A DNA stretch of 60,119 nucleotides, filler included, from Squatina squatina (lineage: Eukaryota), in the NCBI GenBank assembly GCA_031763465.1. It is 3 parts of 3 records of this genome, joined end to end, with 100 filler letters (N's around TTAATTAATTAA, not from the genome) between each part and the next. Parts side by side here need not be neighbours in the genome. Positions count along the whole stretch, not along the records: positions 1 to 30,589 come from JARFOE010000149.1; 2 more parts are not named here. One strand, given 5' to 3'. The position numbers and the translations under genes were made by a program. The notes under the pieces are model-generated. The model did not search any database. It was not told where the DNA came from and saw only the letters and a list, made by a program, of their open reading frames with translations. Below, piece by piece: positions 1-60,119 of this stretch (position 1 is the stretch's first letter; the number at the start of each line of letters is the position of its first letter).

Positions 1-92
1 TCCGAGGGCATGGCGGCCATTTTCCGCACTGCTACTGCCAACCCCGTTCAGATGACAAAACTCAGCTCTGAGCTAAAGGATATAACCTGGGA

Positions 93-277
93 ACAAAACA
101 AAATGCTGTGGAGCCTGGAATCTGAAATAAAAACAGAAAATGCTGGGAATACTGAGCAGGCCAGGCAGCATCTTCTGTGAACGTTTCAGGTCGATGGCCC
201 TTCGTCAGATGTTAGCTGTGTTTTGCTCTCTCCACAGATGCTACTTGATCTGCTGAGTATTTCTAGCATTTTCTGAT
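93..277. mobile_element. Penelope-like element terminal fragment in inverted (tail-to-tail) arrangement, with hammerhead core
   Basis: 134-173 (cagaaaatgctgggaatactgagcaggccaggcagcatct) is an imperfect inverted repeat of ~236-275. The minus strand at 180-208 reads CTGACGA-AGG..CCT-GAAACGTT. Related copies at ~2061-2113, 34365-34448 and ~40270-40450. Confidence 0.55.
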
Positions 278-329
278 AAAACCTGGGCCTTTCCTATTCG
301 GTGCGGCCCAGCTAGGGTTTCCATATTGG

Positions 330-515
330 TTAGGTAACCAGACATCCTGGTTGAGCCGGGCCAGCCCCTTTTTTTAGCAAGCATCCCAGTGTCACGCCAC
401 TTAGCTGAAAATCGCTGAAATATCCTGGATTTTAGCCAGCGAGAACGGAGGACTGACTGCACATGCGCAGAATGATTTTGTCCCGGTTTGACAATCTTCA
501 GATCTGGTCACCTGA
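330..515. mobile_element. hAT (Blackjack-like) MITE nested in an older element
   Basis: TIRs ttaggtaaccag / ctggtcacctga; flanking 8-mers catattgg (322-329) and catattcc (516-523) resemble a decayed 8-bp TSD. Confidence 0.45.
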
Positions 516-1478
516 CATATTCCTGGACGTGTCCTCACGTGACCTGCAGCCTCCAACCGCCCCGCCCCCACACTCCTACCATTGGTCACCTGACACTCCC
601 ATACTGCCTTCCCACACCAATCACAAAACCAATAGACTCTTTGATACCAGATTAGATGATTCTGGGTTGTCAGTCAAATGGCCTTTCTTCCACCAATGCC
701 CCCCCACCCCCAGTCCCACAGCCAGTTAGCCTCTCATTCACCTGGCTGCCGGTTGGGAAAACAGAGAAAATCTCTGGGTTATATGGCAAGTAATTAGGTC
801 ACGAGCATTAGACCTATGACTAGTGAGCCAACCAGTAGCTACACATGCAAAGCCCAGCAGCCTAAGTAATCACACTTGGAGAGGTGATCCGAAACAAAAA
901 TGCTCTGCATAATTATTACAGCTTTTCTTTTCTGGTAAAAACCACGACAGATTGGTTGCCTGTAAGTCATCTTTGTTCAAAGCATGCATTGTATTGTTTC
1001 AGTCAGTGTGTCGCTGAAATTGCTGGCGATTTGTTCGCCTCAGGGCAGGACTTCATGGGTTTATTCTTTAATTGGGAAAAAAAAATCCTCCAGACCATCC
1101 AAAAATCAGGGCTTGTCAGTGATTACTTCTCACCTGCTTTTAAATATGTGGGTCACATAATCCAGTGAAAAATAACCCAGGAGGACACCTACCATTTTTC
1201 TTTTGTGCATGTGGAGTAAGCTTGTTGAATACTAATGACTGTAGCACTTACAGTGTTATTCTGCATTCTGATTATCGCTTTGTACCATATCTTACTGCAC
1301 TGTGTTACAAATTCTTGCTAAGAAACTGGGTGTGAAAGATTCTCCGTATTTTGACCTAGCCCTAAAAAAGTAGTCAGGTAGATTTTCATGTTGCTAGTTC
1401 CATTGGGCAGGAGGCACGATGGAACTGGTTGGAGGCCCAAACCATCTTCAGAGTCGGGCCTCGTTTAATGATAATTGA

Positions 1479-1557
1479 CTCCTCCATCACCATCCCTGGG
1501 TATGTCCTGTCCCAACAGCAGGACAGACCCACTAGAGGTGGCGGCACAGTGGTATAT
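1479..1557 (+). mobile_element. CR1-clade LINE ORF2 endonuclease fragment
   Basis: Translation SITIPGYVLSQQQDRPTRGGGTVVY carries the APE-endonuclease motif IPGY...DR...GGG; cut by a gap. Confidence 0.6.
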
Positions 1558-1774
1558 NNNNNNNNNNNNNNNNNNNNNNNNNNNNNNNNNNNNNNNNNNN
1601 NNNNNNNNNNNNNNNNNNNNNNNNNNNNNNNNNNNNNNNNNNNNNNNNNNNNNNNNNTGAATTTCAATTCCACCTGCACCCCGCTCACTGCACCTGGAGG
1701 GCAAAGGTGAAACAACAGGTAGTTCAGGATAAAAGCAGAAGGTGATGGAAGTACTCTGTATTGTTATGTAGGGT

Positions 1775-2055
1775 TAGGTCGGATATACAGCACAGAAACA
1801 GGCCATTCAGTGTTTATGCTCCACTCGAGCCTGCTAATGTCTTTCCTCATCTAAATCTATCAGCATAACCCTCCATTCCCTTCTCCCTCATACGCTTGTC
1901 TGGCCTCCCCTTAAATACCTCTATACTATTCGCCTCGACCACTCCCTGTGGGAGCGAGTCCCACATTCTCACCACTCTCTGGGTAAAGAGGTATCTCCTG
2001 AATTCCCGATTGGATTTCCTGGTGACTATCTTCTACTGACGGCCTCTAGTTATGC
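1775..2055 (-). mobile_element. CR1 LINE 3' end fragment
   Basis: Reverse complement resembles the CR1 3' ends at 5340-5640 and 20920-21142. Confidence 0.55.
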
Positions 2056-2114
2056 ATCAATGTGGAGAGAGAAACAGTTGATGATTGAGATCACCGACAT
2101 TTCATCAGAACTGA

Positions 2115-2329
2115 AAGACTTGCATTTCTGTAGCACCTGTCACGACCTCAGGGTGTCTCAAAGCGCTTTGCAGCCAACGAAGTACTTTTTTTGAAGTGTG
2201 GACACTGTTGTAATGTAGAAAGTACGGCAGTCAGTTTACACACAGCAAGATCCCGCAAGCAGCAGTGCATTAATGACCCAGATAATCTGCTTCCAGTGGC
2301 GTGGATTGAGGGATAAATATCACCCCAGG
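2115..2329 (-). mobile_element. Deu-domain SINE, 3' portion
   Basis: Matches the 3' half of the full-length copies at 19210-19672 and 25038-25495. Confidence 0.65.
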
Positions 2330-2532
2330 NNNNNNNNNNNNNNNNNNNNNNNNNNNNNNNNNNNNNNNNNNNNNNNNNNNNNNNNNNNNNNNNNNNNNNN
2401 NNNNNNNNNNNNNNNNNNNNNNNNNNNNNACTACAGTGGTTTTGATGCAAATACTGAACTTTAAGTCTTGAGCTGCAATGTTCCAACCAGGCGAATCTGT
2501 ACACAACCCTCACCGAACAAACGTAATCTTAC

Positions 2533-2625
2533 CTGGTGTCTCTTAATGATGTCTTTCAGTTTACTCAGTAACTTGGGCTCAATGTGGGAGTTTAGATTGA
2601 TGTTGGGACTAGACAAACAGTTGTT
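2533..2625 (-). CDS. SMARCC2: SWI/SNF subunit BAF170 internal exon (93 nt, [31 protein letters not shown])
   Basis: Acceptor ttttttgcag, donor CAG|gtaag, phase 0-0. The peptide matches recalled SMARCC2 NNCLSRPNI...[17 protein letters not shown]. Confidence 0.9.
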
Positions 2626-2730
2626 CTGCAAAAAAACAAAAGAGACTGCCTCAAAATTCTTTTAAGGGAGAAGCCACACATATACAGCACACTTCATGCA
2701 GAAGATAAACTTAACTTCACACAATAATCA

Positions 2731-2856
<126 letters not shown>

Positions 2857-3320
2857 TCAGCTGGATGCTATGGGTATATTTGGTGAAGTGATCCATATAG
2901 CATCACGGTCAATTCAGAGCATTTTGGTACAAGCCTGGGATGACCAGCTACATAAAGCTACAGGCCAGAAGCAATGGTGGATTCCTACGAGTGAGTCTGT
3001 TCAATTATGAGAAAGGAATCTGGCCAAGGCAGGTGAAGTGTGGCAAAAAAAATCAAAAAGTTTAGAGACATAGGGGCAAAAACATTTAAATGCCTGGTCA
3101 GTCTGATTAAAACCTAAAAAAAAATGCAGTCTGTTATACTTGTTTCCGCTCATCAATGCAGCAGAGGTTAGGGCTGGGAATAAAACACTTTCCATTTCAG
3201 GAGCTAAGTGTCAGCAACAANNNNNNNNNNNNNNNNNNNNNNNNNNNNNNNNNNNNNNNNNNNNNNNNNNNNNNNNNNNNNNNNNNNNNNNNNNNNNNNN
3301 NNNNNNNNNNNNNNNNNNNN

Positions 3321-3970
3321 GAAATTATGTTTGACAAATCTGTTAGACTTTTTTGAGGTTGTAACTAGCAGCATAAGTGGGAACCAGTGGATGTGGTGCA
3401 CTTAGATTTTGAGAAGGCATTCGACAAGGTGCCACATTATTAAACAAAATTAGGGCTCATGGGATTGAGGGTAATACACTAGCATGGATTGAGGATTGAT
3501 TAATGGACAGAAAACACAGAGTAGGAATAAAGGAGTCATTTTCGGTTTGGCAGGCTGTAACTAGTGGGATATCGCAAGGATCAGTGCTGGGGCCTCAGCT
3601 AGTCACAATCTATATCAATGATTTGGATAAGAGGACCAAATGTAATATACCCAAATTTTCTGATGATACAAAGCTAGGTGGAAATGTAAGCTGTGGAGGA
3701 TGCAAAGAGGTTTCAGGAGGATATAGAAAGGATAGTGGATGCATTGGTTGTCATCTTCCAAAATTCTATAGGTTCTGGGACAGTTCTTGCTGATTAGAGG
3801 GTGGCAAATGTGACCCCACTATTCAAAAAGGGAGGGAGAGAGAAAGCAGGGAATTACAGACCAGTTAGCCTAACGTCAGTAGTCAGGAAAATGCTAGAAT
3901 TCATCATAAAGGATGTAATAACGGGGCACTTGGAAAGCATCAACGGGATTAGACAAAGTCAAAATGGATT
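3321..3970 (+). mobile_element. CR1 LINE ORF2 reverse-transcriptase fragments (degenerate)
   Basis: Motifs KAFDKVPH, QGSVLGP, F(S)DDTKLGG, then VANVTPLFKKG..NYRPVSLTSVV; stops and frameshifts present. Confidence 0.85.
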
Positions 3971-4210
3971 NNNNNNNNNNNNNNNNNNNNNNNNNNNNNN
4001 NNNNNNNNNNNNNNNNNNNNNNNNNNNNNNNNNNNNNNNNNNNNNNNNNNNNNNNNNNNNNNNNNNNNNNTTGTGCACAGCAAGCTCCCACGAACAGCAA
4101 TCTGATGATTGGATAACCTGTTAGTTGAGGGATGAATATTGGCTGGGACACCAGGAATAATATTCATGTTGCTCTAATTGCAGATTTATTAACTTTGTTA
4201 TTTCTTGCAG

Positions 4211-4345
4211 CTGGTTATGGATAGAAATATGAAATTAATTCGCCCAATGGTCCTGTTTGAACTGAAAGAAGAAACCCCAATTCGTCACAAAGTAGTGTTT
4301 GGCCCACTGGACTCAAACCACTTGTACCTAACATCTGAGAAAGCG
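4211..4345 (+). CDS. PLXNC1: Plexin-C1 internal exon, end of Sema domain (135 nt, LVMDRNMKLIRPMVLFELKEETPIRHKVVFGPLDSNHLYLTSEKA)
   Basis: Acceptor tttcttgcag, donor GCG|gtaagc, phase 0-0, open frame. Resembles recalled PLXNC1 ...PEVIYEIKEETPVFYKLVPDPVKNIYIYLTAGKE. Absent from the ORF track. Confidence 0.75.
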
Positions 4346-4404
4346 GTAAGCTGATGATTTCTTTGTTGCGTTTATCACGGCATTTCCATTGTACATTCAA
4401 TCTG

Positions 4405-5682
4405 TTTCATTTTATTCTGAGGATGTGGGCGTCACTGGCAGGGCCCATCCCTTGGTGCCCTCAGAAGGTGCTGGTGGGCCGCCTTCTTGAACCACTGGTA
4501 GGGGTTTTAAGCAACTGAGTGGCTGGCTGGGCCACTTCAGAGGGCCGGGTAAAGTCAACCACGCTGGTCTGGTCTGGAGTCACATATAGGCCAGGCCAGG
4601 TAAGGACGGAAGATTTCCTTTCCGAAAGGACATTTGTGAACCAGTTGGGTGTTTAACAACAATCCAACAGCTTCATGGTTACTTTTACTGGGACCAGCTT
4701 TTTATTTCCAGATTGATATTTACATTACGGGAAAGTAAGCTGTGAGGAGGACACAAAGGGCTTGCAAAGGGGAGAAAAAAACAGGTTAAGGGAGTGGGCA
4801 ATAAGGTGGCAGATGGAGTATAATGTGGGGGTTTGTGAGGTTATTCACCTTGGTAGGAAGAATAGGGTAACAGAATATTTTTTAAACGGTGAGAAGCTAT
4901 TAAATGTTGGTGTTTAGAGAGATTTAGGGGTCCTAGTACAAGAAACACAGAGAGTTAGCCTGCAGGTACAGCAAGCAATTAGGAAGGCAAATGGCAAATA
5001 GCATGTTGGCCTTTATTGCCAAGAGGTTGGACTACAAGAGTAGGGAAGTCTTGCTACAATTGTACAGTGCCTTGGCAAGACCACACCTGAAGTATAGTGC
5101 ACAGTTTTGTTCTCCTTATCTAAGGAAGGATATACCTGCCTTAGAGGCGGTGTAACAAAAGTTCAATGGATTTACCCTTGGGATGAGAGGGTTGTCCTAT
5201 GAGGAGAGATTGAGTAGAATGGATCTATACTCTCTGGAGTTTAGAAGAACGAGAGGTGATCTCATTGAAACATAAGATTCTGAGGGGGATTGACAGGGTC
5301 GATGCTAAGATTATTTCCCCCGGCTGGAGAGTCGAGACCTCGGGGGCACAGTCTCAGGATAAGGGGTCGGCCATTTAAGACTGAGATGAGGAATTTCTTC
5401 ACTCAGAGGGTTGTGAATCTTTGGAATTCTCTCCCCCAGAGGGCTGTGGAGGCTGAGTCGTTGAGTGTATTCAAGGCTGAGATAGATAGATTTTTGAACT
5501 ACAGGGGAAATTGAGGGATGTGGGGATCAGGTGTAAAGTGGAGTTGAGGTCGATGGTCAGCCATGATATTACTGAATGGTGGAGCAGGCTCAAGGAGCCG
5601 TATGGCCTACTCCTGCTCCTAATTCATATATTCCTATGTTCCCTGGATTATTAGTCCAGTAATATAACCACTAGACTAACGT
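4405..5682 (-). mobile_element. tRNA-derived SINE split by a CR1 insertion
   Basis: 4405-4715 and 5641-5682 are the body and head of the family seen intact at 16720-17180. Confidence 0.6.
4725..5640 (+). mobile_element. 5'-truncated CR1 LINE (RT C-terminus and 3' UTR)
   Basis: Translation includes RGHSLRIRGRPFKTEMRNFFTQRVVNLWNSLP; typical ctcctgctcct...tatgtt tail. Confidence 0.85.
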
Positions 5683-6090
5683 TTACATTTTTAATATTGT
5701 TTTTATTACTTAAACCCTAACACTAAACCCTTTCTGCCTTCAGAAAAGTCGGATGAAAGAGTAAATTCCAAACTTTGTAAAATGCATTGGATATAAAAGC
5801 TCAATGTGCCTCTTGCTGTGATCAGTTAGAATCAGGTGCTTCATGTTCAGGTGTAGTGAGCACAAACCACCCATTGTGGAACTGCTGCTCTCAATGCCAT
5901 GTGAGCTATGAGCACTCAGGGAGTGTTGTCATTTAGCACCATAGGAATTGCTGGACAAAAATGACCATCTCGTTCACCTTCTCCCATCCTNNNNNNNNNN
6001 NNNNNNNNNNNNNNNNNNNNNNNNNNNNNNNNNNNNNNNNNNNNNNNNNNNNNNNNNNNNNNNNNNNNNNNNNNNNNNNNNNNNNNNNNN

Positions 6091-6780
6091 GATTAAAAGG
6101 AGTGGGAGTGGAGGGGAGCAGCAGATTACACGGAATGGAGAGGAGCGGCAGATTAAAAGGAGTGGGAGCGGAGAGGAGCGGCAGATTAAAAGGAGCGGGA
6201 GCAAGAGGAGCGGCAGATTAAAAGGAGTGGGAGTGGAGGGGAGCAGCAGATTACACGGAATGGAGAGGAGAAGCAGATTAAAAGGAGTGGGTGTGGAGAG
6301 GAGCGGCAGATTAAAAGAAGCGGGAGCAGAGAGGAACGGCAGTTTAAAAGGAGCGGGAGCGGAGAGGAGCGGCAGATTAAAAAGAGTGGGAGTGGAGGGG
6401 AGCAGCAGATTACACGGAACGGAGAGGAGAGGCAGATTAAAAAGGAGCGGGAGTGGAAAGGAGCGGCAGATTAAAAGGAGCGGGAGCAGAGAGGAGCAGC
6501 AGATTAAAAGGAGCGGGAGCGGAGAGGAGCGGCAGATTGAAAAGGGTGCTTGGCAGACATAACGGATGGCACCCTGCACCCTCGGGAAGCCAGCTATGTT
6601 GGCGAAGCTCACGCTCTGTCTTGCTGACCTGACGTCTGAAGACTCGCCAATCATAACTCATTTGATGTCACCTTCTTGTCCGACCTCTCGGAAAGGAGAG
6701 TGGTGTGGAGAGGAGCAGCAGATTGAAAAGCAGTGGGAGCGGAGAGGATTGGCAGATTAAAAGGAGCTGGAGCAGAGAGG
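6091..6780. repeat. Purine-rich minisatellite, 33-bp and 27-bp units
   Basis: gattaaaaggagcgggagcggagaggagcggca units interleaved with gattacacggaatggagaggagcggca; interrupted at ~6541-6690. Confidence 0.9.
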
Positions 6781-8250
6781 ACTGCCTCATCTCTCTTGGA
6801 TCCAAAAGCAGGCGATCCGTCTACCTCACCTACCTCATGTGGTGTCGGTGGAGTACCCACTCCAACATTAGTGATGCCCCCAATGACCAAATAGTCAAAT
6901 GTGTCACGAAGCGAACTGGTCAGGCAAAGGTAAATCAATGTCATCTCTCTGCTCCAAAAAGATGCCATCCCTGCACCTCTGTTCCCACTCTAACATTAGT
7001 GATGCCCCCCCTGGACGAATGTTAGTTACATTTTAAAAACTCAATATTTGTAAGGTAAGTGAACCCCTTTTAACTTTCTTACAATGCCTACAACACTATT
7101 TAGCTGAAAAAATTGCGATTAAAAAAAAATTAGCACTGATTTTCCTGAAAAAAACACTTCAACCATCACTCCCCACTGGGTAACATAAGGGCTGGAAACG
7201 CAATCGAATTGTTGAGCGGGCTGTGCCCAATGATGAAGTCACGCTTGCCCTCGACCGCTGACCACCGCACTTTGAGCGTTCCTGGTCAAACGCTCCATTT
7301 GCGCCCCACCTGTGATCGAGTTTGCGGATCACGTATCTGACTTTTCAGCCACCTCAGAACACACAACTCCAGAGTGGAAGCAAGTCATCCTCGACCCTGC
7401 GGGACTGCCGAAGAAAAAGAAATGTACTGAGCAATATACAGGAGGATTGGCAGACACTGTTTACATTTAGACTTCAAATTCTAACATTTAAATTTTGGAA
7501 TTTTTTTGCAATTTACTTTTGCATTTTGAATAATTAGGGGATTGCTGTCAATAATGCTAGAAGCCTAAATTCACTTATTACCTTGAAAGATTATAGATTT
7601 CAGGTCAATTCATGCTTACAGTAATTTATGTTGCTTTTGGGAACAAAAGAACTTGCTGAAAATCTATAATTTGGAAAATCCTTAACCAAAGGCTTCTCTT
7701 TCCTTGATTGCGGACAAGGATGTTGCTTCCAGATCCAAATTCTCTCTGGAAGAACTGTTGAAATGATATCTTCAAATCAGAAAGAAGGAAATTGCTCAAT
7801 TTGGAGAAATTGATGAAGTAATGGTGAGAAGTGGTGTGTGTTCAGTGAGATTTTAAAATTTGCCCATTGTTCTTTGGAAAATAAGACACGCAGTATTCTT
7901 TGAAATATATTTTTTACTTGAAAGCGAAACGTCGATCTTGTTGAGAAAAAATAATGACTTGTTTACTGTCAACGTGTGAGTTAATGTTGCAATTGCTCGG
8001 TAAGTAGTTTGCTTTTGCAGGCAACTTGGACCAAACCCTGCACTGAAAGACAAACATTTTACTTCTGGAAAGGAGTTGATCAAATAATAATTGAGCAGTA
8101 ATTATTGATCAGCTCGTTGTATTTGTAGTGGCACTAGTAATGTGCTCTTTCGATTGTGACCAATTACGATTAACTCCTAATTAAAATATATGGGAGTCCA
8201 TTTACAGACAAAAGTGAATCAATACTTGCAATATTTTCTCTGCTACATGA

Positions 8251-8307
8251 TCCCAACACCAACAACTGTGACAAGCACAAAAGCAGCTTCTGAAACTACT
8301 GTCTCTT
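8251..8307 (+). pseudogene. Mucin-repeat unit lacking a canonical acceptor (pseudo-exon A)
   Basis: 57-nt homolog of the adjacent exons, frame open (PTPTTVTSTKAASETTVS), donor gttagt; acceptor reads catGA instead of catAG. Confidence 0.6.
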
Positions 8308-8395
8308 GTTAGTATGGTTCTTTGTCATCATCACGTGGAATCTATTTGCAGCAATTAATGAATTAATGCATTGTAATTTTTTTTCTGCTGCATAG

Positions 8396-8452
8396 TGTCA
8401 ACACCAACTACAGTGACAGGCACACCGACTACATCTGAAACGAGCACCACAA
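8396..8452 (+). CDS. Mucin-like Thr-rich micro-exon B (STPTTVTGTPTTSETSTT)
   Basis: 57 nt, ttttctgctgcatag|...|gtaagt, phase 1-1. Confidence 0.8.
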
Positions 8453-8541
8453 GTAAGTGCGGTTCTTTCTCATCGTCAACGTGAAATTTATTTCGAGCAA
8501 TTAGTGCATTGTTAATTTGTAATATTTTTTCTGCTCTGTAG

Positions 8542-8598
8542 GTTCAACAACAACTGCAGTGACATGCATTCCGACAACTTCTGAAACTACCATCACTG
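8542..8598 (+). CDS. Mucin-like micro-exon C (STTTAVTCIPTTSETTIT)
   Basis: 57 nt, ttttctgctctgtag|...|gtgagt, phase 1-1. Confidence 0.78.
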
Positions 8599-8685
8599 GT
8601 GAGTATAGTTTTACACATCGTCACATGAAATCTATTTACAGCAATTAGTGAATTACTACGTTGCAATATTTTCTCTGCTACATAG

Positions 8686-8742
8686 GGCCAACAACAACTA
8701 CAGTGACAGGCACACCTACAACTTCTGAAACTATCATCTCGG
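8686..8742 (+). CDS. Mucin-like micro-exon D (PTTTTVTGTPTTSETIIS)
   Basis: 57 nt, ttttctctgctacatag|...|gtaagt, phase 1-1. Confidence 0.8.
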
Positions 8743-8774
8743 GTAAGTAATGTTTTTTCTGATTGTCAATTTTC

Positions 8775-9250
8775 CACTGCACTGATTCCTGGGATAGCAG
8801 GACTGACGTCGGAGGAGAGATTGTGTCGATTTGGCTTATATTTACTGGCATTTAGAAGAATGAGAGGGGATCTCATGGAAACCTGTAAAATTGTAACAGG
8901 GCTATACCGACTAGGTGCAGGGAGGATGTTCCCGATAGATGGGAATTCCAGAACCTGGTGTCACAGCCTCAGGATACGGGGTATGCCATTTAGAACCGAG
9001 ATGAGGAGAAATTTCTTCACTCACGAGGTGGTGATCCTGTGGAATTCTCTACCATGGAAGGCAGTGGAGGCCAATTCATTAAATATATTCAAGAGGGTGA
9101 TAGATATCTTTCTTTATGCTTAAGGGATCAAGGGATACGGGCAGAAAGCGTGATCAGGGCACTAAATTAATTGATCAGCCATGATCATATTGAATGGCGG
9201 AGCAGGCCCGAAGGTCTGAATGGCCTGCTCCTGCTCCTATTTTCTATGTC
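8775..9250 (+). mobile_element. CR1 3' fragment within duplication copy 1
   Basis: RRMRGDLMET...HSLRIRGMPFRTEMRRNFFTH plus CR1 tail. Confidence 0.85.
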
Positions 9251-9394
9251 ACATGATATCAACCCTGCTAAAACTGACCATAAATATGCTGTCTTTCTAG
9301 TTCCGTTGAAGAATTTCAGATGTTCAGCTCTTGGATATTTAAGTGTATAAATCAGTACTGGTTGAATTGTTCGATATAACTTTTGAAAGTTAGT

Positions 9395-9832
9395 GTCAGC
9401 TGTGGGTCAGTGGGCAGCACTTTCGCCTCTGATTCTGAAGGTTGCGGGTTGAAGTCCCACTCCAGGGACATAAGCCCAAAAATCTAGGCTGACTCTCGAG
9501 CGAGTGCTGCGTTGTCGGCGGTGCTGTGTTTTAGATGAGGCAATAAACGGAAGCCCAGTCTGCATCTCAGGTGAATGTGAATGATCCCATGGGGCTAATG
9601 GGAAGTGCAGCAGATGAGTTATACCCGGTGTCCTGTCCAATTTTTATCCCACAATCAACATAGCAAAAAACAGATTATCTGGTCATTATCAGATTGCTGT
9701 TTGTCGGAGCTTGCTGCTGCATTTCCAACATTGCAACAGTGACTACACCCCAAAAGTGCCTCATTGGCTGTAAAAAACTTTGAGAAATCTGGTTGTTGTG
9801 AAAGACGCAATATAAATGTAGCCGTTCTTTCT
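9395..9832 (+). mobile_element. Deu-domain tRNA SINE (SacSINE1-like)
   Basis: tRNA-like head with A/B boxes, central gatcccatgg...ccggtgtcctg core, tail ...tataaatg..ttcttt. Confidence 0.75.
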
Positions 9833-9904
9833 TGGGATGTTTATTATTTGTTGAACATGTTTCTTTCATCCTGTATACTGCCAGCGGGTTCTGCGGGGAA
9901 AGAT

Positions 9905-10062
9905 AAGAACACAAGAAATAGGAGCAGGAGTAGGCCAATCGGCCCCTCGAACCCGCTCCGCCATTCAACAAGATCATGGCTGATCTTCTCCCTCAATGCC
10001 ACTTTCCTGCACTGTCCCCATAGACCTCGATGCCCTTAATATCTAGAAATCTAACAATCTCA
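9905..10062 (-). mobile_element. CR1 3' tail
   Basis: aagaacacaagaaataggagcaggagtaggcc is the reverse complement of the CR1 tail. Confidence 0.75.
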
Positions 10063-10127
10063 ATATGAGTGATGGCAAATAGTGAAGGCTTGATATAATC
10101 TTTTGAAACCTTTTCTGTGCCATATAG

Positions 10128-10172
10128 GTGTAACTGCGAGCACAAGTGTGTCAGCTTCGACTTCCCCCACTG
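10128..10172 (+). CDS. Ser/Thr-rich micro-exon E (VTASTSVSASTSPT) linking the two mucin-exon clusters
   Basis: 45 nt, ccttttctgtgccatatag|...|gtaatt, phase 1-1; same phase and composition as the flanking exons. Confidence 0.6.
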
Positions 10173-11251
10173 GTAATTGATGCACATTTATTTTGAGCGT
10201 TTAAGAATTTTGCAATAATTAGGATTGAGGACGTGAATGCTGCCTGTTATTCTAAATTACTGGCTTTATCAGTAATAGCTTCAGGAAAAGATTAATACAA
10301 TCCGTAACTTTGATTTTCATGGATACTTTGTGATGTGTTGCTCTTGCATGGTTGAGAGCAAAAATGGCAACAGTTAGTTCTCATTAAAATCACCACATGT
10401 ATTCATAACTGCCCTAAATGTATTGGGCAATGGTGAACAGGAAGATTGGCAGAAACTGTTTACATTTAGATTTCAAATTTTGATATTTGAGTTTCAGAAT
10501 TTTCTTTTCAATTTACTATTGCATTTTGAATAATTCGGGGATTGCTGTCGATAATGATAGCAGCCTAAATTGACTGATTACCATGAAAGATTATGGGTTT
10601 CAGTTCAGTTGATGGATCCAGTAATATTTGTTGCTTCTGAGAACAAAAGGACTTGCTTGAAAGCATATAATTTGGAAAATCCCTCACCAAAGGCTTCTGT
10701 TTCCTTGATTGCGGACAAGGATGTTGCTTCCATTTCTAATTTCTGTTTGGAAAGACGGATGAAATGATATCTTCAAATCAGAAAGAAGGAAATTGCTCAA
10801 TATGGAGAAATTGATGAAGTAATGATGAGAAGAGGCGTGCGTTGAGTGTGGTTTTCAAATTTGCCCATTGTTCTTTGGAAAATAGGTCACGTAGTGCTCT
10901 TTGAAATACATTTTTTACTTGAAAGCAAGATGTCGATCTACTTGAGAAAAAGATAATGACGTTTCTGCTGACAGCATGGGAGTTAATGTTGCAATTGCTC
11001 GGTAGGAAGATTGCTTTTACAGGCAACTTGGGCCAATCCCTGCACTGAAAGACAACCATTGTACTTCTGGAAGGCAGTTGATCAAATGATAATTGTGCAG
11101 CAATTAATAATCTGCTGATGGTATTTGTAGTGGCACTAGTAATGTGCTCTTTCGATTGTGACCAATTACGATTGTCTCCTATTAAAATATATGGGAGTCC
11201 ATTTACAGCCAAAAGTGAATTAATACTTGCAGCATTTACTCTGCTACATGA

Positions 11252-11308
11252 TCCCAACACCAACTCCTGTGACAGGCACAAAAGCAGCTTCTGAAACTAC
11301 TGTCTCTT
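11252..11308 (+). pseudogene. Mucin-repeat pseudo-exon A'
   Basis: Same catGA non-canonical acceptor and gttagt donor as 8251-8307; frame open. Confidence 0.6.
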
Positions 11309-11397
11309 GTTAGTACGGTTCCGTGTCATCATCACGTGGAATCTGTTTGCAGCAATTAATGAATTAATGCATCGTAATATTTCTTTCTGCTGCATAG

Positions 11398-11454
11398 TGT
11401 CAACACCAAGTACAGTGACAGGCACACCTACAACTTCTGAAACTACCATCACCA
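11398..11454 (+). CDS. Mucin-like micro-exon B' (STPSTVTGTPTTSETTIT)
   Basis: 57 nt, ctgctgcatag|...|gtgagt, phase 1-1. Confidence 0.8.
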
Positions 11455-11541
11455 GTGAGTAATTTTTTTTTCATAGTCACATGAAATACTCTTGCAGCAA
11501 TTAGTGAACTAATACATTGCAATATTTTCTCTGCTACATAG

Positions 11542-11598
11542 GGCCAACAACAACTACAGTGACAGGCACACCTACAACTTCTGAAACTACCATCACAA
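11542..11598 (+). CDS. Mucin-like micro-exon C' (PTTTTVTGTPTTSETTIT)
   Basis: 57 nt, ctgctacatag|...|gtaagt, phase 1-1; ctaat branch-like motif upstream. Confidence 0.8.
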
Positions 11599-11686
11599 GT
11601 AAGTAATGTTTGTTCTCATTGTCACATGAAATCTACTTGCAGCAATTAGTGAATGAATACGTTGTCATATTTTCTCTGCTGCATAG

Positions 11687-11743
11687 GGCCAACAACAACT
11701 ACAGTGACAGGCACACCTACAACTTCTGAAACTACCATCACGA
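11687..11743 (+). CDS. Mucin-like micro-exon D' (PTTTTVTGTPTTSETTIT)
   Basis: 57 nt, ctgctgcatag|...|gtaagt, phase 1-1. Confidence 0.8.
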
Positions 11744-11779
11744 GTAAGTGATGTTTTTCCTGATTGTGACTTGTCTACT

Positions 11780-12233
11780 TGACTGAATCCTGGGATGGCA
11801 GGACTGATGTATGAGGAGAGATTGGGTCGAGTCGGCTTATATTCACTGGCGTTTAGAAGAATGATAGGGGCTCTCATAGAAACCTCTACAGGACCAGACA
11901 GACGAGGTGCAGGGAGGATGTTCCCGATGGCTGGGAATTCCAGACCCTGGTGTCACAGCCTCAGGATACGGGGTATGCCATTTTGAACCGAGATGAGGAG
12001 AAATTTCTTCACTCACAAGGTGGTGAACCTGTGGAATTCTCTACCACAGAAGGGAGTGGAGGCCAATTCATTAAATATATTCAAGAGGGAGATAGATATC
12101 TTTCTTTATGCTTCACGGATCAAGGGATACGGGGAGAAAGCGGGATCAGGGCACTGAATTAATTGATCAGCCATGATCATATTGAATGGCGGAGCAGGCC
12201 CGAAGGTCTGAATGGCCTGCTCCTGCTCCTATT
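11780..12233 (+). mobile_element. CR1 3' fragment within duplication copy 2
   Basis: Paralog of 8775-9250 (MAGLMYEERLGRVGLYSLAFRRM...). Confidence 0.85.
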
Positions 12234-12333
12234 NNNNNNNNNNNNNNNNNNNNNNNNNNNNNNNNNNNNNNNNNNNNNNNNNNNNNNNNNNNNNNNNNNN
12301 NNNNNNNNNNNNNNNNNNNNNNNNNNNNNNNNN

Positions 12334-13798
12334 TGGCCTATGATTCTTCATGATATTTCTGGAGCTGAATCACACCCTTTCCACCACCATCGATGCCCTG
12401 TCCCCACTAAAATCATTGCACTCCCTCACTCCCCAGTATACCCTTCACCTTCACTCGCTTCAGTTAAAGGGATGGAGACTTGAACATCTTTGGTGGGCAA
12501 CTGGTCTAACCATATGTCACCAGATGTGGCTTGGTCATAGAAAGCATTATCTGGTCCTACTCTCCATCAATAAAACTGCCCACTATTCTAAGATCATCCA
12601 TGAAGGTAGAGATAACATCAGGCTGCTTTTCTCCACCACTAATGGTCTTCTCAAACCACCCTCCCCAGCTCCTCCTCACTTCCAACAATAAATGCGAGGA
12701 GCTCATGGATTTTTTTTGTTGAAAGGATTGAGAACATCTGTTCAAATGCCTCTGCTACTTCCCTCCCTTCCCCGTGCCATTGGTCCTTACTTCCCTTCCC
12801 TGTGCCATAGGGCCCTACTTCCTCTCTGTTTTCCCCCTGCCCTAACCCTAAATTTGCATATTTCATATGGTTCTCTCCTATTTCCCTTCCTACCCTTTCA
12901 AAGCATATCTCGTCTGAGACTGACCTCCTGCTCTTTCGACCCTATTTCTGGTAAATTGCTGACCACCCAACTTCCCTTCCTGACGCTTCTGTTAGCGGGT
13001 ATTGTTAATGGTGTTCTCTCCTCTGGTATTGTCTCAGTCTCCTTTAAATCTGCTGTCATCACCCCTCTAAAAAAAAAAAAGCAACCCTTGATCCTTCTGT
13101 CTCCAACCTCCCTTTCCTCTCTAAAGATCTTAAATGTATTGTCGCCTCCCAAATCTTTCTCAGAACTCCTGATCTGAATCCCCCCCAATCAGGCTTCTGT
13201 CCCGCTACAGAACCAAAACTGCTCTTACCAAGGTCACAAATAACATCTTAATTGATGTTACAAAGGTAATCCATCCCTTCTTGTCCTTCTGGACCTGTCT
13301 GCAGCCTTTGACACGGTTGACCAGAAAATTCTGCTCCAACGTCTTTTCACTGTCATCCAGCTGTTTGGGACCACAATCACCTGCAATGGCTTATTTTCCC
13401 AATCCTGCACCATCCCCTCTGGTGTCCCCCAAGAATCTATCCTTGGCCCCCTCCTATTTCTCATTTACATATTGCTCCTCGGTGACATCATCCAGCAACA
13501 GAACTTGAGTTTTCACATGTACGCTGATGAAACCCAGCTCTACCTCTCCTCCACCTCTCTCAAACCCTCCACTGTCTCTATACAATCAGACTGCTTGTCC
13601 AACATCCAGACCTGAATGTGCAAAAATTTCCTCCAATTAAATATTGGGAAGACTGAAGCCATTGTCTTCGGTACAAGCTACAAACTTCATTCTCTTTCCA
13701 CTGATTTGATCTCTCTCCCTGGCAACAGTCTAAGGCTGCCCAAGTCTGTTCGCAACCTTGGTGTCATATTTGATCATGAATTGAGCTTCCTACCTCAT
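12334..13798 (+). mobile_element. L2 LINE ORF2 fragment (degenerate)
   Basis: FKSAVITPLKKK, LDLSAAFDTVD, GVPQESILGP, YADETQLY, FLQLNIGKTE, VRNLGVIFD. Confidence 0.85.
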
Positions 13799-13898
13799 NN
13801 NNNNNNNNNNNNNNNNNNNNNNNNNNNNNNNNNNNNNNNNNNNNNNNNNNNNNNNNNNNNNNNNNNNNNNNNNNNNNNNNNNNNNNNNNNNNNNNNNN

Positions 13899-14097
13899 GC
13901 AGCGAGTGGTTAGGATCTGGAATGCACTGCCTGAGAGGGTGGTGGAGGCAGATTCAATCACTGCTTTCAAAAGGGAATTGGATAAGAAAAAAGTTTGCAG
14001 GGCTACTGGGAATGGGCAAGAGAGAGCTGGCACAGGTTCGATGGACAGAACGGCCTTCTTCTGTGCTGTAACCATTCTAGGTTTCCATGATTCTATG
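13899..14097 (+). mobile_element. CR1 3' end
   Basis: VVRIWNALPERVVEADSITAFKRELD. Confidence 0.8.
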
Positions 14098-15074
14098 ACT
14101 ACACTTCAAATATACTTCAGTGGCTGTAATGTGCTTTGAGACATCCTGAAGTGGTGAAAGGCACTGTATAAATGCAAGGCTTCATTTTCTTTCTTGTAGG
14201 GTGTAGAACCTCAACCCTAACCTTTACAAAGACAGTGACACGAGAGTAGTGGAGCTTAGGGAGGGACTGAAGACTCCTTGGGCGGAGAACATCTGAGCCT
14301 CTGGTCTATCAGAAGGCTAGACTAGGACTGGAGGGTGCTAAGCATCATCATATCAGGCATGCCGGCCTCCTGAAGGAAGCGAGTGGGTGGGAAGGGGTCT
14401 GTGTCACCATGTAAGTTAGCTGGACCTCTGAAGGAGGATGAGATTATTTTTCTAATGTCTCTCTTCATCCCAGTGGGCTGAAAGGGAGTGGGGAGGAGTG
14501 AGATTCTGTTTGGGGCCTCTGTAACCTCCTAAAATCCTCCAAGATCTCTGCATCCCTCTAATTCTCCCCTCTTATTACGCATCTACGATTGCCTTTGCTC
14601 CACCATTGGCGGCCATGCCTTCAGCTGCCTGGGCCCTAAGTTCTGAATTCCTTCCCTAAACCTCTTTACCTCTCTCTCCTCCTTAGGACTTTGTTTTCAA
14701 CAAGTGCAGGGCAATCATTCTCAGAGCAAAATTTTAACTACAATTACCATGATGCAATGCCTGCATTGAGCTCAAACCAGTGGAAGCAGAAACAGAAACT
14801 GCATCTTGGGAAATGTAGTTTACTGTGCTCATTTTATCAGCTCTGTATCTTTATATGTGGTAGGATGGAATAGAATCAGAGGACAAAATACTGACCAATT
14901 GGAATTGTAGTGTGGGACAGTATTCCAGTCAGAAACAACATAGTGGGCCGGACACTGACCTTTCCCCTCGGGTGTGGGTACATTTTCAGCAGAACTGCCT
15001 TCTGGCTATCAATGAGCTTGGGCCGTCTCAACCCAGAGCATGGGCCCAGGGCAAAAACTAACTCTAATTTGAAA

Positions 15075-15475
15075 AAAGAAAGAGTTGCATTTATATAGCG
15101 CCTGTCATTACCTCACAACCTCGGGACATCCCAAAGCACTCTACAGCTAACAAAGTACTTTTTGAAGCATAGTCACTGTTGCAATGTAGGAAAAGTGGCA
15201 GCCAATTTGCACACAAACAACAATGTGATAATGATTAGATAATCTGTTTTCATTGTGTTGATTGAGGGATAACATCCCTGCTCTTCTTTGAAATAATCTC
15301 AAAGGAATTTATATGCCCACCTGAGAGAACAGACTTGGTTTAATGCCTCATCCAAAAGATTGCATTTCCGACAGTGCAGCATTCCCTCAGCACTGCATTG
15401 GGAGTGTCCGCCTAGATTTTTGTGCTCAAGTCTCTGGAGTGGGACTTGATCCACAACCTCCTGACTCAAGAGCTT
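15075..15475 (-). mobile_element. Deu-domain tRNA SINE
   Basis: Same family as 25038-25495. Confidence 0.75.
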
Positions 15476-15638
15476 TACTCTGTATCTAACCCGTGCTGTA
15501 CCTGCCCTGGGAGTGTTTGATGAGACAGTGTAGAGGGANNNNNNNNNNNNNNNNNNNNNNNNNNNNNNNNNNNNNNNNNNNNNNNNNNNNNNNNNNNNNN
15601 NNNNNNNNNNNNNNNNNNNNNNNNNNNNNNNNNNNNNN

Positions 15639-15860
15639 CGAGGGAAGGGAAGGAGGGAGGGAAGGAGGGAAGGGAAGGGAAGGGAAGGAGAGAGAGGGAG
15701 GGATTGAAGAAAAGTGAAGGAGGGAGGGAGGGAAGTGAAGAGAAGGAAGGGAAGGAGGGAGGGAGGGAGGGAAGGGAAGGGAAGGAGGGAGGTAGGGAGG
15801 GAAGGGAAGGGAAGGGAGGGAGGGAAATGGAGGAAAAGGAGGAAGGTAGGTAGATGTAGG
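15639..15860. repeat. Polypurine (GGAA/GGAG/GGGAA) microsatellite
   Basis: Near-pure A/G tract. Confidence 0.9.
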
Positions 15861-16719
15861 AAATGCAGAAGCCAATATGTACACAGCAATCTCCCACAAA
15901 CAGCAATGTGATAATGAGCAGATAATCTGTCAGTAAAAGTAATGGAGAAAATGTCACGTCCATTTGATCAATTTTTATCTCAACCCATTTACTGCTGTTC
16001 GTTTTTAACATAGGCAACATAATGGTTCTGTTGTTATAAAACAGTGTACCTCTGATTCACTGTGAGCAAAACCACAGAGGTCCCACTCGTGTTTCATCAT
16101 TTTTTTTAAATAGTTTAAAATTCAATGTAATTTCAGCCTATAATAAGCAGTCTGATTTCATCATCAAATGATCAAAGAGCTCTCACTACAGCAAGCGACA
16201 TGTAGAAAACATCTAGCTTGAAAGTTGTTTTTCCAAAGTAGATGATTAAAAAAAAGAATCAGTCCTGGGAACTGGACATTGGAGGGAGATAAGTTGTGTC
16301 AAATCTACATATTTCTTTCCAACTTGATTTCTCCCTCCATTTATACACTTTGGAGGAATGTTACATTTCTTAAGAGGAACTTGTGGAGCAGCTGAAAGGA
16401 ACAAACCAATGGGCAGAGAAAATGAATGAGCTGCAATACCTGGAGTGAATGTATGTCAGGAGGTGGTGGGTTGTGAAAAATAAACAGCAGAGGGTAGAGT
16501 ATCTGCTTTGGGTGCAATTGGTGATCTGGGTGCAAATTGTGCCCAAAAGTGTGGTTGTTTTGCAACCATTTATTTGGGTGCGCAGCCCCTTTAACTGGCT
16601 GCGCGGCCTATTCAAACTTCCATGCAATCGCAGCTTAACGGGAACATTTGAGATGTGTTCTTTTTCCCTCGGGTTTCCACTCAAAACTCATTTGCATATC
16701 GTCAAATGTAAAATTAGGG

Positions 16720-17180
16720 AATGGCAGCATAGTGGTTATGTTACGGGGCTAGTAATCCAGAGGCCTGGACGAATGATCCAGAGACGTGAGTTCAAATCCC
16801 ACCACGGCAGCTGGGGAATTTAATTTCAGTTGATTAAATAAAATCTGGAATATAAAAAAAGCTACTATCCGTAATGGTGACCATGAAACTAATTGTCGTA
16901 AAATATCATCTGGTTCACTAATGTCCTTTAGGGAAGGAAATCTACCATCCTTACCCGGTCTGGCTTATATGTGACTCCAGACTCTTAACTGCCCTTTGAA
17001 ATGGCCTAGCAAGCTGCTCAGTTGTAAACAACCACTATGAGAAACAATAATAAGCACCACACGGACTGCAGGGGTTCAAGAAGGTGGCTCACTACCATCT
17101 TCTTAAGGGAAATTCGGGATGGGCAATAAATACTGGCCTTGCCAGCGACGCACACATCCCATGAAAAAATAAAAAAAACT
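16720..17180 (+). mobile_element. tRNA-derived SINE, second family, full length
   Basis: Head tggcagcatagtggtt...gagttcaaatccc (A/B boxes), LINE-like tail, A-rich end; fragments at 4405-5682 and 56768-56852. Confidence 0.75.
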
Positions 17181-17779
17181 CTGCCATCAACCAACGGAAT
17201 TTAAAAATAAATTTTGCTTTAAAACTTTCCTTGCCATATTTAAGGGTGGTAGCTCCATGCAGTTGGATTCATACAACTGAAAATGGGCTTATCACAAAAA
17301 ATAAGCATTTTAATCAGAGTGTTTCCACCACCTGAGTGTCCCAATTTTAAATAACTGAAAATGACTTTGAAATGCTATACAGAACCATTTACTGGCTACA
17401 TTGGTGTACAGTAGTCAGTTTCTTAGTAAATTAAAAAATATATATATATTCAAAAGCTTTTAAAAAGCGCCTATTAGTGTTTTTGCGCCTAAAATTATCA
17501 GCTTAAATGTTAGAGTCTCCTTGAAGGTCTTCAAACAAGCGAAACTAGTGGANNNNNNNNNNNNNNNNNNNNNNNNNNNNNNNNNNNNNNNNNNNNNNNN
17601 NNNNNNNNNNNNNNNNNNNNNNNNNNNNNNNNNNNNNNNNNNNNNNNNNNNNAGGCAGATATATCCTTCCTGAGGTGTGGGTCCCAGAACTGAATATTGT
17701 AGTCTAAGTGGGGTCTGACCAGTGCTTTATGTAAGCTTAACTTCCGTCTTCCAGCCCCCTTGAGATCAAGGCCAAGTGG

Positions 17780-18665
17780 AGCGCCGAGACCGGGGGAGTG
17801 GAGAGGGGGAGAACATGTTTCAGTCAAACTGTACCGTGCCTCCATCTGTGCTCACTCACTCTCTCTCTCTCCTCCCCCAGCAGCCCCAGTCTTCATTCCT
17901 CCTGCCCTGAAGGCGCTGACCCCTTGATGGGCGGTTAGGGTTCCACGGTCCCAGGAATCCAAGTGTCCGTTGCTCGGGCTATTCGACCACGGCGGGTGGC
18001 GCAGCCCACACCGTCTTTCCCCCAACCCCCCCCCCCCGCGCTGNNNNNNNNNNCCACGCAAGGCCGCCAGCAGCTGTCGCTGGGTAACGATCAGGAAAGG
18101 GGGCTGGTTGCCCACCCCACCTCCCTTTTCCCGCCCCCACCGCCCAGGAGCCGGGGATATACCGGCAGCCGCCAAGCTAAGCTGCAGCAATTAGCCTCTA
18201 AGGGAACCAGCTGCGTGCCCAATCAGGCCGCCTTTCCCACAGGGGAGTGCGCGAGCAGTCGCCTTAAAAGGGGCAAGAGCAGGTCGAAAACTGCTCCATC
18301 CGTGCTCCATCAATGAGCAATGCCAGGGGAGGTCAATCAGTCTTTTGCCCCTTTCCTTTCACCATCAACAACTTCCCATATGTGGTGTTGAGAGCTCCAC
18401 CAGTCCCAATCTCCACCCTCTACTCCTCCACCACCCACCGCCAACCCCCCAGCACCTTCCTGGGTGGCTATTTGACCAGGGAAGTCTATAAAGAGACCCA
18501 CAACAAGCAACGCCACGGGAGGCCGGCCGGGGGCCTTTTCTTCTCTCGCGGCGCTAGCGGGCGGTTTACCTTGGGTCGTCTTTGAACATGTTGTGCGTCC
18601 CGTTCCCGGGGTGGACATCCCAGTCGAGAATCAGCCCCCGGGCCAACAGGAGGGGGGGGGGGAAC
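17780..18665. other. GC/CpG-rich segment (CpG-island-like or young GC-rich repeat)
   Basis: Dense CpGs, G/C runs and a CCAAT at ~18219 against an AT-rich background. Confidence 0.45.
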
Positions 18666-19209
18666 AAAGACAACGGCTTCATTCTTCCCAATATTTAGGA
18701 AGGATTATTAACCCACTTATTTTATAATTGCTAATCCCCCGATTAAAATAAAGAACGAAGGCATGGGATATGGACGTGTGAGAAGTTTGTACAATAATGT
18801 TGCAGAGTGTAATCTTTAGCCTACTGCGCCCTTTTCCTTCCTTAATGTTTTCAGGTACATCGAGAATTAATTAATTACATCTTTGCTTTATGTTTCCTCT
18901 TTATTAACTCCACATATATCTTTGGCTTCTGTGGTTCAGGCTATTCTTCCAGGTGAATTTTTGCTCCAAGTTTTCAAGAGTGTTTATTCTTGTCCTGATA
19001 TTCAAGTAAGTTTGACAGTGTATCCAGGACAATGAGCAGGACACTTTTTTTCTGTAGCTTTAGCTTCTGGTACTAGCCCGTGCATCTACAGGATACTCCT
19101 ATTTTCGAGAAGTGGCAGAGTGCCATTGTGTTAGACTTTGTTTCAGGCTTTACTTGTCAAACCAGTTCATTAAACAGTCAGAACACAAGCCAGCAGGTAA
19201 CACTGTCAG

Positions 19210-19672
19210 TGTCAGCCGTGGCTCAGTGGGTAGCACCCTTGCCTCGCAGTCAGAAAGTTGTGGGTTCAAGATGCATTCCAGACACTTGACCTCACAAATC
19301 CAGGCTGACGCTCCAGTGCAGTGCTGAGGGAGCGCTGCACTGTCGGAGGTGCCGTTTTTCGGATGAGACGTTAAACTGAGGCCCCACCTACTCTCTCAGA
19401 TACATGTAAAAGATCCATGGCACTATTTCAAATAAGAGCAGGGGAGTTATCCCTGGTGTCCTGGCCACTATTTATCGCTCAATCAACATCACTAAAACCG
19501 ATTATCTGGTCATTATTGTATTGCTGATTGTGGGAGCTTGTTGTGCTCAAATTAGCTGCCGTATTTCCTACATCACAACAGTGACTGCACTTCAAAATTT
19601 CCTCATTGGCTATATGCTTTGGGGCGTCCGGTGTCATGAAAGGCACTATATAAATACAAGGATTTCCTTCCT
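19210..19672 (+). mobile_element. Deu-domain tRNA SINE (SacSINE1-like), full length
   Basis: gtggctcagtgggtagc (A box), ggttcaagatgc (B box), Deu-like core ggatgagacgttaaactgagg...gatccatggcact...ggtgtcctggcc. Confidence 0.8.
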
Positions 19673-20318
19673 TATATATACTTACAGTGGTAGACAGACT
19701 ACACCATATCCTCATACAAGGAAAAGAAATGGCTCACAAATCGCAATGCTGAACTATGTTATAACTAACTTTTAGAACCATAGAAAAGATACAGCACAGA
19801 AGGGGGCCATTCGGCCCATCGTGTCCGCGCCGGCTCAAAGAACAANNNNNNNNNNNNNNNNNNNNNNNNNNNNNNNNNNNNNNNNNNNNNNNNNNNNNNN
19901 NNNNNNNNNNNNNNNNNNNNNNNNNNNNNNNNNNNNNNNNNNNNNACCTTCTCTGAACCGCCTCCAATGCAAGTATATCGTTCTTTAGATAAGGGGACCA
20001 AAATGGTATGCAGTACTCCAGGCATGGTCTCACCAAAACCCTGTTTTGGAATGTTTTTTCCATTTTTGTTGGCTATTGCATCTTTGGATATTTAAGAGCT
20101 GCAATTTAAGAACATGCCCTATGGAAAGCCACTCACTCTCACAACTTCACCTAATGTTGCTTCCTGAAACTTTGGATCTTTGTCCATTGGGGTAGGTGTA
20201 CCTGTGCTGCTGGTTACGAGAGCGAGTGATGCAGGATGTTATGTGCTCCTGGGCTTATTTTCAAAACTGCCATCTGCTTCTGGGTCTTCCTAGATTTCTG
20301 TATGTTAGCAAGACATAC

Positions 20319-20378
20319 CTTCAAACAGTGTTCACATGGCACAATATGCTTTGGAGTCCAAGGTGTGTCTGTATGTTC
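20319..20378 (-). CDS. Candidate 60-nt exon of unknown gene (EHTDTPWTPKHIVPCEHCLK)
   Basis: Acceptor tttctcttacttag, donor AAG|gtatgt; only frame 0 is open; no recognised homology. Confidence 0.3.
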
Positions 20379-20919
20379 CTAAGTAAGAGAAAGTAAGGAT
20401 AATAAGCAAAGGATGGTACGAGTGGTAAACTTCAACCTCTCCCTGCAGCCCCAGAATTTTCAGCGCACTCTCTGAATTACTTTACGGCCAAAATGTGTGA
20501 GCTGCCCTCCTCTCTGTGCAATATTGCTCATGTCTCACGTATGCCGCCATCTTCTGCATGCAGAAACTAAGTGGAGAAATGTTGGAATTTTCAAAAGCAT
20601 GGTCAATTACATCCAAGTGCCTACCTTACATCCTCACTTGTGCGTGAATGAATGAGCATGCAGTCTGCATCTATCTTTTCTCAAAACCAAGCTTTCCTAA
20701 ATTTGTGTGTGCCAATTGTTGCATATTTCAATGCCACATGTGATATGGACATGCATGCGTATATGTGAAAGAGCTGAGAGGTAGTTTGCACGCTTTTCAT
20801 GCTGCCAAGTGAACCTACGCCAGTTTGAAAGTGAACTCTTTGTGCCATGCATATTGTGGCTAGAAACTTTGTGTGGACAAATGCTGTGTGCTCTTACCAT
20901 GAGTATCTTCCTGAAGTTA

Positions 20920-21142
20920 CCCAACTCACTACCACAGGGAGTGATTGAGATGAATAGCATGGATGCATTTAAGGGGAGGCTAGATAAGTACATGAGGGAG
21001 AAAGCAATAGAAAGATATGGAGATGGGCGAGCTGAAATAAATAGAGTGGGAGAAGGCTTGTGTGGAGCATAAACACTGCTCATCGACTGGTTGGCCTNNN
21101 NNNNNNNTTGGCCTGTATCTGTGCTGTAAATGTTATGTAATC
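20920..21142 (+). mobile_element. CR1 3' end
   Basis: NSLPQGVIEMNSMDAFKGRLDKYMREK. Confidence 0.75.
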
Positions 21143-21514
21143 AGGAAAATAAAATCAGTTTACAGTGGCATCTCCATTATCTGCCTTTTTGAATGGAACC
21201 ATTTGTGAATAACTGAGTCCCCAAATTCTGGACTGACATATGGTACAGCAAAACTCATGGCATGGGATACAGACAAATACAATCGAACAACATAAACACC
21301 TTTGCTGTGCAGAGGCGATTAGTGTTGGTGAACTGTGCAGTGATACTTCTCGTACAAGGCTTTGCCCCATGAACATTTTGTTAGATAATCAAGAAAGTGG
21401 AATGAATGTTTTCCTGAATTAACATGAGCACGTAATTCACTTTTCTTACATGACACTTTTTTGTTCATCAGCCAGATTTCAAAAATATGGCTAAACTGTG
21501 TGCGTTCCCTACAG

Positions 21515-21604
21515 GTCAGTTTCTGGATTGTCCGAGAGATCCTGACTGCTCAGACGTTGAAAATAAGAGCAGAAATATTGAGCCATTTTGTAAAACTAGC
21601 TAAG
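21515..21604 (+). CDS. RALGPS1: RasGEF (CDC25) domain exon (90 nt, [30 protein letters not shown])
   Basis: Acceptor ttccctacag, donor AAG|gtaaga, phase 0-0. Matches recalled RALGPS1 ([19 protein letters not shown]) better than RALGPS2. Confidence 0.88.
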
Positions 21605-24498
21605 GTAAGAAATTACTCGCTGATGCATCGCAGCATTTCGGTACATTTGAGATAACTTTCTTTGCAAAGTNNNNNNNNNNTGGCTAACCCTTCACATGTT
21701 TAAGAGTCTCCAAACCAAGGTACTGAGAAATGCACACAAGAAAGTAAAGATTTTGTTTTCCTGATGCAGACAGCATACTCTCACTTGTAGGGATACATCA
21801 TACTGACCTAAATCCAGATGGTTTAGGCACAGGTTCACAGAGTCAAGATTTAGGGCCCCAATTGTGGTTTGGAACATTACTGGAGTTTAATGAACTAAAG
21901 TCATGTTCCCCGCCCGTGTGACAATTGAAACTTAGCACTTAATATTCTGCATTGCTTGTTCATTTTGTAATATGTTCTAAGTAGTCAAGAGCTGTTGAAA
22001 ATATTTTAATTGGCGAGAACACAAAAACAACAAAAAAAAAGTTACAAACATTGAACCTGCCCAGATTCAGTCTCCTCTAAACAGACCTTGGATCCCTTAA
22101 TTTCAGGAGTTTACCTTTACTGCCCACCAATATCTAGTCAGATGATCGTGAGACCTGTGTGCCGTAACACTTCACAATATGAACTGGATTCTGGAATTCT
22201 ATATGTGCTGCCCGTACACTTTTCTAATCTCCCTAAAGATGGAACTGATTAAAACTTTAGTAAGACAAGGCCAAGAATGAACTGATGAGCTAAGCCCGTC
22301 ACACTGTCTCTATTTGCAGGCTAAATATAACTTTTCTGATCAGTAGCTCCTCTGACCTGGTCAGTGCCACCATAAGGAGGACATTCTGAATCCCTGTGCC
22401 TGTCTTCTTTAACAGATCTTCCAAACTATCTCTTACTATTCTCCAATCAATACCCACTTTGGATTGGTGTTTTGGTTGTTATCAGTGCTAGCTTTTTGCT
22501 CACCCAAAACACTTATCAGTCCCGATGTCAGTCGCCATTCATATTTTTCCTCAGTCATAATGCTGCTTTGGTAGATGGGAAAATTTAGCCTCTATTTTAC
22601 AGTACTAGTAAAAGTGTAATGTTATTACTCACAGCTTCTGGGCTATTTGGCAGGTTTCAGTCAGTACATCAGTAAACCGACATCTCAAACACCGATCAGC
22701 TAGTTTTTTAATGTTCTTTTTACCCCGTCGTCTCCCGAGAGCACCAACTTTCACTGGGTTATGGTTCCATCGACACTGCCCCTCCCTGGCACCTTGCCAA
22801 AGTAATCTCCATCATGTTGGCTTTTTTTTTTATCAGGGCAGACATTACAGTTGAGCCTGATCTGCCTTTAACCAATGCCCACTTGTGCTTCCATCAGGGA
22901 CTACTGGATAAAAGAACGGAAGACTTATATCTCTATAGTGCCTTTCACAACCTCAGGACATCTCAAACTGCTTTACAGATAATGAAGTACTTTTGAAGTG
23001 TAGTCACTGTTGTNNNNNNNNNNNNNNNNNNNNNNNNNNNNNNNNNNNNNNNNNNNNNNNNNNNNNNNNNNNNNNNNNNNNNNNNNNNNNNNNNNNNNNN
23101 NNNNNNNNNNNNNTAGGACCTGGTAGGAGACAGACGCACTGAAATCATCTGAGCCGAGAGCCCATTCTTCATGTAAAGAAAGACTTGCATTTCTATAGCG
23201 CCTTTCACAACCTCAGGACATCCCAAAGCGCTTTACCACCAATGAAGTACTTTTGAAGTGCAGTCACTGTTGTAGGAAAAACTGATTCAGCAATTAATAA
23301 AAATTGTTACAATGATACCTGTTATACTTTGTAACAGCACCTGGTAAGAATTTGTGTTATGTGTTGGGCTCCAAGGTGCTCAGCCATGGAATTGTTACAT
23401 TGAGGTTTTGTACGTTTGATAATTCATGCCATTCATTCTGCTTGTTGAATATATATGTAATGCATTATTTTTGTGAATACATTTTTAAAAGAATTGAAAC
23501 ATTTTTGACTGATAGACAGAAGCTACGTATCATCTCATATTTGGTACCTTGATAAAATCTTAGCCTGACTTAAATGTTTAATATTTCTACATGATGACTG
23601 GTTAATAATGGCAATGATTGCACTATGGTCATATAGACTGATGCAGTGGTATGCCATTGTAGTTCTTGGAAGGTTTCATTATTTAGCACTTTATTTTGTG
23701 TAAGCCCTGAAGATGCCATGAAGGATTCAGTTATGGCAGCGTAATCGGTGAAAGTAATTGGGAATGATTCATCTGAGAGCTCAGGGATCCAGAAAGATTT
23801 GTTTGCAGGCAGGCTAGGGGAGAGTCATAGTGATTTCACTTACACAAGTGTGTATGGCTAGGAAACAATAGCTTTGATTTACTACTGAGGGCAATCCCCG
23901 AATCACCTTGAGACTGGTAACAAGAGACGAAAGGCTGCAAGTGAAAGATGCTAACTTCGAGCAGCAGATGACCTGGACTAAGAAACCTTGGTTAGTACAT
24001 GCTCTCATTTGTGCTGCATTTACATCATGTACTGTTCTATTTTTTAAATAGCCAGCTTGGGAACTATCTTCTGAGAGTTAGCTAGATACATTTTTTAATG
24101 AAATTACACTAAATATAAACCCTTGTAACATATATGCACAATATATTTGAAGTGTGCATATTCTGTGTCACTTTGAACTCAACTCTGTTCCTATTAACCT
24201 TGGATCATTTTCTTTCATTTTTTTCAATCACGCTTTGTAATATTTTGACACCTTTACTGCACAAAATAAATACCTTTTACTCATATGAACATNNNNNNNN
24301 NNNNNNNNNNNNNNNNNNNNNNNNNNNNNNNNNNNNNNNNNNNNNNNNNNNNNNNNNNNNNNNNNNNNNNNNNNNNNNNNNNNNNNNNNNNNAAAACTTT
24401 AGAAGCACTGAAGTTAAGATGTTCTCCTAATCCATAAAGTAAGCTCGGGTTATTGTGCATAGCTAATGCAATTCTTGGCCAGTAGTGGTGCATCTTAC

Positions 24499-24614
24499 CT
24501 TGTGTAGGTGTTCCAGTGCTAGCACTATCTCCCCACTGTATATTCTCACTGCATTCTCTGTGAAGCGCTCCCTCTGGGACAAGTGAGTGAACAGTTCGCC
24601 TCCATTCACATAAT
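24499..24614 (-). CDS. RPS6KA5: MSK1 N-terminal kinase domain exon (116 nt, (D)YVNGGELFTHLSQRERFTENAVRIYSGEIVLALEHLHK)
   Basis: Acceptor tttgtatgacag, donor AAG|gtaaga; matches recalled MSK1 DYINGGELFTHLSQRERFTE. Confidence 0.9.
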
Positions 24615-25037
24615 CTGTCATACAAAGTAAAACATTATACATGAGGAAGACACCATAGTAAACTTCAGAATGCAATAAGATAGAAAAAAAAAGGGTGGAG
24701 AGTACCACACAGAAACAGGTGTTCGGCGGCATAAACACACATTTCACGCATACAAAAATCCGCATTCAATTTTTGCCATATTTGTTTAAAGAGTACTAAA
24801 AACTGATTTTACATAAAATACTGCTTGCATTAGTTGTACATATAATTTAAGAAATGTAGCTTAGCAAACAAAATTTATGAAACATTTTTATTACAATTCC
24901 TAGCATATCCCTGCTGTGTTTCCAGGAAAAAATTGAAGGCAAAAAGTTCTGATGGTTATCAGAAGATGCTGTGCACAGACTTACATTAGAGCTTCACACT
25001 TGTGACACTTTGACTACATTTGAAACATAAATATAAA

Positions 25038-25495
25038 AAGAAATACTTGCATTTATATAACACCTTTCTCAATCACTGGACACCTCAAAGTGCTTTGCAG
25101 CCAAGGAAGTACTTTTGAAGTGTAGTCACTTGTAATGTAGAAAATGTGGCAGCCAATTTGCGCACAGCAAGCTCCTACAAACAATAATGTGATAATGACC
25201 AGATAATCTGTTTTTAGTGATGTTGGTTGAGGGATAAATATTGGCCAGAAAACCGGGGATAACTCCTGTGCTCTTCAAAATAGTGCCATGGGATCTTTTA
25301 CGTCTATCTGAGAGAGCAGACGGGGCCTCGGTTTAACGTCACATCCGAAAGGCGCCATCTCCAACAGTGCAGTACTCTCTCAGCACTGTACTGGAGTGTC
25401 AGCCGAGAGTTTTGTGCTCAAGTCTCTGGAGTGGGACTTGAACCCACAACCTTCTGACTCAGGTGAGGGTGCTACCCACTGAGCCACAGATTGAC
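25038..25495 (-). mobile_element. Deu-domain tRNA SINE, full length
   Basis: Reverse complement collinear with 19210-19672. Confidence 0.8.
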
Positions 25496-26842
25496 ACATG
25501 GAGCCTCATAAAATAAACATCAGAACAGGAGTAGGCCATTCAGCCCTTCCTGAAGGACAACCCCCTCTGATAATTTAACACGCCCTGCACCACTGCATGG
25601 GAGGTTACATCCTCAATTCCTGGAGTGGGGCTCCAGCACAAAGAGATAGATTTCGTCTTTCACCGCTAGCTGGGTAACCAGCAGTAGTGGAGGGGTCACC
25701 TGTTATACAATTGTTTTCAAAACACTGCAAAAAGGGGTAATGGTAACGCAGGTGATCTCAGCCAGGCATTGAAAGGTATAGGGTGAGTCCTTCATAGCTC
25801 GAAAACAGAAGAGGAAATGGTGGATGTGAGTGGAAGATTCCTGCAGGGAAATTGTGAAGGCAGCTGATTTGTATAGAGCCATGCAATGAGGCACTGACAA
25901 GTTAAAGATTTTCATACCCAATTTTCTTTATGTAAAGGACAGAAAGGTTTGCATTTCTATGGCGTCTTTCATGACCTCAGGACATCCAAAATCGCTTTAC
26001 AGCCAAGAAAGTACTTTTGAAGTGCAGTCACTGTCGTCATTTAGGAAAGGCGACAGATAATTTGCGCACAGCAAGCTCCCACAAACAGCAATGTGATAAT
26101 GACCANNNNNNNNNNNNNNNNNNNNNNNNNNNNNNNNNNNNNNNNNNNNNNNNNNNNNNNNNNNNNNNNNNNNNNNNNNNNNNNNNNNNNNNNNNNNNNN
26201 NNNNNCCGATCTTTTGTGTGTTTTTATGCCAATTTTGGGGTTTTTAACTTGGTTTTCAGACTTTTTTATTGGTTTTTTTAGGGCACCCCTACTTACTCAA
26301 CCCATTGGCTGTAAAGTGATTTGGGACAAAATGAGGTTGTGAAAGGCGCTGTATAAATGCAAGCCATTCTTTCCTTTTGCTCAATTCGAATGGCAAAGTC
26401 ACCCACCCTGTTCCCTTTCACTGGCTGTAGTGGGCTGATCTTAGGCCTAGTGCTAGGGCCTGTCTGTTTGTGGCGCTGGTTTGACCCTGCGCTCTTCTTT
26501 CCTCACCAAGTTTCATATCCTCACTGATAATGATTAGTGCTTACAACCTGGGGATTTGCACCCTCCCCGCACATTGTAATCCCTAACCCCACAGCCTTAT
26601 GACCCCAGATCCCCTGAACCCCATCCCCAGTAATCCACAGCCATTCTTCTCAATCAGAACTTTCTGCTGAGGGATCTGAGCATCCGATTTCATGCAGGCT
26701 AACCAATACTGAACTCCTTACAGACGTTTAAAAATTATTATGCTGTTGTGGAGCATTATCTCTTTAAATGCCTTAACAAACTAAGATTCTGCTTTTGCAG
26801 TAGTACAACAACATCTACTTGCATTCATATAGCGTCTTTAAT

Positions 26843-27624
26843 GGAGCTGAAATTGCGATCCCTCTGGGTCACCCCAGGTGCGTACAATGTTCCCACACTC
26901 CCGGGGGGACCTCACAAGTTTTGAATCTCGGGCTGCACTGCACATGCCCACAGATCTGGAACTTACAATCTGTCAAGATTGCTCTTCACAGATCATCTGC
27001 TTCTGCTGGAAAAGCGGTTTCCAGGGCGGAGAGTTGTGATATTTTCTCAACTCTTGCCCGTGGAAATCTGCTGAATTTTTTTACGCATGGTAAAACCAAG
27101 TGTACAGGCTGGGTTTTACCAGCGTAAGAGTTTTTAAAAATGTAAAAATCAAATAAATGAATGGTAAATTACTTAAAAACCATTCCCATTAAGGCAAGTA
27201 TGATTTTAAACATTTTAAAAGAATTTTTAAAAACAGTTCAAAAAAATTTGGGGGATATTATTTATTTCATTTTTATTACATTTTAATGTTACAGAAGTTT
27301 TTAAAAATGTTTTTTGATGTGCTTGTGCAGTTTAGTATCTCGTTCATACTTTTACAAATCTCCCATATATGGAACAGATCTGTAAACGCATGAATAGGAC
27401 AGAGAAACATAGAAAATAGGTGCNNNNNNNNNNATAGGAGATAATCCTACCTGATAGGTTGGGGCCTCCCATGTGACCTCTCCAGTCTCTCCGAAATGCT
27501 TAGAAACAGCAGCGTGCCCAACTATGAAGTTTACGTGGCTCCCAGACCGTCAGGTAAGTTGGTGGAGATATTTGTGATCGGAGGCAGCTGCACGCAGGAA
27601 GCCTCCGATCGCAAATTCAGCTCC
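26843..27624. mobile_element. Non-autonomous DNA transposon (Harbinger-like MITE)
   Basis: TIRs ggagctgaaattgcgatc / gatcgcaaattcagctcc, flanks aat/agt; interior similar to 46518-47204; splits an L2-type tail. Confidence 0.7.
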
Positions 27625-28204
27625 AGTGTAACAGAACATCCCAAAGCGCTTCACAGCAGGCAAAAGACTGAAACCGAGCCAAAGAAGGAAACGTTAGGAC
27701 AGGTGACCAAACACTTGGTCAAAGAATTTAAGCAGCCAAGCCAAGCAGCAACCAAGTCAAGGTCTTAAAGGAGGATTGAGAGGTGAAGAGGTTTAAGGAG
27801 GGAATTCCAGAGCTTAGGGCCTAGACAGCTGTGTTGCGTTATCTGTCATGCCATTTCAAACAGGCTTTCTGTCACATTTTTCTGTTTAAAATTCTCATCC
27901 TTGTTTTCAAATCCCTCCATGGCTTCACTCCTCCTTATCTCTGTCACCCCTTCCAGCCCTACAACCCTCCACGATCTCTGTACTGTAATTCTGGCTTCTT
28001 GTGCATCCCCGATTTTCATTGCCGAGGACCTAAGCCCTGGAATTCCCTCCCTAAATCTCTCCGCCTCTCTCTCCTCCTTTAAGACGCTCCTTAAAATCTA
28101 CCATNNNNNNNNNNNNNNNNNNNNNNNNNNNNNNNNNNNNNNNNNNNNNNNNNNNNNNNNNNNNNNNNNNNNNNNNNNNNNNNNNNNNNNNNNNNNNNNN
28201 NNNN

Positions 28205-28738
28205 GTGTGGGACCTTATTGACTGCCATCTCAAAATCCAAATACACCACACCCACTGGTTCCCCCTTATCTATTCTGCTAGTTACAACCGCAAAAAGCTC
28301 TAACAGATTCATCAAACATGATTTCCCTTTCATAATACCGTGTTGACTCTGCCCAATCCTATTATTATATTCTAAGTGCCCTGCTACCAAGTCCTTGATA
28401 ATAGCTTCTAGCATTTTCCCTACTACTAATGTCAGAATAACTGGTCTGCAGTTCCCCGTTTTCTCTCTCCCTCCATTCTTAAATAGTGGGGTTACATTTG
28501 CTACTCTCCAATCCGTGGGAACCATTTATCCTTATATAGATTGGACAAATCAAGTTGGCAAGGGTAGCCTTATGGACAAGTTCATAGCGTGTATTCGAGA
28601 CAGTTTCTTCAAACAACACCTTGTGGAACCAACCAGGGAACAGACTATTTTAGATCCGGTAATGGGTAACGAGACAGGATTAATTAATGATCTCATAGTA
28701 AAGGATCTTCTAGCGAAGAGTGATCATAACATGATAGA
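28205..28738. mobile_element. CR1 ORF2 fragments in opposite orientations
   Basis: Minus 28525-28205 encodes VPTDWRVANVTPLFK...YLDF..KVPH; plus 28527-28738 encodes IDW...FIACIRDSFFKQ...SDHNMI (endonuclease end). Confidence 0.8.
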
Positions 28739-28838
28739 NNNNNNNNNNNNNNNNNNNNNNNNNNNNNNNNNNNNNNNNNNNNNNNNNNNNNNNNNNNNNN
28801 NNNNNNNNNNNNNNNNNNNNNNNNNNNNNNNNNNNNNN

Positions 28839-29122
28839 AAGTTGCTGGTGTAATACTCTACACAATCTCCCTTATCCATCTTAACCTCTGCTGGGTTACC
28901 AGTCTCCTCTTTATCAGAGGTCGCCAATGCCGGCTTTTCCGCAATTTTGAGCTTTTTCCTTGGATTGATGATGTCATTTGGGGGTGACAGGAACCTGTTT
29001 TCTGCATTGATTGTGAGTATAATTGGCTCAGTTTTCACAGCAGGATTTTTGCCAGGAGCTTTCCCTTGATTTTCATGGCACATTCTTCTGTGTTTAAGCA
29101 AACGATCAGTTCTAGAAAAATA
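28839..29122 (-). CDS. ZNF148: ZBP-89-like zinc finger protein, 5' part of exon (YFSRTDRLLKHRRMCHENQ...), truncated by gap
   Basis: Acceptor tttccttgcag; frame open to the gap. MCHEN after the last finger favours ZNF148 over its paralog ZNF281. Confidence 0.8.
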
Positions 29123-29486
29123 CTGCAAGGAAACGCATTGGAGAGAATTAATAAGTCATTATTGTTTATGTCCTTACGATTAAAGCAACAAAGGACAAGA
29201 AGGCGTGCATTGATTGTAGCCATTGGCATGTTAAAGACAGTTCTGGCATGAGGCAAAGCAAGCTACCACTTGCACCAAAGTGTGCAAGAACCTACACAAA
29301 GTCACACCCTTCAACTACTGACATTGGTTGTGGACACATGCATTTTTGAATTTATTGTCAGCTGTTTATGATTCCATTTTACAACTNNNNNNNNNNNNNN
29401 NNNNNNNNNNNNNNNNNNNNNNNNNNNNNNNNNNNNNNNNNNNNNNNNNNNNNNNNNNNNNNNNNNNNNNNNNNNNNNNNNNNNNN

Positions 29487-30589
29487 CTTACTTTACTAAT
29501 TAACCCTGTCTCATTGCACAATATAAAATCTAAAATAGCCTGTTCCCTGGTTGATTCCATGACGTATTCTTCTAGGAAACTGTCTCGAATGCATTTCAAG
29601 AACTTGTCCTCCAGACTACCTTTGCCAATTTGGTTTGCCCAGTCTATATGAAGATTAATTGTACTACGTTTGTCACAAGCTCCTATTACTTGTGGATTAA
29701 TATGCTATCCAATGGTCTAGCTATTGTTTGGAGGCTTATATACTATGCAGTCCAGTGATTTCTACCCATTGTTATTTCTTACTCCATCCATACTGATTCT
29801 ACTTCCTGATCTTCTGAGCCAGGATCCTTTCCTTATATCATTCACTTTCTCACTACTTTCTTTATATCATTCATTATCAGGGCTACACCCCTCCTTTTCC
29901 ATTTTGCCCATCTTTTTGAAATGTTAAGTACCCTGGAATATTTAGTTCCCACCCTTGGCCACCTTGCATCCATGATCCTGTAATGGCTATTAGATCAAAG
30001 CCACTAAATGCTATTTGCGCCACTAATTCATCTATCTTGTTACAAATGCTTCGTGCATTCAGATAAAAAGCATTTAGTTTTAACTTTTTAACCATTATTC
30101 CTTGCTTTCACCTTATTCACTGATGCACTATTACCATTATAAGGTCTCGGTCCCTTCCTGTCACACTCTGCTTATCTTTAGCCAAATCACTACACTGCTC
30201 ATTTGCCTTGATTTTTCTCCAAATTTTAAATTTGCCCTCACAGGACACCTCCTCCCACCCTTTTTAGTTTAAAGCCCTATCTACTGCCCTAGTTATTCAA
30301 TTTCCCAGCACACTGGTCCTAGCCTGGTTTCAGTGGAGACCGTCCCAATGGATCAGCTCCCTCTTTTCCCAGTACTGGTACTAGTGCTCCATGAATCGAA
30401 ACCCCTTCCTCCCACACCACTCTTTAACTCTCTGATCTCCTTGTTCCTATGTCAATTTGTGCATGGCTGAGGTAACAGTCCAGAGATCATTACTTTGAGC
30501 TTCTGCTTTTTAATTGGGACCCTAGCTCCACAAACTCGCTCAGCAGAACTTAAGTCCTAGTTCCACCTATGTCTTTGGTTCCTCCGTAG
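29487..30589 (-). mobile_element. CR1 LINE: ORF1 C-terminus (esterase/SGNH-like) and ORF2 endonuclease N-terminus
   Basis: ORF2 start LNARSICNKIDEL...IAIT.SW...WELNIPGY at 30095-29883; upstream degenerate ISGLLP...EWCGRKGFRFMEH...WDGLH. Confidence 0.8.
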
Positions 30590-30633
30590 NNNNNNNNNNN
30601 NNNNNNNNNNNNNNNNNNNNNNNNNNNNNNNNN

Positions 30634-30645
30634 TTAATTAATTAA
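30634..30645. other. Synthetic linker TTAATTAATTAA in assembly gap
   Basis: Exactly 44 N + 12-mer + 44 N = 100; stops in all six frames. Confidence 0.95.
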
Positions 30646-33600
30646 NNNNNNNNNNNNNNNNNNNNNNNNNNNNNNNNNNNNNNNNNNNNAATGCAAGTAT
30701 TAATAGTAGACACAGCTGTTCATACTTTTTGAGATAAAAATAGTTAAGTCAAAAGTAAATTCAGAATAATAGATATCTAAAGGATTTCCGGGCAGTGATC
30801 CCAATGAGCAGTTTAGATGGAATCATAAATCATGAAAACAATATTCAAGCTATTACTACTATTAGATGAATCTTGAGATGAGATTTCTGCTGAGAAATGA
30901 TTCCTTTCCCATGTATATTATTATTTTTATCATGTTTTCTGTCAAGTCGATAGAGTAATTTTGTTCCATTATGTTTGTTTATGCTTTTTTATTAATTAGC
31001 TTAGGTATATGGATGGGTCCTAATGGCTAGGATTTTCCATGTCAGAAATTTATGAAGTTATCCCCATTAAAGGATTACTAATTTTGTCCAATAATTTAAC
31101 AAGGCAAAGAAATATTCGTCCTGGCAAATGTAATGCTTTCCATTTCAGGCACCAAAGTTATCATCAAGCACTCCCAGATGAAGTTCAGCAGTTTGATACA
31201 GAGTAAAACTCCCTNNNNNNNNNNNNNNNNNNNNNNNNNNNNNNNNNNNNNNNNNNNNNNNNNNNNNNNNNNNNNNNNNNNNNNNNNNNNNNNNNNNNNN
31301 NNNNNNNNNNNNNNAGAAGAAAGTGCTGGAGAAAGGGAAGCTTGAGATGAGAGGATTACCCATTAGATGGTAAGCCTTGTATCCTATCCAGATCTACCAG
31401 TGATGGAGATGTGTGAAATAGGACTTGCTTAGCTTTTCCATGCGAGTTATGACTGTGCTTTGCTAGGTTTATAATTTCAGCATTTTGACTGGTTTCAAAG
31501 TTGTTTTGCACTGTAGAGGAATACAAAATAGAAAAATGATTTATTGACCAGCCTACCCTCAATCTAATTATCCTTGCATTGCATTTTCATTCATTACATT
31601 TTAACTAACAGTCATAGATTTTCTTTGTTGTTTATTTATTGCTTCTTTTTTATTTTTATTTCCATGGAGATTACATGATTATAATTTATAGTTATCCAGT
31701 AACCCATAATCAGCATAAATTGCATTTTAAAATTGATTCGTCGACAGTTTAATGATGTTACATATGTGCTCTGCAGAAGTAGCATTTTGAACCGTACACA
31801 ACAGGCCCATTCTGTTCAAATGACATTAAACCTTAATTGATTCAGAGCAGGCTAATAGGTGTGGCATGATACAGTGCCTTCAAACCTAAGACTCGCACTT
31901 GGATGTACAAATTAGGCTGACATTTCACTGCAGGGAATGTTGCATAGTTGGAGGTGAGATGCTAACCTGAGGCTTTGTCTGCCTGTTCAGGGAGACTCTA
32001 GAGATCATTTGCCACAACTCAGAGAAGATTAGAAAGTTCTCCTCAGGTTAGATTTTTATCTTCAACATTCCCAGTACTGAGTACCTGCAGCCATGAGGAT
32101 AGAAACGTATTGTCTGGGGACTGGCCAGCATTCTTTCTCCAGCTCATTCTTCTCTTAATGCTGGTGCACAATTGCTGCCATTTTTGTCTAAATATCAACT
32201 GTCAGTCCATTCCAAATATGATTCAGTGTGAAGTGTGCTCAAAATTGCGAAGGGTTTTGACAGACCAAATAAGGAGAATCTGTTACCACTGACAGGTAAC
32301 CAAAGGACACAGACTTAAGATAGTTGGCAAAAGAACCAGAGGGTAGATGAGAATTGTTTTTAAGCAATAATAGAGATTTTGCATGGATGGTATAACAGTC
32401 TGCCATTGTGGAGAGATTCCTGAAATTGATCTGGATTACANNNNNNNNNNNNNNNNNNNNNNNNNNNNNNNNNNNNNNNNNNNNNNNNNNNNNNNNNNNN
32501 NNNNNNNNNNNNNNNNNNNNNNNNNNNNNNNNNNNNNNNNGCAGATCAGCCATGATCTCATTGAATGGCGGAGCAGGCTCGAGAGGCTGAAAGGCCTCCT
32601 CCTGTTCCTGTGTTCCTACTACAAACCCCTGGCCCGACATATAAACATACACAAACAAAGCCAGTCAGGCAAGCTTTGCTAAGTTGACTTTCATGCGCAC
32701 GTATCAGACCTTGCACAAGTAATGTTAACCTACATACAAGCCAGCAAAGCAAGATGGTGATTGTTACAAAAGTCCACCTTGCTTTCTCCAAGAAGTTAGT
32801 AACCTCTAACATATGAAACAAACTGTTCCTGCTATTTAAATTTTCATAGCTTAGGAAAAATATAATGAGTATTTCTCGCTGAGAAACATTGCAAATGGCT
32901 GAAAACTACCATTTTTGTCATTCCATCAAGGGTTTTATCACATTTCTGCAGAAATTATGACAGGAGGCCAGAACACCCTGGTGGAAGTTCTTGGCCTTTT
33001 TTTTTAAAGGTCCAACTGCTTTGATTTCTGGGACAATCTAAATGTCTCAAGACATTAAGCACATTAATTACTTCTCTTAGCATCAGGAAGGCATTCTGTA
33101 CCTCAGATTCATCCCAAATTGACACCTTTAAAATATATTTATACTTACAGTGCAGTAGGAGCCATACAGGAATTCATTAATAATATATGCAATTTTCAAA
33201 ACATTAAATGCAGCAGTTCTAAAGCCTTAAATTGGAGCAAATTAGTCCCAGTTCCCATACCTGAATAAATTCTGCAAATGAGAAAAGTTGAGTAACAAAA
33301 TTATTCAATTTAGTAAGTAATTCCAAATGGGAAGAAGCCAGTGAATGATTTAACATCTACTTTGCAAACCATCATTACGTTGTGGGTTTGAACCCTAGAG
33401 ATGCCTAGCACTTGAAATTATCTATCTCTGTCAGGTGCATTCCATTACTTCGTTGCGTTTCTGGATAGAGTCACACTCAGGAGTGCATTTTCTATTCAGA
33501 TGTAGACATAACTGGCATGGTTCACTTTAATTGTGATGGGTGGGAAGCGGGAAAGTATTAACTCNNNNNNNNNNNNNNNNNNNNNNNNNNNNNNNNNNNN

Positions 33601-33730
33601 NNNNNNNNNNNNNNNNNNNNNNNNNNNNNNNNNNNNNNNNNNNNNNNNNNNNNNNNNNNNNNNNTAGGTCATTCTTGATTAAGCATTCTGGACTCCCTGT
33701 TTTAATGTCTGCGTGCCAGCTTTACAAGGA

Positions 33731-33950
33731 ATGGATCAAATGGATTGTAAACCTTACCAACCACTACCAAAAGTTAGATGCGAGATGGAATTGGCATACA
33801 CAAGCTCTTCAGATGAAAGTGAAGATGGCAGAAGCCCCCAGAAATCCTACAACTCTAGAGAAACACTTCATGAATACAATAAGGAGCTGAGGATGAATTA
33901 CAACAGTCATAAAAAAGATATCATGCAAACGGTTGAAGAATCCAGACAAG
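33731..33950 (+). CDS. TENM1: Teneurin-1 first coding exon (MDQMDCKPYQPLPKVRCEMELAYTSSSDESEDGR...VEESRQ)
   Basis: ATG at 33731, donor AAG|gtatac; matches recalled TENM1 N-terminus MEQTDCKPYQPLPKV..LAYTSSSDESEDGR..SYNSRETLHEYN. Confidence 0.93.
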
Positions 33951-34364
33951 GTATACATGTATTTTTTATGTGTGTCTGTATGTATGTAAATTTTAAATGT
34001 ATATCTAGATATATAGCATACTCCTACTAACTCATGCCTGTCGAGAACCAAGTGAAATCTGCAAGTTAAAAGAGGTCACTGAATACAGCAAGCCTGGAAT
34101 GTGCTTAATTTGGTTTTCTCTACATTTATCAGTCAGTATGTCTTGTATTTTCATGATACACAGTTTAAAGGAGTTTTACTCTTTGAAAGTGTGAAAAAAT
34201 AATAAATTAAGCAAATTAATCAGATGGAATGGAAAGACAACTCAAACTCACATCTAAAGTGGATTCATGGGTTAGCCTCGTACCTTTTAAAAGGAGTATA
34301 CTGTGTTACTATCATTATTTGGAGGTAACTTTAATTGTAATAAAGCAGTCGAGGTCCCATAGGA

Positions 34365-34448
34365 ATAAAAACAGAAATGCTTGACATACTCAGCAGGCCA
34401 GGCAGCGTATGTAGAGAGAGAAGCAGTGGTAACGTTTCAGGTCAATGA
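34365..34448 (-). mobile_element. Penelope-like terminal fragment, cut by gap
   Basis: Homologous to 128-196; minus strand keeps ACCTGAAACGTTA. Confidence 0.55.
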
Positions 34449-34649
34449 NNNNNNNNNNNNNNNNNNNNNNNNNNNNNNNNNNNNNNNNNNNNNNNNNNNN
34501 NNNNNNNNNNNNNNNNNNNNNNNNNNNNNNNNNNNNNNNNNNNNNNNNTACAAAGAAAGCCAATTGACTGAATTGCACGAATTTCTAATGGTGACCGACC
34601 AATGACATCCCAGGTAGTTGCATGGGTTCCCTCTCTAGTGGGCACCTAG

Positions 34650-35090
34650 GAACATGAGTAGGCCATTCAGCCGCTCAAGTCTGTTCTGCCATTCAACTAG
34701 ATCATGGCTGGTATGTATCTTAATTCCATATATCCACCTTGAATATCCTTTAATACCTTTGTCTAACAAGCATCTATCACTGTCATTTTTGTAATTTNNN
34801 NNNNNNNAACCCTGAACCAGCCTACTGTAATTTTAAGGTTATGCCATCCTTGTTCTGGATTCCTCCACCAGTGTTTCTATCTACCTATTCAATCCTTTAA
34901 TCATCTTAAACACCTCAATTAGATCACCACCAAATCTACTATACTTAAGTAAATAAAAGCCTAGTCTGAGCACCCGGTCCTCATAATTTAACCCTTTTAG
35001 CCTCAGTATCATTCTCGTGAATCTTCGCTACACACCTTCCAAGGCCAATACATCCTTCCTGAAGTGCGCTGCCCAGAACTGAACAGAGCA
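34650..35090 (-). mobile_element. Degenerate CR1 3' region
   Basis: gagtaggccattcag tail and ccttccaaggccaatacatccttcctgaagtg motif. Confidence 0.65.
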
Positions 35091-38000
35091 CCTAAGTTGT
35101 GTCCATACTGATGCGGATGCTCGCCAGAAATAATGAAAAAAACTGCCACTGTCCTGACACCAGATACTCCATCGGCGTCACGAGTGGAGTTCAGAGACAA
35201 GGCAGGGATATTGCACCTGTGGCACCATAGCGGGTCCATGCATTTTCAGTCCAAGGTCTTTTAAAATATAATTTTTCAGTGCAGCCTCACCAAGGTCACA
35301 GCATAGCTTCAACCTGCAGGTTTGCTTTCAAAATCAGTCATTATTATTATGGTCATAATTGTGGGGCTCCTCAACCCCTCATTCTTCCTTTTCTACCATA
35401 ATCTTACCTCATACTAAACATGTCTGTCAGTGGATGACTGCCCCCTGGTTTAACTTGACTTCTCTCCTGCTCTTTTCAGCGTGTTGCTCTATGGAACTTG
35501 GCCCTTCACTTTGATGTCTAAGTTAAAATAAATTGAGAAAGGTTACATACAAGTACATTGCTGTAATGTCAGGGTTAATATTAACCATGGATTTTTTTCC
35601 CTCTGGTCTTCAGTACAATAGAAGCAGAACTAGGGTATGTCTTCCCATGAGGGAGGAGATGGAGTTCACCTCAGTTGGCAGGTAGATTTTATTTTATAAA
35701 CCAACAGAGGCTAGGTTAAAAGGAAGGTTTGTTGTGTAATTGATGGGGACCAGGTCCCCTGTTCTCTCTGTCAACCCTCGTCTCACTCACTCCCGCATTT
35801 GTGTGCATATACAACCCCACCCCTCAACACGTACACACATGTTCATCACTCATCACTGCACAGAAGACATTTTTTGCAATTGAAAGCTAATGTTTCACCA
35901 AGTTCACTGTCAGAATGATTAATGCCAAATGCAAGCCTTGTCTGAACATGGTCTAAATTTACACTAATTACTTTTTTTTTTGCTGTAATGAGCCTAGTGA
36001 ACATTATGAATGATATATCAGCTTTCATTGATAACAAAGTGCCACACTTATTATGTTCATCTGTGAAATGGAATTCAGACTCCAATGAACATTTGATGGG
36101 ATTTGATAATACTAACCTTCAATATAATGAAGTATAGTTTGTTCAAAATGTGGGCATTCCTTGTAGGCGATAGTATTTCATTTATTCTCTGATGTTAAGA
36201 GGGGGGAAGAGAAACAAAATCATTCCATGTATTGTTCTATTATTGTAAGATAATTCCAGTCATGCCTGTGGGGAAAAAAAGAGTCCCGTGCAACCTACTG
36301 GAATTGGTTGAAATGAAAGAGGTCCTCTCACCCAGCGAGATAGGATGTCATAGGTGCTAGTTCGCTGGAGGACGAGAACACATATTAGCTCTGCTGCAGA
36401 GGACTCAGTCCAGACTTTGAGGCCCCACATTACCTNNNNNNNNNNTGCCATTAAGCTTGCCCGCAATGGCTCAGAGCTCTTTGTCAGGGCTTCTCGCAGA
36501 GCATGGAGACCACTTTATCCTACATGGAGTGAGTCGTCAGCACCAAAAACATGACAGTGGCACCCACCATGATGGAAACTCTGCTGGCAGCTCTGACTGC
36601 TTCTATTGCAGCTCACACTCCAACCATGGAATCTCAGACAGCTGCCATCTTTGGGGGCTAGTGTTGATGGGAGTTCCAGAATGTTGCATCACTCCCGTAC
36701 TCTATTCTCATGCAGTGTCATAGGAATTCTGAGGTGCAGTCCAAGGAGAGTGGCCATGGCTCCATGGGAGATGGAACCTGTTGTCCTCACTCAGGCTGAC
36801 GGCATGCCTGCTTCCCCACCACCCACAACTCCAGTGCCCTTGCCACACAGTCAGCTGGGCCAGACTGCTGTAGTCTGCAGTTGGGCCCTCAAGGCCCAGA
36901 GATACCTGAGATCACCCACCATAGCCATCCCAATAGAAGCTCAGCAGCCTTCATCCTCCCTGTAGCCACTGGGAAAACACTTCATAGGAACACTAAAATA
37001 GTTACACAAACACACCAAGGGCTTGCATAAGGGTGATTCTTAATGTTCCTGTTAAATATTGTGTACAGAATTGAGTTGTTGATTTCTTGTCCTGATTCAC
37101 TCTNNNNNNNNNNNNNNNNNNNNNNNNNNNNNNNNNNNNNNNNNNNNNNNNNNNNNNNNNNNNNNNNNNNNNNNNNNNNNNNNNNNNNNNNNNNNNNNNN
37201 NNNGTCAAACTAGTATGTACTGTTCTTTCTAGTTTATACCAAACAGTCGCTCATAGAGCTGACCTGTTAAGACCATCATGAGCTGAGGATTTATGGAGCA
37301 TAAACTAGCACTTTGAGGTAGATTCTAAAAGTGAATTTAGGTACGTTGCTTTTGGTGTTAATTGAAATAATTGTCCTAAGGACATATGAGTTACAGACCA
37401 TGAAATTACACTGTGATAGTTATCTAAACAAAGGAATGGCTAAATATTTTAATGTAGGAAGTACTAGATTGCCTATCTAGAGCTCTGCAGTATTTGGCTG
37501 GCAAGTTAGCATTTATATAAAAATGTATTGTAAGTCTGGACAACGTTGCTTCAACAGGTGTCAGCTTTGCTCACTTGTTTGCACTTTTGTTTCTCGGCCA
37601 GAAAGTATTGGGTTTGAGCCCAAACCAGGATTTGAGCACATAATCCAGTGCAACATAATGAGATTAGTTTTGGATTGCACCCACAAAGAGCTGGGCTAAA
37701 TGACCTCCTTTTATACTATAAACTTCACTGAATGTATGCAGCACTGAGGGAGCACTTCATTGTTGGAGGTGCCATCCTCTCAGATGAGACATTAAACAGG
37801 GTTCGTATCAGTTGTGAAATACAGCTTTAATAAGAACAAATACAGTAGGTGTAATATTTTGGAAGGATAAGGTCTTCTGGGCCAAATACTGTGTGTGAAA
37901 AAGAATAGAAATTGTGAGCTCGGAATTTGACACCTGAACTAAGAATTGGTTTCCAATCCAGGATGCATTTCCCATTCAGTATAGTATATGAGATTCCTGA

Positions 38001-38968
38001 TTCTGGCATAACACTTGCATGTATAACCAATCCCGCCTGGTGGGAATGGAATAGGTGCGTATTTAAAATTACCTGAGAGTACACAATCACCCCTTTCCTG
38101 CTCGATTCCACCAGCCGCCATTATAATCACCACAATTTTTTGGTGGTCAAGGCACCCACCCAAAGCGGGNNNNNNNNNNNNNNNNNNNNNNNNNNNNNNN
38201 NNNNNNNNNNNNNNNNNNNNNNNNNNNNNNNNNNNNNNNNNNNNNNNNNNNNNNNNNNNNNNNNNNNNNCAGGAAAGGAAGTCTGATGCAGAAAATGGTA
38301 AGAAATTGAACTAAGCAGTTCTGTAAAATATTGTTTTGCAGTGACATGTCCTCAGGTGACATGAAAATCAATTATATATCCACATTAAGAATGGAGCTAT
38401 TTCCAGTGGTATTGTAAGGCATGGTTTAGTTTAACCTTGTAGAGCAATTCATTGCATGAATATTATGACAATAGGATTCCTGTCCTTATCCAGCCACCCC
38501 TAAATAACTCAATTAGGACTGTGTAATAATTCTGCTGTATTATGTATATAATTTACACCAACTTTTTGTGCACTCAAAGTTTGCTGTCAATCATTGCATT
38601 TCTAAAATCTTGTAGTTTTACTTCGTCATCATCAGTAAGAGCTTCATGCATAATGAGCAGAATTCTATTGTTTTTGTAGCAGAGCAAAATATATTTTGCA
38701 ACAGCATGATTGAATGACTCTAGCATTGAGTTGCTGGAGTCTTGACAGCAGGTACAGTACTTCACTGGTATTATCTACATTTCTTTTTACAAAAACAAGG
38801 GAAGCATTCTCGATTAGATTCTAGGCTCCAGTGAGGCCAGAGTTGTATTTGGAACCTTAAGTATTTTTGAAAGCATTGGAATGTTTTAATAAGACACTGA
38901 GGAGGGAGTAAGGTGGATAACCTCAGATTCACTGTCGGTAACGGGACGAAAATTTTGTCCCCTTGCCA

Positions 38969-38984
38969 CCAGTAGATGGCGGCA
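38969..38984 (+). promoter_or_regulatory. CTCF-binding consensus match
   Basis: ccagtagatggcgg fits CCASYAGRKGGCRS; motif evidence only. Confidence 0.4.
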
Positions 38985-39015
38985 TTGAGAGCTGTAACGA
39001 CAGCTCCTGCTGAAT

Positions 39016-39147
39016 TCAGCACCGTGCGCCAAATCGTGGCCCCTCTGTAGTGCTGTTGGTAACAGTGAGACAGTGATTGCTGTGGACTTCAATGCCAGGG
39101 AGATCAATAAGTCTGTCATGTTCACCGAACACCCAATCTGCCAAACT
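39016..39147 (-). CDS. Candidate terminal coding exon fragment (SLADWVFGEHDRLIDLPGIEVHSNHCLTVTNSTTEGPRFGARC*)
   Basis: Open from the gap to TGA with coding-like composition; unidentified, and other frames are also open. Confidence 0.3.
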   Translation of the reverse strand, partial: SLADWVFGEHDRLIDLPGIEVHSNHCLTVTNSTTEGPRFGARC

Positions 39148-42100
39148 ACNNNNNNNNNNNNNNNNNNNNNNNNNNNNNNNNNNNNNNNNNNNNNNNNNNN
39201 NNNNNNNNNNNNNNNNNNNNNNNNNNNNNNNNNNNNNNNNNNNNNNNNNNNNNNNNNNNNNNNNNNNNNNNNNNNNNNNNNNNNNNNNNNNNNNNNNNNN
39301 NNNNNNNNNNNNNNNNNNNNNNNNNNNNNNNNNNNNNNNNNNNNNNNNNNNNNNNNNNNNNNNNNNNNNNNNNNNNNNNNNNNNNNNNNNNNNNNNNNNN
39401 NNNNNNNNNNNNNNNNNNNNNNNNNNNNNNNNNNNNNNNNNNNNNNNNNNNNNNNNNNNNNNNNNNNNNNNNNNNNNNNNNNNNNNNNNNNNNNNNNNNN
39501 NNNNNNNNNNNNNNNNNNNNNNNNNNNNNNNNNNNNNNNNNNNNNNNNNNNNNNNNNNNNNNNNNNNNNNNNNNNNNNNNNNNNNNNNNNNNNNNNNNNN
39601 NNNNNNNNNNNNNNNNNNNNNNNNNNNNNNNNNNNNNNNNNNNNNNNNNNNNNNNNNNNNNNNNNNNNNNNNNNNNNNNNNNNNNNNNNNNNNNNNNNNN
39701 NNNNNNNNNNNNNNNNNNNNNNNNNNNNNNNNNNNNNNNNNNNNNNNNNNNNNNNNNNNNNNNNNNNNNNNNNNNNNNNNNNNNNNNNNNNNNNNNNNNN
39801 NNNNNNNNNNNNNNNNNNNNNNNNNNNNNNNNNNNNNNNNNNNNNNNNNNNNNNNNNNNNNNNNNNNNNNNNNNNNNNNNNNNNNNNNNNNNNNNNNNNN
39901 NNNNNNNNNNNNNNNNNNNNNNNNNNNNNNNNNNNNNNNNNNNNNNNNNNNNNNNNNNNNNNNNNNNNNNNNNNNNNNNNNNNNNNNNNNNNNNNNNNNN
40001 NNNNNNNNNNNNNNNNNNNNNNNNNNNNNNNNNTAAAACTGGGGCTACAGTTTTAAATTTGATAATGCACCTCCAAATGCTTTGAAAGAAAATTCCATCT
40101 TGGTTCTGATTGTGCTTATGATGACTCACCATTACACTAAATGACTATACAGCACTTAGTAAAGCTTCTTGAGTTAGAAATTTACAGGTAGGCCACAATT
40201 TTGTTTCTGAATTTTAAGTTGAATAGGATGTCATTTTCTTTTCTTCCTTGATTACCAACAGCCTGGAATAAAAAGGCAAAGAAACTGTGAATGCTGGAAA
40301 TTAGAACAGAAAATGTTGCCAATATATAGGTCATAGGAGAAATTTCAGGTTAACATTTCTGGTAGCTACACTTTGGCAGATTTCTGCTGAAAAATGTAAA
40401 ACTGTCTTTTTCAGATGCTGACTGACCTGGTGTGCATTCACACCATTTCTTTGTCATACCAAGTACCTTGAGTTTGATTTCTCAACTACTTAACTACTTA
40501 AGTACTATGTAAATGATAATGTCATTCAAATATTCCTTGTAAAAAGGCTACAATTTTTTTGTTAGCTAATCCCATAACAAATCCTAATGGATATAAAGTA
40601 TTTATAGAACTAAGAAATTTAAGTGATGACCAAAAATCATATTGCAAAGCCCTATAGAACGACATGGTAATTGGTGCAAATTGTTTTAATATTTATGAAA
40701 TTATAAACCTATTCAGATCCAAAACTTCAATCGTATGATGTTACTATTTAAGTATTTCATGTAGTTAAAAATTATGCCAATACATTAGGTGGTTACTGGG
40801 GTATGAACATTTTATTACATCACATTAGGAGCTAATATCCTGAAGGATCCTAACTTCGAAGAGTTTAGCCATCTTGCTTCAATTCCCAGTGATTATAAAT
40901 CTAAATCACAAAATCATCCATAATTTTGCATTAACTTGGTATTTTTACAGTGAAAGTCCTGTGGGGAAATGACCTGTCCCGCAAATGGAGAAGAGCAGAT
41001 TCTTCCAACTGCTGTACTGCCTGTTCAAATACGACAAAGACCAAATTAATATCAATGCACGTCATTTTTAACACAAAATGTTTTTTTTTGGAAGATGTTA
41101 GATTAATACATGTCAATATGCTCAGCCAATCTTCTGAGAGCGTCACCCTTAGTTTTTCGCCGAGATATCCTCCCTCCTTTCCTCTGCAGAGTGACTCCTC
41201 ATTCTTGGTGATTTTAGTTTCTATCTCAACTCACCTTGNNNNNNNNNNNNNNNNNNNNNNNNNNNNNNNNNNNNNNNNNNNNNNNNNNNNNNNNNNNNNN
41301 NNNNNNNNNNNNNNNNNNNNNNNNNNNNNNNNNNNNNNACCGCCCTGGAAATGAAATGGACAGCGCTCCGCGTCACATCCAGGTCAGTAATGCCAATATT
41401 TCACTGAGGGCGGTACTTCCAGTGCCAGCGATAAAAGTTCTGGCCCCGGAGAGTCACCGCTCTCAAATGGGCCGCAGGCCAATTTCAAAGCCTAGGTGCC
41501 TGAAATGGAAAGTGTTCTGTTTTCCAGCACTGAATTACCTCAACTCAAGGACTACATATGCATTCATAATATTTACCATGAATTGAGTTTGAAAAGAATC
41601 TGCTCTGAGGAATGAACCTTAATTTTTTTGCAGCAAATGTCATAACTGAGCATCTTGAGATCAGAAACATACAAAGGTCAGACTTCCTGTATGATTGTTT
41701 AAACTCCTCAGAGAGCATATCTTATAGAATCAGCACTTCCCAGGCCATTACCCATTGTTCAACTCAGACCAGATTTGGATTGTTGACTTGTATCCTCTAG
41801 GAATTGGATTGGAAGCACCTGAACTTGGTGCCTCAATGAGTTAACTGAGCCATATACATCAAGAAAGTCACAGTTCTAATCCGTGGTCAGTGCTGAGTAA
41901 GATGCTTTCAGCCAAGGCAGCACAAGAGCACTACAATTGACTTCAACAGACCTGCATTAGGAGAAGAAAGCCAACCAGAGTTCCCATTCCTAATTGCTAA
42001 CCAGTAACTTCTGCTGGAAGGTGACTGAAAAGGGAGGATTGGGCTCAACTCTGATGCCTCTTGCAATCAAATTGCCTGCTCACAATGAATAATGGCCATT

Positions 42101-43129
42101 TGGATGAGATACTGGAGGGCAACTGTTGAAGATGGGAGCATATTCCAGCAAGGAATCCATATTTTCCAGTAGAGGTGAGAAAGTGATGAGGAATAATGAA
42201 GAGAAAGTGTCAGAATTTGTTTGACATTTGACACAAACAGTCAGTGACAGATTAAGATTTAAAATCCATCCCACATGAATGCTGGATTTCAGCATTCTCA
42301 TGGGATGGATTTTAAATGCAAATCCCAAGGGTGTGGTCAATGTTCTCGTACACTGTGCTATAGTAAAGCTGATTTATTTTTTGAAGGAAAGTTGTGATGA
42401 TCTAGTAGAAAGCAAGACGATCTCTTTGGCACAGGGATGACTGCACAGAAAAATAATAATACAACTTGCCTTGCTGTTACTAAGATACTTTTACCATTCC
42501 AGACTGTGATGTATGTTNNNNNNNNNNNNNNNNNNNNNNNNNNNNNNNNNNNNNNNNNNNNNNNNNNNNNNNNNNNNNNNNNNNNNNNNNNNNNNNNNNN
42601 NNNNNNNNNNNNNNNNNTGTAAACATTTCTGAAGTTTCTCAGCCTCTTCTGCTTGCCACCAAGGTTTTCTCGGCAGTTCAGGCACTGCACGATTTCTAGT
42701 TAAAATTGTGTTGGGGATCTAATTGCATCACAGGACCCTGATTTTGAGATATTCTTGAAGCCCATACCCTGTCTGTAGCGGGAGAGTGTCGGGAACATAG
42801 CGGTTTGTACTCTGCTGCTATTTTAAACATCCACCTTCCCCATTCCCATCAGGCGGGCAAGGTTAAAATCGGGGCTATACAGTAGAAAATATTGCTGGCA
42901 ATATTATCAGGCAGATGCCGAACCGACTTGCAGGACACTATTCTGTTTCATGAGTTGCTAATCCAATTTAAAATGGACAAGTAAATACCTAAACAACGGT
43001 TTATACAGTGTTCACAAGACAATTATGGGTGAAGAAAGCTATTTGTCCCATCCAAAAAGATGCGACACTCCCTCAATTGTGGAATCCTGGGTTTTAACCT
43101 CCACTTCTCTATCTGCGTTGACCACTCTT

Positions 43130-43730
43130 TGCAGAGTTGGGCACCGAGCAGAAGAGCAAAAAGGGAGAGGAGAAAAAAAAACATGAGTTGGGGAGAAGAA
43201 ATGAAGGTAAAGTCAAAAAGAAGGGTATTAAGGAGGCTTTTGGAGACAGGAAGGAGATGACAGGACAGAGGAGCTGACAAGGGAGCGAGTTCCAGAAGGT
43301 GGGAATATCGAGGCTGAAGAAACAGCTGCAGATGCAAAGTCCATGGAGTGGGTAAGCAGGAGCCAGGCGATGTCAAAAGAGTGAATGGTGCACAGAAGGA
43401 ATTATAGGTGGAACAGATTGCCAATATAGGGTGGGATGAGTTCATGGGGAAAGATCCAAGCGCAGGATTTTTCTCCTTGTTTGGTTTACTGTCAAAATGG
43501 TGTTGGACCTGCATTTACGTCCTGCAGCATAATACAATTGAGAACCATTTCAGTTTTCCTCAGAGCACCTTCATTGGAGAAATAGAGTCTTGATGTAGTA
43601 AAGGTTTAAATAAGTATTTTGGCAGCACAGAGGAAAACAGCTGGAAGGGAGGCAGGCAGTTTTTCAAAAGGTGAAAGAGAGATGTCTTGGTGACAAATTA
43701 GATGTGAGGGAGGAAGCAGAGCTCGACATT
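43130..43730 (-). mobile_element. Old L2 3' region
   Basis: Purine-rich degenerate sequence similar to the L2 tail at ~27625-27830. Confidence 0.45.
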
Positions 43731-44000
43731 CAAGTGTTAAATAGTGCTTACCCGGAGAAAGTAAACCCCTTGAGATTTGCGGTGCATTTTTTTAATGTTT
43801 ATTGATATGGCATTTTTAACAGAGTACTATGTGAAACATAGAAACTATGCTGTAAATTTACTATACTTGGGTTGCAGATTTATTTTTGCCAGAATTCTAT
43901 TTCTATTGGTGCATCCACTGTAGACAGGTATAATACATACTGTATAAAGTCAGCACNNNNNNNNNNNNNNNNNNNNNNNNNNNNNNNNNNNNNNNNNNNN

Positions 44001-44012
44001 TTAATTAATTAA
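44001..44012. other. Synthetic linker TTAATTAATTAA in assembly gap
   Basis: 44 N + 12-mer + 44 N, identical to 30634-30645. Confidence 0.95.
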
Positions 44013-45925
44013 NNNNNNNNNNNNNNNNNNNNNNNNNNNNNNNNNNNNNNNNNNNNGATGAGGGAACAAGAAAATATCGTCCATATGAACTGAAAGTATT
44101 GGAGAAGAGAATGTTTCCGTGATAGGGTGGGGAGTTGGAGTGCAGTGTCTCTATGAACTGTGTTTGGAAGGAATTTTCCTTTGCTATTATTAAAAATCTA
44201 ATAATGAAATATAAAAGTGCTTAAGCATAACCACATAATTTTTAATGCAAAAATTCAAAAAAAATTTTGGTGGGGGGATCATGCCCCTAGACCGACCTGG
44301 AAATGCACCTTCAATTTTATGATGTCAAAATTTGGATTGTCCCTGCAGGCTTCATGTAGGTATATTTTTTATATATCTCTAATACAAGTGAAGGAATGTT
44401 CTGGATACCTGCCACTTATTATGTTACAAAGCCCATGTAGCTAACTGTTTTCACATGTCAAGGCTGTACTTCAGTTGTCAGCTATTTTTAGAACTGGCAT
44501 TTGTGCTCCCATCGATTCCAGTGTCCTGACAGTTTTGTATACAGGTGCATTGCAATGGCTATGATACAAAATGGCTGGGTTTAGTTGCCATAATACAAAT
44601 TACGCAGGTGAGCACTCAACAGAAGCTATTCCCCATCGACTTGTATTAGCTGTTAGTTGGAGTGTTATAGACAGATGGCATTTTATAAAAGTGATTATAA
44701 GTATATACATGTCAGCCAACAAAAGCTGACCAGCAGCTTCACCAATGTCAGTACAGCTCCAGAGAATGTTACAGCTCAAAACCAGCCCTGAATATGTGTC
44801 TTACCGCACCGGAAGATGATGGGTTGTATTGAAAGTGAAATGGGACATGAGTAGCTCACAATTTAAACTGCAGATATACCCGACATTTAATTATTTATTA
44901 TAGGGAAACAATCCTAAAGTACACAGAAGTGCAGTATGCAGCAGTGGTGAATTTAGAAATGACTGAAGAAGATTGGGAGCGTTGAAGGTGTGAGATTGAT
45001 TTCTAAAGGGATCTGAGGGCAAGCCTTCCGCCTAATGGGTTCTGATTTTTGTCGCTTTATTTTGCACATCTTCTGGCATTTTGGAGCCTTCTGTAATTCA
45101 GCCTTTCAAGCAAAAATTACTCTCTCCTGGAAGGTTTACTTTCTCCTGGAAAGATTGCTTTCTCCGAATTTGGGCCCAAACCAATTTCTAAGCCAGTGTG
45201 AAAACCCAGTATGACACCCAGTTCCTGCAAATTATATTTTTTGATTCTCAGTCTTGTGAATTAACAATTTGCATACATAAGGCAGTTTCTAGTCAGGAAT
45301 TAATATTTCATGTTACACTATAAAATTATACTTTATTGTCCCATTAAAAATAGAGTCCCTTTCACACAGCAATCAACAACAGATGGTGTCCACAGATTCT
45401 TTTAAAATATATTTTAGAAGCAAGTATATGGTGAATACCTTGCATAGGCTCATTTTACAATGCATTAGATTATAATCAGTGATTGAATCCTATAATTCAT
45501 TCAGAGGTACATAATACAGAGTTACATTAAGCAAGTGCTCTATATACTCAGTCGCAGGGAACCAAAGGGCATCAAATCAATTTCATTGGAGGCTAGGATA
45601 ATATTACAGCAAAATCTATTCTGAAGGTCATCTGTGTGAGCATTTGTGTGGGAGGATACATTTTTAATCCAATTCCATGTTATATTTTATTTCCATTGCC
45701 TAGGTGCCAATGTCCTTTCCTTGTCTTTCCACATCTTTTATCAGATTGTGAGCAAAAAACTTAATCTCATGTTCAGAGTTACTTGATAAAAAATAATCAT
45801 TATATAACTCAGACTGAGGGAAGAGGAAACAATATATACCTTAAACAGTTTTATTCATACAAGCTTAAATATTAAGGGGTTTAAATGGAATAAATCCTTG
45901 TATTAATTATACGTGCCAAGTTAAT

Positions 45926-46175
45926 GGGCCTGAAATTGCGATGTCCCCAGGTGGGAACGATCTTCCCACGCACCCGGGGAGACAGCGCAAAAGCTGGTTA
46001 TGGGGCTATTCATCGAAAGCCCGCATAACTGGCATTTGCGATCTGTCCAGAAACTTCTGGATAGATCCAGCGCTGAGGCTGCGAAGCCAATCCCCAGCAC
46101 TGATTTTGCGAGATTTTTGCAAAACTTTCACTGGGGATCTCTTCACATTTTTTACGCTTGGTAAAACCTAGTGTA
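45926..46175. mobile_element. Left-end fragment of the Harbinger-like MITE family
   Basis: Starts gggcctgaaattgcgatg; collinear with 46518-46775. Confidence 0.65.
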
Positions 46176-46517
46176 TCTGCTTCACAACTATTGCACATTT
46201 TTTCTTGTCTATACTTTTGGAGGCCAATCCATCCATCTTGGACCCTCTTATCTCATCCTGCCCTGTCACCCGAAAGCTATCTCATCCTGTCTTGTCCCCC
46301 TTAGTCCAGCCGGTGCATGTTTCAGGCACAAACTTGGGCCACTAAATCAGAGGCTCCTGGCTAGCCCCTTAAGCTAACTGACTATTCCATCCCGAGATCG
46401 TACATTAACTCCCAGAAACTTCTCTTCATTCTAAGTCTTTCTACACTCATTAACTTTTAATTATCTTCACAAACAGTTCTGTTACACAAACTCCAAATTC
46501 TACCTTATCATTATAAT

Positions 46518-47204
46518 GGCCCTGAAATCGCGATCTCCCCGGGTGGGAACGATGTTCCCATGCATCCGGGGAGACATCGCAAATGTCAGTTCTGGGGCTG
46601 CAATGTGCAAGCCCGCAGATCAGGCATTTGCGATCTGTCAAGACTTTTCTGGACAGATCCAACGCTTAGACAGGAAAACAGATTTCCAACGCTGAGCTTT
46701 GCGAGATTTTATCCACGCTTGCACTGGAAATCTGTTAAACTTTTTTTACATATGGTAAAACCTAGCGTATATGCTTGGTTTTACCAGCAAATAGGTTTTT
46801 TAAAAATTTAAATCAAAAAAATTAATGGTACATTATTTTAAAACCATTCCCATTAAGGTTAGTATGTTTTAAACATTTTAAAAGTTGTCTTTAATTTTTA
46901 AAAAAATTGTCTTAATTTATCTCTTTATTAAATTTTAATGTTGACTAGTTTTTAAATATTTATGGATGTGTCTGTGNNNNNNNNNNCAACCTGATTGGTT
47001 AGGGCCTCCCATGTGACCTCTCCAGCCTGTACGCTTGACTTCCCAGGAATCTGGAGAGCCCCGCTACGAAACTCCAACTCGGGAGGGGTGGGGGACTGAA
47101 ACTCGCAACATCGCGTGGATCGATGACTGTCAGGTAAGTTCATAAATATTTTTGCCATTGGAGGCCTCCGCACCCAGCAAGCCTCCGATCGCAATTTCAG
47201 GGCC
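46518..47204. mobile_element. Harbinger-like MITE, complete
   Basis: TIRs ggccctgaaatcgcgatc / gatcgcaatttcagggcc; flanks aat/att. Confidence 0.75.
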
Positions 47205-47367
47205 ATTATGGTTATTAGCAATAATGGAAGAAACATAGGTTGGATCTCCATTGGCTAAATTACAAATNNNNNNNNNNNNNNNNNNNNNNNNNNNNNNNNN
47301 NNNNNNNNNNNNNNNNNNNNNNNNNNNNNNNNNNNNNNNNNNNNNNNNNNNNNNNNNNNNNNNNNNN

Positions 47368-48050
47368 CCCGCGAAATTAGCCCGGGAGTTAGTGGAGGCA
47401 GTGCTACGGCAGCACCGCACCCAGTGGGTAGCGCCCCAGGCCACCGCGCAACCGGGAATGACATAATCTCTGTGCGCAGTGACCCCATAATGCCACGCGC
47501 CGACCCGTTTCCACCCCAGAGTGGATATTGCGAGGTAATGATGTCATCACCGGTTACGACCGGGTGTCAGCCTCAGCCTCGCGGGTCACAAACCGGGTCG
47601 ACATTTGCTCGTGGGGCGAAAGTTAAAGCGGAGGTCGCAAAACGCAAATTGGGTGGTCCGGGCCGCCATCGTGTAGCCCGGCACTCCATTTTGGGTGCTG
47701 AGCTGCAGGCCCCGGTACCACGCTGCCCTGGAGGCCTAGTGGAGGCCATCTGAGGCCTTGCAGAGTGCGCAGTGGCCCTCCCCTTCAAGCGAAGGGGAGG
47801 GACGTTGAAATGCGTCAGCGCTCCTTGAGGCGTCCGCAGAGCACTGTCGATCGTGCCCCATTAACACCGCTAGGCCCCTCCCAGGACCCGCCTCAAGAGG
47901 AAGTTAGGTATGTGCGAGATTACGCTTCACTTCCTCTGGGGGGCGGTAAGGCCAATTCCGCAGCCGGGACGGGACTTCCACACTGGACGCAGGAAGCACC
48001 ACCCGAGCAGATTACCGCCCCCAATCGGGGCGCAGGGCAATTTCACCCCG
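47368..48050. mobile_element. GC-rich putative non-autonomous DNA transposon, right part
   Basis: CpG-rich with an abrupt end at gggcaatttcacccc resembling the other TIR ends; left end is in the gap. Confidence 0.45.
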
Positions 48051-48549
48051 AGTCCGGGAATATGATTTAAAATGTAAGTTTAGATTGGGGGTCGAGAGTT
48101 TTGCTTGATTTTCATTTGAGGCAGGTAGGAAGTATGGAGAAATGTTCCTCACAAGATTAAATCGATTGGGCAGAGTCCATTATGGAGTGGGTGAGGTATC
48201 ATCTGCTGAAGAGTCAATTGGCCTGATGGTCCAATTGAACTCGAGAAGAAAGAGTTGAATTTGCTCTTGTACTCCATGAGAGTTGGCATTTCCTCCTGTT
48301 TTTATCACATCTGGATGTATGGAAGGTAGTACCCCATTTGACAATTTGCATCAGGTGGCGCTGTGGTCAAAGACGACCCGAAAATCGGGTCCAAAGATGC
48401 CCAGAATTTGTGCTGCCAGCTACCTGTCTCACACAGTACGTGCCATACGTGCGCAGTGCACACACCTCAGGAGCTTCTCTCGGCAGGAAATCCCAGAGGT
48501 CAGCTTTGTGAGGGGGATGGGAAGTTGCGACGATTGAAAAACACCCTCA

Positions 48550-48731
48550 GAGTAGAAATTCATCCTGGGCGGTGGTGCAAAAACGGATGTCATCGTACGG
48601 GCCACGTATTATGCCCCGCTTGAGATTCGATGCTGTTGAAGTCATTGAGCTGAGTATCGGGCAGGACGTATAATGGGCAGCTACTTTGATTCTGACAATT
48701 TCGCGCTACCGCCAAGGTAAATTTCTACCGC
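48550..48731. mobile_element. Short MITE
   Basis: Imperfect TIRs gagtagaaattcatcctgggcggt / accgccaaggtaaatttctaccgc. Confidence 0.5.
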
Positions 48732-51700
48732 ATAGATCTCAAATAATCAGCGCTGTTACAGTTCTGAGGTCAGCAATGTGTCTGAGGTATATTGCAGTGC
48801 ACTGGAGTTAAATCATATGTTTTAAAATTTGGTGTTTGATTTTAAGCCCTTGTTTGTTTTTCTGTTGTCTGGAGCTGAATGTCTACATGTATAGAGGGCT
48901 CTTGCGAAGGGTTGAACGGATTTATAATACTTTGAAAACCCACTGTGTGTGCACTGAACAATCGGCCTAGTGTGGCAGCAAATTAACCCAATTTTCCATT
49001 GCTGTCCAGCTCCATCCACTGAGAAGCTTTTCTTTACAAAAACATCCCTGGATTCAATAGAAATTGGAATTATTTTTTCAAACACAGTCAGACTCTCGCG
49101 GGTCACAACAAAATGTCAGGCTGCTGGAGGCGGAGACAGCACAAAGCAGCTCTTGTGTACTAATTAGCACCTCAGCCTGTGGTTGCTGTGTCCACACAGT
49201 GTGCAGGAGACCTTTATTGCATTGCATATTCTAGGATAACACTCAAATACTAATGTGTGGAAAGCTAAAACCAGTTTCCTACTCTTCACTCTAAAGGTAA
49301 TTTGTCATTCTGAGGAAGCAGTTAGCTCCATGATGAATGATCATGACGTAACCTGGACTGAATGTACATGCAGGGCTTTCCTAGCAGCATACATATTGAG
49401 TCTTTTCTTTGTCCCATAAACCAACATTAATTTGAATTGNNNNNNNNNNNNNNNNNNNNNNNNNNNNNNNNNNNNNNNNNNNNNNNNNNNNNNNNNNNNN
49501 NNNNNNNNNNNNNNNNNNNNNNNNNNNNNNNNNNNNNNNTAACATGTATGCTTCAACTTTCTACCATTCCTTTTGGTTCTTAGAATGGGTGAGTGGGATG
49601 AGAGTTTCATTTCATGACTTCAACAACAGGTAACCTGATCTAAAAGTGCTTCATATTGTCATCAGATGCAAAAAGTGGAAAAGCATTTCCTCCTCAAGAG
49701 CTCTTAGCCTTTACACTACGAGCAATAAAGGCTGCACTACTGTTCATCATAATGGCAAAATTATCTGCTGTGCTATCCCTTGATAGTGGTTCTCATGTTA
49801 TGTGATCCCATTGTTCTGACTTTGAAAATCCAATTATATACATAATTGATCCATGGCAATTAGTAAACAAAGGCTTGCATTCAGGTTTGGATTGTACATA
49901 TTCATTTCCTAAATGAGCAGTATGCCATAATTTTGTTGTTAAATATTTGGATAAGTGATGCTATTTTTACCTATTTTTAATTCTTCCTGATAATATTTAA
50001 AAGGTTTTTTTATTTGATTTGAATTGTGCATTACGCCTTCAATTACACTGATGCTTCAGAATACATATTCCTACAAAATCAAATTTAATTACAATTATTA
50101 CAGAGAACCTACAGACTGCATGGAGTACATCTATTCAAAACTCCCAAACNNNNNNNNNNNNNNNNNNNNNNNNNNNNNNNNNNNNNNNNNNNNNNNNNNN
50201 NNNNNNNNNNNNNNNNNNNNNNNNNNNNNNNNNNNNNNNNNNNNNNNNNCCTAGCCATTATAGCAGGCAGCATCTGGCTATAGCCACAGCATGAAAGTCT
50301 GTTTAAACAAAATATTATTAGTATTTTAATTTTTAATAATCGTGGTCTGATTTCTGTCCATTTGCTGTGGGGGATGTTATCTCATTAAGTCTAATGGCAG
50401 AAAGTATACATCTAGGTTCTGGCAGTCTAGGTTCTGGCAGTCCAGTGACAGAGAATTAGTGTAGGGATTATATGCAAGCTCTGATAATCATTCATCTGCA
50501 CTACCTGGCTGCGAGTGGTACCTAGATATCCAATCCAATGTGATCTGATGTGGGGTAATGCTGTTGTGTTTCCGATCGGCCTAAAAGTGAATAGACGTGC
50601 AATCCTTGGTGGTCTAATGATGACCTTGGCTGTGGCCTCTGCATACATCTGAAATGTGGATCTTGCAAAGGTTGAATAAGCTGCAAGCTCTTTTCCACTG
50701 CTTGCATTATTCATTCTTTGTACATCTGTTAAAGTCAGCAGCCTTAATCTCAGAAGTCCAAAAGCTGAGTCCAGCAGCTATGCTTAAATTTTCTCCTTTC
50801 TGCCAATGCTAGGCTCCGTCAGGGGCCAGGCCTGCACCAGGGGTGCCCCAGACTATATCAGTGGTCCAAGAGAGAAAATCCAGATGCTTCTGGGCCTGGA
50901 GAAGGAGAAGAATTTGTGGCATGTGGTGCTACTGTACAGTGCCAGGGCAGGATAATTGGTCCTAAAAGGCTGACTGGAGTTAATGGTTGTCGAAAATGGC
51001 CACCACACTAACCCAAGTAAATTTGTCTGGGGGGGCTAGAGNNNNNNNNNNNNNNNNNNNNNNNNNNNNNNNNNNNNNNNNNNNNNNNNNNNNNNNNNNN
51101 NNNNNNNNNNNNNNNNNNNNNNNNNNNNNNNNNNNNNNNNNTTTAGGATAGTAAGTTTCATTTCTTCCAGTAATTATTTATGTTGTGCATTTATGTATCC
51201 AATTTTATTTTTCTTTGAGTTCCTAGTTTCTGCAGGTTCATGGTAGGAAACTCCCCATAATTCAGCGCTAATTGGTAATCTCACTGACGAGAGAGGCCAG
51301 AAGGATGGCTGTTGAGGGAAGTGGATTATTTTTAATGAGGCAAGTGTAAAGAACTTTGCAATTTAACAAAACAGCCAAAAGCACCCAGGACTCTTTCCAA
51401 TAAAATTACTGACTAAAATAATGTTTATTAAGAATTTGATACTAGAGATCCCATTAGAATTGTGCTTATCAGGAAACTGATTTGCTTAAAGTACATTTAT
51501 TTACTGCCTTTAGTCATTGTACTAATTGGAGAAAAAAAATTTAAATGAGAAGGAATTACAGTTGAGGCTTACAACAAACATGCAGCACAATTCTTCAGTT
51601 TATAGCAGAAATGGTTGTGTGTTATGTCTGGAAGAATGAAGGCTTTATGAATGAGTCAGAGATGGGGCAGTGCAATTAAGGTACTATTTACTTTTTATTT

Positions 51701-54062
51701 ATTTTTCCCAGGATATGTGGTGGAGGATGTTTTTCTGTTCATGTAATTAGAATTTTCAAAATGCTTACTTCAATTCTTAAATGTAAGGTCAATCTACAAT
51801 ATTCATAGCAATGAGCCAAAGAAGATAAATCTGTGTAACTTATTTCCATCTGGAAAGTACATCATAGCTGTAGGCTGATTTATTGTGTAACAGTTTTTTT
51901 CTATTTGCATGTTTCTTCAGTATTAAACACAATAGTCTGTAGAGCTTTGTGGAGATACGAAACAAAACATACAGCAATCATGGATTGCGAGTTATTTATT
52001 ACTGTACTATTTAGTTCCAGTAAATTAACTTCAGATAAAATCATTTCAAGCTGCCATGTAAAAAGACAATTGTACAGATTTGTGCGATAGTGAGCAGAAT
52101 ATTAATCATTTCATTGATCAGCCTGTTATAGATCCCACTGACCTCAAAATAGTCCCAATACTACTGTAATGAAGACTGCATGGTCATTGTACTCAGTTTC
52201 TCAATTTTAATTATATCTTTATCTCTAAGACTTGTTTGTTGTTATTAGGAAAATCGTTAGGTATATTTCATAATTAGTAATTACTCCCAATTATATTTAT
52301 TGTTTTAGTAAAATATTTAGACCTTTGAATATTCATCATCACCTCAATGTTAGATGTTCACATGAATAAGAAATGTTTACTGTCATTTGACAGACTGCAG
52401 AGCTTTGAGTAACATTGGCCCAGATTTTGCGATAGGAATAAGGGTAAGGTCATCAGCGGTCACCGTTATTATGGAGTAAATCGGATGGCAAATTCCATGC
52501 GCAGTTAAACACGGAAATCAGGAGGTTGCTGTCTGAGTTGCCCTGCTCCTCCACAAGCTTCGCTATAACAGAACCTCGCCAATAGATTCAGCATTAAATT
52601 ATAAGACGGGCGTGACATTGTGGTAGTTATCCATTAAACACATCGGAAAAGGTTAGGGCTAGCGCATTCAGGTGTAAATGAATTTTTAACAGCGTGATAA
52701 GTATTAATTACTGCCAAACAGCTTCTCTTGCCCTGAAAATTTCATTTTATAAGCGTGGAGTCTCATTCCTTCAGAATTGAATTATTGTTGGAGATTTTTT
52801 TTTAAATGTAAAATTCAAATTATTTTTTTTCTTTCTGTCTCTTTTCTCTCTCTCAATTCCACTTTTCTTTTCCTCTCTTTATTTTGCTTTCTGATTTTGA
52901 TTTTACATTGTATTAAATATTCTAATTTATACCTCTGGTTCAGATTCTGCGGGGNNNNNNNNNNNNNNNNNNNNNNNNNNNNNNNNNNNNNNNNNNNNNN
53001 NNNNNNNNNNNNNNNNNNNNNNNNNNNNNNNNNNNNNNNNNNNNNNNNNNNNNNTCGAGTCGGACGTGCACTGCCCATCATATTAGTACAGGAAAGAATA
53101 TGGGTGTTCTGTGCCCGCGCCTGAAACAGGCGTTAGGACCTTTGCATATATAAACAAAGAGCCTAACTCCTGTTTAAATCCCCTTGTACAAATCTGTGTT
53201 TCCCTGAATACAGTCAGTGTCGGGCCAGCTATGTCAGAAAAGCCAGGTCTACATGCGGCCTCCTGCAGGTAGCCGCCAGTAAACTAAGTTTGTAAAAACT
53301 ACTTACCTGCATGTGAAGCCAGGATGAGCAGGAGTGCTCCTTCCAACCCCATACTGAAGCTGTGGGCCATTACTCTCACAAAGCCTTCTGTCCATCACCT
53401 CAACTGCTGTCCCCCACCCCGCCATCCCGACCAGCGCCTTGCCACCACCCTCCCATCTCCCACCTTTCTCGGTTGTCCTCCCTTTCCCTGAATTCTCCCT
53501 CTCGATAGTCCCTCCTCGCCCTGTCGCACCACCACCACCACCCCCCCACCCCCACTCTGATCTGCCTCTCAGCACCACAGCCAAAGGGAACTTCGTAAGG
53601 ATTCTATTATTTGAAGCTTTAAAACAATCTCGTATGTGTGGCAGAAAGTTGGGAGACAATCTGTCTCTGACATATTGTTCCCTACGATTATTTCTTTGGG
53701 GGATATTGTTTTTGAAATTAGTTTGCAACCAATTGTCTGGAGATAAGCTGCAATATTTATTAAGATTAATAGATGACCTTACCTGAAAAGTGTATTATAT
53801 TGCAATCGGTTACACAGTAAGGATATGATATTACATCAGATGTGATTCAGTTGCTAGGAACAGTGATTGGTTTCCTACTTGCCTCTGAGTCCCCACAACT
53901 AAAGTCCCTCATGTGCCATTTGGCAGTCATAATAGATAAGGCTGTCTTCGTTCTAAATATAANNNNNNNNNNNNNNNNNNNNNNNNNNNNNNNNNNNNNN
54001 NNNNNNNNNNNNNNNNNNNNNNNNNNNNNNNNNNNNNNNNNNNNNNNNNNNNNNNNNNNNNN

Positions 54063-54526
54063 ATCCATACTTGAGCTTTCTGAGTCACTGCCACTGTGCT
54101 TGATCTGAAGGTTATAATGTAATAAACTAAACTCTTCGAAACACAAGCTTCCATCGCCATCTGGGTCTCTGCTAGTCCAGGAACTAATCTGGTTTTCACT
54201 TTCGTGATGCTTTTGTCCATCTGTGCATAAACTCAAATTTAGCTCTGTGTCAGTCTCACTACCTTTGTCTCCACTGACTGGCTGAATTGACAATTTAGTG
54301 GTGAGCAGCTGGGGTGTAGAATTGACTTGCTTTACAATGGAGGACTCCAATTTATTATTGTCTATCTGTTCACTTCGCGGAAATTTGACCAGTGTTGTAC
54401 CCAACTGGTCACTCATATGTTGTTTATCAGAATCCTGTAGATACAGGGGACTGCTGCCTAACTGCAACACTGCTGAACAGGTCCTCTCTCTCTCAGGCCC
54501 TGTAAGCAGCTGTCCCTCGAGCAGCC
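54063..54526 (-). CDS. Candidate large Ser/Gln-rich exon of unknown gene, truncated by gap
   Basis: Strong acceptor tttttcccattgttttccacag followed by ~154 stop-free codons (LLEGQLLTGPERERTCSAV...SDSESSSMD). Confidence 0.6.
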
Positions 54527-55908
54527 CTGTGGAAAACAATGGGAAAAACAGTGGATACAACTGTTATATAAACATGCTTAATTATAGTAAATGTTAAAAT
54601 GGATTATGCTGCAGAATCAATGTAATTGCATATTGCAGTTGTCAGAGTTACAAGCAAAAAGGCTCTATCTTAATATTTTTTACAATGAAGGAACAGTAGT
54701 TAATCACAAGAGAGTAGATCTGAGATAATGTAGCGGAATGTTTTGCCATGCTGCTGTTGTCTACATTATTCAAGAGGAGTCAATGCATAGTACCATTATT
54801 TTTATCTCAACTACTTGTGATTTCTCTGAATGACATGATATGCAAGTCAAGGAAATCTTCATTCCGTCAATCGCCACGAAATGGAGCCAGGTTTCATGAT
54901 GAAATCATAATGCCTTTGATTAAGTGCCATCGGTATCTGCAGAGGATTTTGCTTAATTAATGTAAATGCGGGTTCTCTTCAGCTCAGAGATATTAAGCTA
55001 ATTTGTCTCGTTGGAGATTTGGAACAAAGGATTTCTGACAAAGACCGCTTTCCTGTTTGCACAACTACCAGAGGATTGACTTGAATTGATCGGAACTAAA
55101 GGTACATCTTACTTTTAGTAATAAAATAAGACAACCATAGACAATCATATTAGTTTTGAAATTGAATTCAAGGGGAAGTGTCTGTCAGAAATCTAAGTAG
55201 AGTCAACATACCAAAGGAAAGCCACTGTATTAAACTTTTCCTTGTCACATACGTGAATAATCACTTCTGGATATTGATATTCCGAGCTGGATATTCATAC
55301 TGATCTGAGCCTGCCGTTTTGAGACTCTAAGAATCAAGCAGTAGATCACAGATGGATGTGTTCTGTCTGAAAGAGTTGGTGGCAGGCTCTGGATTACAGC
55401 TTGTTAGAACACACTATTCTTTTGAGTACATAGATGATCCAATTTTTGCATTGTATTCAGACCCGTGGACAAAATGGGATTAATTTCCACTTAGAACTGC
55501 ATTAACTGGTATTTCAGGCACTGGGAGTGATTTTCACCCAACCCACTCGGGTAAAAACCGGTGGGCAGTTAAAATCGCCCAGGTTAGCCTCCAGGAGCTC
55601 ACCTGTGATTTTAACTTGCTCAACTGGCACCAAGTACTCCACCCAAAGCTGTTGGGGTCTTTTGTTAACCCTATGCATGTCAAGACCCGATGACATAGTT
55701 GGGATCCAACTTCACTTTTACTGGACAGCTTCCCAACAACTTCCTAGCCAGAATAAGTAGAAAGTCGGCCAGCAGGATTTAAATGAGGCCTGGGAGTTAA
55801 AGTTCCCCAAACCTCAATTTTGGAACAGTGGGTGGGTTTCTAACTCGCACTGTTGCTCACTCATCAAAAATTGGCCCGCAGTTAAAAGCAGGGCGGCTGT
55901 TTTCGACA

Positions 55909-56084
55909 GGAGTACCTTTAACCTAACCTGCCTGGCGGAAAACTGATGGGATCGTATCAGCCACGTGTTTTACACCCCGCTCGATTTTACTTTCCAAATG
56001 CAAAGTAAATCGGGCGGGGTGTAAATCGGATGGCCAATCTAATCCTGTCAGTTTCCATCAGGTTGGTCGGGTTAAAATTAGCCC
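55909..56084. mobile_element. Fold-back (hairpin) MITE
   Basis: tttacaccccgctcgattttacttt (from 55969) pairs with aaagtaaatcgggcggggtgtaaa (56002-56025); pairing continues imperfectly to the ends. Confidence 0.65.
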
Positions 56085-58535
56085 TAAGCATCTGCAACTT
56101 TGTTTGCCAAATTGCTGCCAAGTTGAAAATTGCATTCTTGGCTTTGAAGCTTGTTTTGACAGACTGAATGCCACGTTGTGTTTTCTGCGATGACTTTAAC
56201 TCAGTGGTAAATTTTCACCACTAGCGGACTAAAAACAGCAACTGAGCCAATTACAACAGAATAAATCCAATCCAGCAAGTAAGTAAAATAATCCTCCTTG
56301 TGATTGCTGAAAAGCCAACATGAACATACAAACTGGTGTTGAACCAGTTACTTGACCAAGAGCACTGACTACAGTGATTGGCTTTTATTTGCCCATTGAA
56401 ACTGAAGAACTAAATTTTCTGCCCCTTTAGTTTGAATGGCTAGCAACTCTAGTACGTATGGCTCATTATGTCTTTAACTAACAGATAACACTTATTGACC
56501 ATTAGAATAAACAGGTACATAAATATACCTGCTGCATACTAGAGCAAGCCTTTACTGTACTCAAAGATTTGGGGCCCCAATTGGTTTGCCTTCATTCCCG
56601 GGTAGCACCGATCAGTGACGCAACCCTGGTGTGAAAGCAGCGTAGAACACAAAAATTATCATTTTAGNNNNNNNNNNNNNNNNNNNNNNNNNNNNNNNNN
56701 NNNNNNNNNNNNNNNNNNNNNNNNNNNNNNNNNNNNNNNNNNNNNNNNNNNNNNNNNNNNNNNNNNNCACCTTCTCAAGGGCAACTAGGGATGGGCAGTA
56801 AATACTGGCCTTGCTAGCGATGTCCACATCCCGGAATGAATAATTTTAAAAAAGTCTTTATTCTAAAGAGGTTCGAGACCCAATACCCAGGGCTCCTCTG
56901 ACCGCTTGATTCAGATGCAGGTGCTCCTGGATTTCTAGGCCTATGGCTCTCCCACCCATTTATTGTGGGGATAAGATCAGTAGACAATGATCATACAGCC
57001 CTTAGGAAATGCAAAGGGAAATGGAATGGAGGCAATTTTGGAGCTGTCTCGGAAATTGATATCCAGTGACATGACGTATTGTACAATACTGTGAAATAAT
57101 TTCTTTACTGTAAACTATTTAGTGCTCTCTCTGGGTTAAATATGCATTGACCTACTGCCATATTACATTATACTAAGTTGAAAACTTGCTAACATTCATC
57201 CTGATCAAATATATCTGAACCCATTTACTCTAGTTAACATGTATAATCCTCATTTATGACACACAGGTCTCAATATTCAACATAGTTTGTTGACCTAGCA
57301 AGAAATTCATCCTTTTAGCTTCAACCATTAAACCTTCATCCTATTTGACACTTTGATCAGGGCTGGAATTGCCTAATAGCAAATAAGCACTCTCAGCTTA
57401 GACCTCTAAGTCAACCTCCAGAGCAACATATCTGCTATATTTAGAATAAGATGCAAGGTCTGTTCTCCTATGTAAAATTAATTCTTGCCCTGGCAAAAAC
57501 CTATTTATAGATTGGAACAAAATGCTCTCTGTGCTTTGTGCTGCTAACTGGTTCTGTTTGCACTGCAAATTACATTTTACATTAGTCTGATACACTATAA
57601 ATGAAGCAATTCAAGCAAAAATATAACACAAGGAAGACAAGGCAAATGATAAAATAATTGCAAACACACGTTTTCAACAAGCAGAGCCTAGTGCCATACA
57701 AGGCTTTTGCATAGATACTAGATAACAAACAACTGACTGCAATACTGACAAGAAAATTCCATGCATGGTCTGATCAATTAATTCATGAACATCAAAGTGA
57801 TTGAGTTAGTTAAAGTGAGCTCATGAGAAATATAAAGCATATTAGTTAGCCATTCATTATTATTTTTACATCACGTTAGATTATAGTTTAACTTAAATTA
57901 TACGTAAGACCATAAGAAGTAAGAACAGGAGTAGGTCATTCGGCCCCTCAAGCCAGTTGGATCATGGCTGATCTGACATTCCTCAAGTCCACCTTCCTGC
58001 CCTTTCCCCATAACCTTTGATTCCCTTACTGATTAGAAATCTATCTATCTCAGCCTTAAATATACACAAGGACTCAGCCCCCACAGCTCTCTGNNNNNNN
58101 NNNNNNNNNNNNNNNNNNNNNNNNNNNNNNNNNNNNNNNNNNNNNNNNNNNNNNNNNNNNNNNNNNNNNNNNNNNNNNNNNNNNNNNNNNNNNTAGCACT
58201 CTCACCTCTGAGTCAGAAGTTTGTGGCTTCAAGCCCAACTCCAGAAGCTTAAGCACACAAATTCTATACTGATATGTCAGTGTAGCGGTGAGAGAGGGCT
58301 ACACTTTTGGAGGCAATGTGTTTCAGATGAAATATTGGTCTAGAAATTTGATTGCACTGAAAACAGGTGCACAGGAGGCCACATTAAATTGGAGCTGGCA
58401 GATCATTATCTCAGGCATATCTGTGGATTTGTTTGGGCACAGCGAAATGAGGCTTCATTGATACTAATTAAAGGCAGCCAACACCTCTTAAAGGAGAGGT
58501 GCAATCAGGCTGCAGATAGCAGTAAAACTTTGCAA

Positions 58536-58781
58536 ATGGAGAAATGGCAGCAAGAGGTTCAGAAGGCCACCAGGTTCACTGATGAAGTATTGGAGGCCCT
58601 GGTTCAGGGGATGGACAGGAGCGGGGAGATCCTGTTTTTCCCAGGGGGCAAAAAGCCCCCCAGGCAAGACCTCCATTGCCAGTGGGAAGAGATTGCTGAG
58701 GATGTTAATGCCAGGACCTTAGCTCCTAGGACAAGGCTATTATGCCATAAAAAGTTCAATGACCTCACGAGAGTTGTCAAG
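58536..58781 (+). mobile_element. PIF/Harbinger-type Myb/SANT-like DNA-binding domain exon
   Basis: 82 open codons: RFTDEVLEALVQ...LF...WEEIAEDVNA...RT...KKFNDL; ends AAG|gtgaaa. Confidence 0.75.
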
Positions 58782-60119
58782 GTGAAAATCTTACCTCTCA
58801 CCTCAACTGCTCTCTCATCACACCCACCGCATCACTACTCACAATGCTTTCCTCTCTCACTTCCCTTCCCATCCTCTCTCCCACCGTTCCTTCCTCTTTT
58901 CTGCCTCCTCCCTTGTATCTGCTTCCTCCCCCTTAGTTAATTGTGATTAATGTACAGCCCTACTTTTAACACGGTTGAACACCAATAAAAGTATTAGTAG
59001 TTGTTAACGGTAATTTTACTGTGAAGTAAACACAGGTGGAAGAGATCTTATATTGTGTAATTTATAGCCTGTCTGTTTGCTCAGATTACTCCACATCCTA
59101 GTTCAGCACACTACCCTGATGAACTGTGATTTGTCTAATGAATCTATACATAGTCCTCCGGTAAACAAATGCCTGCTTCAGCGCATCAAATAACACAAGG
59201 GCGATACAGGCTTATTTCCAGTACACTATCATCTCACCCTTCAGCTGCCCTTAATAATAAACATATATTTGAATATGAACCGTACTGAATTATAAGGATT
59301 TATTCACTGTAAAAAAAATATATATTTTGAAGGTTTCTTTTCGGGCGAAAAGGGGATAAGATTTACAACTAACTTACACCAAAGAAAGAATAAACTGGTC
59401 CGGTTTGAAAGCACAGTTCTGCACTGTATTTCAATCAGTAAACCTTAGCCGTTTACGAATTGATTGGCCACCTCGAACATACAGCTCAATGGGTTGACAT
59501 TGCTATTTTTAGAAAAAATAATCTTACAATGGCATCCCATTACCAACCTAACCTTGGGTGGTTACTATGTGATAACAAAAATTAGAACTTTTATATTCAT
59601 CCTCTCTTGTGAGTATACAATGTGTAAAGAATGCACATATGCAAGTATTGTAACTGTGAATGGGGGAGAAAAATCAAGGACATCATAACTAGAAATTTTC
59701 AATTAATTTACAAAGCTTATTAATAGAAGTGTTCTGAATCTAACCCAAAAAGAAAAACTGATGTGAGCTGAAAAGTAATTTTCCTTAAGGGACATGCAGA
59801 CACATGCAGGTATATACATGGGGAAGTACACGAAGACCAACATAAATATATAGTCAGACATACATATACCCAAACTACCCATTTATTCAGCTACGCATCT
59901 GCTCGCTTCGTCTGCAATCGCCCAGTGACTAACTGTTCTTTTTTTTCCCCCATGTAGCCAAATTCCCCTTCCAGCATCATTGATTCTGCATAGTAAGATT
60001 AAAATAAGATTGTGAATAGGGAATTGTAAAGTGGAAATTAATTTGTATTTCCTAAATATATGACCTTGCGGGCTGTATTAAAATACATGTTTGTCAACTG
60101 AGTCCTTGATACTAGCAAA

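Follow-up and report, generated by a model that had tools for sequence, protein, structure and literature searches.

Seven AG/GT-bounded phase-1 exons of Squatina squatina probably code for a portion of the middle PTS domain, predicted to be O-glycosylated, of a secreted gel-forming shark mucin of MUC19 type, with one repeat per exon; judging from sequence comparison, we give this reading a probability of about 0.85. The exons lie within a window (the whole stretch of DNA that was analysed) of 60,119 nucleotides, and their coordinates, which were exact in the first-pass annotation, are collected in Table 1. An orphan repeat array thereby gains a likely host, and the result is a compact, testable case of a gel-forming mucin with each repeat in an exon of its own.

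All six live 57-nt exons have a pyrimidine tract and TAG upstream and GTAAGT or GTGAGT downstream, and the introns between 57-nt exons measure 87–89 nt. Canonical AG/GT borders had been claimed for six of the eight units, and on recheck the remaining two, A0 and B0, indeed carry GA at the acceptor. The 45-nt exon, described earlier as S/T-rich and in phase 1, is just that, and it can be aligned to the 57-nt unit including the intron end, with an in-frame gap of 12 nt. Joining the seven exons (six of 57 nt plus the 45-nt exon) yields a stop-free run of 128 codons, of which 72% are S/T/P. The spliced peptide is thus open as first described, with the same junction residues, and every forward junction of array exons yields a sense codon; in the remaining two frames a stop is present in 6/6 of the 57-nt exons. 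Finally, when the + strand of the array contig was scanned by rule for S/T/P-rich phase-1 exons of 30–120 nt, precisely these seven were returned.

Table 1. Features of the exon array and of the duplicated block that contains it
Feature	Positions	Strand	Borders, basis or remarks
Copy A of ~3.0-kb higher-order duplication	7420..9241	+	blastn self-hit; spacer, dead unit, 3 live units, LINE-like fragment
Unit A0, 57 nt, open, exon-like, likely dead (skipped)	8251..8307	+	acceptor: GA instead of AG
PTS exon A1, 57 nt, phase 1	8396..8452	+	TAG / GTAAGT
PTS exon A2, 57 nt, phase 1	8542..8598	+	TAG / GTGAGT; one Cys, most diverged
PTS exon A3, 57 nt, phase 1	8686..8742	+	TAG / GTAAGT
LINE 3' fragment in intron, duplicated with the block	8770..9241; second copy ~11770-12233	+	repeat families D8, D13, D15, D16; self-blast; presumably CR1-like (8770-9241)
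45-nt exon, phase 1	10128..10172	+	TAG / GTAATT; old unit copy, 12-nt in-frame deletion
Copy B of ~3.0-kb duplication, cut by contig end	10416..12233	+	blastn self-hit
Unit B0, 57 nt, open, likely dead	11252..11308	+	GA acceptor defect as in A0
PTS exon B1, 57 nt, phase 1	11398..11454	+	TAG / GTGAGT
PTS exon B2, 57 nt, phase 1	11542..11598	+	TAG / GTAAGT
PTS exon B3, 57 nt, phase 1	11687..11743	+	TAG / GTAAGT; 56/57 nt same as B2

A profile search of 2121 candidates gave two matches, both RefSeq models of the sevengill shark Heptranchias perlo on a 50.8-Mb contig. In the apomucin-like XP_067860684.1 (E = 8.5e-15) the PTS is followed by a cystine knot, and in the mucin-19-like XP_067860680.1 (E = 4.6e-12) VWD3 precedes the PTS. 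Together they hold 14 units of 19 aa, which are identical to the window exons at 12–16 of 18 residues, and 4 of the 15-aa type, which share 11 of 14 residues with the 45-nt exon; the next best of 124 proteins compared with the unit types reached 13/18 and 9/14. The two types alternate in both models, which bears out the earlier view of these repeats as mucin-like coding micro-exons. One difference is that the Heptranchias units all begin with Gly, whereas S, G, V or R is found at the window junctions. The model ends also look intron-like: the first 11 residues of the C-model match a translation of the intron immediately before B3 (rank 3–4 of 108,805 window positions), and the N-model ends in a GN read-through, as at the donor of the 45-nt exon, suggesting homologous introns at these places; these models are automatic and come as two separate parts, and the comparison is of protein, not of DNA exon boundaries. 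We infer that the two models are one split gene, and that the window exons probably belong to its orthologue. The whale-shark models keep the 19-aa period with diverged sequence. A likeness of theirs to intron read-through, picked up by tblastn, was not among the top 8 when scored ungapped; it is weak and was not counted. When 10 mucin models were compared with the window by tblastn only PTS units were hit, and no VWD or cystine-knot exon was found, so that the link to mucins rests on low-complexity repeat similarity.

The first-pass annotation had held the host gene to be not identifiable, but the profile matches point to a likely secreted gel-forming mucin of MUC19 type, because they carry VWD and cystine-knot domains and their VWD region groups with MUC19 rather than MUC2/5. 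By Pfam, the Heptranchias models have TIL-VWD-C8 ahead of the repeats and Cys_knot behind them, and their PDB matches are to mucin D'D3, with one VWD in the N-part; the whale-shark and Mustelus relatives likewise have VWD-C8-TIL before the PTS. Gel-forming mucins polymerise into mucus via an N-terminal D3 and a C-terminal cystine knot. In a quick unrooted tree (containing no MUC6, VWF or otogelin) the Heptranchias VWD region sides with MUC19 as against MUC2/5 (SH-aLRT 100) and forms a clade with the whale-shark and Mustelus models (support 100). Its identity is 51–55% to MUC19-named proteins of tetrapods, coelacanth and reedfish, compared with 41–46% to MUC2/5. Only ~140 aa follow the PTS in the Heptranchias C-part, which therefore has no D4, like mammalian MUC19 (~220 aa). 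This tail is 127–139 aa long in the three closest C-models versus 536–810 aa in nine other elasmobranch paralogues. The D3 grouping and the short cystine-knot C-terminus without D4 are shared with the vertebrate MUC19 family (mammalian MUC19, submaxillary apomucins and stickleback spiggin). The joined exons themselves contain 63% S+T and 9% P, above the thresholds for gel-forming mucin PTS domains (>=40% S+T, >5% P) in PMC4948705.

Public names are mixed within the clade (mucin-2-, 5AC-, 6- and 19-like), and the micro-exon design suggests why public annotation breaks such genes up and mislabels them. This naming would also fit a gel-forming mucin of some other subfamily, MUC6 or a shark-specific lineage, as would a tree without true MUC6 and two further points: according to PMC4948705 a ghost shark possesses MUC6, which likewise has no D4, and some clade members carry CysD domains, which that paper describes as typical of MUC2/5. 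We nevertheless consider another subfamily improbable, since the top-identity matches outside elasmobranchs are MUC19-named, non-elasmobranch MUC6 is absent from the best 120 of 1012 matches, and the C-terminal region, too, finds its best non-elasmobranch matches in MUC19. Still harder to credit is that the exons encode a membrane protein's O-glycosylated stalk, of CD45, CD44 or MUC13 type, a CD45/CD44-like stalk having been the original proposal. PTS repeats are of low complexity and able to converge, and chicken Muc13, as described in PMC1552070, offers an analogy with its 20-aa repeats, one per exon; yet the only two database matches bear VWD and cystine-knot domains, and both share the two unit types, their alternation and the intron-like read-through. 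Linkage of the repeats to FN3/PTP, link, SEA/EGF or transmembrane domains was not found among the matching proteins.

Is the array of this putative MUC19-type mucin kept by selection? Invariant exon length had been taken as a sign of selection on frame, and the comparison of introns adds to this: over 15 non-independent pairs there are 0 gaps in exons versus 18 in introns, and 13.8% mismatch versus 20.9%. The full GT(A/G)AGT donor consensus is present in 6/6 live units. The selection signal within the window alone is modest, with pN/pS of the exons at 0.61 and at least 6 of 8 units staying intact in a neutral simulation with P = 0.05. These two values would also be consistent with a decaying, unexpressed copy (a pseudogene or orphan duplicate) of MUC19-type PTS exons, now minisatellite-like, as would the loss of the acceptor in 2/8 units and the Cys gained in exon A2; moreover, elasmobranchs have several MUC19-like paralogues, so spare copies are plausible. 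We regard decay as unlikely, however, given the intact donors, the 57-nt exons free of indels against 18 intron gaps, a sole exon indel (that of the 45-nt exon) which is in frame, and a 57/45-nt design held in common with the Heptranchias models.

Both exon clusters are copies of one ~3.0-kb block, 87% identical over 1830 nt by blastn self-comparison, with duplication at two scales, the 145-bp units lying inside the block. The contig that carries the array is 6.1 kb long (6091–12233) and ends at N runs (5991–6090 and 12234–12333), so the array may continue beyond it. Coding pieces of a kinase, a C2H2 zinc finger and a teneurin nearby are on other short contigs, set apart by 100-N spacers, and for this reason were not accepted as host or synteny markers. 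Units A0 and B0 differ at 3/57 positions, and their higher identity relative to the flanks is not significant (Fisher P 0.10–0.20). Both are likely dead, i.e. skipped. Use of an upstream AAG instead was considered and rejected: it leaves A0 open and in frame, gives a stop in B0, and has no pyrimidine tract. Units would drop out silently once their acceptor is lost, as in A0 and B0, and the array would expand and contract by unequal crossing-over.

The one-repeat-per-exon design is less new than was first held. According to PMC1552070, the PTS domain of Muc13 is spread over several exons in chicken and zebrafish, the chicken exons being near-identical with one repeat in each, and the hypothesis that splicing tunes mucin length was published for Muc13 in 2006. 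The array host resembles Muc13 in gene design and is not a Muc13 member: Muc13 is a transmembrane SEA/EGF mucin, while a secreted VWD/cystine-knot mucin is the likely host of the array. Given the precedents for the design and an automatic model of the gene in a relative, the surprise is moderate; in a partial literature search we found no paper describing one-repeat-per-exon PTS in shark MUC19. Human mucins differ, their repeats being in an undivided exon rather than each in its own: the central repeat exon of MUC19 is reported to be without introns (PMC13345508, in the passage citing Zhu et al.), and the PTS domain of MUC2/5AC/5B/6 is a single exon (PMC9712336). In bat MUC19 models, blocks of 10–18 aa are dropped within the PTS region in 5 of the 8 isoforms compared. 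The repeats of the Xenopus VWD mucin FIM-B.1 vary by alternative splicing. FIM-C.1, which uses trefoil domains unlike the putative VWD/cystine-knot host, is likewise highly polymorphic via alternative splicing, as stated in PMC7177656; both are secreted skin mucins, a trait they would share with the host, and are set alongside it by description, not sequence.

With one repeat per exon, skipping or duplicating units would alter length and leave the frame intact, and length tuning by exon skipping, as modelled in paralogues, is plausible at the array. The 2006 idea, that splicing sets mucin length within an individual, could be tested in shark skin or gut. More tentatively, and with the balance somewhat against it, MUC19 in sharks and rays may have diversified into six or more paralogue lineages, each with a PTS made wholly of symmetric cassette micro-exons, regulated skipping adjusting mucin length and glycan load to suit tissue or state. 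If true, the family as a whole would rely on splicing, within a single animal, in place of the single-exon VNTR of mammals; no description of a splicing-tuned micro-exon MUC19 PTS in cartilaginous fish was found. In counts that could run too high if short reads were mis-mapped between near-identical exons, 65 of 105 RefSeq isoforms of the paralogues differ from the longest by a single clean deletion, and 46 of the 105 miss one clean S/T/P-rich PTS block of 13–40 aa.

The exon array is a real feature. Tandem Repeats Finder resolves it into a 144-bp unit present in 3.9 copies (cluster A) and a 145-bp unit present in 3.8 copies (cluster B). In six units the 57-nt exon is preceded by a pyrimidine tract and TAG and followed by GT(A/G)AGT, and the introns between these exons are 87–89 nt; the first unit of each cluster (A0 and B0) has GA in place of the acceptor AG. 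Between the clusters, the 45-nt exon represents a diverged copy of the unit in which a 12-nt gap keeps the frame. All seven exons have phase 1. Whichever of them are joined in forward order, the junction creates a sense codon (AGG, AGT, ATG, GGG, GGT or GTG), and the full join gives 128 codons with no stops and 72% S/T/P. A rule-based exon scan of the + strand of contig 6091–12233 returned these seven exons and no others. The first-pass annotation, which had described stop-free phase-1 exons of 57 nt plus one of 45 nt, is thus borne out, with AG/GT borders in six of eight units and an open joined frame. In both A0 and B0 the acceptor defect leaves an ATG (8247–8249, 11248–11250) in frame with the exon; no signal peptide follows this ATG, which is probably incidental.

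Every 1–3 kb the window is interrupted by exactly 100 N (about 30 such spacers), and coding pieces of unrelated genes adjoin in it: an exon each from a kinase and from the N-terminal part of a teneurin, and the tail of a C2H2 protein. Most likely, then, it consists of concatenated unplaced short contigs, so that only 6091–12233 is informative for the array and the neighbouring genes give no synteny.

Features of the exon-array contig and of the rest of the window
Feature	Position	Strand	Remark
Possible AG/GT-bounded exon	~4211–4345	+	presumably resembles a plexin/Sema region
Purine-rich 33-bp minisatellite, 14 copies	6091–6545		start of exon-array contig
Cluster A repeat	8200–8768		
Exon of unit A0	8251–8307		acceptor GA
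45-nt exon	10128–10172	+	
Cluster B repeat	11214–11767		
Exon of unit B0	11252–11308		acceptor GA
Protein-kinase exon	24466–24765	-	Pfam Pkinase, E 4.5e-7; presumably MSK1/RPS6KA5-like
C2H2 zinc-finger tail	28850–29152	-	weak Pfam match; presumably ZNF148/ZNF281-like
Teneurin intracellular-region exon	33686–34027	+	Pfam Ten_N, E 1.6e-11
Myb/SANT-like DNA-binding ORF	58347–58937	+	probably of Harbinger-type transposon origin

The host gene had been judged not identifiable, but a profile built from six stretches of the window that cover the exons picked out two proteins among 2121 candidates, both Heptranchias perlo models on a 50.8-Mb contig: XP_067860680.1 “mucin-19-like” (N-model; TIL-VWD-C8, corresponding to the D'D3 region of solved MUC2/5AC/5B, then the Ser/Thr/Pro-rich repeat domain, PTS) and XP_067860684.1 “apomucin-like” (C-model; PTS, then a cysteine-rich tail that includes a cystine knot). 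With the closest proteins coming from sharks, the source of the window is itself taken to be a shark. Their PTS parts hold 14 units of 19 aa, with 12–16 of 18 residues identical to the window exons, and four units of the 15-aa type, which share 11 of 14 residues with the 45-nt exon. Among 124 proteins compared, the next best reach 13/18 and 9/14, respectively. At its start the C-model has 11 residues that match the translation of the intron directly 5' of the last cluster B exon (rank 3–4 of 108,805 window positions), and the N-model ends much as the 45-nt exon does when read past its donor. These ends look like read-through into introns. We infer that each repeat in Heptranchias is an exon of its own, with introns homologous to those of the window, and that one gene has been split into the two models. 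Whale shark is similar: repeats with a 19-aa period are common to an N-model and a C-model whose contigs are equally long. The array likely belongs to a gel-forming mucin of MUC19 type in a shark, a gene already modelled automatically in a relative, Heptranchias.

Among the best 120 of 1012 matches, the D3 region of the N-model is 58–70% identical to a large elasmobranch group, 51–55% to tetrapod, coelacanth and reedfish MUC19, and 41–46% to MUC2/MUC5. A quick unrooted IQ-TREE analysis of this query with 69 of those 120 matches, MUC6 not included, placed all elasmobranch rows on the MUC19 side, apart from MUC2/5 (SH-aLRT 100), and grouped the query with one whale-shark and one Mustelus model (support 100). 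The matching C-models have only 127–139 aa after the PTS (~220 aa in mammalian MUC19; 536–810 aa in nine other elasmobranch paralogues) and therefore lack D4, as does mammalian MUC19. One source describes MUC6 and MUC19 as lacking D4, three Muc19 paralogues in a ghost shark and expression of frog Muc19 in skin (PMC4948705); another reports VWD mucins in shark skin mucus by mass spectrometry (PMC10707392). The elasmobranch matches of the D3 region fall into six or more MUC19-like paralogue lineages, of which several share a contig within a species; CysD domains and D4-sized tails are present in many. Many carry RefSeq names of the mucin-2/5AC/6-like kind, probably a naming artefact.

Clusters A and B are copies of one ~3.0-kb block (87% identical), which makes two scales of duplication. 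Divergence between positionally equivalent introns of the two clusters is uneven (7%, 29% and 15%), suggesting that units turned over or underwent conversion once the block had duplicated. Over 15 non-independent unit pairs, the exons show no gaps and a mismatch of 13.8%, against 18 gaps and 20.9% for the introns; pN/pS is 0.61 among the six units with intact acceptors and 0.89 between A0/B0 and these. In a simple neutral simulation with mutation at intron rates, a unit stays intact 40% of the time and at least six of eight do so with P = 0.05. The 57-nt exon length is invariant, as the first-pass annotation noted. Taken from the window by itself, the evidence for selection is no more than suggestive; other species supply the stronger evidence.

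Each of the three models in the clade of the N-model has just one entry. For the paralogues, isoforms listed in RefSeq sets (up to 15 members per cluster) were compared across 7 species and 9 groups, after dropping 3 rows (other genes or fragments): relative to the longest listed isoform, 65 of 105 show a single clean deletion, which in 46 of the 65 removes a block of 13–40 aa (mean 72% S/T/P), 29 of these being 13–21 aa. The pattern speaks for small frame-preserving PTS exons throughout the MUC19-like family and, less firmly, for real exon skipping in the paralogues, since short reads mis-map among near-identical exons. In a bat MUC19 set, blocks of 10–18 aa are absent in 5/8 isoforms; small PTS exons may therefore occur more widely in MUC19.

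Gel-forming mucins are densely O-GalNAc-glycosylated on the PTS and polymerise by disulfides through D3 and the cystine knot. The window holds symmetric exons, tolerates every forward junction and displays two duplication scales and two broken acceptors. The seven exons probably come from the PTS of a MUC19-type mucin; unequal crossing-over would add or remove repeat units, and acceptor loss would drop one repeat with the frame unharmed. Our literature search found no paper on a one-repeat-per-exon design in shark MUC19. Such a design, with proposed splicing-based length control, is already published for chicken Muc13, and zebrafish Muc13 has a multi-exon PTS (both PMC1552070); frog FIM-C.1 is described as polymorphic via alternative splicing (PMC7177656). 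Two further sources give single-exon PTS domains for human MUC2/5AC/5B/6 (PMC9712336) and report the central exon of human MUC19 as uninterrupted (PMC13345508).
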